In this document: positions 1 through 64,000 of the stretch, piece by piece
How positions within the stretch are numbered: position 1 is the stretch's first letter
Layout: every line of letters starts with the position of its first letter
From: Halarcobacter sp.
GTDB taxonomy: Bacteria > Campylobacterota > Campylobacteria > Campylobacterales > Arcobacteraceae
Direction: 5' to 3'
Length of the DNA: 64,000 nucleotides
Assembly: GCA_048571215.1 (NCBI GenBank)
Contig: CP182352.1
Coordinates: 2,656,001-2,720,000 of the forward strand
Translations under genes and position numbers: made by a program
The notes under the pieces: generated by a model
Seen by the model: the letters and a program-made list of their open reading frames with translations, nothing else
Database searches by the model: none
Told to the model about the DNA's origin: nothing

Positions 1-469
1 GTGCTCCTGCTTTTGCCTCAGCAGGTGTTAATAAGGTGTTCTTATATTTTGATATCTCACTTACTAATAAAGAGGTTGTTATCTCTTTATCAATTGATTT
101 TAATATCCTTTTTTTATCATCATTATCTATAATTATAAAGTTATTCTTTCTTCCAAGTTCACTCATATTAAACTTCAAAAATAGTAAACCAAATTTATGA
201 AAAGTGCATAGAAGAGGTGGAGTATTAACTATAGAGCTATCAATAAGGGAAAATGCCCTTTCTCTCATCTCAGTTGCTGCTTTATTTGTAAAGGTTAGAG
301 TTAATATTGAGCTTGGGTCAATTCCTATTGAGATTAGATAAGCTAATCTTGTTGTAATAGTTTTTGTTTTACCCGAACCAGCACCTGCTAAAATCAGTAA
401 AGATCCATCTATATGTTTTGCAGCTTCTTGTTGAGATTCATTTAAAGATGATAAAAAATTTTCGCTCAT
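1..469 (-). CDS. uvrD: UvrD/PcrA/Rep ATP-dependent DNA helicase (5' part; runs off the left edge)
   Basis: Not in the ORF track. Manual translation from ATG at 469 gives MSENFLSSLNESQQEAAKHIDGSLLILAGAGSGKTKTITTRLAYLI..., then LTFTNKAATEMRER and TFHKFG motifs; GGAG RBS upstream. Confidence 0.93.
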   Translation of the reverse strand, partial: MSENFLSSLNESQQEAAKHIDGSLLILAGAGSGKTKTITTRLAYLISIGIDPSSILTLTFTNKAATEMRERAFSLIDSSIVNTPPLLCTFHKFGLLFLKFNMSELGRKNNFIIIDNDDKKRILKSIDKEITTSLLVSEISKYKNTLLTPAEAKAGA

Positions 470-642
470 TTCTTCTCCATATTTAGTATAAATGCAACAT
501 TTTTATCTATAGTTATAGTTTTTATTCAAATCAGTATTATATAAATTATAACATAATTTTAATAAAATTCCTTCTACTTAATATTTTTATTTATAAATAA
601 ATGTTATTATTAACATTACAATTAATTAAAGGTCATAATCAT

Positions 643-1539
643 ATGTTAACAGATTTTGCAAAACTAGAAACATTTCTAACTGTAGTTAGAGAAAAGTCAT
701 TTTCAAAAGCATCTGCCAAACTTGGAATCTCACAACCAGCAGTAACTCAACAAATGAAATTTATCGAGGAATACCTCGATGTTCAGGTAGTTGATAGAAA
801 GAAAAATGGTATTAGGCTTACAAAAGAAGGTCAAATGTTATTTGCTATTGCCCAAAAAATTGAAAGATGTGTTGGCAATGCAGAAAAAGAATTATTAAAG
901 ATAATGAACAAAGATGTTACCTTTGTATTTGGTGCATCATTTATAATTGGAAATTATATTTTACCAAGGTTTTTAAATAATTTAAAAGAGAATATAAATA
1001 ACGAAGTTTCAATAAATGTTTCAGTATCCCATAAAGCTATTGAAGATTTATTAGATAAAAAGATTGACATGGCGTTAGTTGAAAACTATATTTCAGACGA
1101 AGATATTATTTATAGAGAATGGATGGATGATGAGATAGTGATTTTCTCAAATCAAAAACTCCCTGAAAAAGCTAGCGCAGCTGATTTATTATCTTATAAA
1201 TGGGTTTGTAGAAATCCAGATTCAAACACAAGACATATATTTAAAGAATCTTTAGATAAAGCTAACTATCCAGATTGTGATACTTTTGATGTAACAAGTG
1301 AAGTTACAAGTGCAACAACTATAGTTCAAACAGTTTTACACTCTGATAAAAATAAAACTCCAACTGTTTCAATTGTATCAAGAAATGCTATTGAATCACT
1401 TCTAAAAGCGGGAGCTTTATATGAATCAAGAATTGGAACTCAAAAAATGATTAGAAAGCTTTATATTGCCTATAGAAAAGATAGAAAACATGATGCATTT
1501 ATTGAAAATGTAGTTGATTATCTTTTAAAGATTTCATAA
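643..1539 (+). CDS. LysR-family transcriptional regulator
   Basis: N-terminal HTH (SFSKASAKLGISQPAVTQQMK) plus substrate-binding domain. ATG at 643 has an AAAGG RBS and is preferred over 601. Confidence 0.92.
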   Translation: MLTDFAKLETFLTVVREKSFSKASAKLGISQPAVTQQMKFIEEYLDVQVVDRKKNGIRLTKEGQMLFAIAQKIERCVGNAEKELLKIMNKDVTFVFGASFIIGNYILPRFLNNLKENINNEVSINVSVSHKAIEDLLDKKIDMALVENYISDEDIIYREWMDDEIVIFSNQKLPEKASAADLLSYKWVCRNPDSNTRHIFKESLDKANYPDCDTFDVTSEVTSATTIVQTVLHSDKNKTPTVSIVSRNAIESLLKAGALYESRIGTQKMIRKLYIAYRKDRKHDAFIENVVDYLLKIS

Positions 1540-1553
1540 ATTTATATTTTTTA

Positions 1554-1582
1554 GTTAGTAAGTTATATTCTAACTTACTAAC
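1554..1582. terminator. Bidirectional intrinsic terminator-like hairpin between convergent lysR and radical SAM genes
   Basis: 12-bp perfect inverted repeat GTTAGTAAGTTA-tattc-TAACTTACTAAC. Confidence 0.7.
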
Positions 1583-1594
1583 ATATCCAACTAA

Positions 1595-2590
1595 TCAGTA
1601 CTTCAAATTCTCTTTAAGTAAAGCTTTTCTAATTTTTTCAATCTGATTGTGCTTATTTTTACACCAAAGTGGAGCCAATAAAGTTTCATCTTCTATACCA
1701 GCAGTAACCCTTTGAACTGAAATATTTGTAGGTAGTCTTTTTATCGATTTCACTACCATATCTATATATAACTCTTCTGTAATAGGAGTAAATTTACCAC
1801 TATTATACTCATTTGTTAAAAGTGTATTTTTTACAACATAAAGGGGATGAAACTTTATTGAGTCTACATTTAGTTTTATAGTCTCATCAAGAGTATTTAG
1901 CATCATCTCTTGGGTTTCATCTGGTAAACCATAAATCAAGTGGGCACAAACATTTAAACCTCTTTGTTTTGTTTTTCTAATCCACTTTCTCATTGTAAAG
2001 CTATCATCACCTCTATTTATCCTATTTAAAGTATCATCATAAAAAGATTGAACCCCATATTCAACCCAAACCTCTTTATCTTTTGCTAATTCTTCCAAAA
2101 AATCTAATATCTCATCAGTCATGCAATCAGTTCTTGTACCAATAGAAATACCAATTACATTATCAAAAGATAAGGCTTTTGTATATAATGCTTTTAAAGT
2201 ATCTATTGGGGCATAAGTATTTGTAAAAGATTGAAAATATACCATATATTTTTTTGTAGCAAATTTATTTTTTAAAACATTTGAAGTTGCATTAAACTGC
2301 AGTTCTAACTGTTTTAGTTGATTTTCTAAAAGGGGGTTTTCCTTTACTTTAGGATTTAGTTTAAATCTTTGTTTTTTATTTTGTAGATTTGGAGAGAAGG
2401 AATCATTTTCACAAAATGAACACCCTCCTCTAGCAACTGTTCCATCAATATTTGGACAAGTAAAACCTGAAATACTAATTGGTACCTTATAAATAGTTTC
2501 ACCAAATTTTTTTCTAAAGTATCTACCAATGGTTAGTACTTCTTTATTTTTGGTTTTAAATAGCTTTTTATTGTTTAACGAAATAGTCAC
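1595..2590 (-). CDS. TIGR01212/YhcC-family radical SAM protein
   Basis: GFTCPNIDG...GGCSFC split Cys motif, YFQSFTNTY, IKFHPLYVVKNT. GTG start overlaps the purF end; exact start uncertain. Confidence 0.9.
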   Translation of the reverse strand: MTISLNNKKLFKTKNKEVLTIGRYFRKKFGETIYKVPISISGFTCPNIDGTVARGGCSFCENDSFSPNLQNKKQRFKLNPKVKENPLLENQLKQLELQFNATSNVLKNKFATKKYMVYFQSFTNTYAPIDTLKALYTKALSFDNVIGISIGTRTDCMTDEILDFLEELAKDKEVWVEYGVQSFYDDTLNRINRGDDSFTMRKWIRKTKQRGLNVCAHLIYGLPDETQEMMLNTLDETIKLNVDSIKFHPLYVVKNTLLTNEYNSGKFTPITEELYIDMVVKSIKRLPTNISVQRVTAGIEDETLLAPLWCKNKHNQIEKIRKALLKENLKY

Positions 2591-3917
2591 CGTTAAAACT
2601 CTCTAATGCATAATTTCTATCATTTCCAATAGATTCTACTAAATCTTGGATACTTAAATATTCTAAAGTATCAGCTTCAATATATTCTCTTATCTCTTCT
2701 TTTGTCATTCTATGAGAAATGAGTTCATCTTTTGATGGCGTATCAATTCCATAATAACATGGATATTTAATCTCTGGACTAGCCACTCTAAAGTGTACCT
2801 CTTTTGCTCCAGCTTCTTTAAGCATTTTTACAATTCTTTTTGAAGTTGTTCCCCTAACAACCGAGTCATCAATCACTAGTAGGGATTTACCTTCTATTAA
2901 AGATTTCATTGGTGAAAGTTTCATCTTAACTTTCATATTTCTCATCTCTTGTGTTGGTTCAATAAAAGTTCTTCCAACATAATGATTTCTAATAATCCCA
3001 TATTCAAAAGGAACATTACTTTCAGAAGAATATCCAAGAGCTGCTGGAACACCCGAATCTGGAACTGGAACGACCATATCAACAGTTATTCCATTATTTA
3101 AATCATTTCTAGCTAAAGTTTTACCCATATCTTGTCTTGTTCTATATACATTTTTCCCATCAATAACCGAATCAGGTCTTGCAAAATATACATATTCAAA
3201 AGCACAAGGTCTAAACTCTGGTTCAAATAGTTGTATAGATTCAGGCTCTTCTGTTTTGTCTGAAAATATCAACATCTCCCCTGGTCTAATATCTCTTACA
3301 TATTCAGCATCAACCAAATCAAAAGCGCAAGTTTCACTTGCAACAATATATCCACCAGACTTGATTCTACCTAAAGACAATGGTCTAATCCCATATCTAT
3401 CTCTAATAACAAATTGTTTATTTCTTGATTGAATAATAAAACAATAAGCTCCAATAGTTTTATTTAAAGCTTCAACTATTCTTTCTCTTAATCTATTTTT
3501 TGAGTTTTTAGCTATCAGGTGAATAAGGTTTTCTGTATCCATTCCTGTTTGAAATATTGCACCATTATCAATAAGTTCATTTCTAACCTCATCTTTATTT
3601 ATAAGGTTACCATTATGTACTATAGATATTTCACCCAGCTTATATTTAGCAAATACAGGCTGCGCATCTAAGATTGAATCACTCCCTGCTGTTGAGTATC
3701 TATTATGACCAATTGCCATATTACCTTTTAAATATTTTAATGCCTCTTCATCAAAAACTTCAGATACTAAACCTCTGTTTTTAATTGTATGGATTTTACC
3801 ATTACATGATGAAGATATACCAGTAGCCTCTTGTCCCCTATGTTGCATAGAAAAAAGAGCTAGTGAAGCCAATCTTGATGCATTATCATTTCCGTAAATA
3901 CCTACTATTGCACACAT
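2568..3917 (-). CDS. purF: Amidophosphoribosyltransferase
   Basis: N-terminal Cys nucleophile (MCAIVG), QHRGQE, GHNRYST, PRPP motif VIDDSVVRGTTS. Confidence 0.98.
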   Translation of the reverse strand: MCAIVGIYGNDNASRLASLALFSMQHRGQEATGISSSCNGKIHTIKNRGLVSEVFDEEALKYLKGNMAIGHNRYSTAGSDSILDAQPVFAKYKLGEISIVHNGNLINKDEVRNELIDNGAIFQTGMDTENLIHLIAKNSKNRLRERIVEALNKTIGAYCFIIQSRNKQFVIRDRYGIRPLSLGRIKSGGYIVASETCAFDLVDAEYVRDIRPGEMLIFSDKTEEPESIQLFEPEFRPCAFEYVYFARPDSVIDGKNVYRTRQDMGKTLARNDLNNGITVDMVVPVPDSGVPAALGYSSESNVPFEYGIIRNHYVGRTFIEPTQEMRNMKVKMKLSPMKSLIEGKSLLVIDDSVVRGTTSKRIVKMLKEAGAKEVHFRVASPEIKYPCYYGIDTPSKDELISHRMTKEEIREYIEADTLEYLSIQDLVESIGNDRNYALESFNGDYFVKQ

Positions 3918-3926
3918 ATATTTTCC

Positions 3927-4700
3927 TTATAGACCTAAACAGTCATTTATAGAGTATAGACCAGCTTCTTGATTAACTAACCATTTAGCTGCTTTAATTG
4001 CACCTTTTGAAAAAGTGTTTCTTGAAGTTGCAGTATGGTGTAATTCAATAAACTCACCATCATTATATAGTCCAACAGTATGTCGTCCAACTATATCACC
4101 ACCTCTAAGACTCATAACACCTATTTCATCTTTTGTTCGAGCACCAATAACTCCATCTCTACCAGAAATTCTAACACTATCTAAGTCTAAGTCTCTAGCA
4201 CTTGCAGCATGTTCAGCTAAAGTTAAAGCTGTTCCAGAAGGGGCATCAACTTTATATCTATGGTGTTGCTCAACTATTTCACAATCAAAATCTCTTAAAG
4301 CTTTAGAAGCAAGGCTTACAAGTTTATTTAATACTGCAACCCCTAAACTCATATTTGTAGCATAAAGTACAGGTACTTTCTTACTAGCTTCTATTAGTAA
4401 ATTTTGTTGATGTTTGTTAAATCCAGTTGTAGCGATAACTAATGGTTTATCACCACCATGTTCAACTATTTGAGTAAGTAAAGCTTCAGTTGCAACTGGA
4501 ACTGAAAAATCTATAATAACATCAGAAGACTCTAACAATGTTTTCATATCATTTGTTACAATAGTACCATCAGGAACACTCTTTTTTAATTTATTAACAA
4601 CATGACAAGCCGATAATTTTGCACCTTCGTCATTTTCTAAATCATCAATTAACAAAGAGCCAACTCTTCCCGTACTACCTACTATACCTACATTTAACAT
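3927..4700 (-). CDS. dapB: 4-hydroxy-tetrahydrodipicolinate reductase
   Basis: GSTGRVG Rossmann motif; EQHHRYKVDAPSGTA signature. Confidence 0.98.
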   Translation of the reverse strand: MLNVGIVGSTGRVGSLLIDDLENDEGAKLSACHVVNKLKKSVPDGTIVTNDMKTLLESSDVIIDFSVPVATEALLTQIVEHGGDKPLVIATTGFNKHQQNLLIEASKKVPVLYATNMSLGVAVLNKLVSLASKALRDFDCEIVEQHHRYKVDAPSGTALTLAEHAASARDLDLDSVRISGRDGVIGARTKDEIGVMSLRGGDIVGRHTVGLYNDGEFIELHHTATSRNTFSKGAIKAAKWLVNQEAGLYSINDCLGL

Positions 4701-4838
4701 TCAATTCATCCTTTAAAAAAACTCCTCTTTAGAGGAACTAATTAATTTAATAACTAATTTCAAGGCAGAAATAAATTCTGCTTTGTTTGTAAAATCCTAA
4801 AAGGCTTTAAAAGTAAAGCCTTTTAAAAAAATATACTT

Positions 4839-5768
4839 TTATCCAACATACTCAATAATATCAACAGCAGCTGTTGCACCATCACCCGCTGCACACACTA
4901 CTTGTTTTGCTGCTTCTATTCTAACATCACCTGCAGCATATAGTCCAGGTACTGATGTTTTCATTTTCAAATCAACAATAACTTCCCCTTGTTCATTTAC
5001 ATCACAAAGAAAAGTTCCATCTTCTTGTTTTAATGGATCATTTAATACATCTCTTCCAACAAATACAAAAACACCAGGTACATCAAGTTGTCTTGTTTCA
5101 CCTGATTCTTTTGATTTAACTATTAGTCCAGTTACTCCTGAATTATCCCCAATTACCTCTTCTACAGTTACATTTGTAACCTCTTCAATATTTTCACAAG
5201 CTTTCATATGTTCTATTGTACTTGGTGCGGCTCTATAAGTGTCTCTTCTATGCACTAAATAAACTTTTGAACAAATTTTTGAAAGATAAACAGCTTCTTC
5301 TAAAGCAGAGTCTCCACCACCAACAAGAGCTACTTCTTTCCCTTTATAGAAAAATCCATCACAAGTTGCACAAGTAGAAATTCCTCTTCCAAAGAATTTA
5401 TCTTCCCCTTTGAAACCTGCTCGCTTTGGTACTGATCCAGTTGCCAATAATACTGATTTTGATTCTTGAGTTTTTCCATCAGCTGTTTCAACTGTAAAGA
5501 TATCACCATTTTTAGTTACTTTTGTAACTTGATTCATCTCATGTTTTAAACCAAACTTCATAGCTTGAGCTGGCCAATTATCCATAAGCTCCATACCAGT
5601 CATAACTTCACCTTGACCAGGATAATTTTCTATTTCAGAACTCCCTGTAATCTGTCCTCCTGGCATACCCATTTCAAACATAGTTACATTGTTAAGACCA
5701 CCTCTTGTTGCGTATAGTCCTGCTGTTAAACCCGCAGGTCCACCACCTATAATAGCTAAATCTAACAT
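4839..5768 (-). CDS. trxB: Thioredoxin-disulfide reductase
   Basis: GGGPAG, CATCDG active site, GGGDSA NADPH motif. Confidence 0.98.
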
Positions 5769-6000
5769 CTCATTCCCCTTTATATGTTATACCAAATAAA
5801 AAAATAATCATTTATGCTCTAATTTAGTATAAGGGCATAATTTTACTAAATTTTTGTTAAGTTTAAGGTTAACTAAAAATCTACATAGGAAAATTTTTTT
5901 CCTTTGATTATTTTTATCGTATTTAACAATAGTATCAATAAAATTTTGCTTTTGTTTTAATTTGTATTAGAATATTTATTTATTTTTAAGATTTGTTTAG

Positions 6001-6029
6001 AAAAAAGTAGAGAGAACTCCACTTTTTTT
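6001..6029 (-). terminator. Intrinsic terminator after trxA
   Basis: Minus strand reads AAAAAAGTGGAG-ttct-CTCTACTTTTTT (stem with one G-U pair, then a U tract), just after the trxA stop. Confidence 0.7.
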
Positions 6030-6033
6030 AAAA

Positions 6034-6351
6034 TTATAATAATGAGTTAATTTTATCTGTAAATGCTTGTTTAGAAGAAGCACCTACCATTTGATCAACA
6101 ATTTCACCATCTTTCATGAAAATAATTGTTGGAATAGATCTAATTCCATATTTTACTGCTAGGTCTTGTTGCTCATCTGTATTTACTTTACAAATGTTTG
6201 CTTTCCCTTCAAACTCTTCTGCTAACTCTTCAATAACAGGAGCGATCATTCTACAAGGTCCACACCAAGGAGCCCAGAAATCCACTAATGAGACACCAGT
6301 TTTCGTAATTTCATCAAAATTTTCTGGAGTTAAATCTGTATATTTACCCAT
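6034..6351 (-). CDS. trxA: Thioredoxin
   Basis: WAPWCGPC active site. Confidence 0.98.
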   Translation of the reverse strand: MGKYTDLTPENFDEITKTGVSLVDFWAPWCGPCRMIAPVIEELAEEFEGKANICKVNTDEQQDLAVKYGIRSIPTIIFMKDGEIVDQMVGASSKQAFTDKINSLL

Positions 6352-6484
6352 TTTTTCATCCTTTTTATATATAATGTTATATTGTAAAAATTATACTAAT
6401 TTAACCTTAAATAAACTTCACTAATCTTTGATAAATATATATTTTGTTAAAATATTTAATTAAATTTATATATGGATAATTTTT

Positions 6485-9040
6485 ATGGATATTAGAAAAG
6501 AATATTTAGAGTTTTTTAAAAGTAAAGGGCATGAAGTAATTTCATCAATGCCATTAGTTCCCGATGATCCTACGCTTATGTTTACAAACGCTGGGATGGT
6601 TCAATTTAAAGATATATTTACAGGGGCAGTTCCTAGACCTAGTAATCCTACAGCTACCTCTTGTCAATTATGTGTAAGAGCTGGTGGTAAGCACAATGAC
6701 CTTGAAAATGTAGGTTATACAGCAAGACATCACACTTTATTTGAAATGTTAGGTAATTTCTCTTTTGGAGATTACTTTAAAAAAGATGCCATAGCTTATG
6801 CTTGGGAGTTTATCACTGTTAATTTAGAACTACCTATAGAAAAACTTTGGGTTACTATTCATGATAGTGATGATGAAGCTTATAATCTATGGAAAGAGCA
6901 TATAAGTGAAGATAGAATCAAAAGATTTGGGGATAAAGACAACTTTTGGTCAATGGGAGATACAGGACCTTGTGGACCATGTAGTGAGATTTTTTATGAC
7001 CAAGGGGAAGAGCACTTTAACTCAGATGAAGATTATTTAGGTGGAGATGGAGATAGATTTTTAGAGATTTGGAACCTTGTTTTTATGCAATATGAACAAA
7101 GTTCTGATGGGAAAAGAACACCTCTTCCAAAACCATCAATAGATACAGGAATGGGTCTTGAAAGAGTTATTGCAATAAAAGAGGGTGTATTTAATAACTT
7201 TGATTCATCAAATTTCCAACCAATTATTAAAAAACTTGAAAAATTATCTAATAAAAAAGCAACAAAAGAAACAATTGCTTCATATAGAGTAATCTCAGAC
7301 CACTTAAGAGCAAATTCATTTATGTTATCTCAAGGGATTTTATTTGGGAATGAAGGAAGACCTTATGTAAATAGAAGAATCATGAGAAGAGCTGTAAGAC
7401 ATGGATATCTTTTAGGATTTAGAAAACCTTTCTTGGCAAATCTATATGATACTTTATGTGAAATAATGGGTGGACACTATAAAGAGCTAATTGAGCAAAA
7501 AGAGTATGTAAAAGAGCAATTAACCTTAGAAGAGGAGAGATTTCTAAAAACTATTGATTCGGGTATGAGTATATTTAACGATGAATTAAAAAATACAAAA
7601 GAGATTTTTTCAGGAGAAGTTGCCTTTAAACTTTATGATACTTATGGATTTCCTTTAGATTTAACAGAAGATATGTTAAGGGATAAGAATTTAAAAGTAG
7701 ATATTGCTAAATTTGATGAACTAATGGATGCCCAAAAAGCAAAAGCAAAAGCTGCTTGGAAAGGTAGTGGAGATGTTGCTACTGAGGGAGATTTTAAAAC
7801 CTTACTTGAAAAATATGGAGTAAATAAATTTGTTGGATATGAAAATACTGCTTACAAAAGTAAAATAGTAACAATCTTAGATGAAAAATTTAATGAGATT
7901 CCAAAACTTTCAAAAGGTCTTAGTGGTTGGGTTATGCTTGATCAAACTCCATTTTATGCTACAAGTGGTGGACAAGCAGGAGATATTGGGGCATTAGAAG
8001 ATGATGGTCATATTGCAATAGTTGAAGAAACTTCTAAATTTCATGGAATCAATCTATCTAAAGTAAAAGTTGAAAGCTCAGACCTAGTTGTAGGTGAAAC
8101 CTTAAGAGCTGTTGTTGTAAATAGATATGAAGTGGCAAAACATCATAGTGCAACACACCTATTACAAAGTGCTCTTAAAATGGTATTGGGAGATACAGTA
8201 TCTCAAGCTGGTTCTTTAAATGATTCTTCAAGACTTAGATTTGATTTTACTTATCCTAAAGCCATGACTGCTGAACAAATCGAAGAGGTTGAAGACTTAG
8301 TTAATACTATGATTGTAAGAGGACTTCCTGGAAATGTTGAGGAGTTACCAATTGAAGAAGCCAAACAAAAAGGTGCAATTGCAATGTTTGGTGAAAAATA
8401 TGGAGATATGGTTAGAGTAGTTACTTTTGGAGATGTGTCTGTGGAGTTTTGTGGTGGAACCCATGTAAAAAATACAGATGATATTGGAAGTTTTTATATT
8501 ACAAAAGAATCAGGTGTTAGTGCAGGAGTTAGAAGAATAGAAGCCGTTTGTGGACTTGCAGCAATTAAATACACAAAAGGGATAATCTCAACAATGAATC
8601 AAGTTCAAAATGAGCTTAAAAACAATGATATTGTTCTTGGTATCAAAAAACTAAAAGATCAAATTAAAGATCTTAAAAAAGAGTTAGAACTTGCACAAAA
8701 TTCTATCTCTACACCAATAGCTGAAGAACTTATAGGTGATACAAAAATTGTTGTTGATATAGTTGAGAATAGTGATATCAAAAAACTTGTTGATGATTAT
8801 AAAAATGGAAATGAGAAAGTTGCTATTTTATTAATCCAAGCAAAAGGTGAAAAAGTTATGCTTGTTGCTGGAAGTAAAAATACAAAAATAAAAGCTGGTG
8901 ACTGGATAAAAGCTATTGCTCCAATCGTTGGTGGAGGTGGAGGTGGAAGATCTGACTTCGCCCAAGCTGGTGGAAAAGATATCTCAAAAATAAAAGAAGC
9001 AAAAGAAGCAGCACTTAACTTTGCAAAGGAAAATATATAG
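6485..9040 (+). CDS. alaS: Alanine--tRNA ligase
   Basis: [30 protein letters not shown], editing HHSATH and EFCGGTH, C-terminal GGGGGR DHHA1. Confidence 0.99.
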
Positions 9041-9520
9041 ATGGAATCTTTATTTAGTAATTTTTCAGCTCTAATTATCTTTTTGCATGTTTTATCTGCT
9101 GTTATTTGGGTAGGTGGGATGATTGCAATAAGATTTGCAGTTCACTACTCTATGCAAGATATAGATGACCCAAAGATTAAACTAGGAAGAACATTAGAGA
9201 GTTTAAGAAGATTTTTTAATATGGTTATCCCTTCAATTTTAATACTTTTAGCAACTGCAATTATAATGATAATTGCTTTAGGTTTAAAAGGTACACCTTT
9301 ATATAGTTATGCTATAGCAAAAGAGATAATCTGGACTATAATGACAGTTGTTTTTATAGTAATCTTTATAAAAAGAAAACAAGCAGCAAAAGCTTTTGAT
9401 GAAGGAGATTTTGCTCTTACAAAAGAAAAACTACTTCCTATCTCAAACTATTTAATACCCATAAATATTCTACTTGGATTGCTTGCAATTTTTTTAGGAG
9501 TTACATTAAGAGGATTATAA
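9041..9520 (+). CDS. Four-helix integral membrane protein (CopD/DUF4149-like)
   Basis: FLHVLSAVIWVGGM motif typical of CopD-like membrane proteins; abuts the alaS stop. Confidence 0.6.
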   Translation: MESLFSNFSALIIFLHVLSAVIWVGGMIAIRFAVHYSMQDIDDPKIKLGRTLESLRRFFNMVIPSILILLATAIIMIIALGLKGTPLYSYAIAKEIIWTIMTVVFIVIFIKRKQAAKAFDEGDFALTKEKLLPISNYLIPINILLGLLAIFLGVTLRGL

Positions 9521-9530
9521 TCCTCTTAAT
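9507..9530 (+). terminator. Hairpin at the end of the alaS operon
   Basis: Perfect palindrome TTAAGAGGATTATAATCCTCTTAA spanning the stop codon. Confidence 0.6.
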
Positions 9531-9735
9531 CACTCAAATAATACTCAACAATGGAAACAAACCTACTGTTTTTATACGAGGGATATTTTTATCCCTATCA
9601 AAAATTGAAAATTGACCTTGTCTAGCTTTTTTGTTAACTCTTCAATCATTTTTAGTTATGTGTTTGATTATAATTAATATATTAAAAAATTTAAGTGAGA
9701 TTCAATTAAAATATAAAAAAAATCTAGGTATCAAT

Positions 9736-10266
9736 ATGAATCTAAAAAAAACTCTTTTTACTATATTTTTTATTCTTTTAACTTTTCAAGCTTGTAGTAC
9801 AAAAAATTATTATAGAAGTGATAGTTTTAACTACAACAAATCTTTTCCACTTAAATCAAACTATGATTATCAAATCACCAAAAATTTAAACTATAGTAAA
9901 CTATATGATGCCTTGTACAACCAATACAAGGAGTGGAAAGGTGTAAAATATAAATATGGGGGAAATAGCAAAAAGGGCATAGACTGTTCAGCTTTTGTAC
10001 AAAGAACTTTTAGGGATAAATTACATATTAAAATCCCTAGAACTACAAAATATCAATCCTCATTTGGTAAAAATATTCCAATGGAACAATTAGAACTTGG
10101 GGATTTAATATTTTTTAAAACAGGTTTTAACACTAGACATGTAGGGATATATCTAGAAGCTGGTAAATTTTTACATGCATCAACTAAATATGGAGTAACA
10201 ATCTCCCATATGGATAATGGATATTACCAAGATAGTTTTTGGAAGATACAAAGGGTTATCTACTAA
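9736..10266 (+). CDS. NlpC/P60 (C40) peptidoglycan endopeptidase lipoprotein, MepS/Spr-like
   Basis: Lipobox FQAC after the ATG at 9736; YKYGG...GIDCSAF, HVGIY, FLHAS catalytic motifs. Confidence 0.93.
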   Translation: MNLKKTLFTIFFILLTFQACSTKNYYRSDSFNYNKSFPLKSNYDYQITKNLNYSKLYDALYNQYKEWKGVKYKYGGNSKKGIDCSAFVQRTFRDKLHIKIPRTTKYQSSFGKNIPMEQLELGDLIFFKTGFNTRHVGIYLEAGKFLHASTKYGVTISHMDNGYYQDSFWKIQRVIY

Positions 10267-11189
10267 AACCCTCCATATAAAGCTAATACTACTGGTATAT
10301 AAACAATAGAAATCAAAGTTGAAAGAAGTACAGTAAAGGAAGCTTTTTCAGGTTTTGCTTTAAGTAAAACTGCCAAAGTTACAGTATTACCTGCAAGGGG
10401 TACAATAGAGAATAAAAACATAACCTTATATATCTCTTCATCTAAAAAGTTTATAAAGTTTTTATCCACAAAAATAATAGCAAGTACTGCAGCTGGCCAA
10501 AAGAAAAATTTAAAAAAGTATGAGATTTTGATATATTTTTTATCAAAATCTTCATGGATATTAAAACCTTTCATCCCCATTCCAAGCATCATCATACCCA
10601 ATATTCCATATGCCCATTTTAAATTTTCAAAATAAGGTATTATAAAATCTGGTGTTCTAAATCCAACTAAATTAAAACAAAGGCCAGCAATAAAAGCATA
10701 AAGTAAAGGTAGTTTAATCACTTTTATTATTGATTGTCTTGCCGTAAAACTTCCCTTGGCTGTTACAAAAAAACCTGTTGTATTTTCATATAACAAAGAA
10801 GCCAAAGTTCCAAAAATAAAAATATTTGCACTATTTGGTTCAAGTAAAATCATAGCAAGTGGTATTCCAAAAAAACCAGTATTTCCTGTACCACAGGTAA
10901 ATGCCAAAGTATTTACACTAGCATCTTTCCATTCATTTTTATATCTATAAAGTATAAAAAAAGCAATGGCACTTCCAAAAACAAAAATAAATATGGGTAA
11001 AAATACAAGTTGTAAATTTATCTCAATAGATAATACAGCAAAGAAAATAACAACTGGACCTAAAATATAAATAAGTAGTGTTGCAACATGCTCTCTTTTT
11101 ACTTTTAAATATCTTGTTACAAGATAACCAATAATTATGTTTAAATACAAAGGAAAAATCTTTCCTAAAATGACCAAAAAAATATTCAA
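10263..11189 (-). CDS. AEC (auxin efflux carrier) family transporter
   Basis: About 10 TM segments; GNTGFFGIPL motif; TTG start. Confidence 0.9.
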   Translation of the reverse strand: MNIFLVILGKIFPLYLNIIIGYLVTRYLKVKREHVATLLIYILGPVVIFFAVLSIEINLQLVFLPIFIFVFGSAIAFFILYRYKNEWKDASVNTLAFTCGTGNTGFFGIPLAMILLEPNSANIFIFGTLASLLYENTTGFFVTAKGSFTARQSIIKVIKLPLLYAFIAGLCFNLVGFRTPDFIIPYFENLKWAYGILGMMMLGMGMKGFNIHEDFDKKYIKISYFFKFFFWPAAVLAIIFVDKNFINFLDEEIYKVMFLFSIVPLAGNTVTLAVLLKAKPEKASFTVLLSTLISIVYIPVVLALYGGF

Positions 11190-12488
11190 TTAAATTCCTA
11201 AATAGTTTGATAATAAAAAAAGGATTATAACACAAACTATATACATCTTTAAGGTATATGGTATATTTATTTTAAAAATCTCAATAGCATTTAAATTATA
11301 CCTTGCTTGCATGGTTAGGTTTAGCCCACTAAAAGGTGAGGTTGAGACTGCTATTGCCCAAGACATTAAAAAACTTACAGCTAATAAGGTATGATTTAAT
11401 TCACTAACCCAATTACCAATAATAGCAATAGAGATTATAGGGTGGATACCAATAAAAGATAAAAAGATAAAAACAAAAAGTAAAATTGAGGCACTTAAAC
11501 CATCAAATTTATCAAAGGGAAAGGAGATATCATATCCAATCAAAATTGAACTGATACTAACTCCAAACATACCTGCAACTAGAAATAGTGCTATCTCATT
11601 TTTCATTTTAGGTAACTCATCACTTATATGAAAGTTCACCTCACTTATAGCTTTTTTCATACCCACTTTTAAAGGTAAAATAAGAGATGTCAAAATTATA
11701 GAGAAAAAAGAGATTAGTAAAATTACCTTTAGTTGAGGATAATAGTGATTTGTAAGCAATACCATCAAAGCCAAAATAAAAGGCAAATATAAAGTTTGAA
11801 AATGTATAGGGTAACCTTCAAACTTGTCAATATCATATTTGGAACTGTTTAAATCTAAATAAGTAAAAGCAAAAGTACAAAAAGCTAAAAAAAGTCCCGT
11901 GAAAACTATTGTAATAGTTGATAGATTTGGGGCATAAGTTGAAGCTGCTGCAAAGGCAACAAAAAAAGGTGACCAATATGCATCTGAAGAGAAAGCTCTT
12001 GTTAGTACAATTATTTGCTCTTTTGTTAATCTAGAAAACTTATACATTTTATCTGCAACTAAAATCAAAGCTGATAGATTTATAACTGAACCAAAAAGGT
12101 GTATCCCAAAATATGTGTTTAAAAACGATTTTTTACCCTTAGGCAACACCTTTAGTTTTTCTACTTTTGGTGTTGTAATAAGTCTTAAAAAACCTACACC
12201 AATCAAAAGAGTAAGTAGATATTGATTTACTGAGATTGCCCTTTTATAATCTACATCAAACCCTTGGATAGAACTAAATATAAAACAAGCTAATGAAAAT
12301 ATAAATAAAACTATAAGCAACTTAATATTTGAGCACTTCTTAAACAATAATCCAAGTGCTAACCAAGCTAAGATCCCTGAGAAAATAGATAAAAAGCTAG
12401 GAAAGAAATAGCTATATATAGTTATAATAAATGATAAAAAGATTAATATTCCGGATATTTTTTGTAAAATCATGATGCAATTATACAT
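11190..12488 (-). CDS. Multi-pass membrane protein, probable transporter (family not recognised); start may be 12473
   Basis: Many hydrophobic segments with WSPFFVAF and SPFSGLN motifs; abuts the AEC gene. Confidence 0.6.
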   Translation of the reverse strand: MYNCIMILQKISGILIFLSFIITIYSYFFPSFLSIFSGILAWLALGLLFKKCSNIKLLIVLFIFSLACFIFSSIQGFDVDYKRAISVNQYLLTLLIGVGFLRLITTPKVEKLKVLPKGKKSFLNTYFGIHLFGSVINLSALILVADKMYKFSRLTKEQIIVLTRAFSSDAYWSPFFVAFAAASTYAPNLSTITIVFTGLFLAFCTFAFTYLDLNSSKYDIDKFEGYPIHFQTLYLPFILALMVLLTNHYYPQLKVILLISFFSIILTSLILPLKVGMKKAISEVNFHISDELPKMKNEIALFLVAGMFGVSISSILIGYDISFPFDKFDGLSASILLFVFIFLSFIGIHPIISIAIIGNWVSELNHTLLAVSFLMSWAIAVSTSPFSGLNLTMQARYNLNAIEIFKINIPYTLKMYIVCVIILFLLSNYLGI

Positions 12489-12548
12489 AATTTAATTCGC
12501 TTTTTTCTCTCTTTTGCTAAAATAAAAGAAATTTAAATAAGGACAACT

Positions 12549-13094
12549 TTGCTAAGACTTGGTTCAAACTCTTCCACACGCGCAAAAATATTAAATGATA
12601 ACAATATAGAATTTATACAAAATGGAGGAGATTTTGATGAAGATAAAATCAAAACTAAAAATCCAAAATCATTTGTATATGAAGCAACTATAGGCAAATA
12701 TAATGAACTAATTAAAAAATATGGATGTGATGATATGCCCCTACTAGTAGCTGATTCAGTGGTAACAGCAAATAATCAACTTCTAAGAAAAGCAAAAGAT
12801 GAAGAAGATGCAAGAAAAATGCTAGAGCTTCAAAGTGGAAACAAAACCTCTGTTATAACTTGTATGATATACCATAGCAAAGAAAAAAAAGTTATCGATA
12901 TCTCAATCACAACATATAAATTTGAAGAGTTTGATAAAACGCATATGGAAAACTATATAAAATCAGGTGAATGTTTTGGAAAAGCAGGAGCAATTATGGT
13001 TGAGGGGTTTTGTAAGCCTTATATAAAAAGTGTTATAGGATATGAAAGTACTGCAATGGGACTTTGTGTTGAGAAGTTGAAGATTTATCTTTGA
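12549..13094 (+). CDS. maf: Maf-family nucleoside triphosphate pyrophosphatase
   Basis: LGSNSSTR, LLVADSVV, GKAGA, AMGL motifs; TTG start with AAGGA RBS. Confidence 0.93.
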   Translation: MLRLGSNSSTRAKILNDNNIEFIQNGGDFDEDKIKTKNPKSFVYEATIGKYNELIKKYGCDDMPLLVADSVVTANNQLLRKAKDEEDARKMLELQSGNKTSVITCMIYHSKEKKVIDISITTYKFEEFDKTHMENYIKSGECFGKAGAIMVEGFCKPYIKSVIGYESTAMGLCVEKLKIYL

Positions 13095-13456
13095 AAAATT
13101 AGAAATTTTCTAACAGAATAATTATAAAAAAAAAGTAAACCTGTTACTATGATTTTTGATACACCTACATCTATTTTCAATAAATCATGAAAACAGTATA
13201 ATAGGAATAGATTTAAAACTAGACTTGTAGCACTCACAATGTATATTAGAAAAATCTCATGATGTTTTTTAAACTTTTTACCACTTTCAAATACAAACTT
13301 TATACTCAAATAATAATTCACAAAAGTTGCAATAATAAAAGTAAAAAATCCTACTACTAAATAATTATATGATAAAAATTTTGCAAAAATAAAAAATAAA
13401 CCTACATCAACAACTGCTGCAGTCCCACCTACGAAAAAATATTTAATAATTTTCAA
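13085..13456 (-). CDS. GtrA-family polyprenyl-phosphate-sugar flippase
   Basis: 123 aa, 4 TM; KYFFVGG..A.VD, NYYLSIKFVF, YNYSVRKFLIF are GtrA hallmarks. Confidence 0.92.
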   Translation of the reverse strand: MKIIKYFFVGGTAAVVDVGLFFIFAKFLSYNYLVVGFFTFIIATFVNYYLSIKFVFESGKKFKKHHEIFLIYIVSATSLVLNLFLLYCFHDLLKIDVGVSKIIVTGLLFFYNYSVRKFLIFQR

Positions 13457-13545
13457 TTATATAGCCTTTTAAATTACAAATTAATTGTATTAAAATAATA
13501 CTTATTATAAAATTATCTATTTAAAGATTATTAAATGGAGCACTT

Positions 13546-15021
13546 ATTAAAAAAATTATTTCAAGTAACTTTTTACCTTACATTATCTTTTTTATATTAT
13601 CTTTTTTAATAATCATATCATTTGGCTATACTATGCATAGTGATGGTTGGCGCCATTTAGCTATGGCATTAAATAAAAATGAAATTGGCTCATGGGATAA
13701 AATTTTAATTCATTCTCTTTACAAGAATTATGACCCTTGGTTTATTTGGCATCAATTTTTAAAAATTATTATAATTTTATTTAATAAAGATAATGTACAT
13801 ATTGTTGTAAACCTTATTGTATATTTTTCACTATCTTCTTGGTATTTTTTAACTCTTAAACAATTTGCAAAAATCAATATCTATTTTATTATATTAATCT
13901 CAATTTTTACACCAATTCTAAATGAAAGATATTTTCAACTAAGACCCGATATTGTAATTGGATTACTTATGTTATATCTAATTATAAAAAAAAATATAAT
14001 CACTTATACTATAACAATACTCTTAGCTCCATTATACTATCTCTTTTGGTTCTTTTTAGGATACCTTGCCTTAATTAAAATAGTTTTAAAAGATTATAAA
14101 AGTTTCTTTTATATTTCCATATCTATATTTATTGGATTTTTAATATATTTTCTTTATGATTATGAACAGTATATATATATTTTAAAGCTTGTATTTAGTA
14201 ATGATCAATTAACTTCAAAATTTACGGTAAATGAAAGTTTACCTGTTTTTATACCCTTAGAATTAAAAAATTATATTGGCAGTGCTTCTTTACTCTTTAT
14301 ACTATTTTCAAGTTCAGTATTCTGCTTATATAAGTTAAAAATTAAAAACAAACTGCTTAAATATTTTATTCTCTTTCTACCTTTAATGCTCATTCAAAAT
14401 AGATTTTTTGATTTGCTTCAACCTCTTTTTATCACTGCTTCAATTATAATAAGTATAAAAATCAAAAATTATGTAGATTCATATGGAATAAAAAAACCAA
14501 TTAATCATATAAAAACTTTTATTGATGAGAAAACATATTTTAGTCTTATAAAGAAAAAACATTTCCCAATTTTATTATTTATATTTTTATTAGGCATTTT
14601 TATTTATATATTTATTTCATATAAAAATAAATATACTAATCAATATCAATATATCCTTTCACATAAATTTATTGCTGAAAAAGAATTCCACAATAAACGA
14701 ATTTTTATAAACAAAATGTATACTCTAATGGATGTCTCATTCTTATTTAATCCAACAGCACAATACCTTCCTAACTTTTCTTTAGGTTGGGTTGACTATA
14801 ATACACCAAACAAAAAAATCTATTTCAAAATATTAAGTAGTTATCAAAAAGTTTCACAAAAAGAACTTATTGGTTTTTTAAAACTAAATGAGATAGATTA
14901 TTTTATTATTGATACTAAATTTAAAACTAATTTAACCGTTTCTAATAAAGAAATGAAGCATAATGGTTATAAATTTTATAAAATAATTGATGATTATATA
15001 ATATTTAAGAGAGACAATTAA
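13546..15021 (+). CDS. Putative GT-C-fold membrane glycosyltransferase, paralog 1 (true start uncertain: ATT at 13546, or frameshifted ATG at 13535)
   Basis: Paralog of 16424-17908. The frame stays open upstream of ATG 13633 and encodes the first TM helix; SDGWRHL acidic motif follows TM1; many TMs and a soluble C-terminal domain. Confidence 0.6.
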   Translation: MKKIISSNFLPYIIFFILSFLIIISFGYTMHSDGWRHLAMALNKNEIGSWDKILIHSLYKNYDPWFIWHQFLKIIIILFNKDNVHIVVNLIVYFSLSSWYFLTLKQFAKINIYFIILISIFTPILNERYFQLRPDIVIGLLMLYLIIKKNIITYTITILLAPLYYLFWFFLGYLALIKIVLKDYKSFFYISISIFIGFLIYFLYDYEQYIYILKLVFSNDQLTSKFTVNESLPVFIPLELKNYIGSASLLFILFSSSVFCLYKLKIKNKLLKYFILFLPLMLIQNRFFDLLQPLFITASIIISIKIKNYVDSYGIKKPINHIKTFIDEKTYFSLIKKKHFPILLFIFLLGIFIYIFISYKNKYTNQYQYILSHKFIAEKEFHNKRIFINKMYTLMDVSFLFNPTAQYLPNFSLGWVDYNTPNKKIYFKILSSYQKVSQKELIGFLKLNEIDYFIIDTKFKTNLTVSNKEMKHNGYKFYKIIDDYIIFKRDN

Positions 15022-15024
15022 AAA

Positions 15025-16443
15025 ATGAAGAAAAATGTGATTATTATCGGTGCTGGCCCTGCTGGCTTAACTGCTGCCTATGAATTGCTGAAAACAAAAA
15101 ATTATAATATAACAATTTTAGAAGACTCTGAATATATAGGTGGTATTTCAAAAACCTTTAATCATAATGGAAATCGCATTGATATTGGAGGACATAGATT
15201 TTTTAGTAAAATCAAAAAAGTCAATTCTTGGTGGGATGAAGTTTTAGATGAGAATTTTTTGATAAGAAATAGAAAATCAAGAATCCTTTATGAAAGAGAT
15301 TTTTATGATTATCCTGTAACTTTAAATAAAACAACCATTAAAAATTTAGGCTTAACTAGATTTATTAAAATTGGTTTTTCATATCTAAAAGCAGCTATTT
15401 TTAAAAGAGATGAAAAAACTTTAGAAGATTTTTTTATCAATAGATTTGGGTATGAACTTTATGCTACTTTTTTTAGAGATTATACTGAAAAAGTTTGGGG
15501 TGTTCCTTGTAATAAGATAGATGCACTATTTGGACATCAAAGGATAAAAGGCTTATCTATTAGTTCTGTATTACTACACATGTTAAAAAAATCTTTTGGT
15601 AGTTTAAACTCTAAAAATATAGAAACTTCTTTAATAGAAGAGTTTAAATACCCCAAATATGGTCCTGGTCAACTTTGGGAAAATGTTTCAAAAAAGATCG
15701 AAACTCTAGGTGGAAAGATAATATTTAATGAAAAAGTTGATACATTAAAAATCAAAAAAAACCATACAATAAAAATTAAAACCCAAAACAACTCTTATGA
15801 AGCTGATTTTATCTTCTCATCTATGCCAATCAAAGATTTAATAAACACAATTAAAAAAGCTCCGTCAGATATAAAAAACTTAGCAAATAATTTAGAATAT
15901 AGAGACTTTATAACAGTAGGTCTATTACTTAAAAACTCTAAATTAGATACTTTAAAAGACAATTGGATTTATATTCAAGAATCTGATGTAAAAATAGGAA
16001 GACTTCAAATATTTAATAATTGGTCTCCTTTTTTAGTAAAAGATAAAAATACAACTTGGATAGGATTGGAATACTTTTGTAATGAAAATGATGAACTTTG
16101 GAATATGAAAGAAGAAGAGTTTATCAACTTTGCAATTTCAGAATTAGAAAAATTAGATTTAATAAAAAAAGAGTCTGTAATTGATTCTATTCAATTGAAA
16201 GTAAAAAAAGCCTATCCTTCTTATTTTGGTTCATATGATAGATTTGATGAAATCAAAAAGTATTTAAATACTATAGAAAATCTATTTTGTATAGGAAGAA
16301 ATGGTCAACATAGATACAATAATATGGATCATTCTATGATGACAAGTTTTGAAGCAGTAAAAGCTTTAGAAACAAATAGTTCAAAACAGAACCTTTGGGA
16401 TATAAATACAGAAAAAGAGTACCATGAATCAACTTCTAAATAA
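15025..16443 (+). CDS. FAD-dependent oxidoreductase (HemY/UDP-galactopyranose mutase-like superfamily, GtrA-associated type)
   Basis: [13 protein letters not shown] motif, [36 protein letters not shown]. Confidence 0.85.
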
Positions 16444-17908
16444 TAAATATTTTAATATTTTAATATTCCCATTATTTTTTATTTTTGGTCAAGTAGTATC
16501 AAACTTGATGAATTATACCATGTTTGATGATGGATGGAGACATCTTGCTATGGCATTTTACAAAGATGAGATGGGTAGTTGGGGAGAACTTTTTATTCAC
16601 TCTTTATATAAAGATTATGATCCTTGGTTTATGTGGCATAATCTTTTAAATCTTTTATCAACCATATCATCAAATGATAAAGTGCATATCTTAATAAATG
16701 GTTTTGTTTATGCAGCCTTATCAAGCTGGTTTTATATTGTATTTAAAAAATATTCTAAATTTGATATTTATTTAACAATATTTTTATCGTTAATGCTACC
16801 TATTTTAAACTATCGATATTTTTATCTCAGACCTGATTTATTAAGTGGTTTATTTTTATTATATTTTATGTTAATTCAAAAAAGATACCTTATAGTTTTA
16901 GTTTCTTTAATCTATATGCCATTTTATTATGTATTTTGGTTCTATTTTGGATATTTAGGAATATTAAAACTATTTTTAAAGAAATATAAAGACTTAATAC
17001 TTTTGATTATTCTTTGTATTATTGGTTTTATTTTTCATCTCTCTTATGATTTTAATGGTTTTATTGATACCACAATGAACGTATTAAACAATGATACTCT
17101 ATTGCAAGGTCAATCTGTAGGTGAAAGTAATCCAACTTTTTTCCCTCTATCAATAAAAAACTATTTTGGAACTACAATTTTATTAGTGTTTTTTCTAATG
17201 CTATCTTATCTTTTTTATATTGTATTTAAACCTAAAGATAGATTATTAGAACTTCTGATTTTTTTCGCCCCATTGATTTTATTGCAAGCTAGATTTTACG
17301 CACTTTTATATCCCTTAATCTTAGCCTATGCAGCTATTTTGACTCATAGGTTTTGCAAACTTATCTATGAAAATAGTTTAAGTTATACTATAGATTTAAT
17401 TGTAAACTTTATAAAAAACAGATCATATCTTGGAAATATTCCCAAAAAATATTATAAAACAATTTTAATAATTCTAATCTCTTCAATTTTAATTTTTACA
17501 TTTACTGATAAAATTTTCTCATATAGAAAGTTTAGTAATGATGTAAAAGATTTAAACTTTATTGCTAAAGAAGAGTTTAAAAATAAAAGGATTCTATTTA
17601 CTACAATGAATATATCTTTATATATTAGTATATACAAAAATCCAACAGCAAAATATCTTCCTAGTTGTTCTTTAGGATGGGTTGATTACAAAGATAAAAA
17701 ACTTAAAAATACTTATTTTAATTTAATAACTAATTCAGATAAACTAAATAACCAAGATTTTTTTAAGTTTTTAAAGTATAATAAAATTGATGTAATAATT
17801 GTAGATAAAGATACAAATAATCTTAAGTTTAATAATGTAGAAATAAGCGATTTTGGTTATAAGTTTTATAAATTATATAAAAATAATATAATTTTTATAA
17901 AAAATTAA
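16424..17908 (+). CDS. Putative GT-C-fold membrane glycosyltransferase, paralog 2
   Basis: TM1 followed by DDGWRHL (acidic pair at the GT-C-like catalytic position), LRPD motif, about 11 TMs, C-terminal soluble domain; GtrA context. Confidence 0.65.
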
Positions 17909-17919
17909 AGTATATCTAA

Positions 17920-17950
17920 GCTATAATGAATAAATAGTTTAATTTAGGAG
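17920..17950 (+). promoter_or_regulatory. Sigma70-type -10 box and RBS of flp1
   Basis: GCTATAAT at 17920-17927; AGGAG at 17946-17950, 6 nt before ATG 17957. Confidence 0.65.
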
Positions 17951-17956
17951 TTAAAA

Positions 17957-18154
17957 ATGTTAGATTTCTTAAAAAGAAGATTAAAGTCAGAAAAAGGTGC
18001 TATGGATAAAATCCTTGTTACATTGTTATTAGTTGTTATTGGTGTTGGTCTAGTTGTTGGTCTACAATCGTGGGTTGGATCTCAAAAAAATGCTTTACAA
18101 AACTCAGCAAATAATGTTATAAACAGTGCTAAAAACAACGCAAATAATAGCTAA
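17957..18154 (+). CDS. Flp-type major pilin (atypical motif)
   Basis: 65 aa; basic leader ending SEKG, hydrophobic helix, short polar tail; first gene of the Tad locus with a strong RBS. Confidence 0.85.
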   Translation: MLDFLKRRLKSEKGAMDKILVTLLLVVIGVGLVVGLQSWVGSQKNALQNSANNVINSAKNNANNS

Positions 18155-18165
18155 TATTTTAGAAA

Positions 18166-18196
18166 ATAAGTAGATAAAAATATTTTATCTACTTAT
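18166..18196 (+). terminator. Hairpin between flp1 and flp2 (terminator or mRNA stabiliser)
   Basis: 14-bp inverted repeat ATAAGTAGATAAAA-ata-TTTTATCTACTTAT. Confidence 0.7.
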
Positions 18197-18203
18197 ACTA
18201 ATA

Positions 18204-18398
18204 GTGAATATGAAACTTTATATAAAACTTAAATCACAAAAAGGTGCCATGGATAAAATCCTTGTTACTTTGTTACTTACTATTGTTGCTGTTGTTGCCA
18301 TAATTGGTATTGAACAATGGTCAAGTAGTAAAAAAGATGAGTTAAAAAATCAATCAAACAATACAATAACAAAAATAAAGAATGAAATAAATCAATAA
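18204..18398 (+). CDS. Second Flp-type pilin
   Basis: Paralog of flp1 with identical KGAMDKILVTLLL; start GTG 18204 or ATG 18210. Confidence 0.82.
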   Translation: MNMKLYIKLKSQKGAMDKILVTLLLTIVAVVAIIGIEQWSSSKKDELKNQSNNTITKIKNEINQ

Positions 18399-18830
18399 AT
18401 GATCTTTTCTATATCATTTTATATTTTTTCACTTTTCATTTCATATATTGATTGTAAAAAACGACTTATTCCAAATACTCTTTTGCTTACATTAACTTTT
18501 TTTTTGTTAATTTTTGGTTACTTAGAAAATAAGCTACATATCTATTCTTTTCTTGTATTATTATTAATTTTACTTTTTTTTGTTATAATAGTATTGATAG
18601 TCCCAAAGATGATTTTAGGTGGTGGAGATATAAAGTACTTTATGGTTGTAGCAATATATTTGCAACCTCTTTATTTCCCATTATTTTTACTATTTTGTGG
18701 TATATTTCAATTTATTTTATTGATATATTTTCAAAACATAAAAAAAAGGCGTACAGCTCCAATGGCACCAGCTATAATTTTTGCTGTATTTATAACTGAA
18801 ATAGTTAAAAGCTTAGAAATCTACCTTTAA
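18399..18830 (+). CDS. tadV: Prepilin peptidase, A24 family (TadV/CpaA type, no methyltransferase domain)
   Basis: Two catalytic Asp motifs, IDCKKRLIPN and GGGDIK; PMAPAI C-terminal motif; 143 aa. Confidence 0.9.
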   Translation: MIFSISFYIFSLFISYIDCKKRLIPNTLLLTLTFFLLIFGYLENKLHIYSFLVLLLILLFFVIIVLIVPKMILGGGDIKYFMVVAIYLQPLYFPLFLLFCGIFQFILLIYFQNIKKRRTAPMAPAIIFAVFITEIVKSLEIYL

Positions 18831-18850
18831 ATAGCTCCAAGGAGTCTCTT

Positions 18851-21235
18851 ATGAAAAAAGCAATGATAGAACAGATAATGATAGGTGGTATCCTCTTTAC
18901 CATGCTAACACTATTTGTTGCAACAGTATATGATGAAAAATCTGCAAGAGATAGAACTTATGAATTAAAAACAACAGCACAAGAAGTTTCAATAGGTCTT
19001 GCTAAATACTATGAAGATCAAATGGATATGTGTACAGCTGAAAGTATTGTAACAGAGATATTAAAAAAAACTACTACAGGTCAGTTTTTACTTGATAATA
19101 ATTTGATCTCATTTCAATGGAAAAACTTAAAACCAGATAGTGATGGTGATGGTGTAGGAGATGATGGTGAACCTGATACTATTGTAACTACAATTGCACA
19201 ACATGATTATGATACTTTTTGGTATAAACTTTTTGGTTTAAATAAATTTCAAATTGGTCCTTTTACTGAAACTAAAGAAGTTCAAACACCTAAAAATGTA
19301 AATATTACGTTTGGTGGGCAAAATGCTGGTTATACAAATATGATAGGTACTTATCAATTAGACCAAAACAATTGTGTTATAAATACTCAACTTATTTTAG
19401 CAAATTCAAAGGACAATAGTAAAGTTGGTTCAAAACTTGGGAGTACAATTCAATCACCACCAACTTTTATATTTATCATGCCAAATGGATACCAAGAATT
19501 TAAAGAAAAAGGTTATACTCCCAGTGAAACTGATGTAATTAATATATCAAATCATTGTTTTGGGGCAAACACACAACCTGACTTATCTATAGGTAACACA
19601 TCATTAGGAAGCAATGGTAGAATTTATTTTGAACAAACAGAACTTAATAGTGACAAGTATGAACATATTCAAATTATTCCTGATAGTATTTGGAAAACAT
19701 ATAATGACTATGTAAATGGACAAGGAGATTTTTCGGGACAAGGAACTAAATCGTATGATGATTTTATGAGTTATTGTGAACAGATAAATTCTGACAGTGA
19801 CCCAAGTAATGATATGAATTGTAAAGACGATCCAAATGATGAATACCAATATGCAATGGAAGATTTAGATGATGGTGGAGATGAAGATTTTAATGATATT
19901 TTCCTAAATACAACAAGAATAGCTATACCAAATAAACTTAATGATTTTGAAATAGATCCTCATAATGGGAATATATCATTAACATGTAATAATAATAATA
20001 ATAATAAACCAACTATATCTATTGAAAATTGTCCTGATTCAATAGATGAAGATACAAGTTTTACTATAAATTGGACAGCTTCTGATAGTGATGGAAATGT
20101 TATAACAACTGATGCTGCTGCTGATAATGGTTCTGTGGCAATTAATGGTACTGCAGAAAATGGAACAGTCGGATATACTCCAAATACTAACTATTTTGGT
20201 CAAGATACAATTACTATGCAAACAACTGATAATAGTGATAATAGTACATTTGCATATTGTACTTTTAATGTAATAGAAGTAAATGACCTTCCTACAATAT
20301 CTGGAACACCTATAACCACTGCAGATATTGGGAAAGTTTACTCATTTATTCCTACAGCATCAGATGTAGATGGAGATCCCCTAACATTTTCAATTGAAAA
20401 TAAACCACAATGGGCTTCATTTAACTCTGCAACAGGCCAATTAATTGGTACACCTTACGATTCAGATGCAGGTACATATTCTAGTATTGTGATTAGTGTA
20501 TCAGATGGAAGAGGTGGAACAGCATCTCTTGAACCATTTAATATTTTTGTACCACACTCTGATACAAACCCTAAACTTTTAAGTAATATTCCTGACCAAA
20601 GTGTAACAGAGAAAACTACATTTTCTTATAGTACAAGTCAACATTTTGAAGATCCTAATGGAGATATATTGACATACTCTATAGATCAGTCAGAATATGC
20701 AGGAAATATAAACTCAAATACAGGTTTAATAACTATCAATATACCTGATAATACAGCAGGAGATACAATAACATTAACAGTTAGAGCAACAGATCCAGGA
20801 GGATTAACTGTTGCTGATACATTTGTATTAACAGTTAGTGCTAATACAGAATGTACAATAGATGAAACTGATGACTTTAGTGATGATAATCACGCGTGGT
20901 CGGGTGGAAATAAAACACTTTTATATCACTATAAAATAGATAGAGATACTACTGCCTACAAAACATATGATTTTGGTTCTGGTTGTAAAAATACAAATGT
21001 GTCACTATCTTTTCAATATTATACACCATATTACTGGGAAAATGCTGATAAGTTAAAGTTATATATTAACGACTCATATTCTACAGAATATTCTAGATCA
21101 AATGGTAAATGGACATCAAAATCAATAAATCTACAAACAGATTCAAGCGGTAAACTAAAAGTCGGACTAATGCCTGATTCAAATAAAAATAATGAAATTG
21201 TATATATTGATAATATAAATATTAAAAATCAATAA
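18851..21235 (+). CDS. TadG-like pilin-anchored adhesin with Ca-binding and cadherin/Ig-like repeats
   Basis: Pilin-like N-terminus MKKAMIEQI plus TM; DUF4114-like EDLDDGGDEDFND; repeats ASDSDGN, ASDVDGDPLTFSI, FEDPNGDILTYSI; C-terminal beta-sandwich ending VYIDNINIK. Confidence 0.75.
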   Translation: MKKAMIEQIMIGGILFTMLTLFVATVYDEKSARDRTYELKTTAQEVSIGLAKYYEDQMDMCTAESIVTEILKKTTTGQFLLDNNLISFQWKNLKPDSDGDGVGDDGEPDTIVTTIAQHDYDTFWYKLFGLNKFQIGPFTETKEVQTPKNVNITFGGQNAGYTNMIGTYQLDQNNCVINTQLILANSKDNSKVGSKLGSTIQSPPTFIFIMPNGYQEFKEKGYTPSETDVINISNHCFGANTQPDLSIGNTSLGSNGRIYFEQTELNSDKYEHIQIIPDSIWKTYNDYVNGQGDFSGQGTKSYDDFMSYCEQINSDSDPSNDMNCKDDPNDEYQYAMEDLDDGGDEDFNDIFLNTTRIAIPNKLNDFEIDPHNGNISLTCNNNNNNKPTISIENCPDSIDEDTSFTINWTASDSDGNVITTDAAADNGSVAINGTAENGTVGYTPNTNYFGQDTITMQTTDNSDNSTFAYCTFNVIEVNDLPTISGTPITTADIGKVYSFIPTASDVDGDPLTFSIENKPQWASFNSATGQLIGTPYDSDAGTYSSIVISVSDGRGGTASLEPFNIFVPHSDTNPKLLSNIPDQSVTEKTTFSYSTSQHFEDPNGDILTYSIDQSEYAGNINSNTGLITINIPDNTAGDTITLTVRATDPGGLTVADTFVLTVSANTECTIDETDDFSDDNHAWSGGNKTLLYHYKIDRDTTAYKTYDFGSGCKNTNVSLSFQYYTPYYWENADKLKLYINDSYSTEYSRSNGKWTSKSINLQTDSSGKLKVGLMPDSNKNNEIVYIDNINIKNQ

Positions 21236-21243
21236 ATATATCG

Positions 21244-21275
21244 CTAAAGAGATATAAAGATTTATATCTCTTTAG
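21244..21275 (+). terminator. Hairpin after the adhesin gene; a TATAAT box near 21316 suggests a second promoter for the assembly genes
   Basis: 15-bp inverted repeat CTAAAGAGATATAAA-ga-TTTATATCTCTTTAG. Confidence 0.7.
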
Positions 21276-21355
21276 TTAATTAAAATCAATTAAATGTAAA
21301 TTTATTTTATTTTATTATAATATAAAATTAAGTTTGTACCCAAAGAAGGAACAAA

Positions 21356-22951
21356 ATGGATTATAAAACGTACCAAACATATACAGATATACAAGGTGCC
21401 TTAGATATTAGACGAGAAAATGTTATAGAAATATTAAACTTATTTGTACTTATTTCAAATATTGGTAAACTAACTTTTTTAAAATACGATTTTAAATTTA
21501 ATAACTTTGTGTATAACTTTACAATTGATGGACATAATACAATAGATGATGATATACATTTTATGAATAACAAGTTCTCTATTGTATTAAAAGAGGGTGA
21601 TATTATCTATGGTAAAATAACCTTCAACAAAAGAATCTGGTATAGGCAAGTTTTAAAAGAGTTATTAAAAAAAGCAAAAGTATCATTAAGAAATATTTTT
21701 GAGATTGAAAAAGATCTACTTTCACAAAACACCCCATTAAACATCTATATAATAACAGATAAAAATACAATCAAATTTGCAAATAAATTACAAACAAACC
21801 TTGATATTCTACTAAATGCAGAAATAAGTATTTTGCATGATATCACAAGAATTACAGAAAAACTAAATGCAAAAAATTCTAAAAATATTATAATCTATAC
21901 TATTCAAAATGCAGAATTAATAAATGATGATAAACAAATCATTGAAAACTTTAATGAGTTTGTAATAGTGATTGGTCCAAATGACCATAACCTTTCACTT
22001 ATGTGTGGACAACTAAATATACACAGTTATGTTTCAATTAGTGAATTCTCACCTGAACATGTCAAAAACCTTATTTTAGACACAAAATATAAACTTATTA
22101 ATAAAAATAAACAAGATAATAAAATTTTTGCAATAACTGGAATCTCTGGTGGTATTGGAACAACTACAGTGTCAATGAATACAGCAGATATAATTGCTAA
22201 AAACTCTCCAAATAAAAATGTTTTATATGTGGATTTGTCAACTACAAAAGCTATTAGTAATCTATTTTTATCACAAAATCCTGTACCAAACCATTCAATT
22301 ATAGACTTAGTTAATTTTGGAGATTTTAATATCCAGAAAAATCTTGATTTGGGATTAGTTAAGGTTAGAGAAAATTTTTATGCTATCAATGGAATACAAA
22401 AACATATTGATAGAGACCTCTTAGAAAAAGATACTTTTATAGAAAAACTTTTAGATTATCTAATAAAAGCTAGTGAACATTTTAATGTAATAATTATAGA
22501 TACTGGTGCTGCTGATGCCTCAGCTCTTAAAAGTACTATTTATGATTTGGTAAATGAAATCTGGATATTAACAGAAATGACCCTACCCCATGTATCAAAA
22601 CTAAAAACCTTTTATTCACTTATGAAAAGAGCTGGACTAAAAGATAAAGTTAGTTTTATAGTAAATAGAGTTAACTCTTTAAATGAAATCTCATCTTCAG
22701 ATTTTGATTCTATCATGAATACAAGTGCAAAAGATGAAAAACTTGTATATTTAAAGATACCAAATGATTATGAAACCCTAGGAAAATGTTGGAATTACTG
22801 TGAATTGGCAAATCAAGTTTCTAGTACTTCACCTTTTGTTAAAACCATTGAAGAGATAATCTTGCAAAAAGATTTGATTGGGGATAAGATTGAAAAAACA
22901 AAAGTAAAAAAAAGTTTATTTTCATTTTTAGCAAATAAGGACAAAAGTTGA
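21356..22951 (+). CDS. tadZ: TadZ/CpaE-like pilus localisation protein (MinD/ParA-like, with N-terminal extension)
   Basis: ITGISGGIGTTT deviant P-loop, VLYVDL, IIIDTG, IVNR, IPND; immediately before the TadA ATPase. Confidence 0.82.
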   Translation: MDYKTYQTYTDIQGALDIRRENVIEILNLFVLISNIGKLTFLKYDFKFNNFVYNFTIDGHNTIDDDIHFMNNKFSIVLKEGDIIYGKITFNKRIWYRQVLKELLKKAKVSLRNIFEIEKDLLSQNTPLNIYIITDKNTIKFANKLQTNLDILLNAEISILHDITRITEKLNAKNSKNIIIYTIQNAELINDDKQIIENFNEFVIVIGPNDHNLSLMCGQLNIHSYVSISEFSPEHVKNLILDTKYKLINKNKQDNKIFAITGISGGIGTTTVSMNTADIIAKNSPNKNVLYVDLSTTKAISNLFLSQNPVPNHSIIDLVNFGDFNIQKNLDLGLVKVRENFYAINGIQKHIDRDLLEKDTFIEKLLDYLIKASEHFNVIIIDTGAADASALKSTIYDLVNEIWILTEMTLPHVSKLKTFYSLMKRAGLKDKVSFIVNRVNSLNEISSSDFDSIMNTSAKDEKLVYLKIPNDYETLGKCWNYCELANQVSSTSPFVKTIEEIILQKDLIGDKIEKTKVKKSLFSFLANKDKS

Positions 22952-24549
22952 GAAACTTAAGAAATCTAATAGCCGAAGAGGAACAGAAAAAAGAGATAAA
23001 AAAACAATCTTTTAGTGTGGAAAAAGCTCAAGAAGATGAGTCTTCAAATGATTTAGCCCCTATAAAAAAGATAGAACAGTTAAAACTAAAAAGTAGACAT
23101 ACAGGTCTAAAGTTTCCAGAAATATATTTGAATAAGAAACTTTTAGATTTAGCTTATGAGATAAACGACACTTTTATGTTAAATCTAAAATCTGATAAGA
23201 AAATCACCAGAGAATCTTTAGAAGAGGTTTTACCAGAGTTTATTTTATCATTTAAGCCAGCCAAAAACCTATCTAAAGAGTACTTAGATGATATAAAAGA
23301 GTTTATTATAAACAATGTTATTGGATATGGTCCAATTACAGCCTTATTTGATATTGCAAAAGATGGGTTGAATGATGTTATTGTAAATACAAGAGAATAT
23401 ATTGATATTATATATCAAGGTAAAACAATTGAGACTCCATTTACCTTTAGAAGTGAGGATGAATTAAGAAAAGTAATTGATAAGATGCTTGCTGAAAATA
23501 ATAGGAAAATTGATGAAGCACACCCTATTATGTCAAGTAAATTAAAAGATGGTTCCAGAGTAGAGGTTCAAATACCACCTATTGCAGCTAATGATGGAAG
23601 CTGTGTAACCATAAGAAAGTTCAACGATTTACCATTGTTATTGGAGTTTTTAATAGATTCTGGTCAAATGGATTACAAAATGGCATATTTCTTATTAAAA
23701 GTTGCAAAAGGAAAATGTAATATTATCGTTTCTGGTGGTACTTCAAGTGGTAAAACTACATTTTTAAATGCCATGACTAGGTTTATTGATGAAAATGAAC
23801 AACTAATGGTTATAGAAGATACAAAAGAGATGCAACCTCAAATGCCATGTCACTCTATTAGACAATATGAAGCTAGAATGGCAAATGAAGAGGGAAAAGG
23901 TGCTATTACCTTAGACTTTTTATTACGTTCAGCACTTAGATCATCTCCAAGAAGAATTGTAGTTGGTGAGTGTAGAGGTGGGGAAATAGTTGTTATGCTT
24001 AATGCCATGAATACAGGACATCCAGGTTCAATGACTACAGTGCATGCCGATAATACAAAAGAAGCCTTAGTAAGAATTGAAAATATGTATCTAGAAGCTA
24101 GACCAACAGCTAATATCAACTTTATTAGAGCTCAAGTTGTATCTGCTATTGATATAATTATACAACTAGTAAGATTTCCTGATGGTTCAAGAAAACTAAT
24201 CACTATCTCAGAAGTTGAAAAAAGAATAGAAGACAATGCTGTAATATCTTTAAATAATATCTTTGAATTTAAAAGAGATACTAGTGATATGACAAAAACT
24301 AGAGGAAGTTTTGAGATTGTATCAACTCCTACTAGAACAGTGACTCAAATGAATATGTTTGGTGTAGATATAGATATGGGAATTTTTAATAAAGAGTTTG
24401 AGATGCCAAAATCTATGTTGATTGAAGAGTTAGAAAAAGATTTACCAACTAAAATGTGTGGTTGGAGACCTGATTATATGGATATTTTTCTAGAAAAAGA
24501 TCCTCAACTATTCCATAAATGGCCACATTTCCAAAAAGTAGAGAATTAA
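22948..24549 (+). CDS. tadA: TadA/CpaF pilus assembly ATPase
   Basis: GYGPI, IRKF, Walker A GGTSSGKTT, IED..E, IVVGECRGGE, AMNTGHPGSMTTVHA. Confidence 0.96.
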   Translation: MRNLRNLIAEEEQKKEIKKQSFSVEKAQEDESSNDLAPIKKIEQLKLKSRHTGLKFPEIYLNKKLLDLAYEINDTFMLNLKSDKKITRESLEEVLPEFILSFKPAKNLSKEYLDDIKEFIINNVIGYGPITALFDIAKDGLNDVIVNTREYIDIIYQGKTIETPFTFRSEDELRKVIDKMLAENNRKIDEAHPIMSSKLKDGSRVEVQIPPIAANDGSCVTIRKFNDLPLLLEFLIDSGQMDYKMAYFLLKVAKGKCNIIVSGGTSSGKTTFLNAMTRFIDENEQLMVIEDTKEMQPQMPCHSIRQYEARMANEEGKGAITLDFLLRSALRSSPRRIVVGECRGGEIVVMLNAMNTGHPGSMTTVHADNTKEALVRIENMYLEARPTANINFIRAQVVSAIDIIIQLVRFPDGSRKLITISEVEKRIEDNAVISLNNIFEFKRDTSDMTKTRGSFEIVSTPTRTVTQMNMFGVDIDMGIFNKEFEMPKSMLIEELEKDLPTKMCGWRPDYMDIFLEKDPQLFHKWPHFQKVEN

Positions 24550-24552
24550 AAT

Positions 24553-25482
24553 ATGGATAATACTATCATAATACTAATATTTGCAATCCCTATATTAACT
24601 ATTTTAGTTATAGTTTTAGGGTATAAATATTATTATGAACTTGATAGAAGAAGTAAAATTATAACTTTACTAAAAAAAGATAATAATGAGATATTAGATG
24701 AAAAAAAAAGAAAAAGATTTACAAAAAAAGAGCGAAATTGGCTTGGAAAAAAACTTGCATATGCAGGTTTTCCCCATCCTATCGCAGAGATAATTTATAT
24801 TCTAACCTCGATTATTTTTGGATTCTTAGCTGCAACTTTTATAAACTTTGTAATTCCGAATCCTATAGTGTTTGCTTTAAGCTTTTTAGCTTTTTGTTTT
24901 TTCCCTTTACTTGTGTTAAAAAAAATTATAGATGGTAGGCAAGAAGATTTTAACTTTGGATTAAAAGTTATCATTGATAAAGTAACTAGTATGATGAAAA
25001 GTGGTGTAGGTTTTGAACAAGCTTTAAAAAAAGCAGTTGCTACATCAAGGTCTAAACTTGCTAAAGAGACTTTTGAAATATATTTAAATGAAAAAGATAT
25101 TATAGGTGAAGATAAAGCATTTCAAAAGATGTTTACAGTTGTAGAATCAAGGGAACTTAGAATTTTTTACCTAACAATTTCTATTGGTAGGCAATCTGGT
25201 GGTAAGTTTTCAAATACTTTAGATAAACTAAGAAAAGCTTTACATGCCCAAGGGGAAATAAAACAAGAGATAACTGCCTCAACAAAAGAGGTAAAGGTAG
25301 GAAGTTATATGATTATAGGTTTAGTTATATTTATCTATAAGATGTTAAATAGTTCTTTAGATGGAGTTTTAGATGAACACTTTTTTGGCACAAGTGAAGG
25401 GCAGATACAAATGTTTTTTATAATTTGTTGGGTTACCTTTGGGGTGTTTGTAAATAGTATGTTATCAAAAATAAAGGCATAA
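24553..25482 (+). CDS. tadB: TadB inner-membrane platform protein (T2SSF family)
   Basis: TM pattern, MKSGVGFEQAL, RQSGGKFSNTL; follows tadA. Confidence 0.88.
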   Translation: MDNTIIILIFAIPILTILVIVLGYKYYYELDRRSKIITLLKKDNNEILDEKKRKRFTKKERNWLGKKLAYAGFPHPIAEIIYILTSIIFGFLAATFINFVIPNPIVFALSFLAFCFFPLLVLKKIIDGRQEDFNFGLKVIIDKVTSMMKSGVGFEQALKKAVATSRSKLAKETFEIYLNEKDIIGEDKAFQKMFTVVESRELRIFYLTISIGRQSGGKFSNTLDKLRKALHAQGEIKQEITASTKEVKVGSYMIIGLVIFIYKMLNSSLDGVLDEHFFGTSEGQIQMFFIICWVTFGVFVNSMLSKIKA

Positions 25483-25483
25483 A

Positions 25484-26326
25484 ATGAGTCCAATATTTTT
25501 CCTTCCAATTTTAATTGTAATTATAGGTATAATACTTTGGTATTTTTATGATACAAGAGGGACTAAAAAGAAAATCATTTTACTTTCAAAACTTGATGCC
25601 CTTGCAATTATTGACCAACAAAAAAATGTAAAAAGTAAAAAAGAGACTGAACAGAGTACTGATTTAAATCTACAGCTAATACAAGCTGGTCTTACAAAAA
25701 AAGAGTACAACGAAGGCAAGCTGGTATTTGCTTTAATAGGAATTATAATTGGAGTTTCTTTTCCTGTATTTTTTTCTACAAAAATTGGGATAATTGGTGT
25801 TGTTGTAGGGCTTATAGCAATAATATTTGGTGGGAAAATGTATCTTTCAATCTCTAAAACTGAAAGAACCGAAAAAATCAATAATGATTTAGGTGTATTT
25901 TTAGATTTGATTAATGTTATTTTAGAAGCTGGTGGCGGTTTAAAAAATGCTTTTTTTACTGTATCCACAAGAGCTCATAATATTTTAGACGAAGAGTTAT
26001 TAAAAGAAGTAGCTATTTTAGAGTATGAGATGACAAACTACTCAACAAAAAAAGCCTATGAAAACTTAAAAAAAAGAGTTGATTCAGATGATGTTTCAAA
26101 AATAGTTGATTTTTTAATTTTAAGTGAAGAAGCTGGTATTGGTGTAAAAAATATCTTTTCAACTCAAAGTGATGAGATGAGACAAGAAAAATTTTATAAA
26201 ATTAAAGGTAAAGTTAATACACTTAATATGTATTTAATGTTAGTAATATTTATCTTTGTAATTCCTGCATTAGGAGCATTTATTGTTTTTCCAATGCTTG
26301 CAGGAAAATTAGATTTTGGCATGTAA
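25484..26326 (+). CDS. tadC: TadC inner-membrane platform protein (T2SSF family)
   Basis: LIQAG, FLDLINVILEAGGGL, SEEAG...QSDEMR, C-terminal TM. Confidence 0.88.
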   Translation: MSPIFFLPILIVIIGIILWYFYDTRGTKKKIILLSKLDALAIIDQQKNVKSKKETEQSTDLNLQLIQAGLTKKEYNEGKLVFALIGIIIGVSFPVFFSTKIGIIGVVVGLIAIIFGGKMYLSISKTERTEKINNDLGVFLDLINVILEAGGGLKNAFFTVSTRAHNILDEELLKEVAILEYEMTNYSTKKAYENLKKRVDSDDVSKIVDFLILSEEAGIGVKNIFSTQSDEMRQEKFYKIKGKVNTLNMYLMLVIFIFVIPALGAFIVFPMLAGKLDFGM

Positions 26327-26335
26327 AGGAATAAT

Positions 26336-27499
26336 ATGAAGTTCGATAAACAGTTAGCTATAATTTTAGTTTTAATATCACTACTATTGTCAGCAATAGG
26401 TATCTCTATATATTTTTATAATAAAAATGAGCAAACAAAAAAAGAGAATAATCAATTAGTTAAAATATATGTAGCTAAAAATAATATTAAACAAAATACT
26501 CTTATAAAAGATAAAGATATAAAAGAAACAACAGTAGCTAAACAGTATGTATTGACAAAACCTTTACTAAAACAAGAGATTATAAATAAATATGCAATAG
26601 AAAATATCTATGCAAATGAGCAATTTTTAAAAGAAAAACTTTCAGTAACACCTCAAATAAAAAGACAATTAAGTAAAATATTAGACTATAACTACTCAAG
26701 TTACAATATGTCTTTTAAATTATTTAAAAATCCAAACTATTCTATACAACCAAATGATGTAATAAAAATTATTTCAGTATATCCTATGGATTCAGAAAAA
26801 AATAACTATAAAGTTAGATATGTAGCAAAAAATATTAAAGTCTTAGGTTTCTTAAGTGATGGGAAAGAGATAGAAAAAGCAATATACAAAAAAAAGGTAA
26901 AGAGGTTTGAAAAAAAACAACAAATTGAAGAGATTGTAGATATAAAATCAGATGAAATGATTTTAGATATTAAAGAGGATGTATTATTATCTTTGATTAG
27001 TGACTTCAACAAAGGTAACCAACTTTGGATGGTTAAATCAAAAATGGAAAATGATACAAAAGATGTTAAAAAAGTAACTAAAATTGATAAATCAAAACTA
27101 AATAAAACAAAAGTTAATAAAAGTTATAAACCTAAAAAAGTATATTACCCTATAACTTGGTATAAACCAGCTACTACTTATGAAACAAAAACAGCTATGA
27201 TTACTTATGCAAATGACTCTAAGAAAACTGATATCAAAAAAGCAAAAGTTGCATCTGATTACCAAAAAGAGTGTAGTGAAACTAATAAGTTATTATTAGT
27301 AAAATCTAGAACTGTTTACCTAAGAGAAGCTCCATCAATAAGAGCAAAGATTGATAAAAAAATTGCTAAGAACTATATCTTACCTTATGTATCAATTTCT
27401 AAAATAAACCCAAATTGGTATATGATATGTGATGAGACTTATGTACAAAGAAAAGATGTAGAAGTTATAACATATGATGATTATAAAAGGTTAAAATAA
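26336..27499 (+). CDS. rcpC: RcpC/CpaB alignment protein (SAF domain) with C-terminal SH3-like domain
   Basis: N-terminal TM, YVAKNNIKQNTLI SAF motif, IQPNDVIKII, VAKNIKVLG; C-terminal VYLREAPS...NWY. Confidence 0.78.
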   Translation: MKFDKQLAIILVLISLLLSAIGISIYFYNKNEQTKKENNQLVKIYVAKNNIKQNTLIKDKDIKETTVAKQYVLTKPLLKQEIINKYAIENIYANEQFLKEKLSVTPQIKRQLSKILDYNYSSYNMSFKLFKNPNYSIQPNDVIKIISVYPMDSEKNNYKVRYVAKNIKVLGFLSDGKEIEKAIYKKKVKRFEKKQQIEEIVDIKSDEMILDIKEDVLLSLISDFNKGNQLWMVKSKMENDTKDVKKVTKIDKSKLNKTKVNKSYKPKKVYYPITWYKPATTYETKTAMITYANDSKKTDIKKAKVASDYQKECSETNKLLLVKSRTVYLREAPSIRAKIDKKIAKNYILPYVSISKINPNWYMICDETYVQRKDVEVITYDDYKRLK

Positions 27500-27502
27500 A
27501 AT

Positions 27503-27931
27503 ATGGAAAAAAAACAGATGAAAAAAGCAGCCATAGAAAATATTCTAATATGGATGGTACTGTTTACAAGTTTTGCTACTTTCTTTTTTTTTATAATTAA
27601 CTATGCAACCATATTAAGAGTACAGGATAATATGATTGCTATATCAGATTATGGAGCAAATTATGTTGCAGCAAATGGAATAGGTGATAATATATCTACA
27701 GATCTAAACAGAATAAAAGTAGATGGTATAAATACTATAAGTAGTGCAGATACTGGAGTTATTTGTAATGAAGTTTCAAATGTACCTTTAAACTTTACAG
27801 TAATATTCAAAACAGAAACAACAAATACTTCATATAAGTTTTATGGAGACAGTTTATCGGCAACTAAAGCAGTATTCAACCAACAAAGTGGTAATACAAT
27901 AACATGTACACTAAAAATAACCTTGAAGTAG
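27503..27931 (+). CDS. TadE/TadF-like minor pilin (start may be 27518)
   Basis: KKAAIENI plus hydrophobic helix, ISDYGANY, two Cys in the C-terminal domain. Confidence 0.72.
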   Translation: MEKKQMKKAAIENILIWMVLFTSFATFFFFIINYATILRVQDNMIAISDYGANYVAANGIGDNISTDLNRIKVDGINTISSADTGVICNEVSNVPLNFTVIFKTETTNTSYKFYGDSLSATKAVFNQQSGNTITCTLKITLK

Positions 27932-27940
27932 GAGAGAGTA

Positions 27941-29596
27941 ATGAGATTTTTTAAACTGAAGTTAATTTTTTTATTTTTATCATTTATTACATTAAATGCT
28001 TATGATATTAATGATAAGGTAATTTACCAAAAAGATTTTGAAAATAAAACAATTTATTTACCATTAAATAACTATAGAACGTTAATATTTGAAGATAGAA
28101 TTAAAAGTATTCAATTAACAAATAGTGAAAATATAACAGCTGAGTTTGTAGATAATAAAATCAGACCTCTGCAAATGTTAAAAATTCTAGGTAAAAATAT
28201 TGGAAGTGAAAGTGCAGTAGTAATCTTAGAAAATGATAAACTAATACAAATAAACTTTAGTATCATGAAAAATTTAGACAATATTATCACCATAGTTAAA
28301 AATACTTACCCTAATTTAATTGTAGAACAAGCAAATGATACTTTAGTATTAAAAGGATATGTTAAAGATTATAAAGAAAAAGATTTAGTAATAGAGATAT
28401 TCAAAAAAGCTGGTGTTGATATAGAAAAAAATTTAGTTAATATGATTGAAACCTCTAGTCCATCAAAAATGATAAAAATTAAAATGTATGCAGTTGAAAT
28501 AAATAATGATAATGGTATAGATTTAAAGAATAATTGGACATTATCAAGCAAAAATTATATGAAAGTTAACGGAGATAATGGATATGTAAACTATCCATCA
28601 AGTTCTTATGGTAGGCCATATATAGAAAGAGATGTTTATTATGATGATGTAGTCAGTATGAGTGATCCAAACTATAATCCTGATTTAACAGGTACAATTA
28701 TACGAAAAGAGATAGAATTTTTAGTTGATAATCAGAAGAATTATCAAAATGTAAATAACCAAAGGAATGAAGGTCTTGATGATGCTTTACAAAATATCAT
28801 CTCTAGTGCAGTTACATTAACAGGAGGATTGACAGGAGTTGCTAACTATTTAGGTAAAAACTTTAATGCAGGCTTAATGCTAAACTATCTTTCAACGGAA
28901 GGAGTTGCAAATGTACTAGATGAGACTACATTGTTAACTTTAGAGAATAAAAATGCCACTTTTCACGCAGGTGGTACTATTATGATTAAAACCCAAACAA
29001 CATCAGCTGAAGGACTCCCTAACTCTACTATTGAACCTATTGATTATGGTTTACAATTAGATTTCAAAGCAAAAAATATAATGAAAAACGAATATATTGA
29101 TTTAGAGATAGATACCAAGTCTACACAAATAGATTGGACAAATCAAGTTGATGGAATACCAAGTTTTCTTGAAAAGAAAATAAAAACAAATGTATTAGCA
29201 CAAAATGGGCATACTATTGTAATTGGTGGACTAGTAAATAATGAAAATTCAAATGACATAAGTAAGATTCCTCTTTTAGGTGATATTCCTATATTAGGAT
29301 TTTTATTTAAAAGTAAATCGTTTAAAGAAGGGAAAAGTGAACTTGTATTTTTTGTAACTCCTGAAATAGTAAGTCCAGAAAATAATAATCAAGAAGAGTT
29401 ATTAAAAAAGACTTCAAAAAAGATTTTAGATACTTCAAGATACAAAAAAAGTCTATTATTTGATAATGATGAAGATAAAAAAAGTGAAAAAAAGAAAAAA
29501 GAAAAAGTCTTGCCAGAAACTACGCCTAATACTGACACTTCAACAACAAAACCTCTAAATCACAAAGAGATTGTAGATAAAATTTATGGTAGATAA
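27941..29596 (+). CDS. rcpA: RcpA/CpaC outer-membrane secretin
   Basis: Signal peptide, N-domain, BON-like LVLKGYV, secretin signature IVIGGL...KIPLLGDIPILGFLFKS...ELVFFVTPEIV. Confidence 0.93.
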   Translation: MRFFKLKLIFLFLSFITLNAYDINDKVIYQKDFENKTIYLPLNNYRTLIFEDRIKSIQLTNSENITAEFVDNKIRPLQMLKILGKNIGSESAVVILENDKLIQINFSIMKNLDNIITIVKNTYPNLIVEQANDTLVLKGYVKDYKEKDLVIEIFKKAGVDIEKNLVNMIETSSPSKMIKIKMYAVEINNDNGIDLKNNWTLSSKNYMKVNGDNGYVNYPSSSYGRPYIERDVYYDDVVSMSDPNYNPDLTGTIIRKEIEFLVDNQKNYQNVNNQRNEGLDDALQNIISSAVTLTGGLTGVANYLGKNFNAGLMLNYLSTEGVANVLDETTLLTLENKNATFHAGGTIMIKTQTTSAEGLPNSTIEPIDYGLQLDFKAKNIMKNEYIDLEIDTKSTQIDWTNQVDGIPSFLEKKIKTNVLAQNGHTIVIGGLVNNENSNDISKIPLLGDIPILGFLFKSKSFKEGKSELVFFVTPEIVSPENNNQEELLKKTSKKILDTSRYKKSLLFDNDEDKKSEKKKKEKVLPETTPNTDTSTTKPLNHKEIVDKIYGR

Positions 29597-29615
29597 AATC
29601 TTAGATTTTATCTAC
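29589..29615. terminator. Bidirectional hairpin joining the rcpA and dxs stop codons
   Basis: GTAGATAAAATC-tta-GATTTTATCTAC. Confidence 0.65.
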
Positions 29616-31403
29616 TAATTGTTTAGGTAAAATACCTAAACTCTCCTCAACTAATTTTGTCTCACCATGTTGAATAAAGTCATCTTCATACTCAAAAGAG
29701 ATAAGATTTACATTAGATATATTTTTTGAATTTAAAAACTCTAATATAGCACTTCCAACTCCACCTTGCTTTTGAGAATCTGAAAAAATATACCACTTAT
29801 CATATTTTTTAGAAAGTTCTAAAAGTAATTTTTCATCTAGAGGTTTTACAAATCTTAAGTCAAGTACTGTTATATCTTCATCATGAAGCTTTTGGGTTTC
29901 TATAGCTCTACTAACCCCTGCTCCATACCCTATAAATAGCTTATTTGATGAACCTTCTCTTAATATTTCACTTTTACCCAACTCAAATGGTTTAGCTTCA
30001 TATTCTAGTTCTGCAAAAGCTCCTCTTGGATATCTTATTGCACAAGGAGAACTTGCATGATATGCAAACTCTAGTACATCTTGTAAAGTTTTGTTATCTC
30101 TTGGAGCACAAAGAATCATATTTGGTATAAATCTTAAATATGAGATATCAAAAGCCCCTTGATGTGTTTCTCCATCATTTCCAACTATTCCAGCTCTATC
30201 AATAGCAAATACAACTGGCATGTTCATCAAACAAACATCATGAATAATTTGATCAAAGCCCCTTTGTAAAAAGGTTGAATAGATTGTAATAAAAGGTTTA
30301 AATCCCTCTTTTGCCATAGCAGCCATCGAAGTTACTGCATGCTGTTCAGCTATTGCAACATCCCAAAATCTTGTAGGAAACTCTGCCATTAGCTTATCGA
30401 TCCCTGTTCCACTTGGCATAGCAGCAGTAACTCCAACTACATTATCATATTTTCTTGCAAGTTCAAGCAAAGCATCAGCAAATATAGAAGTAGCTGATTT
30501 TTTAGATGATTTTTTTTCAAATTCTCCATCATCAACATTAAATGGTCCAACCCCATGCCAATGTTCATGTTGACCTTCAGCTATCTTGTACCCTTTACCT
30601 TTAACCGTATGGGCATGGACGATTACTGGTTTTTTCATCCTTTTTGCCATCTCTAAAGTATCAATTATCTCTTCTAAATCGTGTCCATCAATTGGACCAA
30701 TATAATCTATACCCATCTCTTCAAAAATAATTCCAGGGGTGATAAGCTTCATACTCTCTTCAATTTTTTTAGCTATATATGTTGCACCCTCTGGAAGATG
30801 TTGAATTATATTTTTATCAACTCGTTCTTTAAAACTTTGATAAAATTTACCAGCTAATATTTTACTTAAATATTTAGATATAGCTCCAATAGGTTTTGCT
30901 ATAGACATCTCATTATCATTTAATACTATAACCATTGGGTATTTTCTATCACCTAACTCATTTAAAGCTTCATAAACCATCCCAGCAGTCATAGAACCAT
31001 CACCAATCATTACAACAGGAACTCTATCTTCCCCCTTAAGTTTAATAGCCTTAGCTGCGCCCACAGCAAGTGAAATAGAGGTTGAGCTATGTCCAGCTAC
31101 AAAATAATCAGCATCTGATTCTTTTGGTTTAGTAAACCCACTAAGCCCACCAAATTGTCTAATAGTTTCAAACTTATCCCATCTATCGTTTATAAGCTTA
31201 TGTGGATAACATTGGTGTGATACATCATATATAAAGGGATCTTTACTAACATCAAATACTTTATGCATAGCAACTGTTAATTCAACTGCTCCTAAAGTAG
31301 ATGAAAAGTGCCCACCTTTTCTTGAAACTACATCAATTATACGATCTCTAATATCTGAGCAAACTTGTTCTAATTCTTTTAAACTTTTAGTTTTTATTTC
31401 CAT
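29601..31403 (-). CDS. dxs: 1-deoxy-D-xylulose-5-phosphate synthase
   Basis: GGHFSSTLGAVEL, GDGSMTAG...NDN TPP motif, DVAIAEQHAV, DGETHQG. Confidence 0.98.
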   Translation of the reverse strand: MEIKTKSLKELEQVCSDIRDRIIDVVSRKGGHFSSTLGAVELTVAMHKVFDVSKDPFIYDVSHQCYPHKLINDRWDKFETIRQFGGLSGFTKPKESDADYFVAGHSSTSISLAVGAAKAIKLKGEDRVPVVMIGDGSMTAGMVYEALNELGDRKYPMVIVLNDNEMSIAKPIGAISKYLSKILAGKFYQSFKERVDKNIIQHLPEGATYIAKKIEESMKLITPGIIFEEMGIDYIGPIDGHDLEEIIDTLEMAKRMKKPVIVHAHTVKGKGYKIAEGQHEHWHGVGPFNVDDGEFEKKSSKKSATSIFADALLELARKYDNVVGVTAAMPSGTGIDKLMAEFPTRFWDVAIAEQHAVTSMAAMAKEGFKPFITIYSTFLQRGFDQIIHDVCLMNMPVVFAIDRAGIVGNDGETHQGAFDISYLRFIPNMILCAPRDNKTLQDVLEFAYHASSPCAIRYPRGAFAELEYEAKPFELGKSEILREGSSNKLFIGYGAGVSRAIETQKLHDEDITVLDLRFVKPLDEKLLLELSKKYDKWYIFSDSQKQGGVGSAILEFLNSKNISNVNLISFEYEDDFIQHGETKLVEESLGILPKQLVDKI

Positions 31404-31409
31404 AATTAC

Positions 31410-32531
31410 TTATAAATTCTCTTGTTTTTCAAGTTCAGCTAATACTTTATCTAAAACAGAAAAAACTTTCGTATTTTGTTCATTACTTCCAATTGTAATT
31501 CTAATAGCATTTACTCCATATCCTGTTAAGTCTCTAACAATTATCCCTTTTTCAAGGAGGTGTTGAGCTACTTCAGATGAGATATATTTATTATCAAATT
31601 TTAGTGTAATAAAATTTGTATAACTATCTATATATGAGAACCCTTTTTGTTTTGCATACTCTTCGTATCTTTTCATCTCTTTAAAATTAAGCTCAATACA
31701 TTTTGTTACAAACTCTTCATCTTTTAAAGACTCAATGGCAGCTGCCAAACTTAAAGTTGTGATATTAAATGGTGGTCTTAATTTATACATAGTTTTAATA
31801 ATATTTTCTTGTGCTATTCCATATCCAACTCTCATACCACCTAAAGCATATGCTTTAGAAAAAGTTCCAAGATAGATAGTATTTGGAAAATGTTCGATTA
31901 AATCTGCTGCATCAATATGTTTTTTATCATCTTTAAAAGAAGCATATTCTTGATATGCCCCATCAACAACTACAAGAGTATCTTTATCAACTTTTTTTAT
32001 GAATTCATATACAGCTTCTTTATCTAAACACTCTCCCAATGGATTATTTGGTAAACATAAGAAAATTATATCTGCTCCATGCTCTTTATACATAGCTTCA
32101 AATTGTTCTAAATTGTGTTCATCATCTTTTGTTTTTAAAACTTCACACCCTGTTTGTCTACCATAAATTTCATACATTGCAAAAGTTACATTACTCATAA
32201 GTATTTTAGAGTTTTCATTACATTTTGCCTTAATAACAAAATCTATGATTTGATCACTTCCCTCACCAATTACAATATTTGAACTTGCAACCTTAAACTT
32301 AGATGCAAGTGATTCTTTCAATTCATACATAGAATCATCAGGGTACATAAACATATTTTTTGCTAACTCTTGTATCTTTTTAACAACTTTTGGTGATGTT
32401 CCATATGGATTCTCATTTGAGGCTAATTTTATTATATCTTTTGTATCAACACCATATTCTCTTACAACAAGTTCAATAGGCTTTCCAGCTTCATAAATCT
32501 TACAATTATCTAATACTTTATTAAACTCCAT
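31410..32531 (-). CDS. hisC: Histidinol-phosphate aminotransferase
   Basis: [31 protein letters not shown]. Confidence 0.96.
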
Positions 32532-32541
32532 CTTTATACTC

Positions 32542-33609
32542 CTAAATATCTTCTACTTCTTTTACATACGAACCTAAAAATTTTATACTATCTTTATGTT
32601 TCTCAAATATAGTTTTCACATTATCATCTTCTCTATGACCATCAAAATCGATAAAGAAAACAGAAACCCCCTCTACTATATGAGATTTTATTTTTGTTAA
32701 ATTTATACCAGCTTTATCAAAATCTATTAAAAAATCAACCAAAGCCCCAGGGGTATTTGGAAGTCTAGCTAATATAGAGGTTTTATCATATCCCGATTGG
32801 GCATTTTCAAAATCACTTACAATAAAAAATCTTGTTTTATTGTTATCTTTATCCTCAATATTTTCAAATAATATTGGAAGATTATGAAGTTTTGCTCCAA
32901 CATGTGGGCAAATTGCAGCAGCACCCTCTTCCCCTAGAGCTAATCTCGCAGCTTTTGTTGTTGATTCAACAGGGATTTGTTCCACTTCATCTAAACCAAA
33001 ATTTTCTAAAAATCTTCTACATTGTTCAAAGGCTATATCTTTTGAATAAATCTTTTTAATATCTGTAACTTTATCACATTTTGTTGCTAAAGTATGATGG
33101 ATATTTAATATTACCTCAGCAATGATTTTCAAATCATAATTAGTTAAACAATTAATAGTATCACTTACAATTCCATTTGATGAATTTTCAATAGGGATAA
33201 CTCCAAACTTAGCTTTTTGGGTACTAACTTCTCTAAAGATACCTTTTATTGAACCAATTGAGATATAAGAACTCATTGCTCCAAATCTAGCCTCAGCTGC
33301 TTGGTGAGTAAAACTTCCCTCCGGTCCTAGGTAAGCAATATTTTCAGGTAACTCATAATTTCTTGAGATTGCAAAAATCTCTAAAAACAGTGCTTCTATT
33401 GCACTCCTATTTAGTTTTCCTGTATTTAACTGTTCAAGTCTATCTATGATAGCTTTTTCCCTTTCAGGTCTATATATTGCTCCACCACTTTTTGCTTTCA
33501 AAACTCCAACTTGATGAACAATATCCATTCTTTCGTTAATAAGTTTTAATAACTCATTATCAATGGCATCTAATTTATCTCTTAACTCTTGTAAGCCTGA
33601 TTCATTCAT
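32542..33609 (-). CDS. pheA: Chorismate mutase/prephenate dehydratase (P-protein)
   Basis: N-terminal chorismate mutase domain, [29 protein letters not shown] domain. Confidence 0.97.
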
Positions 33610-34385
33610 ATTTTGTCCTCTTTTAAAAGCTTTAATACTTCACTCATATCTTTACATATAAAATTTGGCTTCTCATCTTGATTGAGTGAATTTTCTACTT
33701 CTTTTTCACTTTTTACTTTTCCACTTAAAACTAGGCAAGTTTTCATATTGAATTTTTGTGCCCCAAGTAAATCTCCAATCATATCATCACTTATAATAGT
33801 AATATCTTTAAAATCCACATTAATTAAGCCCTTTGCATTTTCAAAAAAATTAAGGCTTGGTTTACCAACTACCTTATAATCTTTATTTACTGCATATTTT
33901 ATCATATTCATTATTGCACCAACGCCTGGGTACCTTTTCCCATCTTTGTTATATGTTGATGTTTCATGCATACCAATAAGTTCATTACACTTTAAAGCTG
34001 CTTCTATCATTTGGGCATAATCTTCATTTGTATACTCTTTTTTAACTGATACCACTAAAGCTTCAGGAGTATCAAAATCTATCTCATAACCTAATTTTTT
34101 AATAATCTTTAAAAATGAATCTTGTCCAAAGGCTGCAAGCTTTTTAGCCTTTAGTTCATCTTCTAAGATAAAAAAAGGATCTATATAGTTTTTTATATTA
34201 AATCCTTTATTTTTCAAATCCTCTTTGAAAGTATCACTTTCATGTTTTGTGTTATTTGTAATAACAACATAAGGAGTATTTGTATCATTTAAAAAATCTA
34301 TAAATTCACAAGCACCTTTTATTGGCTCTTTACTTGCGTCATCTATTAGTGTACCTTGTACATCTATAAAAAAAGCCTTACTCAT
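33606..34385 (-). CDS. HAD-IIA (NagD-like) hydrolase
   Basis: FIDVQGTL, ITNN, VGKPS, SDD..GD, VLSGK. Confidence 0.88.
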   Translation of the reverse strand: MSKAFFIDVQGTLIDDASKEPIKGACEFIDFLNDTNTPYVVITNNTKHESDTFKEDLKNKGFNIKNYIDPFFILEDELKAKKLAAFGQDSFLKIIKKLGYEIDFDTPEALVVSVKKEYTNEDYAQMIEAALKCNELIGMHETSTYNKDGKRYPGVGAIMNMIKYAVNKDYKVVGKPSLNFFENAKGLINVDFKDITIISDDMIGDLLGAQKFNMKTCLVLSGKVKSEKEVENSLNQDEKPNFICKDMSEVLKLLKEDKI

Positions 34386-34388
34386 AAA

Positions 34389-35597
34389 TTATTTTATAAA
34401 CTCCTCTTCAAGTGCAATTATATCTTCAAAAACTTCTCTTTTTCTAATAAGTCTATCTTCCCCATCTTCAAGTGCTACTTCTGCTACTTTTCCTCTTGTA
34501 TTATAGTTACTTGCCATGGTAAAACAATAAGCCCCTGCACTATAAATTGCTACTAGATCATTATGTGTAGTTTTTGGAAGCTCTATATTTTTTGCAAAAA
34601 AGTCTCCACTTTCACAAACAGGACCAACTAAATTACAATCACTAAACTCTTTATTATCATTTAGAACTTCTATTTTATGATATGCATCATATAAACTTGG
34701 TCTAATCAAATCATTCATAGCCCCATCAACAATAACAAATCTTTTTTCACCATTTATTTTCTCATATAATACTTTTGATAAAAATACTCCACAATTTCCA
34801 ACTAAAAATCTTCCAGGCTCACAAACTACAGTAATATCAAGACCAAACATCGCTTCTAAAACTGATTGTGCATATTCATTTGTATCAATTAACTTTTCAT
34901 CATCATAAACTATACCTAAACCACCACCAATATCCATAAATGATAACTCAATATTGATAGCTTTTAGGTTTCTAACTAAATCAGCAACTATTTTAACTGA
35001 CTCTTTTATTGGTTCAAGTTGTGTTAACTGTGAACCGATATGACAATGAATACCAACAGGATCTAAATTTTCAGAGTTTTTACACTGAATATACATTCTC
35101 TTAGCAGTATCAATATCAACTCCAAATTTATTTTCATGTAAACCAGTTGAGATATATGGATGGGTTTGTGGATCAATATTTGGATTAACTCTAATAGATA
35201 TTCTAGCAGTTTTTCCAAGCTGACGTGCAATTAGTTCAACTCTTTGTAATTCCGCATCTGATTCTACATTTATCATCAAAATATCAAGTTCTAAAGCTGT
35301 TTTTATCTCCTCATCAATTTTTCCAACACCAGAAAAAATTATCTTATAAGCAGGTATTCCAACTTTTATAGCTCTTTTAACCTCTCCAATACTAACACAA
35401 TCAGCTCCAGCCCCAAGATTTGCTAAATGTTTTATAACACTTAAATTTGAGTTTGCCTTAACAGCATATGCAATTAAAGATTTTCTAGCTTTAAAAGCAC
35501 CTTTTAACTCTTCATATTGTGTTGTTATGTGATTAAAATTGTACACATAAAGTGGTGTACCATATTTATTTGCTAACTCTTTAAAATTAATACTCAT
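34389..35597 (-). CDS. lysA: Diaminopimelate decarboxylase
   Basis: YAVKANS, HIGSQ, EPGR, GPVCESGD. Confidence 0.98.
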   Translation of the reverse strand: MSINFKELANKYGTPLYVYNFNHITTQYEELKGAFKARKSLIAYAVKANSNLSVIKHLANLGAGADCVSIGEVKRAIKVGIPAYKIIFSGVGKIDEEIKTALELDILMINVESDAELQRVELIARQLGKTARISIRVNPNIDPQTHPYISTGLHENKFGVDIDTAKRMYIQCKNSENLDPVGIHCHIGSQLTQLEPIKESVKIVADLVRNLKAINIELSFMDIGGGLGIVYDDEKLIDTNEYAQSVLEAMFGLDITVVCEPGRFLVGNCGVFLSKVLYEKINGEKRFVIVDGAMNDLIRPSLYDAYHKIEVLNDNKEFSDCNLVGPVCESGDFFAKNIELPKTTHNDLVAIYSAGAYCFTMASNYNTRGKVAEVALEDGEDRLIRKREVFEDIIALEEEFIK

Positions 35598-35670
35598 TTT
35601 ATTCCTATACTTTTAAAATCTTAATTTAAAATTTCACCAAATTTTAAATCAAAATCTCCTATTTTATAAA

Positions 35671-37350
<1,680 letters not shown>

Positions 37351-37352
37351 AT

Positions 37353-38549
37353 TTATTCCTCAATAACCAAAGCTTTTACACCTGGTAATATTTTACCTTC
37401 AATTAACTCCAATGAAGCACCACCACCAGTTGAGATAAAAGTCATATCATCTTCATCTCCTGTTACTCTAACTAAATCAGCAGTATCACCACCACCAACT
37501 ACAGTTGTTGCAAAAGATTGTGCAACTGTATTAGAGATTCGTGTACTCCCTTTTGCAAATTTTTCCATCTCATAAACACCCATTGGTCCATTCCACAAAA
37601 TTGTATTTGCATCAGAAAGGGCTAATCTAAATAGTTGTGCCGTTGCTGGTCCTATATCTAAGCCCATCCACTCACTTGGTATCTCTTGAACTGTTACATG
37701 TTTGGCAATTGCTTCAGCATCAAAAGCCTCTGCAACAACAATATCTACAGGTAAATATAGTTTTACACCTAAATCCTTCGCCTCTTGCATAATTTTTAAT
37801 GCTTCTGGGATTAAATCATCTTCAACTAAAGATTTACCAACCTCATAACCTAAAGCTTTTAAGAAAGTAAATGCCATACCTCCACCAATTAAAATCTTAT
37901 CAACTTTTGTTATAAGATTATGTAAAACCTCTAGTTTACCAGAAACTTTTGAACCACCTACAATAGATACAAATGGTCTTTTAGGATTTTCAACAATTTT
38001 ATGGAAAAACTTAATCTCTTTTGCTAGTAAAAATCCAGCTGCTTTATGTTTTATATCAAAATGTTTTGTAATAGCCTCTACAGACGAGTGGGCTCTATGT
38101 GAAACACCAAAAGCATCATTGATGTATATATCTGCCATTGAAGCTAATTTTGCCGCAAACTCTTCATCATTTTTTGTTTCACCAGAGTTATATCTTAGGT
38201 TTTCTAAAAGTAAAATCTCACCTGCTTGTAAATTTTTTGCTAATTCTATAGTATCATCTTGTGCAACATTTTTAGCCATTTTTATCTCTTGTTTTAAAAG
38301 AGTGTGAAGTCTTTTAGCTACAGGTTTAAGAGAATATTTTTCTTCACCAGGCTCAGTAGGTCTACCAAAATGAGAAGCTAAAATAATAGAACAATCCCTA
38401 TCAATACAGTATCTAATAGTATTTAAAGCACTTCTAATTCTTCTATCATCACTAATATTATTGTATTCATCCATAGGAACATTAAAATCACATCTAATAA
38501 ATACTTTTTTACCATCAATATCAATATTTTTAATCTCTTGTAATTTCAT
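37353..38549 (-). CDS. pgk: Phosphoglycerate kinase
   Basis: [31 protein letters not shown]. Confidence 0.98.
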
Positions 38550-38563
38550 TTACTATCTTCCTC

Positions 38564-39562
38564 TTATTTATTTGCTACGTAAACTGCCATATCTACTAAT
38601 CTTGATGAATATCCCCATTCATTATCGTACCAAGTCATGATTTTAATCATATCATCTCCAATAACTTGCGTTAAATCTGATGCAACAATTGTAGAGTTTG
38701 TATTTCCAATTAAATCACTTGAAACCATCATATTATTGTCTATTGCAACTATTCCTGCTAACTCTTTTGCTTTTTCTTCAAATAAAGCTGTTACTTCCTC
38801 TTTTGATGTTTTTTTATTTACAACAAAATTTACATCTACCATAGAAACATTTGGAGTTGGAACTCTTACACTTTGCCCATGTAATTTCCCATCAAGTTGA
38901 GGCATGATCAATCTCATTGCTTTTGCAGCACCTGTTGTTGTAGGGATCATATTTTGTGCCCCTGCTCTTGCTCTTCTTTTATCTTTATTATGTTTTACAT
39001 CTAAAATATTTTGATCATTTGTATAAGAATGAATTGTAGTCATAAGACCCTTTTGTATCCCATATGCATCATCAATAATTTTTGCAACTGGTCCTAAGCA
39101 ATTTGTTGTACAAGAAGCATTTGAAATAATCGCTTGCCCTGCATAATCTTTCTCATTTACACCCAGAACAAATGTTGGAGTATCATCTTTTGCAGGAGCT
39201 GACATCACTACTTTTTTAGCTCCATTATCAATATGAACTTGACATTTCTCTTGTGTTAAGTAAGCACCTGTACACTCTAGTACAATATCTGCTCCATACT
39301 CTTTAGAAAATGTTAACTCTGAGGCATCTCTTGTTGAGTATAATTTTGCATTAATTTTACCCATTTTTAAAAAACCATTTTCTACTTTTACTTCTCCATC
39401 AAAAGTACCATGCACTGTATCATATTTTGTAATATACTCTAACATCTCCGGGCTCGCTGTATCATTTATTGCTACTAATTCAACATCATCTCTTTTTGCA
39501 ATTATTCTTGCAACGCATCTTCCTATTCTTCCAAAACCATTTATTGCAACTTTTACAGCCAT
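38564..39562 (-). CDS. gap: Type I glyceraldehyde-3-phosphate dehydrogenase
   Basis: INGFGRIGR, ASCTTNCL, WYDNEWGYS. Confidence 0.98.
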   Translation of the reverse strand: MAVKVAINGFGRIGRCVARIIAKRDDVELVAINDTASPEMLEYITKYDTVHGTFDGEVKVENGFLKMGKINAKLYSTRDASELTFSKEYGADIVLECTGAYLTQEKCQVHIDNGAKKVVMSAPAKDDTPTFVLGVNEKDYAGQAIISNASCTTNCLGPVAKIIDDAYGIQKGLMTTIHSYTNDQNILDVKHNKDKRRARAGAQNMIPTTTGAAKAMRLIMPQLDGKLHGQSVRVPTPNVSMVDVNFVVNKKTSKEEVTALFEEKAKELAGIVAIDNNMMVSSDLIGNTNSTIVASDLTQVIGDDMIKIMTWYDNEWGYSSRLVDMAVYVANK

Positions 39563-39653
39563 TTCAACCCTTTTGTATATAATAATTTGGGGGATATTTT
39601 ATCCAAAAGTTGCTATAATATAATTTAATCATAAGTTTAAAGGAAAAGATTAG

Positions 39654-40205
39654 GTGAAAATAGCTATTTTTGGTGGTAGTTTTGACCCTCCACATATAGG
39701 TCACCAAACAATTGCAAAAAAGATTGTAAAAAAGTTGGATATTGATTTATTGATTGTTGTTCCAGCATATTTAAATCCTTTAAAAGTTAAATCTTTTTTA
39801 GATGCAAAAACCCGTTTCAAACTTTTAAAAAAACTTTTTAAAAACAAGAGTTTAATAAAAGTTTCAAAGTATGAAATCAAGCAAGAAAGAGCTGTTTATT
39901 CAATAGAAACCATTGAGTATATTATAGAAAAATATAAACCCTCAAAACTCTATTTAGTAATTGGAGCTGATAATTATAAACATTTTAATCTTTGGCACGA
40001 ACACGAAAGGATTAAAAAGTTAGTTGAACTTGTGGTTGTTTCAAGGGATGGGGTAAATGCTAAAAATGATAATGGTGTAAGAAGATTAAAAGTAGATATA
40101 AAAATAAGTTCTACAGAGCTTAGAAATACATTTAATCTTAAATTTATACCAAAAAAGATAAAAAAAGATATAGAAAAAATTTGGAAAAATAGAGGTAAAG
40201 TTTGA
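39654..40205 (+). CDS. nadD: Nicotinate-nucleotide adenylyltransferase
   Basis: GGSFDPPHIGH, IGADN, ISSTELR. Confidence 0.96.
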   Translation: MKIAIFGGSFDPPHIGHQTIAKKIVKKLDIDLLIVVPAYLNPLKVKSFLDAKTRFKLLKKLFKNKSLIKVSKYEIKQERAVYSIETIEYIIEKYKPSKLYLVIGADNYKHFNLWHEHERIKKLVELVVVSRDGVNAKNDNGVRRLKVDIKISSTELRNTFNLKFIPKKIKKDIEKIWKNRGKV

Positions 40206-40525
40206 ATAAAAGAATAGAAAAAATTGTTTCAGTTTTAAATGAAAAAAAAGCAGAAAAAGTAGAAGTTATTGATTTAACCACAAAAGAGTATATCGTTGAT
40301 TATGTAGTTATTGCAACAACACTTAACTCAAAACATGCATTTTCACTTTTAAACTATTTAAGAACTGATTTAAAACCATTAGGTGAAGAGTTTTTAAGAG
40401 TTGATGATGATGAAAACTGGACAATTATTGATTTGGGTGATGTTTTTATTCACCTTATGAGTGAAAAATATAGAGATAAATATACTCTAGAAGATTTTTT
40501 AAGTCAACTTGATAGTAGAAAGTAA
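40202..40525 (+). CDS. rsfS: Ribosome silencing factor
   Basis: EKKAE.V.VID, DYVVIAT, WTIIDLGDVFIHLM, Y.LE; follows nadD. Confidence 0.95.
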   Translation: MNKRIEKIVSVLNEKKAEKVEVIDLTTKEYIVDYVVIATTLNSKHAFSLLNYLRTDLKPLGEEFLRVDDDENWTIIDLGDVFIHLMSEKYRDKYTLEDFLSQLDSRK

Positions 40526-40542
40526 AAGTTTAACTTTTACTT
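40520..40542. terminator. Bidirectional hairpin between rsfS and the small ORF
   Basis: AAGTAAAAGTT-t-AACTTTTACTT, spanning both stop codons. Confidence 0.55.
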
Positions 40543-40665
40543 ATCTGCTACTGGTGGTCTTAGAACTTTGTTATAATTACTAGCGGCATCTTTTGCACCA
40601 CCCATATTACCAGTCCAAATAGCTACACCTACGGCAATAACTAAAATAATAATTACCCACTTCAT
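40537..40665 (-). CDS. Small single-pass membrane protein, 42 aa (not in the ORF track)
   Basis: MKWVIIILVIAVGVAIWTGNMGGAKDAASNYNKVLRPPVADK; ATG overlaps the argS stop (TAATG), with AAGGAG upstream inside argS. Confidence 0.75.
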   Translation of the reverse strand: MKWVIIILVIAVGVAIWTGNMGGAKDAASNYNKVLRPPVADK

Positions 40666-42254
40666 TACATAGTCTCCTTAACTTTAATCCCTAACAAATT
40701 TAAAGCAACTTTAATAGTTAAAGCACTTAAACTTAACACCTTTAGATACTCATCTTGTTCTTTAGAATCAACTATTTTATACTCATTATAAAATCTATGA
40801 ATAGATGAAGCTAATGAATATAAATAATCTGTAATCTTTTGCATATCTCTTTTGTTAAATGCTTCATTTAAAATTGATGGTAAAAGTAGAGATTCAAAAA
40901 CTAAATTTAATCCATCTTCATTTAAATTTTCATAGGGTACATTTATAACATCTTCAAAAGATTTTTCAGCTTTTTTAAATACTTGATTTATTCTAGCATA
41001 AGCATAATTAATATAAAAAACAGGATTTGAACTATCTTGATTTTTTAATTTATCAATATCAAAATCCAAATGAGTATCACTTTTTTTTGTTAAAAATACA
41101 AATCTTAAAGCATCAGCACCTATCTCCTCAACAATATCAGACATAAGTATAACATTTCCTGCTCTTTTACTCATCTTGTATGGCTCGCCACCTTTTAGCA
41201 GTTGTACCATTTGAGAAAGTAAAACTTCTAGTTTTTCAGGCTCATATCCCAAAAATTTTATAGCAGCTTTTACCCTTGCTATATATCCATGGTGATCTGC
41301 ACCCCAGATATTAATATACTTATCATAAGCTCTATCATATTTATTTTTGTGATAGATAATATCACCTGCAAGGTATGTTGGTATTCCATTGTCTCTTACA
41401 ACAACCCTATCAACATCATCTCCAAATTTAGAAGATTTTATCCAGATTTTCTCATCTTTTTCATACAAAGAGCCATTATCTTCAAGAACTTTTTTAGTAT
41501 CTTCCCAATTTACATAAAGTGATTTTTCACTTACATAATTATCAAATACGATACCCAAATTGGACATATCTTTTTTGATTATCTCTAAAACTTTATCTTT
41601 GGCAAAAAGAGTCATCTCTTTTAATTTTGTTTCATCCTCAAAAATTTCTGTACCATATTTTGAAGCTAAATCTTGAGCAATATCTATTAAGTATTCACCT
41701 CGATAGTATTTTTCTGGATATTCAACATCTTTTTTAAGTACAAACTCTTGACCTGCTAAAGCTAAAGAGATAGCCAATAAATCCATTTGAGCACCTGCAT
41801 CATTTACATAATACTCAGTTGTGATATTATAACCCAAATGTCTTCCAACTTTGCAAAGGGAGTCACCTTGTATTGCACCCCTTGCATGTCCAATATGTAA
41901 AGGTCCAGTAGGATTTGCACTTACAAACTCTAAAAGGATTTTTTCCTCTTTTTGTTCCTCTTTACCATATTGATCTTTTAAAATCAAAACCTCTTTTGAT
42001 AAACTCTCTAAGAACTTTTTTGATAGTTTAAAATTGATAAAGCCTTTAACCGCTTCAACTTTTTCAAACATTTCACACTCATCAAACTTTGATACTAACT
42101 CATCTGCAATTATCATTGGAGATTTTCTAAACTCTTTTGCTAATGAAAAGGCAACAGGAGTTGCAAAATGCCCTAAAGAGATATCTTTTGGTTTTTCTAA
42201 TACAATTTGTGTTTGTAATATATTTTCAATATAATCTTTTACTTGTTTTTGCAA
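40665..42254 (-). CDS. argS: Arginine--tRNA ligase
   Basis: EFVSANPTGPLHIGHARGA, GADHHGY, KMSKRAG. Confidence 0.99.
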   Translation of the reverse strand: MQKQVKDYIENILQTQIVLEKPKDISLGHFATPVAFSLAKEFRKSPMIIADELVSKFDECEMFEKVEAVKGFINFKLSKKFLESLSKEVLILKDQYGKEEQKEEKILLEFVSANPTGPLHIGHARGAIQGDSLCKVGRHLGYNITTEYYVNDAGAQMDLLAISLALAGQEFVLKKDVEYPEKYYRGEYLIDIAQDLASKYGTEIFEDETKLKEMTLFAKDKVLEIIKKDMSNLGIVFDNYVSEKSLYVNWEDTKKVLEDNGSLYEKDEKIWIKSSKFGDDVDRVVVRDNGIPTYLAGDIIYHKNKYDRAYDKYINIWGADHHGYIARVKAAIKFLGYEPEKLEVLLSQMVQLLKGGEPYKMSKRAGNVILMSDIVEEIGADALRFVFLTKKSDTHLDFDIDKLKNQDSSNPVFYINYAYARINQVFKKAEKSFEDVINVPYENLNEDGLNLVFESLLLPSILNEAFNKRDMQKITDYLYSLASSIHRFYNEYKIVDSKEQDEYLKVLSLSALTIKVALNLLGIKVKETM

Positions 42255-42266
42255 TCTTTTTGCTTC

Positions 42267-42497
42267 CTATACAGTTTTAGTTTCGTTTTTATCTTCAGTT
42301 TTTTGTTCTGTTTTCTTCTCTATTTCGTCATTTTTATCAGCAGAAGCAACTTCCTCTTCATCATCTTTTACAGCTTTTTTGAAGTTTTTAATACCGCTTC
42401 CTAATCCTTTAGCTAGTTCTGGAATCTTCTTTCCACCAAATAACAACAATACTACTAAAGCAATTAATACCCATTCCATACCACCAGGTAAACCCAT
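42267..42497 (-). CDS. tatA: Twin-arginine translocase TatA
   Basis: [26 protein letters not shown]. Confidence 0.97.
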
Positions 42498-42591
42498 ATG
42501 AAATCCTTAATCTTAAATTTTTTAGGATTTATTATATCTTTTTGAAGCTTAAATAAATTTAGAAGTAATTGCAAGATACTTTATATCTAGG

Positions 42592-42978
42592 CTATTTAAT
42601 TAAAAAATGAAGTAATTTATATCCACTAGCTGCTGCTAAAATTGTACCAAATAGATTTAGTGCCATATTTGTTAATCCCAATACAATTGATGTTTGAAGT
42701 AAAAAAAAGCTCTCAATAGCAAAAGTTGAATATGTGGTTAAGGCTCCTAAAAATCCTGTAGTTAAAAATGCTTTTAAATTATCTGGTAAATTGTAGTGTA
42801 AAAAAAGAGCAAAAAGTAAACCAATAATAAAACTTCCTAAGACATTAACTAAAAGTATTCCTACCGGGAATTCATATGGTATATATCTATTTACTAAATG
42901 CACTGTATAAGCCCTAGCAATTGCACCTAAAAAACCACCTAATCCTATAGCTACAAGTGTTTGCCAGGAGATACTCAT
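42592..42978 (-). CDS. crcB: Fluoride channel CrcB/FluC
   Basis: GGFLGAIAR, VNVLGSF, TGFLGALTTYSTF. Confidence 0.96.
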   Translation of the reverse strand: MSISWQTLVAIGLGGFLGAIARAYTVHLVNRYIPYEFPVGILLVNVLGSFIIGLLFALFLHYNLPDNLKAFLTTGFLGALTTYSTFAIESFFLLQTSIVLGLTNMALNLFGTILAAASGYKLLHFLIK

Positions 42979-43658
42979 GATTTTGATATCTCCTCTTTAA
43001 ATACTCTATTCATATCTTCTTCAAGCTTCTCAAACCAATCAGTTTTTTTATCTGCTTGTACTGGGTCTAAATAGATAACTTTTACAATCCCAGGTTTTTG
43101 TTTAAGAGATTTAGAATCTAATATATCCCTTGTATTTAATATAATAGCTGGTTGAACTTTTAGATTAAATTTATTTGCTATCATTTTAGCACCAGACTTA
43201 AACTTTAACATCTTTTTTCCACTGCTTCTTGTTCCTTCAGGGAATACTGCTATTGGTCTACCCTTAGATAATCTATCTTTACAATCTCTTAAAAGTGATA
43301 TGATTCCTGCTTTATCTTCTCTATCAACAGATATCATACTTGGTGCTTTTATAATATGTCCAAAAAACATAAGGTCTGTAATCTCTTTTTTTGCAATCCA
43401 TGCTAAATTTCTTGGGTGAATATATTCCATTACTATGATATCTAATAAACTTTGATGGTTTAGTAGAACCATATCACAACTAGTATCAAGTTCTCCATGC
43501 TCTTCTAATTTTATTCCTAAAAGATACATTTGAATATTCATCCAAGTTTTAATAACTTTATGGGTATGGTTTCTAAATGCATACATAAAAATAATTACAA
43601 TTCCCACAGTAATTGAAAATTGTATCAGTACAATAAAACCTCTAATTCTTGATAACAT
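42975..43658 (-). CDS. plsC: 1-acyl-sn-glycerol-3-phosphate acyltransferase
   Basis: NHQSLLD, AKKE, FPEGTRS. Confidence 0.93.
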   Translation of the reverse strand: MLSRIRGFIVLIQFSITVGIVIIFMYAFRNHTHKVIKTWMNIQMYLLGIKLEEHGELDTSCDMVLLNHQSLLDIIVMEYIHPRNLAWIAKKEITDLMFFGHIIKAPSMISVDREDKAGIISLLRDCKDRLSKGRPIAVFPEGTRSSGKKMLKFKSGAKMIANKFNLKVQPAIILNTRDILDSKSLKQKPGIVKVIYLDPVQADKKTDWFEKLEEDMNRVFKEEISKS

Positions 43659-44799
43659 CTTCTTCTTTTACCCAACCAATATATTTATTTTCATTGCTTT
43701 TAAACATAATCTTAACAAAGCCATTTTTTCTTTTCATATCTTCTACGATAGTTTGTTTTGAACTCTTTTGAAATATTGTAGAGTTTTTAGTTGGCAAAAT
43801 ATATATAACACTATTTGCTTTTAATTTTACAGTTTTATTAGGCATAACAAAAATTATAAAAAATATTAGTGAAATTAAAAACAGTGTTAAATATAGATAT
43901 TTTCTTTTCCAAATAAATAAAATCAAAAATATTAGAGCTATTACAGCTACTATGATTTTTTTATAAAACTCAAAATTTGAATTATTTGGGTTTAAATCTG
44001 TTTGTGTACTTACTAACTCTTCATCAAATTTTATTGGTATTATTACTTTTTCTAAACGATTTGTTTCAGTATTAAAATAGCTAAATATTATAGATTGTGT
44101 ATGAATAGGTATAACAACATAATATATCATATGCTGTTTTGGATACTCATCTTCAATCAATGTTATCCCCTGCTCTTCAAATCCATTTATACTAAAATCT
44201 TCCAAGTTTGAATCAATAGCTTGTATATCAATAACTGTCAAAGCCTCTTTATTTGTGTATTGTTTACTTTTAGATTCAAAAATAGTTAAATCTTTTGCAA
44301 TAACATTTGAGAAGACTTTATCCCCTTTTGCCACATCTAAAAAGTTTATTTCAGGAGATTTCAATACTCTTTGTTCTACAAGTTCCCCATTATTATACAA
44401 GCTAACTTGAATATCTGGCAATTTAAAGTTTTTTTCATAAGATTTAAAATAAAAACTATTTACATAAGTGTTTTTAACATTTTCCAATGGTTCCCACTTA
44501 TTGTCTTTATTTAATGGTTCCATATTTAAACCATTTAAAAAATCAGTTTTAATTGTATCAAAATTGTTTCTTGTTATTAAAGCCTTGATTTTTACTTCAA
44601 ATCTTTGATTTTTATATATATTTTTAGGATAATCAATATACGACAAGTACAAGTTTTTTGAGTCATAATATACTTGATTTTGCTCAACTTGTGTATTAGT
44701 ATTACTTTGATCAAAAACCGAGCTCTCATCATTAGTAAATTCATTATTCGCTAATAATGTTGAAATAAGCAATAAAAATAATAATACTAATCTTTTCAC
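43642..44799 (-). CDS. Exported/membrane protein with C-terminal SH3-like domain (Campylobacterota conserved hypothetical)
   Basis: Signal peptide, two TMs near the C-terminus, YILPT.NSTIF...IGWVK. Confidence 0.6.
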   Translation of the reverse strand: MKRLVLLFLLLISTLLANNEFTNDESSVFDQSNTNTQVEQNQVYYDSKNLYLSYIDYPKNIYKNQRFEVKIKALITRNNFDTIKTDFLNGLNMEPLNKDNKWEPLENVKNTYVNSFYFKSYEKNFKLPDIQVSLYNNGELVEQRVLKSPEINFLDVAKGDKVFSNVIAKDLTIFESKSKQYTNKEALTVIDIQAIDSNLEDFSINGFEEQGITLIEDEYPKQHMIYYVVIPIHTQSIIFSYFNTETNRLEKVIIPIKFDEELVSTQTDLNPNNSNFEFYKKIIVAVIALIFLILFIWKRKYLYLTLFLISLIFFIIFVMPNKTVKLKANSVIYILPTKNSTIFQKSSKQTIVEDMKRKNGFVKIMFKSNENKYIGWVKEEDVIKN

Positions 44800-45470
44800 T
44801 ACTTTAAAAACCCTTTTAACATAGCTACACCATCAGAACAACCTAAAACATCCTCCATCGCTCTTTCTGGATGTGGCATAAGTCCAAATACATTTTTATC
44901 TTTATTACAAATACCTGCTATATTTGCAACAGAACCATTTAAATTTTGTGTTTCCCCATTCTCATCACAATATTTTAAAAGTATTTGCCCATTTGCTTCT
45001 AGCTCTTTTAAACTCTCTTGGTCTATAAAATAGTTACCATCATGGTGAGCTACTGGGATATTTACAACTTCATCTTTTTTAAGTCTTGATAAAAAGATAT
45101 TATCGTTATTTATAACCTTTAGATGATTGAATTTAGAGATAAAATGTAAAGAATCATTTCTTTTCATAGCCCCAGGAAGAAGTCCTGCTTCTAAAAGGAT
45201 TTGAAAGCCATTACAAATTCCTAAAACTTTTCCACCATTTGCAGCATATGCTTGAACAGATTCCATTATATTTGCAAATCTTGCAATTGCCCCACTTCTT
45301 AAATAATCCCCATAAGAGAACCCACCAGGTATTACTAATAAATCAATATTTTCTGGTAATTTACTCTCTTTATGCCAAACAATTGTTACATCACAACCAA
45401 GCATCTCAAAAGCATACTTAGTATCATATTCACAATTTGTACCTGGAAATTGTAATACAGCTACATTCAT
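44799..45470 (-). CDS. purQ: Phosphoribosylformylglycinamidine synthase subunit PurQ
   Basis: FPGTNC, PGGFSYGDYLR, GICNGFQ, MPHPER. Confidence 0.98.
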   Translation of the reverse strand: MNVAVLQFPGTNCEYDTKYAFEMLGCDVTIVWHKESKLPENIDLLVIPGGFSYGDYLRSGAIARFANIMESVQAYAANGGKVLGICNGFQILLEAGLLPGAMKRNDSLHFISKFNHLKVINNDNIFLSRLKKDEVVNIPVAHHDGNYFIDQESLKELEANGQILLKYCDENGETQNLNGSVANIAGICNKDKNVFGLMPHPERAMEDVLGCSDGVAMLKGFLK

Positions 45471-45474
45471 ACTA

Positions 45475-45720
45475 CTAACCTACAATTTCTATATCATAAT
45501 CTTCAATAACAGTATTTGCTAAAAGTTTTTCACACATTTTAGTAACTTCTGCTCTTGCTTCCTCTTCATTAAGTGCATTAAGTTCCATAATGATTTGTTT
45601 CCCAACTCTTACATCTTTAATAATATCTTTAAATCCTAAAGTATCTAAAGCATGATGAGTTGCCTTACCTTGATCGTCTAATACACCCTTTTTTAATGCC
45701 ACATTAACAATTGCTTTCAT
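45475..45720 (-). CDS. purS: Phosphoribosylformylglycinamidine synthase subunit PurS
   Basis: LKKGVLD.QG, VRVGK, LLANTVIEDY. Confidence 0.97.
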   Translation of the reverse strand: MKAIVNVALKKGVLDDQGKATHHALDTLGFKDIIKDVRVGKQIIMELNALNEEEARAEVTKMCEKLLANTVIEDYDIEIVG

Positions 45721-45787
45721 TTATTCCCTTCAATTTATATTTTCGCGATTATATCTAAAACCACCTTTAGCAGTTTCAAAGTAAATA

Positions 45788-46741
45788 CTATTTGCTCAAT
45801 CTATTATAGATTGTGCTATACCCTTTTAAAATCTCATTTTTAATAGAATCTGGAACTTCTACATCTAGTTTTTCACCAGCTTTTAAATCTTTTGCTTTCT
45901 CTTTCCAGTTATTTTCTTTTGCAAAATTACGAAGAATTTGTTTATCCATTGAGATATAATTTTTTGCATCAAAATCCTCTTTTGCAATAAATCTTGAACT
46001 CTCAGGGGTTAAAACTTCATCACCAAGAACCCATTCACCTTTTGAGTTAACAAATATTTCAAATTTTGTATCTACTACTATAATCCCATTATCTTCAGCA
46101 TATTTAGTAAAATCTTTAAATAGTTTTTCCATACTTGAAATAATATCAGGAAATTTTTTTCTAACATTTGAAGAATTTAAAGGTTCATCTTTAATCCCTT
46201 TAGTTGTTGGAGTAAAAATTGGTGTATCAAATTTATGCCATTGTGATAAGTTATTAGCTAACTCTAAACCATAAGGATCATTTCCTTTTTGACAAGCTTC
46301 AAATAAAGACCCTGTTAGATAATTTCTAAAAATAAACTCAAATTGAACAAGATCTCCTTCAATTTCAGCTTCTAAGGGTTTGCATAATTCCATAACTTGA
46401 CATCTAGGTGCTATACTCAAAGATTCATCTATAGTTTCAGATAAAATAGCAGTTCTAATACCAGCTTTTTTTGCAAATTCTGCACCACTATTAGAAATAG
46501 CTGTTTGCCATACACCTTTTCCTTCAATCTCAAGATTTAATGGAATATCAAAAACAGAACATCTATCACTTCTTACTAATAAAACTTTCGCTTCATCTCC
46601 TGAGCAAGTATAAAGGTCTGCATTTTTTCCAATATAAAATAGATTATATCCCAACTCTTCTAGTTGAGATATACCTTTTTGTGTTGTAGTTTTTTTTGAT
46701 TGTGGCCAAAGTCCAAGTGCTACAATATCACTTATTTTCAT
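45788..46741 (-). CDS. purC: SAICAR synthetase (long type)
   Basis: GKNADLY, SDRCSVFD, PIFTPTTK, DTKFE, DEVLTPESSRF, DKQILR. Confidence 0.92.
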   Translation of the reverse strand: MKISDIVALGLWPQSKKTTTQKGISQLEELGYNLFYIGKNADLYTCSGDEAKVLLVRSDRCSVFDIPLNLEIEGKGVWQTAISNSGAEFAKKAGIRTAILSETIDESLSIAPRCQVMELCKPLEAEIEGDLVQFEFIFRNYLTGSLFEACQKGNDPYGLELANNLSQWHKFDTPIFTPTTKGIKDEPLNSSNVRKKFPDIISSMEKLFKDFTKYAEDNGIIVVDTKFEIFVNSKGEWVLGDEVLTPESSRFIAKEDFDAKNYISMDKQILRNFAKENNWKEKAKDLKAGEKLDVEVPDSIKNEILKGYSTIYNRLSK

Positions 46742-46753
46742 CTAATCTCCTAG

Positions 46754-48043
46754 CTATTTATTAATTATAATTAATGATTTTAAAATACCAATTGCAGTAT
46801 TTAATTGATTATCTTTTGCAATATCCTCTGCTTCTATAACTTTTTTATCTTTTACTTCAATCTTTTTCTTTTTCACTCCATTGTCTTTTTCAAGTTCAAC
46901 CTTTAAGTGTTTTTTTAAGTCAGCTTCTTTTATCTTAAACACATTATCATCTGCTGTTACACTTTCACCTGGATAAGCAATAACATCAGGAGTTATTCCT
47001 GTAGCTTGGATTGTTCTTCCACTTGGAAGATAATACTTTGCAATAGTTAATTTAATATTTTCACTTCTATCTTGGGTTATAGGAAGTACTGCTTGTACTG
47101 AACCCTTACCAAAAGTTTTTTCACCAACTATAATTGCTCTTTTATGGTCTTGTAATGCCCCACTTACAATCTCAGAAGCTGAAGCAGAACCACCATTTAC
47201 TAATACAACCATTGGTACTTTTGAGATTGTAGTTGTTGTTTTTGCATCAAACTTTTCTTCATCAGCAGCATCTCTTCCCTTTTGAGAAACAATCACTCCA
47301 CTATCAACAAAAAGATCAACGGTTCCAATTGCTTGTGTTAATAATCCACCTGGATTATTTCTTAAGTCTAAAATTATTCCATCAATTTTAGGATTGTCTT
47401 TTAATGCTTTTCTTAAGTCTCTTGTAACTTTTCTATCAAAACTTGAAACTCTTAAATAAAGTAAGTTTTCATTTTCTATAATTTTTGCAAAAACCGAATC
47501 GATTTTGATTATATCTCTAATAATATCTATTTTAATAGGTTTATTTTCCCCTTTTCTTACAACTGTAAGTTCAATTGGAGTTTTAGGTTTACCTCTCATC
47601 AAAGATACTGCCTCATCAAGTGTCATATTTAATGTTGATACATTATCAATTTTTAAGATTATATCACCCGCTTTCATACCCGCTTTAAATGCAGGAGTAC
47701 CATCAATTGGTGATATAACAGTGATAGCACCATCTCTCATACCAACAGTGATTCCAAGTCCACCAAATTCACCTTGAGTTTGTATACTCATCTCTTTTGT
47801 TGATTTTTTATCTAAGTAAGTTGAATGGGCATCAAGCTCTTGCATTAAACCCTTTAATGCTTTGTCTACTATTTGTTCTAAGTCGATATCATCAACATAA
47901 TATTTTTCTACTGTACCAATAACCTGAGTTAACTTTGACAAAGATTCAAATCTACTTAGGTTTTTATCTTTTTCAGTCTCTTTTGCTGTAATTGATTGTG
48001 ATAGAAATAAAACTAAAGTTGAAATTAGTAAAAATTTATTCAT
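46754..48043 (-). CDS. ctpA: S41 family C-terminal processing protease with PDZ domain
   Basis: FGGLGI PDZ, DLRNNPGGLL, SASASEIV, TFGKGSVQ. Confidence 0.95.
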   Translation of the reverse strand: MNKFLLISTLVLFLSQSITAKETEKDKNLSRFESLSKLTQVIGTVEKYYVDDIDLEQIVDKALKGLMQELDAHSTYLDKKSTKEMSIQTQGEFGGLGITVGMRDGAITVISPIDGTPAFKAGMKAGDIILKIDNVSTLNMTLDEAVSLMRGKPKTPIELTVVRKGENKPIKIDIIRDIIKIDSVFAKIIENENLLYLRVSSFDRKVTRDLRKALKDNPKIDGIILDLRNNPGGLLTQAIGTVDLFVDSGVIVSQKGRDAADEEKFDAKTTTTISKVPMVVLVNGGSASASEIVSGALQDHKRAIIVGEKTFGKGSVQAVLPITQDRSENIKLTIAKYYLPSGRTIQATGITPDVIAYPGESVTADDNVFKIKEADLKKHLKVELEKDNGVKKKKIEVKDKKVIEAEDIAKDNQLNTAIGILKSLIIINK

Positions 48044-48160
48044 TATCTACCTTTATTTGTTTGTTTATTAAGAGCAAGTATTATATAAAAGTTTATATAA
48101 AAGTAAGATTTTATCATTTTTTTTGTATTATTTAACCTTAAATTTTAGGGAAGGTTTTAT

Positions 48161-48730
48161 ATGAGTCTTAAAGAGAACGTAGATTATGTAAAAGATGAAT
48201 TAAGTAGTGAAGAGAAATTTTTAGAGAGTTTTGTAAAAGTTGAAAGATTTTATAAAAAAAATAAATTAATAGTATTGCTTGCAATTGTCATAATTGTTTC
48301 AATAGTTGCTGGAACTTATATTGCAAAAAGCATTCAAGCCAATCAAAAATATGAAGCTAACATTGCTTTTAATAAAGTTTTAGAAAATCCAAAAGATGCC
48401 CAGGCATTAAAAACATTAAAAGAAAATGATGAGAAACTATACGACTTAGCTAAATATATTCAAGATAAAAATTATAATACAAATATTAAATATCTAAAAG
48501 AATTAGTTGAGTATAAAAAAGCCTTAGAAAAAAACAATATAGAAAAACTAAATACACTATCTATGCAAAATGATTTTTTATTAAAAGATTTTGCCATATT
48601 TAACAAAGCCTTAATACTTACAAATGAGGGGAAATATGAGGATGCAAAAACTGCTCTTAGATTAATCCCTGAAAGTTCAAAAGTAAATGACTTGGCAAAT
48701 GTACTAAAACACTATCTTGTTACTAAATAG
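48161..48730 (+). CDS. Membrane-anchored TPR-like protein (YfgM-like)
   Basis: Short cytoplasmic N-terminus, single TM, helical domain ending with a TPR-like ALILTNEGKYEDAKTAL. Confidence 0.65.
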   Translation: MSLKENVDYVKDELSSEEKFLESFVKVERFYKKNKLIVLLAIVIIVSIVAGTYIAKSIQANQKYEANIAFNKVLENPKDAQALKTLKENDEKLYDLAKYIQDKNYNTNIKYLKELVEYKKALEKNNIEKLNTLSMQNDFLLKDFAIFNKALILTNEGKYEDAKTALRLIPESSKVNDLANVLKHYLVTK

Positions 48731-48742
48731 TAAGGAAACCTT

Positions 48743-49717
48743 ATGAAATATATATTAAATTTAATCTTAGCTATTTTTATTTTAGCTGGATGTGCTGGAA
48801 AAGAGTTTTATGAACCAGAAGATACAGTTGGAAGTTATGATAATACAACAGAATACTTAAATGGTGATATTGTTTCTATGAATAAAGATGGGGCAACCTT
48901 AGATAATGGAGAAATTATTACAAAAAGAGGTGTTTCAAAATTCACTATAGCAGAGGGATTTAACTTTTTAAATATTAGTGAAAATAAAGTTATAACATCT
49001 AACTATAAAGATAAAGTTATGATTGAGGATAAAGTTTTTGATGTAAATGGAGTTGTTGTAGCAGCAACACTTCAAAAAAATATGTTAGCTCTTCTTTTTT
49101 CAGATAACTCAATTCAACTTTTTAATACAGATACTAAAAAAATCTTATTAAAAGAGTATTTTTCCCACTCATTTGTAAATGATACAAGAATAGCAAATCC
49201 ATATTTTATGAGTAATATTATTCTTTTCCCTACATTAGATGGTAAAATAGTTATTGTTTCACAAGCGAATAACCAAATCATAAAAAATATTGTTGTTGAT
49301 GCAGATGGACAATTCAACAATATTATCTTTTTAGATGTTGTAGATGACACACTAATAGCTGCAACATCTAATAAAATTATCACTGTTGGTAATGATTCTT
49401 TAAATATAAAAGATTACAGTTTAAGAGATATAATTGTTCATAACAACACTATTTTTATAGCTACCATTGATGGTCAAATAATAAAACTTGATATTGCACT
49501 TAATGAACTAGCTAAGAGAAAATATAAGTTTGCAAAAATTTATGCCTTGGCATATGGAACCTCTTTGTATGCTTTAGAATCACAAGAGTATTTAATAAAT
49601 TTGTCTGATGATTTTAAAACTGAAAAAATATATGATTTTAGTTTCGACAATGAAGAAAAAGTAATAGCTCTTGGAGATACAATATATTATAATGATGAGT
49701 ATGTTATTTTAAAATAA
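48743..49717 (+). CDS. Lipoprotein with probable beta-propeller fold
   Basis: Lipobox LAGC; PQQ-like blade motifs ILFPTLDGKIVIV and IFIATIDGQIIKLD. Confidence 0.7.
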   Translation: MKYILNLILAIFILAGCAGKEFYEPEDTVGSYDNTTEYLNGDIVSMNKDGATLDNGEIITKRGVSKFTIAEGFNFLNISENKVITSNYKDKVMIEDKVFDVNGVVVAATLQKNMLALLFSDNSIQLFNTDTKKILLKEYFSHSFVNDTRIANPYFMSNIILFPTLDGKIVIVSQANNQIIKNIVVDADGQFNNIIFLDVVDDTLIAATSNKIITVGNDSLNIKDYSLRDIIVHNNTIFIATIDGQIIKLDIALNELAKRKYKFAKIYALAYGTSLYALESQEYLINLSDDFKTEKIYDFSFDNEEKVIALGDTIYYNDEYVILK

Positions 49718-49812
49718 CACTCATCATAATAATACCCATTATAAAAATCAAGCTATATAAAAATAATAAAACAAATCCCATAAATAAATCTTTTTTTAGA
49801 TAAAATACCTCT

Positions 49813-51915
49813 ATGAATTTCAAAAGAATCTTAAAATATATTGCACTTGTCCTAATTTTATTTGTTCCCACTTTTTTTACAATAGACTATGTTTTAAGTT
49901 CAAAAATCGATTCTTTGAGAAATAATAAATATACAGCTGTTTCTAAAAACTTAAAAAATCTTACTCACCAACTTATTGATGTAAAAAGTTATGCAACACT
50001 CAATATTGCAATTGCTTTATCTGAAAATAATTCATATAAAAAATTCCTTTTAGGTGATAAAACAGAAGTTTTAAACCTAAAAGAGATCTCACTAAAAACC
50101 AAAAACAATAGTAACTTTAAAAATATTTGGATTCACCTTGTAGATGCAAATGGAATAAGCCAATATAGAAGCTGGACAAAAAAAAGGGGAGATTCTCTTT
50201 TAAAGGTAAGAAAGGAGTTGATTCCTTTACTTAAAAAACCAAAAATCACTTCTGTAATAAGTGTTGGTATTTTTGATCTAACATTTAAAAGTATTGTTCC
50301 TATTTACAATCAAGATAAGTTTTTAGGTTTTATTGAAGTGATTACAAAAATTAATTCTATTGCTAGAAAACTTAAAGAGGATGGGATAGATTTAGTTGTC
50401 TTAGTTGACAAAAAATATAAACAACAGATAAAAAAACCATTTACAAAACTCTTTATTGATAATTATTATGTGGCAAATACAAATACAAGATCTGACTTAA
50501 GAGATATCGTCAAAAAAGATATAGATAAATTTATATCTAAAAAAGAGTACCATATTATAAATGATAAGTATTTTACTACAACCTTATTTTTAAATGATTT
50601 CAACAACAAAGAGATGGCTTATATAATTATATTTAAAGATTATAAATCTTTATATTTGGATGGCATAAATGATTTTGAACAATTTATTAAAATTATTGGT
50701 ATCTTAATTACAATAACTATAATAGCTTTATTTAGTACCTATTACTATTTTAATAAATCAAAATATACAAGAAAATTGGAAGAAAAAGTAAAACAAAGAA
50801 CTAAAGAATTAGATATCTCCATCAAAAAATATAAACAAATATTTGAAGGTTCAAAGGCTATAAAAATATTAGTAGATCCTGATACACTTGAAATTTTTGA
50901 TGCAAATAAAGCAGCCTTAGAGTTTTATGGTTACACAAAAGAACAAATGAAAAAACTAAAATCTACTGATATAAATATTTCAATAAACAAAGATAGTAAA
51001 GTTTTCTGCCAAATTTTAAATAATGAAAAAAATATTTTTATATTTAAACATAAATTATCAAATAAACAGATCAAAGATGTAGAGGTTTACTCTTCTGCAA
51101 TTGATATAAACAATAAAAAGTATATTTATTCTATAATTAGAGATATAACAGAGAGCCTAAAAATAAAAAAAGATTATGAAGATAAACAAAAGTTATTTTA
51201 CCAACAAGCAAAAATGGCTTCTATGGGAGAGATGCTTGAAAATATTGCCCACCAATGGAGACAGCCATTATCTACTATAACAACAGCTAGTTCTGGGATT
51301 AAAATAAAAAAAGAGTTTGACTCTTTAGATGATGTATTTTTTAATGATTCCTTAGACATTATTCTAAAATCTGCAAATTTTTTATCACAAACAATAGAAG
51401 ATTTTAGAAACTTTTTTAAACATAGTGAGATTATTGAAGAATTTAGTACTATTGATGTTTTAGAAGATAGTTTAAATATTTTAAAACTAAAACTTCAATC
51501 TAATAATATCAAAGTAGATATACAAAATAAAACTCAAGAAAAACTACAAGGTTATAAAAATGAACTTATTCAAGTATTTCTAAATATTCTAAATAATAGT
51601 GTAGATGCCTTTAAAACAAGCGATGTAGAAAACAAATTGATTCAAATAATAATATATACAAAAAACAATTATATTTGTATTGATATTCAAGACAATGCAA
51701 GTGGAATTGATGAAGAAATTATTGAAAAAATATTTGAACCATATTTCACAACAAAACACAAATCTCAGGGGACAGGGATTGGCTTATATATGAGTGAACA
51801 AATTATTGAAAAGCATTTTGATGGCAAAATAATTGTAAAAAACTCTAATTTTCAATGTAACTCTAAAGAGTTTTATGGAGCTAATTTTAAAATCTTACTC
51901 CCTTTAAATGTCTAA
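49813..51915 (+). CDS. Sensor histidine kinase (Cache-like periplasmic domain, PAS, HisKA, HATPase)
   Basis: Two TMs, PAS ANKAALEFYGY, H-box IAHQWRQPL, N-box NILNNS, GTGIGLY. Confidence 0.94.
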   Translation: MNFKRILKYIALVLILFVPTFFTIDYVLSSKIDSLRNNKYTAVSKNLKNLTHQLIDVKSYATLNIAIALSENNSYKKFLLGDKTEVLNLKEISLKTKNNSNFKNIWIHLVDANGISQYRSWTKKRGDSLLKVRKELIPLLKKPKITSVISVGIFDLTFKSIVPIYNQDKFLGFIEVITKINSIARKLKEDGIDLVVLVDKKYKQQIKKPFTKLFIDNYYVANTNTRSDLRDIVKKDIDKFISKKEYHIINDKYFTTTLFLNDFNNKEMAYIIIFKDYKSLYLDGINDFEQFIKIIGILITITIIALFSTYYYFNKSKYTRKLEEKVKQRTKELDISIKKYKQIFEGSKAIKILVDPDTLEIFDANKAALEFYGYTKEQMKKLKSTDINISINKDSKVFCQILNNEKNIFIFKHKLSNKQIKDVEVYSSAIDINNKKYIYSIIRDITESLKIKKDYEDKQKLFYQQAKMASMGEMLENIAHQWRQPLSTITTASSGIKIKKEFDSLDDVFFNDSLDIILKSANFLSQTIEDFRNFFKHSEIIEEFSTIDVLEDSLNILKLKLQSNNIKVDIQNKTQEKLQGYKNELIQVFLNILNNSVDAFKTSDVENKLIQIIIYTKNNYICIDIQDNASGIDEEIIEKIFEPYFTTKHKSQGTGIGLYMSEQIIEKHFDGKIIVKNSNFQCNSKEFYGANFKILLPLNV

Positions 51916-51917
51916 AA

Positions 51918-53393
51918 TTAAATATGCGTTTTTCTAATAACCTTATTTCTACCATTCTTTTTAGCTTCATACAATAATAAATCAGCATTATGTAGTATTC
52001 CATCTATTGTTTGATTGCTATTTTCTTTAAATGCAACTCCAACTGAAATTGTAAAATTAATGCTATTATCATCAACTTTAATAGTTGTTTGGGAACATTT
52101 TTTTCGTATTTGTTCAGCAAATTCATAAACAAAATCACTATCTTTGTCATATATTGTTATACAAAACTCCTCCCCACCTATTCTTCCAAAGACCATCTCT
52201 TCAGTAATAAAAGCATTTACAGTTTCTGCAAATTTTATTAAAACCTTATCCCCTACTGCATGGCTATACATATCATTTATTTTTTTAAAATGGTCTATAT
52301 CTATAATTATTATTGCAAACTTTGAATAACTCTTATTTGATTCTTTTAAAAGATAAATACTTTTTGAAAAAAAGCTTGCTCTATTTTTTATATTGGTTAA
52401 AGAATCAATATTTGCTAATTTAAATAAAGCTCTATTTTTAGTTTTTAGAGTTTTATATGCTTTATTTAATTGTCTAGTTCTTTTTATAATTTTTCTATTT
52501 AAACTTCTATTCTGATTTATTATCAATTTTTGATTTTGATAAACTACAATAAAAATAAGCAAAAATATAAAGCTACCTATTATATTAAATAAAGTAATTG
52601 CACTTTTCCCTTTACTTACAATAAAATCTTTATTTGAAGCTTGAATAGTAAATAAAAACTTTTTATTGGAATCATATATACCAATATAGTTTATAATCTT
52701 ATCTGATAAAATCTCATAAGATATCAAAATGTCAGTTAATTCTTGCAAAGGAGTTTTGATAATATTATTTTTTATTATCTTATTATTATTTATTTTAATT
52801 GTATTAAATAAAGTATTATGTTCTAAAAATAAATTCTCTTGGTTTAGAAACTTTATTGATATTAAATAACCATTTATATCACTTTTTGCATCACTTTTCA
52901 TAATAGGATGTTTAACTAGATAAAAAGCTTGTTTTTTATATTTGAAGATGGTACTTATTTTTTTATTATTTTCAAATCTTTTTATAATAAATTTTTCAAA
53001 CTCTTTTTTATTTTCAAAATGGGACAAGCTATTATATGTAGAAAAAACTACACTATTCTTCAGGTTTATAAATATAAGTGCATCTATTTGTAAATCCTCT
53101 AAGGTATTACTTCCATCCCTAAAGTTTTCATAAAGATACTCGCTGTTAGCATCTTTTATAAACTTATATGTATCATCCCAAACACTATAGTCTTTTGTTA
53201 TATTATTAAGATTAATTAAGGTTTTATCTAAACTCTTAAGAAATGTGCTAATATTATTTTTATTTAATTTTTCCTCAAGATTTATAAAATCACTTATAAA
53301 AAACCTATAACTTAGAAAGGTAAATAGTATAATTGATAAAATATAAACTACCATAAAAAATAGTAGATTAACTCTTAAGCTATTGAGTTTCAT
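51918..53393 (-). CDS. CHASE4-domain membrane diguanylate cyclase
   Basis: DYSVWDDTY CHASE4 motif; DSLT...NR, DIDHFKKIND, RIGGEEF. Confidence 0.93.
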   Translation of the reverse strand: MKLNSLRVNLLFFMVVYILSIILFTFLSYRFFISDFINLEEKLNKNNISTFLKSLDKTLINLNNITKDYSVWDDTYKFIKDANSEYLYENFRDGSNTLEDLQIDALIFINLKNSVVFSTYNSLSHFENKKEFEKFIIKRFENNKKISTIFKYKKQAFYLVKHPIMKSDAKSDINGYLISIKFLNQENLFLEHNTLFNTIKINNNKIIKNNIIKTPLQELTDILISYEILSDKIINYIGIYDSNKKFLFTIQASNKDFIVSKGKSAITLFNIIGSFIFLLIFIVVYQNQKLIINQNRSLNRKIIKRTRQLNKAYKTLKTKNRALFKLANIDSLTNIKNRASFFSKSIYLLKESNKSYSKFAIIIIDIDHFKKINDMYSHAVGDKVLIKFAETVNAFITEEMVFGRIGGEEFCITIYDKDSDFVYEFAEQIRKKCSQTTIKVDDNSINFTISVGVAFKENSNQTIDGILHNADLLLYEAKKNGRNKVIRKTHI

Positions 53394-53494
53394 AAAAATA
53401 TAGACCTACTTATTCGAATTTATATATTGTAGCAGTTTTTTAAAATTTTTTCATTAAGATTAAAATTATATTAAGATTATTATATTTATGTAAT

Positions 53495-54496
53495 TTAAAC
53501 CTTTAAATTTCTATTTGCAATATTTTCTATTAATACAGTTGCATAAGAGCCCTTAGGTAAAGAGAATTTTAATTTACATTTTTTACTATTTTTATCATAA
53601 TTTACATCTATATCTTTTGGATAAACTAAAGCATCTCGTCTAAACCCTTTTTCTTGTATATATGTATCATCATATTTTTTTTCGATTTCTCTTGCTTCAT
53701 ACATACTTCTAAATGCTTTTCTACCAGGAAGTAATCCTGTGGGTACTATTTTTTTATCTATAAAATCTTTTTCCATCTGTTGTGTTAAATTTTTTGGTGT
53801 AAAATATTTATCAGTTGAATAAACTTTAAATACATCTCCATTTAAAATATTAAAAGACTGCTTTGATAAATTTAGTCTTTCAACTAACCATTTATTAAAA
53901 AAATCACTTTGATATTGAGATATCAACATCTTTGAAACTTTTTTATCTTTGATAATCAAATCTTCATAGATATATTTTCTAGCCTTTTCTAGATTTTCTT
54001 TTCCATCATATCCAAATCTTTGAAAACCAAAATAGTTTGGCATCCCAATTTTTTCTATTTGTGATAATATTTTCTCTATTTTACCAACATCTTCAAAATT
54101 TACATCATGTAAATTTATCTCAAATCTATTTCCCTTTAGATCACCTATATTAAGTTTAGCTCCATGTAAAGTAGTATCAAGAATCTCTATTTTATTATGT
54201 TTAAAATTTTTTAAATCTTTTGAATATTTCTTTGGGATAGAGATATATTGTGTTGTTGTCGCATTTTTATCTTTTAATCCAGCATATCCTAACTCATTTT
54301 CATATATTCGTAAACCTTTAGAAAGTTTTTCTAATAAATCCCAAGTTCCAAGACCTTTTTTCCTAATCTTTGCAATTATGAAGTTTCCACGACCTGCAAA
54401 CTTTAATGGTAATTCTTCAACTATAAAATCATCAATATTTTGATAAAACTTAAAGTTTAAAGTTTTATGTTTTTGTAAAAATTCTCTTTTTATCAT
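53495..54496 (-). CDS. truD: tRNA pseudouridine(13) synthase
   Basis: DFIVEE, YAGLKDK.A.T.Q, GNRF, PNYFGFQRFG, LPKGSYAT. Confidence 0.96.
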   Translation of the reverse strand: MIKREFLQKHKTLNFKFYQNIDDFIVEELPLKFAGRGNFIIAKIRKKGLGTWDLLEKLSKGLRIYENELGYAGLKDKNATTTQYISIPKKYSKDLKNFKHNKIEILDTTLHGAKLNIGDLKGNRFEINLHDVNFEDVGKIEKILSQIEKIGMPNYFGFQRFGYDGKENLEKARKYIYEDLIIKDKKVSKMLISQYQSDFFNKWLVERLNLSKQSFNILNGDVFKVYSTDKYFTPKNLTQQMEKDFIDKKIVPTGLLPGRKAFRSMYEAREIEKKYDDTYIQEKGFRRDALVYPKDIDVNYDKNSKKCKLKFSLPKGSYATVLIENIANRNLKV

Positions 54497-54557
54497 ATAT
54501 ATATCTTTTTTAAATTTTTTGTATTATATAATCTTTTATCACTTAAAAGGCTTTATC

Positions 54558-54905
54558 ATGAATATGGAAAAAATACAAGATATTATAAAAGAGTTCTCAA
54601 CCCAAAGGGATTGGGAGAAGTTCCACAACCCCAAAAATCTAGCAATGGCACTAAGCGTCGAAAGCTCTGAGCTTTTAGAGATTTTTCAATGGCTTACTTT
54701 AGAACAATCTGCAAATTTACAAGGGGAGAAAAAAGAGCATGCAAAACAAGAAATAGCTGATATTGCAGTTTATCTAATCCGTATATGTATGCATTTTGAT
54801 ATAGATTTAGAAGAAGCAATTGTAGAAAAAATGAAACTAAATGAAAAAAAATATCCCTTATTTGATGAAGATGGAATAAAAATAGAGTATGGAAAAAAGA
54901 AATAA
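54558..54905 (+). CDS. MazG-like all-alpha nucleotide pyrophosphohydrolase (DCTPP1/RS21-C6-like)
   Basis: RDWEKFHNPKNLAMALSVE..ELLEIFQW, EIADI, K...NEKKYP; ATG at 54558 with AAAGG RBS. Confidence 0.92.
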   Translation: MNMEKIQDIIKEFSTQRDWEKFHNPKNLAMALSVESSELLEIFQWLTLEQSANLQGEKKEHAKQEIADIAVYLIRICMHFDIDLEEAIVEKMKLNEKKYPLFDEDGIKIEYGKKK

Positions 54906-54906
54906 A

Positions 54907-55404
54907 ATGCAAAAAATATATATTGCAGGTCCTGATGTTTTTGAAAAAGACTCTATAGAGATAGGAAAAGAGTATTGTAAACTTTGTGAAAAGTATGGCT
55001 TCAAAGGTTTATACCCACTTGATAATGTAATTAATTTCAATCAAAACAAACAAAAAATAGCTCAAGATATATTTATAGCAAATAAAAACCTAATCGAAGA
55101 GTGTGATATAGTTATAGCAAATCTAAACTCCTTTAGGGGCAAAGAGAGTGATAGTGGTACAGTATGGGAATGTGGCTATGCACTTGCTTTAGGAAAAAAA
55201 GTTTATGCTTATCTATCAAGAGATGGTAATTATATAGATCAGTTTTCAAAAGATGAAATAGTTTTAGAAAATGGACTTGCCTATGATTTAGATGGTAAAG
55301 CTATTGAAGATTTTGATTACCCTTTAAATCTTATGTTATCTTGTTCAATTGAAAAAATAGTTGTTGGTGATTTTGAAGATGTTTTAAAAACCATCAAATT
55401 ATAA
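54907..55404 (+). CDS. Nucleoside 2-deoxyribosyltransferase / nucleotide N-glycosidase family protein
   Basis: IYIAGPDVF, DSGTVWECGYA (catalytic Glu), NLML; ATG 54907 directly after the mazG-like stop. Confidence 0.9.
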   Translation: MQKIYIAGPDVFEKDSIEIGKEYCKLCEKYGFKGLYPLDNVINFNQNKQKIAQDIFIANKNLIEECDIVIANLNSFRGKESDSGTVWECGYALALGKKVYAYLSRDGNYIDQFSKDEIVLENGLAYDLDGKAIEDFDYPLNLMLSCSIEKIVVGDFEDVLKTIKL

Positions 55405-55846
55405 ATAAAAACATATATATAAATACGCCTAAGAAGGAACTTATAGTCATAGCCATAAAAACTAGTTTCCCAACTCTTTTATGATCAAACTCCCTATTAA
55501 ACTCAAAAAAGTTTCCTTTTTTATACTCTTTATAACTTTTTATAAATAAAAAAATCCAAGCAGCTATTGAAATAATAGCTATAAAAATATGTAAGATTAA
55601 AAAAATAATTATAAAATAAAAAGGTAATGAACTTTCACTAGCATACTTAAACACTCCTCCATCAAGTCTCACCATAACTTCAAAATATACTATAAATAAA
55701 AGTGTTACAGATAGTAGTATACTTTGAGAAATTATATGTTTTTTTATCTGATTTTTTTTAACATAATTTATACTCAATAAAAGTAAAAAGGGCAAACATA
55801 ATATATATATTGTAAATACTGTCATATAAATTGGTATTTCATTCAT
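55394..55846 (-). CDS. DUF420-like membrane protein
   Basis: 4 TMs, KKHIISQ, LILHIFIA, HKRVGK motifs; ATG 55846 overlaps the helicase stop. Confidence 0.75.
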   Translation of the reverse strand: MNEIPIYMTVFTIYILCLPFLLLLSINYVKKNQIKKHIISQSILLSVTLLFIVYFEVMVRLDGGVFKYASESSLPFYFIIIFLILHIFIAIISIAAWIFLFIKSYKEYKKGNFFEFNREFDHKRVGKLVFMAMTISSFLGVFIYMFLFII

Positions 55847-58619
55847 TAAAACTAGCCTTTTTTGTAAACTCTTCAAAAAGTTTATCACTTAATGGTTTTT
55901 GCAGTTTTAGTTGCAAATTTATTGGTTTGTTTCCCTCAAACTTATAGGTATCAACTAAGCCAAGATATATGAATCCTTGAACTTTTTTATCCACATGGGA
56001 AAACTTTCTAACAAAAACATGTAGTTTCACCTTATGTTTTTTATTGTTAATAAGTTTTAAACCATCACCTTTATCTTGGGACATACTTGGCTTACTACTA
56101 TATGTAAAAAGCTCTTTTGATAAAAAAGTATTATCATAATTTGCACCCTTTGCAAACTTATGTTTATCTATAGTTATAAATAAAAAGAAATCATTTTTAA
56201 ACTTTAAAAATCCACTTCCCCTAAAAGAACTATGTATTTTATCCAAATTACATAGCTGTGCAATGTTTAACATATTATATTTTTCATACAACTTTAAAAA
56301 TGGCATACCATAATCTTCATTTGAGAAGTTATCTTCATATTCTAAAAGTGCATAATTTATAGACTCTTCAATAACTTGTTTTTTAAAACTATTTTCTAAT
56401 ATAGTTTCAAACTCTTTTGTACGAACTAAAATACCCTCTTTTAGCTCTACAAGTTTTAAAAATCTTTCTTTTTGTCCACTATCAAAAAACTCTTGATTTA
56501 AATACAAAAAACTATGTTTCAAACTTTGTTTATCTACAACTTTTAAATATTTTCCAAGCAAACTGAAAATCTTCTTTTGATCACAAGAACTATTTGATAA
56601 AAGATATTTTAAGATAACAAACTCATATACTCTTTTTATTGGCAAATGATAATCTATAAATCTAATAGCTTTTATAAAAACTTCATCTTTACATGTTTCT
56701 TTAAAAACCTCATCTTTTTCAACTTTTGCTAAAAACTCTATGTATGATTTTGAATAATTAATAAAATCTATAGGAGTTAATAAATCACTATAATAAAAAT
56801 AATCATCAAGTTTTGGTATAGCTTTTAGTGTTGACTTAAAAGCAAAATATTGCTCTTTTAGATATTTGATTGAATTGAAGTTTTCCTTATCTAATTGTTC
56901 TAAGATTCTATTTTTTGATACCTCATCCATGGATATAAAAGCTTCATTTATATTTGCAAAATTGTTTAATAAAGAGAGTTTCACACTATCTTTATCTATA
57001 GCTTTTCCACCTAAAAGAGCAAGGGCTACTAAAAATGTCTTACTGTGGTTACCTATAAAATCTAGAATTGTTACAAACTCTTTACTTTTGTGCTTTCTTA
57101 GTCCTCTTCCAAGCTGTTGTATAAACACTATAGGTGAATTTGTAGGTCTTAAAAAAAGCACTTGATTTACAGAAGGGATATCAACACCTTCATTGAAAAT
57201 ATCCACACTAAAGATAACTTCTAAATCATTATCTTCATCTTCCAAAGAAGCTATAGTTTCTTCCCTTTTTAAAACAGAATCACTGCTTGTTAGAACTTGA
57301 GATTTGATTGCTCTTTTATTAAACTCTTTGCCCATAAATATTGCATGTTCTTTTGAAACACAAAAACCTAATACTTTTCTTTTTTTACCTGAAAAGCCAT
57401 AAAAATTCATTTTATTGATAATATAATCAACCCTTTGATTTACCATCAAAACTCTTGCTACTAAATCAATTTTAGAGATATCTACATCTTTATAATCAAT
57501 CCCTTCAAAATCACTAATACCATAATAATGGAAAGCAGATATAAGTTTATTTTCTAAAGCTTCACTAAGACTAATATCACAAGCAATATTCTCATCAAAA
57601 AATTCATAAATATTTATATCATCACTTCTATTTGGAGTAGCTGTTAAGCCCAATAAAAACCTAGGTTTAAAGTATTTAATAACATCTAGATAAGTTTTAC
57701 TTGAAATATGATGGGCCTCATCAACTATAATATAATCAAACAAATCTTTTTTGAAACTCTCAAAGTTTGTACTCATGGTTTGAATAGTACTAAAAATATA
57801 CTCTTTATCTAATTCTTTTTTGTTTCCAGTATATAAGCCACAAGTTTTATTTAATATGATTTTTTCAAAACTTTCTTTAGCTTTTATTAAAATATTTTCC
57901 CTATGAACTAAAAACAAAACCCTATTTGCCCTGAAGTTTTTCACATCAAAGGCTGCCAAATAAGTTTTACCTGTCCCTGTAGAGGCTATTGCTAGGGCTT
58001 TTGATTCTTTATTTTTTCTAAAAAAGTTTAATTTATCCAAAGCTTTTTCTTGCATATGGTTTACCTCTATACTTTTATTGAAACTAAAATTTTTTTGTAT
58101 ATTTTTATTTTGGTATTGTTCATATTCATTTAAAAACTGTGAACTTACTTCATTTGAAATATTCCAAAGTTTATCAAACTCAAAAATAATATCTTGTATA
58201 AAAAGCTCATCTTTTTTTGATACTGTTTTTATATTCCATTCAATATTTGTTTTAAAAGCACTTGCAGTTATATTTGAAGAACCCAATAAAACCTTATAAC
58301 AATCATCAAATTCAAAAATATATGTTTTAGAGTGAAAACCCCTATTATTTTCATAACAATCAAAGATTTTCAACTGTAGATTATCAAACTCTTTTAGCCT
58401 CTTTAAAGCCTTAGCTTGGGTAAAATTTAAATATGTTGAGCTTAAGATTTTACCCTTAATACCTCTTTTTTTACAAGATTCTAAACTATCAAGTAATAGT
58501 TGAACTCCTGAATAATTAATAAACGCCACATTAAAGGTAAACCTATTGCAGCTATTTAAAAGTTTTTGTAACTCATTATAAAAGTTTGAAGTGGCATTAT
58601 TTGTAATAAGTTCTTTCAA
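55839..58619 (-). CDS. PLD nuclease-SF2 helicase-DUF3427 protein (SauUSI-like putative type IV restriction enzyme)
   Basis: FHSKTYIF...GSSN PLD motif, Walker A STGTGKT, DEAHH, LTATP, VDIFNEGVDIP, QQLGRGLR; C-terminal FVRK...FIYLG domain. Confidence 0.82.
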   Translation of the reverse strand: MKELITNNATSNFYNELQKLLNSCNRFTFNVAFINYSGVQLLLDSLESCKKRGIKGKILSSTYLNFTQAKALKRLKEFDNLQLKIFDCYENNRGFHSKTYIFEFDDCYKVLLGSSNITASAFKTNIEWNIKTVSKKDELFIQDIIFEFDKLWNISNEVSSQFLNEYEQYQNKNIQKNFSFNKSIEVNHMQEKALDKLNFFRKNKESKALAIASTGTGKTYLAAFDVKNFRANRVLFLVHRENILIKAKESFEKIILNKTCGLYTGNKKELDKEYIFSTIQTMSTNFESFKKDLFDYIIVDEAHHISSKTYLDVIKYFKPRFLLGLTATPNRSDDINIYEFFDENIACDISLSEALENKLISAFHYYGISDFEGIDYKDVDISKIDLVARVLMVNQRVDYIINKMNFYGFSGKKRKVLGFCVSKEHAIFMGKEFNKRAIKSQVLTSSDSVLKREETIASLEDEDNDLEVIFSVDIFNEGVDIPSVNQVLFLRPTNSPIVFIQQLGRGLRKHKSKEFVTILDFIGNHSKTFLVALALLGGKAIDKDSVKLSLLNNFANINEAFISMDEVSKNRILEQLDKENFNSIKYLKEQYFAFKSTLKAIPKLDDYFYYSDLLTPIDFINYSKSYIEFLAKVEKDEVFKETCKDEVFIKAIRFIDYHLPIKRVYEFVILKYLLSNSSCDQKKIFSLLGKYLKVVDKQSLKHSFLYLNQEFFDSGQKERFLKLVELKEGILVRTKEFETILENSFKKQVIEESINYALLEYEDNFSNEDYGMPFLKLYEKYNMLNIAQLCNLDKIHSSFRGSGFLKFKNDFFLFITIDKHKFAKGANYDNTFLSKELFTYSSKPSMSQDKGDGLKLINNKKHKVKLHVFVRKFSHVDKKVQGFIYLGLVDTYKFEGNKPINLQLKLQKPLSDKLFEEFTKKASFNE

Positions 58620-58627
58620 TAAAACTC

Positions 58628-59605
58628 CTACAATTTATCCATTGCATATCTTGCAGTACCAAGTAATGCTGTTTTGTCATTTAGTGCAACTTTTATCTTC
58701 ATCCCACGCATCAACTCTTCAAACCTACCCTTTGAAAAAAATGTATTTATAAAAACCTCATTTTCTAAAAATGGTAATATTTTTGGAGCAATTCCTCCAC
58801 CTATCAAAACTCCTCCAACAGACATAGACTTTAAAGCTAAATTTCCAGCTTCAGCGGCATAAATCTCACAAAATAGTTTCATAGTCTCTTTGCACAGTTT
58901 ATCATCAAACTCTAAAGCACCTTTACTTATCATTGCACTTTTATCACTATGCTTATTTAAGTTTGACATAAAATTAGCTTGTAAAGCAAAATTACTATCC
59001 ACTAAAAAATCATAAATAGTAGATATTCCCATCCCAGAAACAATCCTCTCTACACTAACATGACCTTTAAACCTATCTCTTGCCCATTTTAAGAGTTCAT
59101 CTTGTTGTGCAGTTAATGGAGCAAAATCACTATGACCACCCTCTGTTGCTATAGGAAAGTAATCTTTACCATCAAAATATAAAATCGCTTCACCAAGACC
59201 AGTTCCCGCTGCTATTACTGCTATATTTCCTTTTGTATCTCTTCCATATTCATTTAGATTTACAAACTCTTTCTCTTCTAAATATAACATTCCATAAGCT
59301 GTTGCTTCTAAATCATTTAAAAGTCTTACATTTTTTATGTTTAGTTGTTCTTGTAAATCACTTTGTTTTATATCCCAAGGGAGATTTGTTGTTTTACATC
59401 TTTGTTCTATTATGGGTCCAGCTATACCAAAACATGCTTTTTTTATCTTATATTCTTTATGTTTGGATAAAAATTGATTTATTAGTTTTTCAAAGCTACT
59501 AAAATCTTTACTTTTAAACTCTTCTAGTAAAACTACTTTAAGATTTTTTTCATCATATATTGCCAAATTTGTTTTTGTACCACCAATATCACCAGCTAAA
59601 ATCAT
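58628..59605 (-). CDS. glk: Glucokinase
   Basis: LAGDIGGTKT, LLNDLEA, AGTGLG, EGGH, SVER.VSG, GGIAPKI; ATG 59605 with AAGGA RBS. Confidence 0.94.
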   Translation of the reverse strand: MILAGDIGGTKTNLAIYDEKNLKVVLLEEFKSKDFSSFEKLINQFLSKHKEYKIKKACFGIAGPIIEQRCKTTNLPWDIKQSDLQEQLNIKNVRLLNDLEATAYGMLYLEEKEFVNLNEYGRDTKGNIAVIAAGTGLGEAILYFDGKDYFPIATEGGHSDFAPLTAQQDELLKWARDRFKGHVSVERIVSGMGISTIYDFLVDSNFALQANFMSNLNKHSDKSAMISKGALEFDDKLCKETMKLFCEIYAAEAGNLALKSMSVGGVLIGGGIAPKILPFLENEVFINTFFSKGRFEELMRGMKIKVALNDKTALLGTARYAMDKL

Positions 59606-59615
59606 ATTTTTTCCT

Positions 59616-62573
59616 TTATTGGTTTTCACTATTTTGTGTTTTTAAAAGAAACATAAAGGCTTCTATAAAAAATTTATGTGCATCTTTGGGTGAAAGCTCA
59701 TACATATTTTGCCAAGCTTGTGTTTTAAACTCTTGATAATTTTGCTCACCATTTGATTTTTCCCAAGCTACTCTTACTGCATGACCTATTATAACATCAA
59801 GCATCAATTCCCCATCTATTTTTATCTCTGGATTATTTCTAAATAGTCTAATTAAGGATTCAAGAAGCTCTATATTTAATTGTCTATATTCAGGAGCTTC
59901 AATATTTTGTAAAAGTATTTCAACCTTTAAATCAAAGTTTCTCTCCCCTGGAGTACTTTCTAGTGTTACATCTGAAGAGATTCTATTTTCAAGATTATAT
60001 TTATCCCCTATTACTAAGCCTTTACATTGTTGTAAAAGATACCAAACTCCTTTATAAAACTCCTTTGATAACCTAGCTAACATCCCTGATTCTTTTCTCC
60101 ACTTCTCCCAACTATCAACCCTAATACAATCAGCTTGATTTTCTGTAAATTCAATGGAGGTTATACTACAAAGTCCTACTGCTTGAATATTTTCTTGATC
60201 TATCATATGATTAACTTCTACACTATATGATTTTAAGATATCTCTTAATCTCTCATAAATATCATGGGGTGCAAGGTTTACAAGGTATTCATAAGATTGA
60301 GCAATATTTAAAGATTCACTTTTTGCTATTTTGGATACTAAAAGTTGTACAAAATACCATGTTCTTAGAGTAATCATATTTTCAAAGAGTTCAGGCTCAC
60401 TTCTAATTAGATGTCCTAAATGTAAAATCAACTCTTGAGTTAATACTGTTTCTGCATTATTATTTCCACAATATGCATTTATCTTTTTTAAAATCTCTTG
60501 GTTATCTACAGGTTTTAATAAAAGGGCATCTTGACTATATGCTCTTCCTACTGCAAGAATTTTTTGTCTAATTACTATTTCTAAAAGGGCATCCTCTAAT
60601 CTCTCATCAGAAATATTTTGCTCTTGACAAGAGATTCTTACTTCTTTCCAATTATGTTTTGCTTTTGCATGCATATAATTATCTTCAAAATTAGAAAACT
60701 CAAACTCTCCTAACTCATATCCATGAAGATTATCTATCCTTTCAATTCCAGCTGTTGTCAAAAGTTGTTCTAAATTTCCAATTTTTATCTCAATATCCTC
60801 ACAAGTTCCTGATTGTAACTCATTTAAAAGATTTAAAACCTCTTGTTGTTGACTTTTTTCTAGCATATCTTCTCTTACCAAAAACGGAACAATTGCTTGT
60901 CCCGGATAATCCCATTGGCTACTTAGAAATTTAATAGTTGATTTAAACTGTTCAACCAATAAATTACTATCATAACTAAAATAAAAACCTTTTGGATTGA
61001 AGTAATGTGGTAAAAAAACTATTCTCTCCCCTGCTAAGATATGTAATCTAGCAGTTGTAATAGAACGTGGTACCCAAGATGGTCTACCACTTAAACCTAA
61101 TTTTTCATTTACTCCAAGTAGGGCATGTATCTGTGATAACTGGGAAGCATGAAGAATTTTTATAGGTTTTACCTCATCTATAGTTTGACTTTGAAAACCT
61201 AAATCTAAAAGTTTTTCCTGTACTTTTTTATCTTCTGAAAGTATGGTAACCATTGGATAAGAAACTCTTGTGTGACCTATTCTTTTTCTTCTATTTAATG
61301 GATCTATATCGCTAACTGATAATATCTTATCATCTATCATATCACTTAAGATATACAAACTTTGAGCCCAAACTAAAGGTATGTTTTCATTGGGAACTCT
61401 TTTTTGAGTATTGGGGTTTTGTTTCTCTTCTTCGATAAAATCTTTTGGAACATAATACAATTCAGGTAAAAGCTCTTGCCCCTCTTGTTCAATAAATAAA
61501 GGTTTTAACTTCTCTTTATAAAGCTTAACCTCATCATAATCATTCCTCATATAAGCATCAAGTAATAAATAGGTAAAAAATAGTGGCCATTGAGATTCTA
61601 TATTTTCAAACTCTTTTAACTCATGGGGGTCATAATGTAGTCTGCTATTATCTTCAATAATACTTTGATGACCATCTAATAAAAATCTTTTACACCCATA
61701 ATCTCCACCAAGTTTTTTTAAGATTTTTTCTTTTGTCTTTTTTAGTAATTCTTCATCTTCAACTGCATAGGCAGGATAGCCTATAATACTTAAAAGTGCC
61801 GCATCAGTCTCTTTTGAATTAGATTCCCGTGGAAGTAAGCCTTGCAAGGTTGACCTAGACCTTGCAATATCACTTGGGACCACATGGATCATAGCTTCTT
61901 TACCAGTAAAATTGCCAAATAGATTAAAATTTGACAAGGCTTCTAATGCCGCCTTTGCCATACCAACTGAACTACAATTTATTTCAGTATCTCCATGGTT
62001 TATTTTATTTCCCCTCTCCCAAATACCAAAATCAGGAGTGCAATAAGTTCTACTAATATAATGCACTAAATTTTGAACAAAATTCACCTCATCTATTGTA
62101 AAAATTATTCTAAGCCCTGAAGCTATCATTTGAGCTAACATTAAAAGAAAAAGAGAAGTGGCATCAAGCTGTAGATGTCCCCATTCATCGTCACCTACTA
62201 CATTTAATCCAGTTGTAGTTGAATATTTTGCATGTAGTGCATCTATAGGATTTAGAGTCTTTTTAAACTTTTCTACCTTTGATGATTGTCTCATCATACA
62301 AAGTAATAATCCTCTCATTAGTTTCACTACACTTTGATTTAAAAGATATGTTCTATGACTGTTTGGTTTATATTTTTTATAACTTAAAGCTAAGCCCCAA
62401 ACACAAAGTATACTATATACATTGTCTCTAACCCAAGCATCGGTATAATCACCATGACTAGTAATAGCTGTACTAGCAGGAAGCAGTCCTGTAATAGGGT
62501 TTTGCCTAGAAAGAATTGTTTTTTCAATTGTTATAAAATGTTTATTTAGTATATTGTCTAATTTATTGTGCAT
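59616..62573 (-). CDS. Glycoside hydrolase family 15-like protein, homolog of phosphorylase kinase alpha/beta subunits
   Basis: QNPITGLLPAS, AWVRDNVYS, WGHLQLDATS, DFGIWERG, LPRES.SKE.DAALL, YGCKRF..DG; 985 aa. Confidence 0.88.
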   Translation of the reverse strand: MHNKLDNILNKHFITIEKTILSRQNPITGLLPASTAITSHGDYTDAWVRDNVYSILCVWGLALSYKKYKPNSHRTYLLNQSVVKLMRGLLLCMMRQSSKVEKFKKTLNPIDALHAKYSTTTGLNVVGDDEWGHLQLDATSLFLLMLAQMIASGLRIIFTIDEVNFVQNLVHYISRTYCTPDFGIWERGNKINHGDTEINCSSVGMAKAALEALSNFNLFGNFTGKEAMIHVVPSDIARSRSTLQGLLPRESNSKETDAALLSIIGYPAYAVEDEELLKKTKEKILKKLGGDYGCKRFLLDGHQSIIEDNSRLHYDPHELKEFENIESQWPLFFTYLLLDAYMRNDYDEVKLYKEKLKPLFIEQEGQELLPELYYVPKDFIEEEKQNPNTQKRVPNENIPLVWAQSLYILSDMIDDKILSVSDIDPLNRRKRIGHTRVSYPMVTILSEDKKVQEKLLDLGFQSQTIDEVKPIKILHASQLSQIHALLGVNEKLGLSGRPSWVPRSITTARLHILAGERIVFLPHYFNPKGFYFSYDSNLLVEQFKSTIKFLSSQWDYPGQAIVPFLVREDMLEKSQQQEVLNLLNELQSGTCEDIEIKIGNLEQLLTTAGIERIDNLHGYELGEFEFSNFEDNYMHAKAKHNWKEVRISCQEQNISDERLEDALLEIVIRQKILAVGRAYSQDALLLKPVDNQEILKKINAYCGNNNAETVLTQELILHLGHLIRSEPELFENMITLRTWYFVQLLVSKIAKSESLNIAQSYEYLVNLAPHDIYERLRDILKSYSVEVNHMIDQENIQAVGLCSITSIEFTENQADCIRVDSWEKWRKESGMLARLSKEFYKGVWYLLQQCKGLVIGDKYNLENRISSDVTLESTPGERNFDLKVEILLQNIEAPEYRQLNIELLESLIRLFRNNPEIKIDGELMLDVIIGHAVRVAWEKSNGEQNYQEFKTQAWQNMYELSPKDAHKFFIEAFMFLLKTQNSENQ

Positions 62574-62875
62574 ATCTGTTGCCTTCTAATAAAACAACGA
62601 TTATACGACATTTTGGTTAAAGTTTAATAACTAAATCTCTTTTTATTGTAACTATAAACTGATTTTGATTTTGGAACAAATGTTTTACCTAAGAAACTTA
62701 TCATAATTTTTAACATAGTTTTGCCTTTTTATGTTTTTAATCTAAATGCAACAAGTGTTCCTTTAGAAGTTTTTCTATCCTATTTAAAAGCTAAAGATAT
62801 TGTGGTTAAAAACTATACTAATAGATAAAATAATTAACAATCATTTAGATATAATTCCCTTTTAAAATATATAAA

Positions 62876-63682
62876 ATGAAAACTAATATGAAACATAAAA
62901 CCAATGATATTATCTCTTATGAAGAGCAAACAAAAATCACCAAAGCAATAATAAAAGCAGCTGTATTGATGATGGAATTTGGAGCTGAAAGTAAACTTAT
63001 TGAAAAAACTGCACAAAGGCTTGGAAGTGCTTTAGGTGTAGATTCTGTGGAGATTGCTTTAATCCCTTCTGCAATTGTATTAACTACACTTACAAATAAA
63101 AAAACCCAATCTGTTACAACAACAAGAAGATCTCATCATAAACCTATCAATATGTCCATTGTATGTGATGTGCAAAAGGTGTGTATAGATGCAGAAAAAA
63201 ACAATTATGGAGTAGATTATATAATAGAAGGGTTAAGACAGATTGAACCAAACTATTATAATCCTTGGTTGATTGTATTTATGATTGCACTATCGTGTGC
63301 AGCTATCTCTATTTTGCAAGGTGGTGATACAGCAGCATTTTTTATCACCTTTTTAGCCTCAGGGATTGCAATGTATATTAGACAACAATTGGCTAGAAAA
63401 AAAATGATTTTATTTTTAGCTTTTTCAATAACTGCCTTTTTTGCTACTATTATTGCAAGTGGTGCATATATTTACTCCCTAACAACTACTCCCCAAATTG
63501 TATTAGCAGCATCTGTAGTATTACTATTTCCTGGTTTTCCCTTTGTAAACTCATTTTTAGATGCGGTAAAAGGTTATTTAAGTATGGGTTGGGGAAGATG
63601 GATGCAAGCTTCACTTTTAACATTTGCAACCTCAATGGGTATTATTTTAGCTATGAGTATTCTGGATATAAAGGGTTGGTAA
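62876..63682 (+). CDS. ThrE/YjjP family threonine/serine/succinate exporter subunit (start may be 62888)
   Basis: GAES, INM, LFPG.P..N...D motifs; multiple TMs. Confidence 0.9.
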   Translation: MKTNMKHKTNDIISYEEQTKITKAIIKAAVLMMEFGAESKLIEKTAQRLGSALGVDSVEIALIPSAIVLTTLTNKKTQSVTTTRRSHHKPINMSIVCDVQKVCIDAEKNNYGVDYIIEGLRQIEPNYYNPWLIVFMIALSCAAISILQGGDTAAFFITFLASGIAMYIRQQLARKKMILFLAFSITAFFATIIASGAYIYSLTTTPQIVLAASVVLLFPGFPFVNSFLDAVKGYLSMGWGRWMQASLLTFATSMGIILAMSILDIKGW

Positions 63683-64000
63683 ATGTTATTTGAAGAGTTT
63701 GGTATATTTGCTTTTTTACTTGCTTCAATCCCTGCAATTGGCTTTGGAATGTTGTTTAATGTTCCTAAAAATGCTTTAGTATATTGTGGTTTTGGAGGGG
63801 TAATTACATTTTCGATTCAAAAAATACTAATTCAAACAGGTATAGCAATAGAACTTTCAACCTTTGTAGCAAGTTTAACAATAGCAATATTAACTGAACT
63901 TTATATAAGAAAAAACAAAATGCCAAGGTCAGTTTATACAGTTGCTGCTATTATCCCTTTGATTCCTGCTGGATATGCTATTACTGCTATGATAAGTTTA
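63683..64000 (+). CDS. YjjB/ThrE_2 family exporter subunit (runs off the right edge)
   Basis: Manual translation MLFEEFGIFAFLLASIPAIGFGMLFNVPKNAL...VAAIIPLIPAG; directly after the YjjP-like gene. Confidence 0.88.
   Translation, partial: MLFEEFGIFAFLLASIPAIGFGMLFNVPKNALVYCGFGGVITFSIQKILIQTGIAIELSTFVASLTIAILTELYIRKNKMPRSVYTVAAIIPLIPAGYAITAMISL

What the first reader, a model, noticed from the sequence alone, without database searches (positions are those of the whole stretch)
17957..27931. All four pilin-like proteins share a non-canonical processing motif with the acidic residue at +3 instead of Glu+5/Tyr+6
Seen: Flp1 SEKG|AMDKILV, Flp2 SQKG|AMDKILV, adhesin MKKA|MIEQIMI, TadE-like MKKA|AIENILI. 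Consensus K-[GA]|[AM]-[MI]-[DE]-[KQN]-I-[LM]-[VI]. Known: Flp pilins carry G|xxxxEY and TadE/F carry G|xxxxEF; Glu+5 is the conserved type IV pilin residue, and K-[GA] cleavage sites resemble archaeal class III signal peptides. Inference: this lineage shifted the acidic residue two positions toward the N-terminus in major and minor pilins alike, with a co-adapted TadV. That implies altered filament packing, and standard Flp HMMs may miss these pilins. The cleavage position is assumed from the G/A rule.
Basis: partly seen in the sequence, partly recalled or inferred. Interest (0 to 1): 0.8.

Follow-up and report, generated by a model that had tools for sequence, protein, structure and literature searches.

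The report
Tad pilus lacking the pilin glutamate
Arcobacter-family bacteria carry an adhesion-pilus gene cluster whose four subunits all lack the glutamate that normally marks bacterial pilins, so the standard profiles tested miss them; the acidic residue they share instead is real but is probably not that glutamate moved.

Summary
Observation confirmed: flp1, flp2, a TadG-like adhesin and a TadE-like gene of a complete tad locus read K-[GA]|x-x-[DE]. A loose version of the motif hits only these 4 of 10,552 ORFs in the genome. The acid is kept in 120/120 major-pilin and 120/120 TadE homologues and 30/34 TadG homologues. Flp_Fap and TadE profiles miss them.

Interpretation partly supported. The sister Sulfurimonas-type system has G|MSGV, one residue shorter, with no acid (0/120), and its Ser+2 aligns with Asp+3 (98.9%). 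Acid+3 major pilins also occur inside Pfam Flp1_like (4 of 5 over cut-off), though their TadEs keep Glu5. Best reading: this clade lost Glu5/Tyr6 and has an archaeal-like N-terminus, and Asp+3 stands at the Ser/Thr2 position. A shifted Glu5 is less likely but not excluded. Cleavage site and TadV co-adaptation are untested.

The scan noted Glu5-less Tad pilins before on other DNA (unchecked notes), not this lineage. New variant of Tad; interest 0.5.

The parts
17957..18154 (+). flp1, 65-aa major prepilin; 14-aa leader, Gly-1 at 17996-17998, Asp+3 at 18005-18007
   Evidence: AGGAG upstream; 338 homologues; no Flp_Fap hit
18204..18398 (+). flp2, 64-aa paralogue (GTG start), Gly-1 at 18243-18245, Asp+3 at 18252-18254
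   Evidence: 48% identical to Flp1
18399..18830 (+). tadV, short A24 prepilin peptidase with both catalytic-motif aspartates (YID, GGGDIK)
   Evidence: PF01478 46.4 bits, cut-off 26.5; alignment
18851..21235 (+). TadG/CpaL-like 794-aa adhesin with pilin N-terminus (Ala-1 at 18860-18862, Glu+3 at 18869-18871) and Ig/cadherin-like domains
   Evidence: Big_9, He_PIG, Cadherin_5 over cut-off; homologue N-termini; the TadG label is inferred from position and N-terminal profile
21356..22951 (+). tadZ-like MinD/ParA-type protein
   Evidence: AAA_31 E 1e-4, minD E 5e-6, both under cut-off; position before tadA
22948..24549 (+). tadA/cpaF assembly ATPase
   Evidence: PF00437 149.6 bits; best plasmid hits are CpaF at 40-46% identity
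24553..25482 (+). tadB platform protein
   Evidence: one T2SSF domain over cut-off
25484..26326 (+). tadC platform protein
   Evidence: one T2SSF domain over cut-off
26336..27499 (+). rcpC/cpaB-like protein
   Evidence: TIGR03177 E 4.5e-7, under cut-off; SAF domain weak
27503..27931 (+). TadE-like minor pilin (Ala-1 at 27527-27529, Glu+3 at 27536-27538); start may be the second ATG
   Evidence: no Pfam hit; model with a 52-residue N-terminal helix and small alpha/beta head, pLDDT 84.8; Atlas TM 0.62 to a cluster that is 86% TadE
27941..29596 (+). rcpA secretin
   Evidence: PF00263 146.7 bits

Best explanation
This is a divergent Tad (type IVc) pilus shared by Arcobacteraceae and Sulfurimonas-type Campylobacterota, in which the pilins have lost the Flp motif (Glu5/Tyr6). 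SHOWN: the gene set, the conserved N-termini, the missed profiles, and the one-residue offset between the two sister families. INFERRED: TadV cuts after the conserved Gly (majors) or Ala (minors). TadA/B/C extract the subunits, the TadG-like adhesin and TadE-like pilin form the tip, and Flp1/2 polymerise behind it through RcpA. The helices pack mainly by hydrophobic contacts, as archaeal pilins without Glu5 do. Asp/Glu+3 is not a relocated Glu5. It is the Arcobacteraceae form of the polar residue that is Ser+2 in the Sulfurimonas type, and probably Thr/Ser2 in other type IV pilins, displaced by one extra N-terminal residue. Its likeliest job is to bind the N-terminal amine of the neighbouring subunit, as Thr2 does in the Caulobacter Tad filament, and so set the register that Tyr6 and Glu5 help set there.
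For: Complete tad gene set. Sister system KG|MSGVLVALLL against KG|AMDKILVTLLL: ungapped offset +1 scores 45.5 against -2.1 for the next best; hhalign 98.9% with D3 on S2. S+2 in 120 of 120 and no acid in the first eight mature residues in 120 of 120, so the clade keeps the system without any acid. The two families form one TadA clade (SH-aLRT 100). TadE offset against canonical TadE is best at +2 (7.6, against -4.7 at -2). Best PDB sequence hit of the pilin profile is the archaeal filament core Iho670 (3j1r, E 0.0026), with Ile+5 on archaeal residue 4. In Flp1_like loci the Glu5-less majors are also one residue longer than Glu5-bearing ones (hhalign 96.4%) and sit nested among them, so Glu5 loss has precedent. 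G|A register: TadE homologues have V/F/I/Y two places before the acid in 107 of 120, which cannot be a -1 residue. Literature passages: Thr2 H-bonds to the neighbour's N-terminal nitrogen and Tad packing resembles archaeal pili (PMC10710030).
Against: Against canonical Flp the register is unresolved: offsets +1 (-0.4) and -2 (-1.6) nearly tie in one set, and gapped hhalign puts D/E+3 on Glu5 for Flp and for TadE, at only 8% and 5% probability. The direction of change between the two families is not rooted. The apical TadG-like subunit also keeps the acid (30 of 34), which a neighbour-binding role does not obviously need. The Iho670 match is weak and covers a hydrophobic helix. PMC11067988 (passages) says Glu5 and Tyr6 are needed for Tad assembly in the systems tested. 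No expression, processing or filament data exist here.
Confidence: 0.5

Rival explanations
1. One reading: Glu5 moved to +3 by loss of two residues in major and minor pilins and still does Glu5's job; the Sulfurimonas type then lost one more residue and the acid.
For: Gapped hhalign places D/E+3 on Glu5 for Flp and TadE (probability under 10%). Offset -2 is a near tie against one canonical Flp set. The acid is almost invariant.
Against: It needs compensating insertions of 3-4 residues downstream. The closest relatives put Ser on this column. TadG, which normally lacks Glu5 (PMC13533445 passages), has the acid too. None of 118 profile hits has G-x4-E-[YF].
Confidence: 0.18
2. D/E+3 is mainly a handling tag: TadV or TadA/B/C read it, which keeps Tad pilins apart from the canonical Glu5 pilins and second peptidase of the same cell. 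This can hold together with the best explanation.
For: The acid is in all four substrates at the same distance from -1, including the apical one. The genome has a second A24 peptidase of 263 aa and 8 canonical F-[ST]-x-x-E pilins among 11 hits of an E+5 scan.
Against: TadV looks ordinary. The Sulfurimonas type has no acid. Glu5 is dispensable for processing in tested systems (PMC4471445 passages).
Confidence: 0.2
3. The major pilins are cut one residue later (KGA|MDK), giving Asp+2, in exact register with Sulfurimonas Ser+2 and with Ala at -1 in all four substrates; the shared '+3' would then be partly an artefact of numbering.
For: The residue after Gly is A/S/G in 59 of 60 representatives (set chosen by a pattern that allowed A,S,G,V,L). 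Minors have Ala-1 in 116 of 120. Three second copies lack a leader and start at Met-Asp/Glu/Asn (L015, L019, L166).
Against: Gly is invariant (120 of 120) and homologous to the Sulfurimonas Gly-1. TadE homologues with KKG|AIDQ share the local sequence of majors and must be cut after Gly by family register. Val or Leu follows the Gly in two sequences.
Confidence: 0.1
4. The shared motif is chance, or the proteins are not processed pilins.
For: No pilin profile over cut-off; no significant fold match for the TadE-like model.
Against: 4 of 10,552 ORFs, all in the tad locus; conserved gene order in relatives; lollipop model.
Confidence: 0.02

Closest known systems
Tad/type IVc pilus (Caulobacter PilA/Cpa, Aggregatibacter Flp1/TadV)
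   Same: Gene set flp-tadV-tadZABC-rcpC-rcpA, short all-helical major pilin, basic leader ending in Gly, short A24 peptidase.
   Different: No Glu5/Tyr6 in any subunit; one TadE-like and one TadG-like gene; TadA on a very long branch, about 2.5 changes per site from all other TadA sampled; pilin profiles not met.
Pfam Flp1_like (PF16982) Tad loci, probably Bacillota (taxon from the Atlas note, not shown for these contigs)
   Same: Major pilins without Glu5, some with D/E+3 (G|ASDIVA, G|AAEIVA) or G|LSGVVVA like the Sulfurimonas type.
   Different: Their TadE-like genes keep Glu (8 at +5 and 1 at +6, of 9 listed in the five acid+3 loci); the window's pilins do not pass PF16982; shared origin neither shown nor rejected (AU p 0.13).
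Archaeal class III pilins (Iho670; FlaFind rule)
   Same: [KRDE][GA][ALIFQMVED][ILMVTAS] is met by all four sites (rule from PMC4307647 passage; match read from the sequence); hydrophobic +5; best PDB sequence hit.
   Different: No globular head on the major pilin; bacterial RcpA/RcpC; the likeness may be convergent.
Canonical Tad of Campylobacterota families f2/f3 (unnamed handles)
   Same: Same order, TadA about 41% identical.
   Different: G|VTAIEY pilins that pass Flp_Fap and Glu5 TadE/F; a separate TadA clade.

Membership tests
Tad/type IVc system | TadA ATPase followed by two single-domain platform proteins | tested here: met
   PF00437 and two PF00482 hits over cut-off
Tad/type IVc system | Short A24 peptidase with two catalytic Asp, no methylase domain | tested here: met
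   143 aa, PF01478 46.4 bits, both Asp motifs align
Tad/type IVc system | Secretin RcpA | tested here: met
   PF00263 146.7 bits
Tad/type IVc system | TadZ and RcpC | tested here: inconclusive
   Right kind of hit and position, but under the curated cut-offs
Tad/type IVc system | Short (40-60 aa mature) helical major pilin in the locus | tested here: met
   51- and 50-aa predicted mature products
Tad/type IVc system | TadV-dependent processing and filament formation | not testable with these tools
   needs experiment
Flp pilin (PF04964 Flp_Fap) | Glu+5 and Tyr+6 | tested here: not met
   Ile+5, Leu+6; 0 of 118 profile hits with G-x4-E-[YF]
Flp pilin (PF04964 Flp_Fap) | Profile score over 32.2 bits | tested here: not met
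   0 of 30 members at E<=1; none in the genome while the Caulobacter control rings
Flp1_like (PF16982) | Profile score over 33.5 bits | tested here: not met
   No hit for the window's pilins; 1 of 30 members at E 9e-4
TadE (PF07811) | G|xxxxE[FA] motif and profile score | tested here: not met
   0 of 16 members; none in the genome, control rings
TadE (PF07811) | Pilin fold: long N-terminal helix plus small beta head | tested here: inconclusive
   Model fits; Atlas TM 0.62 to a TadE cluster; PDB pilins only at Z 3.4-3.9 among unrelated rows, e.g. FimA Z 3.9, rmsd 4.7, 101 aligned
TadG/CpaL tip pilin | No Glu+5; large inserted adhesin domains | tested here: met
TadG/CpaL tip pilin | C-terminal beta-strand completes the pilin domain | not tested
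   feature from PMC13533445 passages; the adhesin was not modelled
PilFind bacterial pilin rule | [GAS]-[uncharged]4-[DE] before the hydrophobic segment | tested here: not met
   No match at the cleavage region of any of the four; one off-target match at residue 32 of Flp2
Archaeal class III signal (FlaFind 1.2 core) | [KRDE][GA][ALIFQMVED][ILMVTAS] | tested here: met
   KGAM, KGAM, KAMI, KAAI read against the rule; the program itself was not run

The most novel reading that the evidence does not exclude
Arcobacteraceae and Sulfurimonas carry an undescribed, deep-diverging Tad clade that builds a filament with no Glu5/Tyr6 in any subunit and an archaeal-type core, possibly keeping the state from before the Flp motif. 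Arcobacteraceae then added an Asp/Glu+3 to all four subunits that acts as a private code for TadV or the motor and supplies the N-terminal counter-charge. The two sister systems would be a natural with-acid and without-acid pair for testing what Glu5 is for in Tad pili.
Probability: 0.2. Interest if true: 0.75.

Novelty: new variant of a known kind. Interest (0 to 1): 0.5.

Why it matters
Glu5 is treated as the hallmark of bacterial type IV pilins, and two Caulobacter Tad structures describe its role differently (PMC10710030 and PMC11067988, passages). Here a Tad clade found in 62 of 184 Arcobacteraceae genomes and 27 of 251 genomes of the sister family has no Glu5 in the major or minor pilins examined, in one form with an acid at +3 and one with none. 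That makes the question directly testable. It also shows an annotation gap: the pilins pass no pilin profile tested, and the NCBI/UniRef names shown for them read 'hypothetical', so the system may be undercounted in marine and vent Campylobacterota. The interest is capped because Glu5-less Tad majors already sit inside Pfam Flp1_like and in archaea, and nothing here is shown by experiment.

Tried and rejected
Cleavage two residues earlier: -1 would be E/Q/D in majors (120 of 120) and K in the minors; rejected.

Motif unique to this lineage: rejected for major pilins.

TadV co-adaptation: an alignment of 16 chosen peptidases plus 30 search hits (one repeated the window's own) showed nothing distinctive by eye; not evidence either way.

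Fold search of the TadE-like model: no Foldseek match at E<=0.001 and no VIA match at Z>=5.

Origin of the system: no archaeal ATPase could be fetched (the plasmid listings showed none), so the TadA trees are unrooted and the claim of a deep or archaeal-like branch is untested. AU test for a common origin with Glu5-less Flp1_like loci was inconclusive (p 0.131).

Expression: no RNA holder listed. Promoter scan was at chance level (8 against 7.3). Cluster look-up gave a name for only 1 of 10 distant hits. The genome search with PF16982 rang in no control, so it is uninformative. Two phylum hits at E about 5e-4 (G240, G269) were dropped as noise; G269's is a canonical FTALE pilin.

Literature: searches (Arcobacter+tad+Flp+pilin) gave 0 papers; two gave only the Osedax epibiont study, which mentions a TAD pilus in Sulfurospirillum without pilin motifs (passages). 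Subscription journals are not covered, Tomich 2006 (TadV) was not held, and no supplements were read, including the pilin alignments of PMC10710030 and the system tables of PMC6668835, which may bear on novelty. No complex prediction was run.
Full report
1. The observation. They lie in a complete tad locus: flp1, flp2, tadV (PF01478, 46.4 bits), a 794-aa Ig/cadherin-domain adhesin, a TadZ-like protein, tadA, tadB, tadC, an RcpC-like protein, a 142-aa gene and the secretin rcpA. Named relatives are Arcobacteraceae; the nearest named TadA is from a Halarcobacter record at 90% identity. In the whole genome a loose acid+3 pattern followed by a membrane segment hits 4 of 10,552 ORFs, these four. 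A Glu+5 scan gives 11 hits, 8 of them ordinary F-[ST]-x-x-E pilins elsewhere in the genome. The patterns were written after the fact, so conservation matters more. Gly-1, Ala+1 and Asp+3 are each in 120 of 120 listed major-pilin homologues, D/E+3 is in 120 of 120 TadE-like homologues, and in 30 of 34 TadG-like N-termini (counted by eye; the 35th row is the Sulfurimonas type). These word-seeded searches favour motif-bearing hits. The whole-library profile search gave 118 hits: 62 with G-x-x-[DE], 25 called from the internal Met with D/E, 18 one residue shorter, 13 others, and none with G-x4-E-[YF].

2. Profiles miss them. Flp_Fap matched 0 of 30 family members and TadE 0 of 16. Genome searches with both found nothing while the Caulobacter control rang. 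The PilFind core (PMC3244431, passages) is absent at the cleavage region. The archaeal FlaFind core (PMC4307647, passage) fits all four. The TadE-like protein models as a long helix with a small alpha/beta head (pLDDT 84.8), with TM 0.62 to a TadE cluster but no significant PDB match.

3. Cleavage site (inferred). A cut two residues earlier would need E, Q, D or K at -1 and is rejected. G|A is favoured: Gly is invariant, and in TadE homologues the residue two before the acid is V/F/I/Y in 107 of 120 while the residue three before is A or G in 120 of 120. It is fed by the small residue after Gly and by three leaderless second copies that start at that Met. I give it about 0.1.

4. The sister system changes the reading. 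The same pilin profile finds 62 of 184 genomes of the window's family and 27 of 251 of a sister family f7, whose named homologues are Sulfurimonas. All 26 distinct f7 rows read KG|MSGV, EG|MSGV, RG|MSGV or KG|LSGV. One f7 genome (G761) instead carries the Arcobacteraceae type on a short contig (identical sequences were collapsed), and one f7 hit is truncated. Among 120 homologues, Ser+2 and Gly+3 are invariant and none has an acid in the first eight mature residues. The two types differ by one residue after Gly, with Asp+3 on Ser+2 (offset +1, 45.5 against -2.1; hhalign 98.9%). The f7 TadE- and TadG-like genes seen (4 TadE; 4 TadG plus the start of a fifth) also lack an N-terminal acid. Both families form one TadA clade on a very long branch. 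So this clade keeps the system with or without the acid, and what unites it is the loss of Glu5/Tyr6.

5. Is the acid a shifted Glu5? A two-residue deletion predicts that downstream columns move by -2. Ungapped profile scores instead favour +1 for majors against canonical Flp, +2 for TadE against canonical TadE, and +2 for TadG. These scores are low, and against the canonical Flp set without the f2/f3 rows, +1 (-0.4) and -2 (-1.6) nearly tie. Gapped hhalign does put the acid on Glu5, at 8% and 5% probability. The comparison sets were small and hand-picked (3 rows failed their pattern and were left out). The clear alignment is the one with the sister family. Canonical TadG has no Glu5 (PMC13533445, passages), so the adhesin's acid is an addition. 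I therefore rate the shift model at about 0.18, not excluded.

6. Is the motif unique? Not for major pilins. A TadA search of metagenomes kept the best 80 of 312 loci, 77 of them outside this clade (not a random sample). In 16 of these the Flp-sized pilin has no Glu5: 5 with D/E+3, 8 with Asn+3 and 3 with G|LSGV. Four of the 5 and 7 of the 8 pass the Pfam Flp1_like cut-off, none of the 3. These loci nest among Glu5-bearing Flp1_like loci. Their taxon is probably Bacillota (Atlas note). In the five acid+3 loci the TadE-like genes keep Glu (8 at +5, 1 at +6, of 9 listed). What stays unusual in my sample is that the minor pilins lost Glu5 too and share the major's acid. A common origin with the Flp1_like loci is neither shown nor rejected (AU p 0.131). 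Three earlier notes of this scan describe Glu5-less Tad pilins in other genomes, one with an acid at +2/+3 in a cassette of mini-pilins and larger pilin-like proteins. I did not check them. Look-ups by sequence, by relatives and by taxon words found nothing for this lineage.

7. How it most likely works. Shown: the gene set, the motifs, the offsets. Inferred from Tad biology (PMC10191384, PMC6668835, passages): TadV processing, TadA/B/C assembly, a TadG/TadE tip, export through RcpA, surface adhesion. In the Caulobacter filament Thr2 bonds to the neighbour's N-terminal nitrogen, Tyr6 sits under Ala1, and packing resembles archaeal pili, where Glu5 is not conserved (PMC10710030, passages). A second structure gives Glu5 and Tyr6 a hydrogen-bond network (PMC11067988, passages). 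The best PDB sequence match of this family is an archaeal filament core (3j1r, E 0.0026). I infer an archaeal-like hydrophobic core in which Ser+2 (Sulfurimonas type) or Asp+3 (Arcobacteraceae) supplies the N-terminal polar contact (0.5). The presence of the acid in the apical subunit, and of a second peptidase and canonical pilins in the same cell, keeps open a role as a handling tag (0.2). TadV itself shows ordinary motifs.

8. Papers seen: passages only of PMC4471445, PMC3244431, PMC10710030, PMC10470745, PMC11067988, PMC10191384, PMC6668835, PMC13533445, PMC12075869 and PMC4307647; no supplements. Searches listed no paper that describes these pilins (most listed papers were seen as title and abstract start only); most subscription journals are outside the library. 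The labels TadG-like, TadE-like and TadZ-like are my inference from position and weak profile hits.

9. Verdict. Interest 0.5.

Noticed in passing
L063:14662-16722, L066:9290-11413, L079:6551-8675: In the Sulfurimonas type the TadG position holds two genes: a roughly 90-aa pilin helix and a separate 550-590-aa protein with what looks like an ordinary signal peptide, which weakly matches the body of Arcobacteraceae TadG (best E 6e-4). It looks like a split tip adhesin.
   Followed up: partly
L015:10234-10380, L019:10275-10415, L166: Second flp copies with no leader peptide that start at Met-Glu/Asn/Asp; 25 of 118 profile hits are also called from this Met, some perhaps by miscalled starts.
   Followed up: partly
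window 13633-17908: Two related multi-pass membrane proteins (both with DGWRHLAMA) flank an oxidoreductase directly upstream of flp1; similar genes precede flp in L007 and L015. They could be a glycosylation module for the pilin; not scanned against any library.
   Followed up: no
window 18851-21235; L003, L008, L044, L045: The TadG-like adhesin varies from about 315-360 aa to about 800 aa between relatives, with a conserved N-terminal pilin part.
   Followed up: no
L042:6560-6754; L017:8838-9818 (- strand); L043: Orphan flp (KG|AIENILV) away from the tad locus; tadG moved behind rcpA on the other strand in L017 and not seen in the L043 locus.
   Followed up: no
L068-L073: Families f2 and f3 of the same order carry an unrelated canonical Tad locus with G|VTAIEY pilins (8 of the 401 genomes sampled).
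   Followed up: partly
G761:C167:75-507: One genome of family f7 has the Arcobacteraceae-type flp pair on a short contig: transfer or mis-binning.
   Followed up: no
L098, L119, L152: Metagenomic Tad loci outside Campylobacterota-type TadA have majors reading G|LSGVVVA, which align with the Sulfurimonas type without gaps (hhalign 91%, only 3 sequences).
   Followed up: partly
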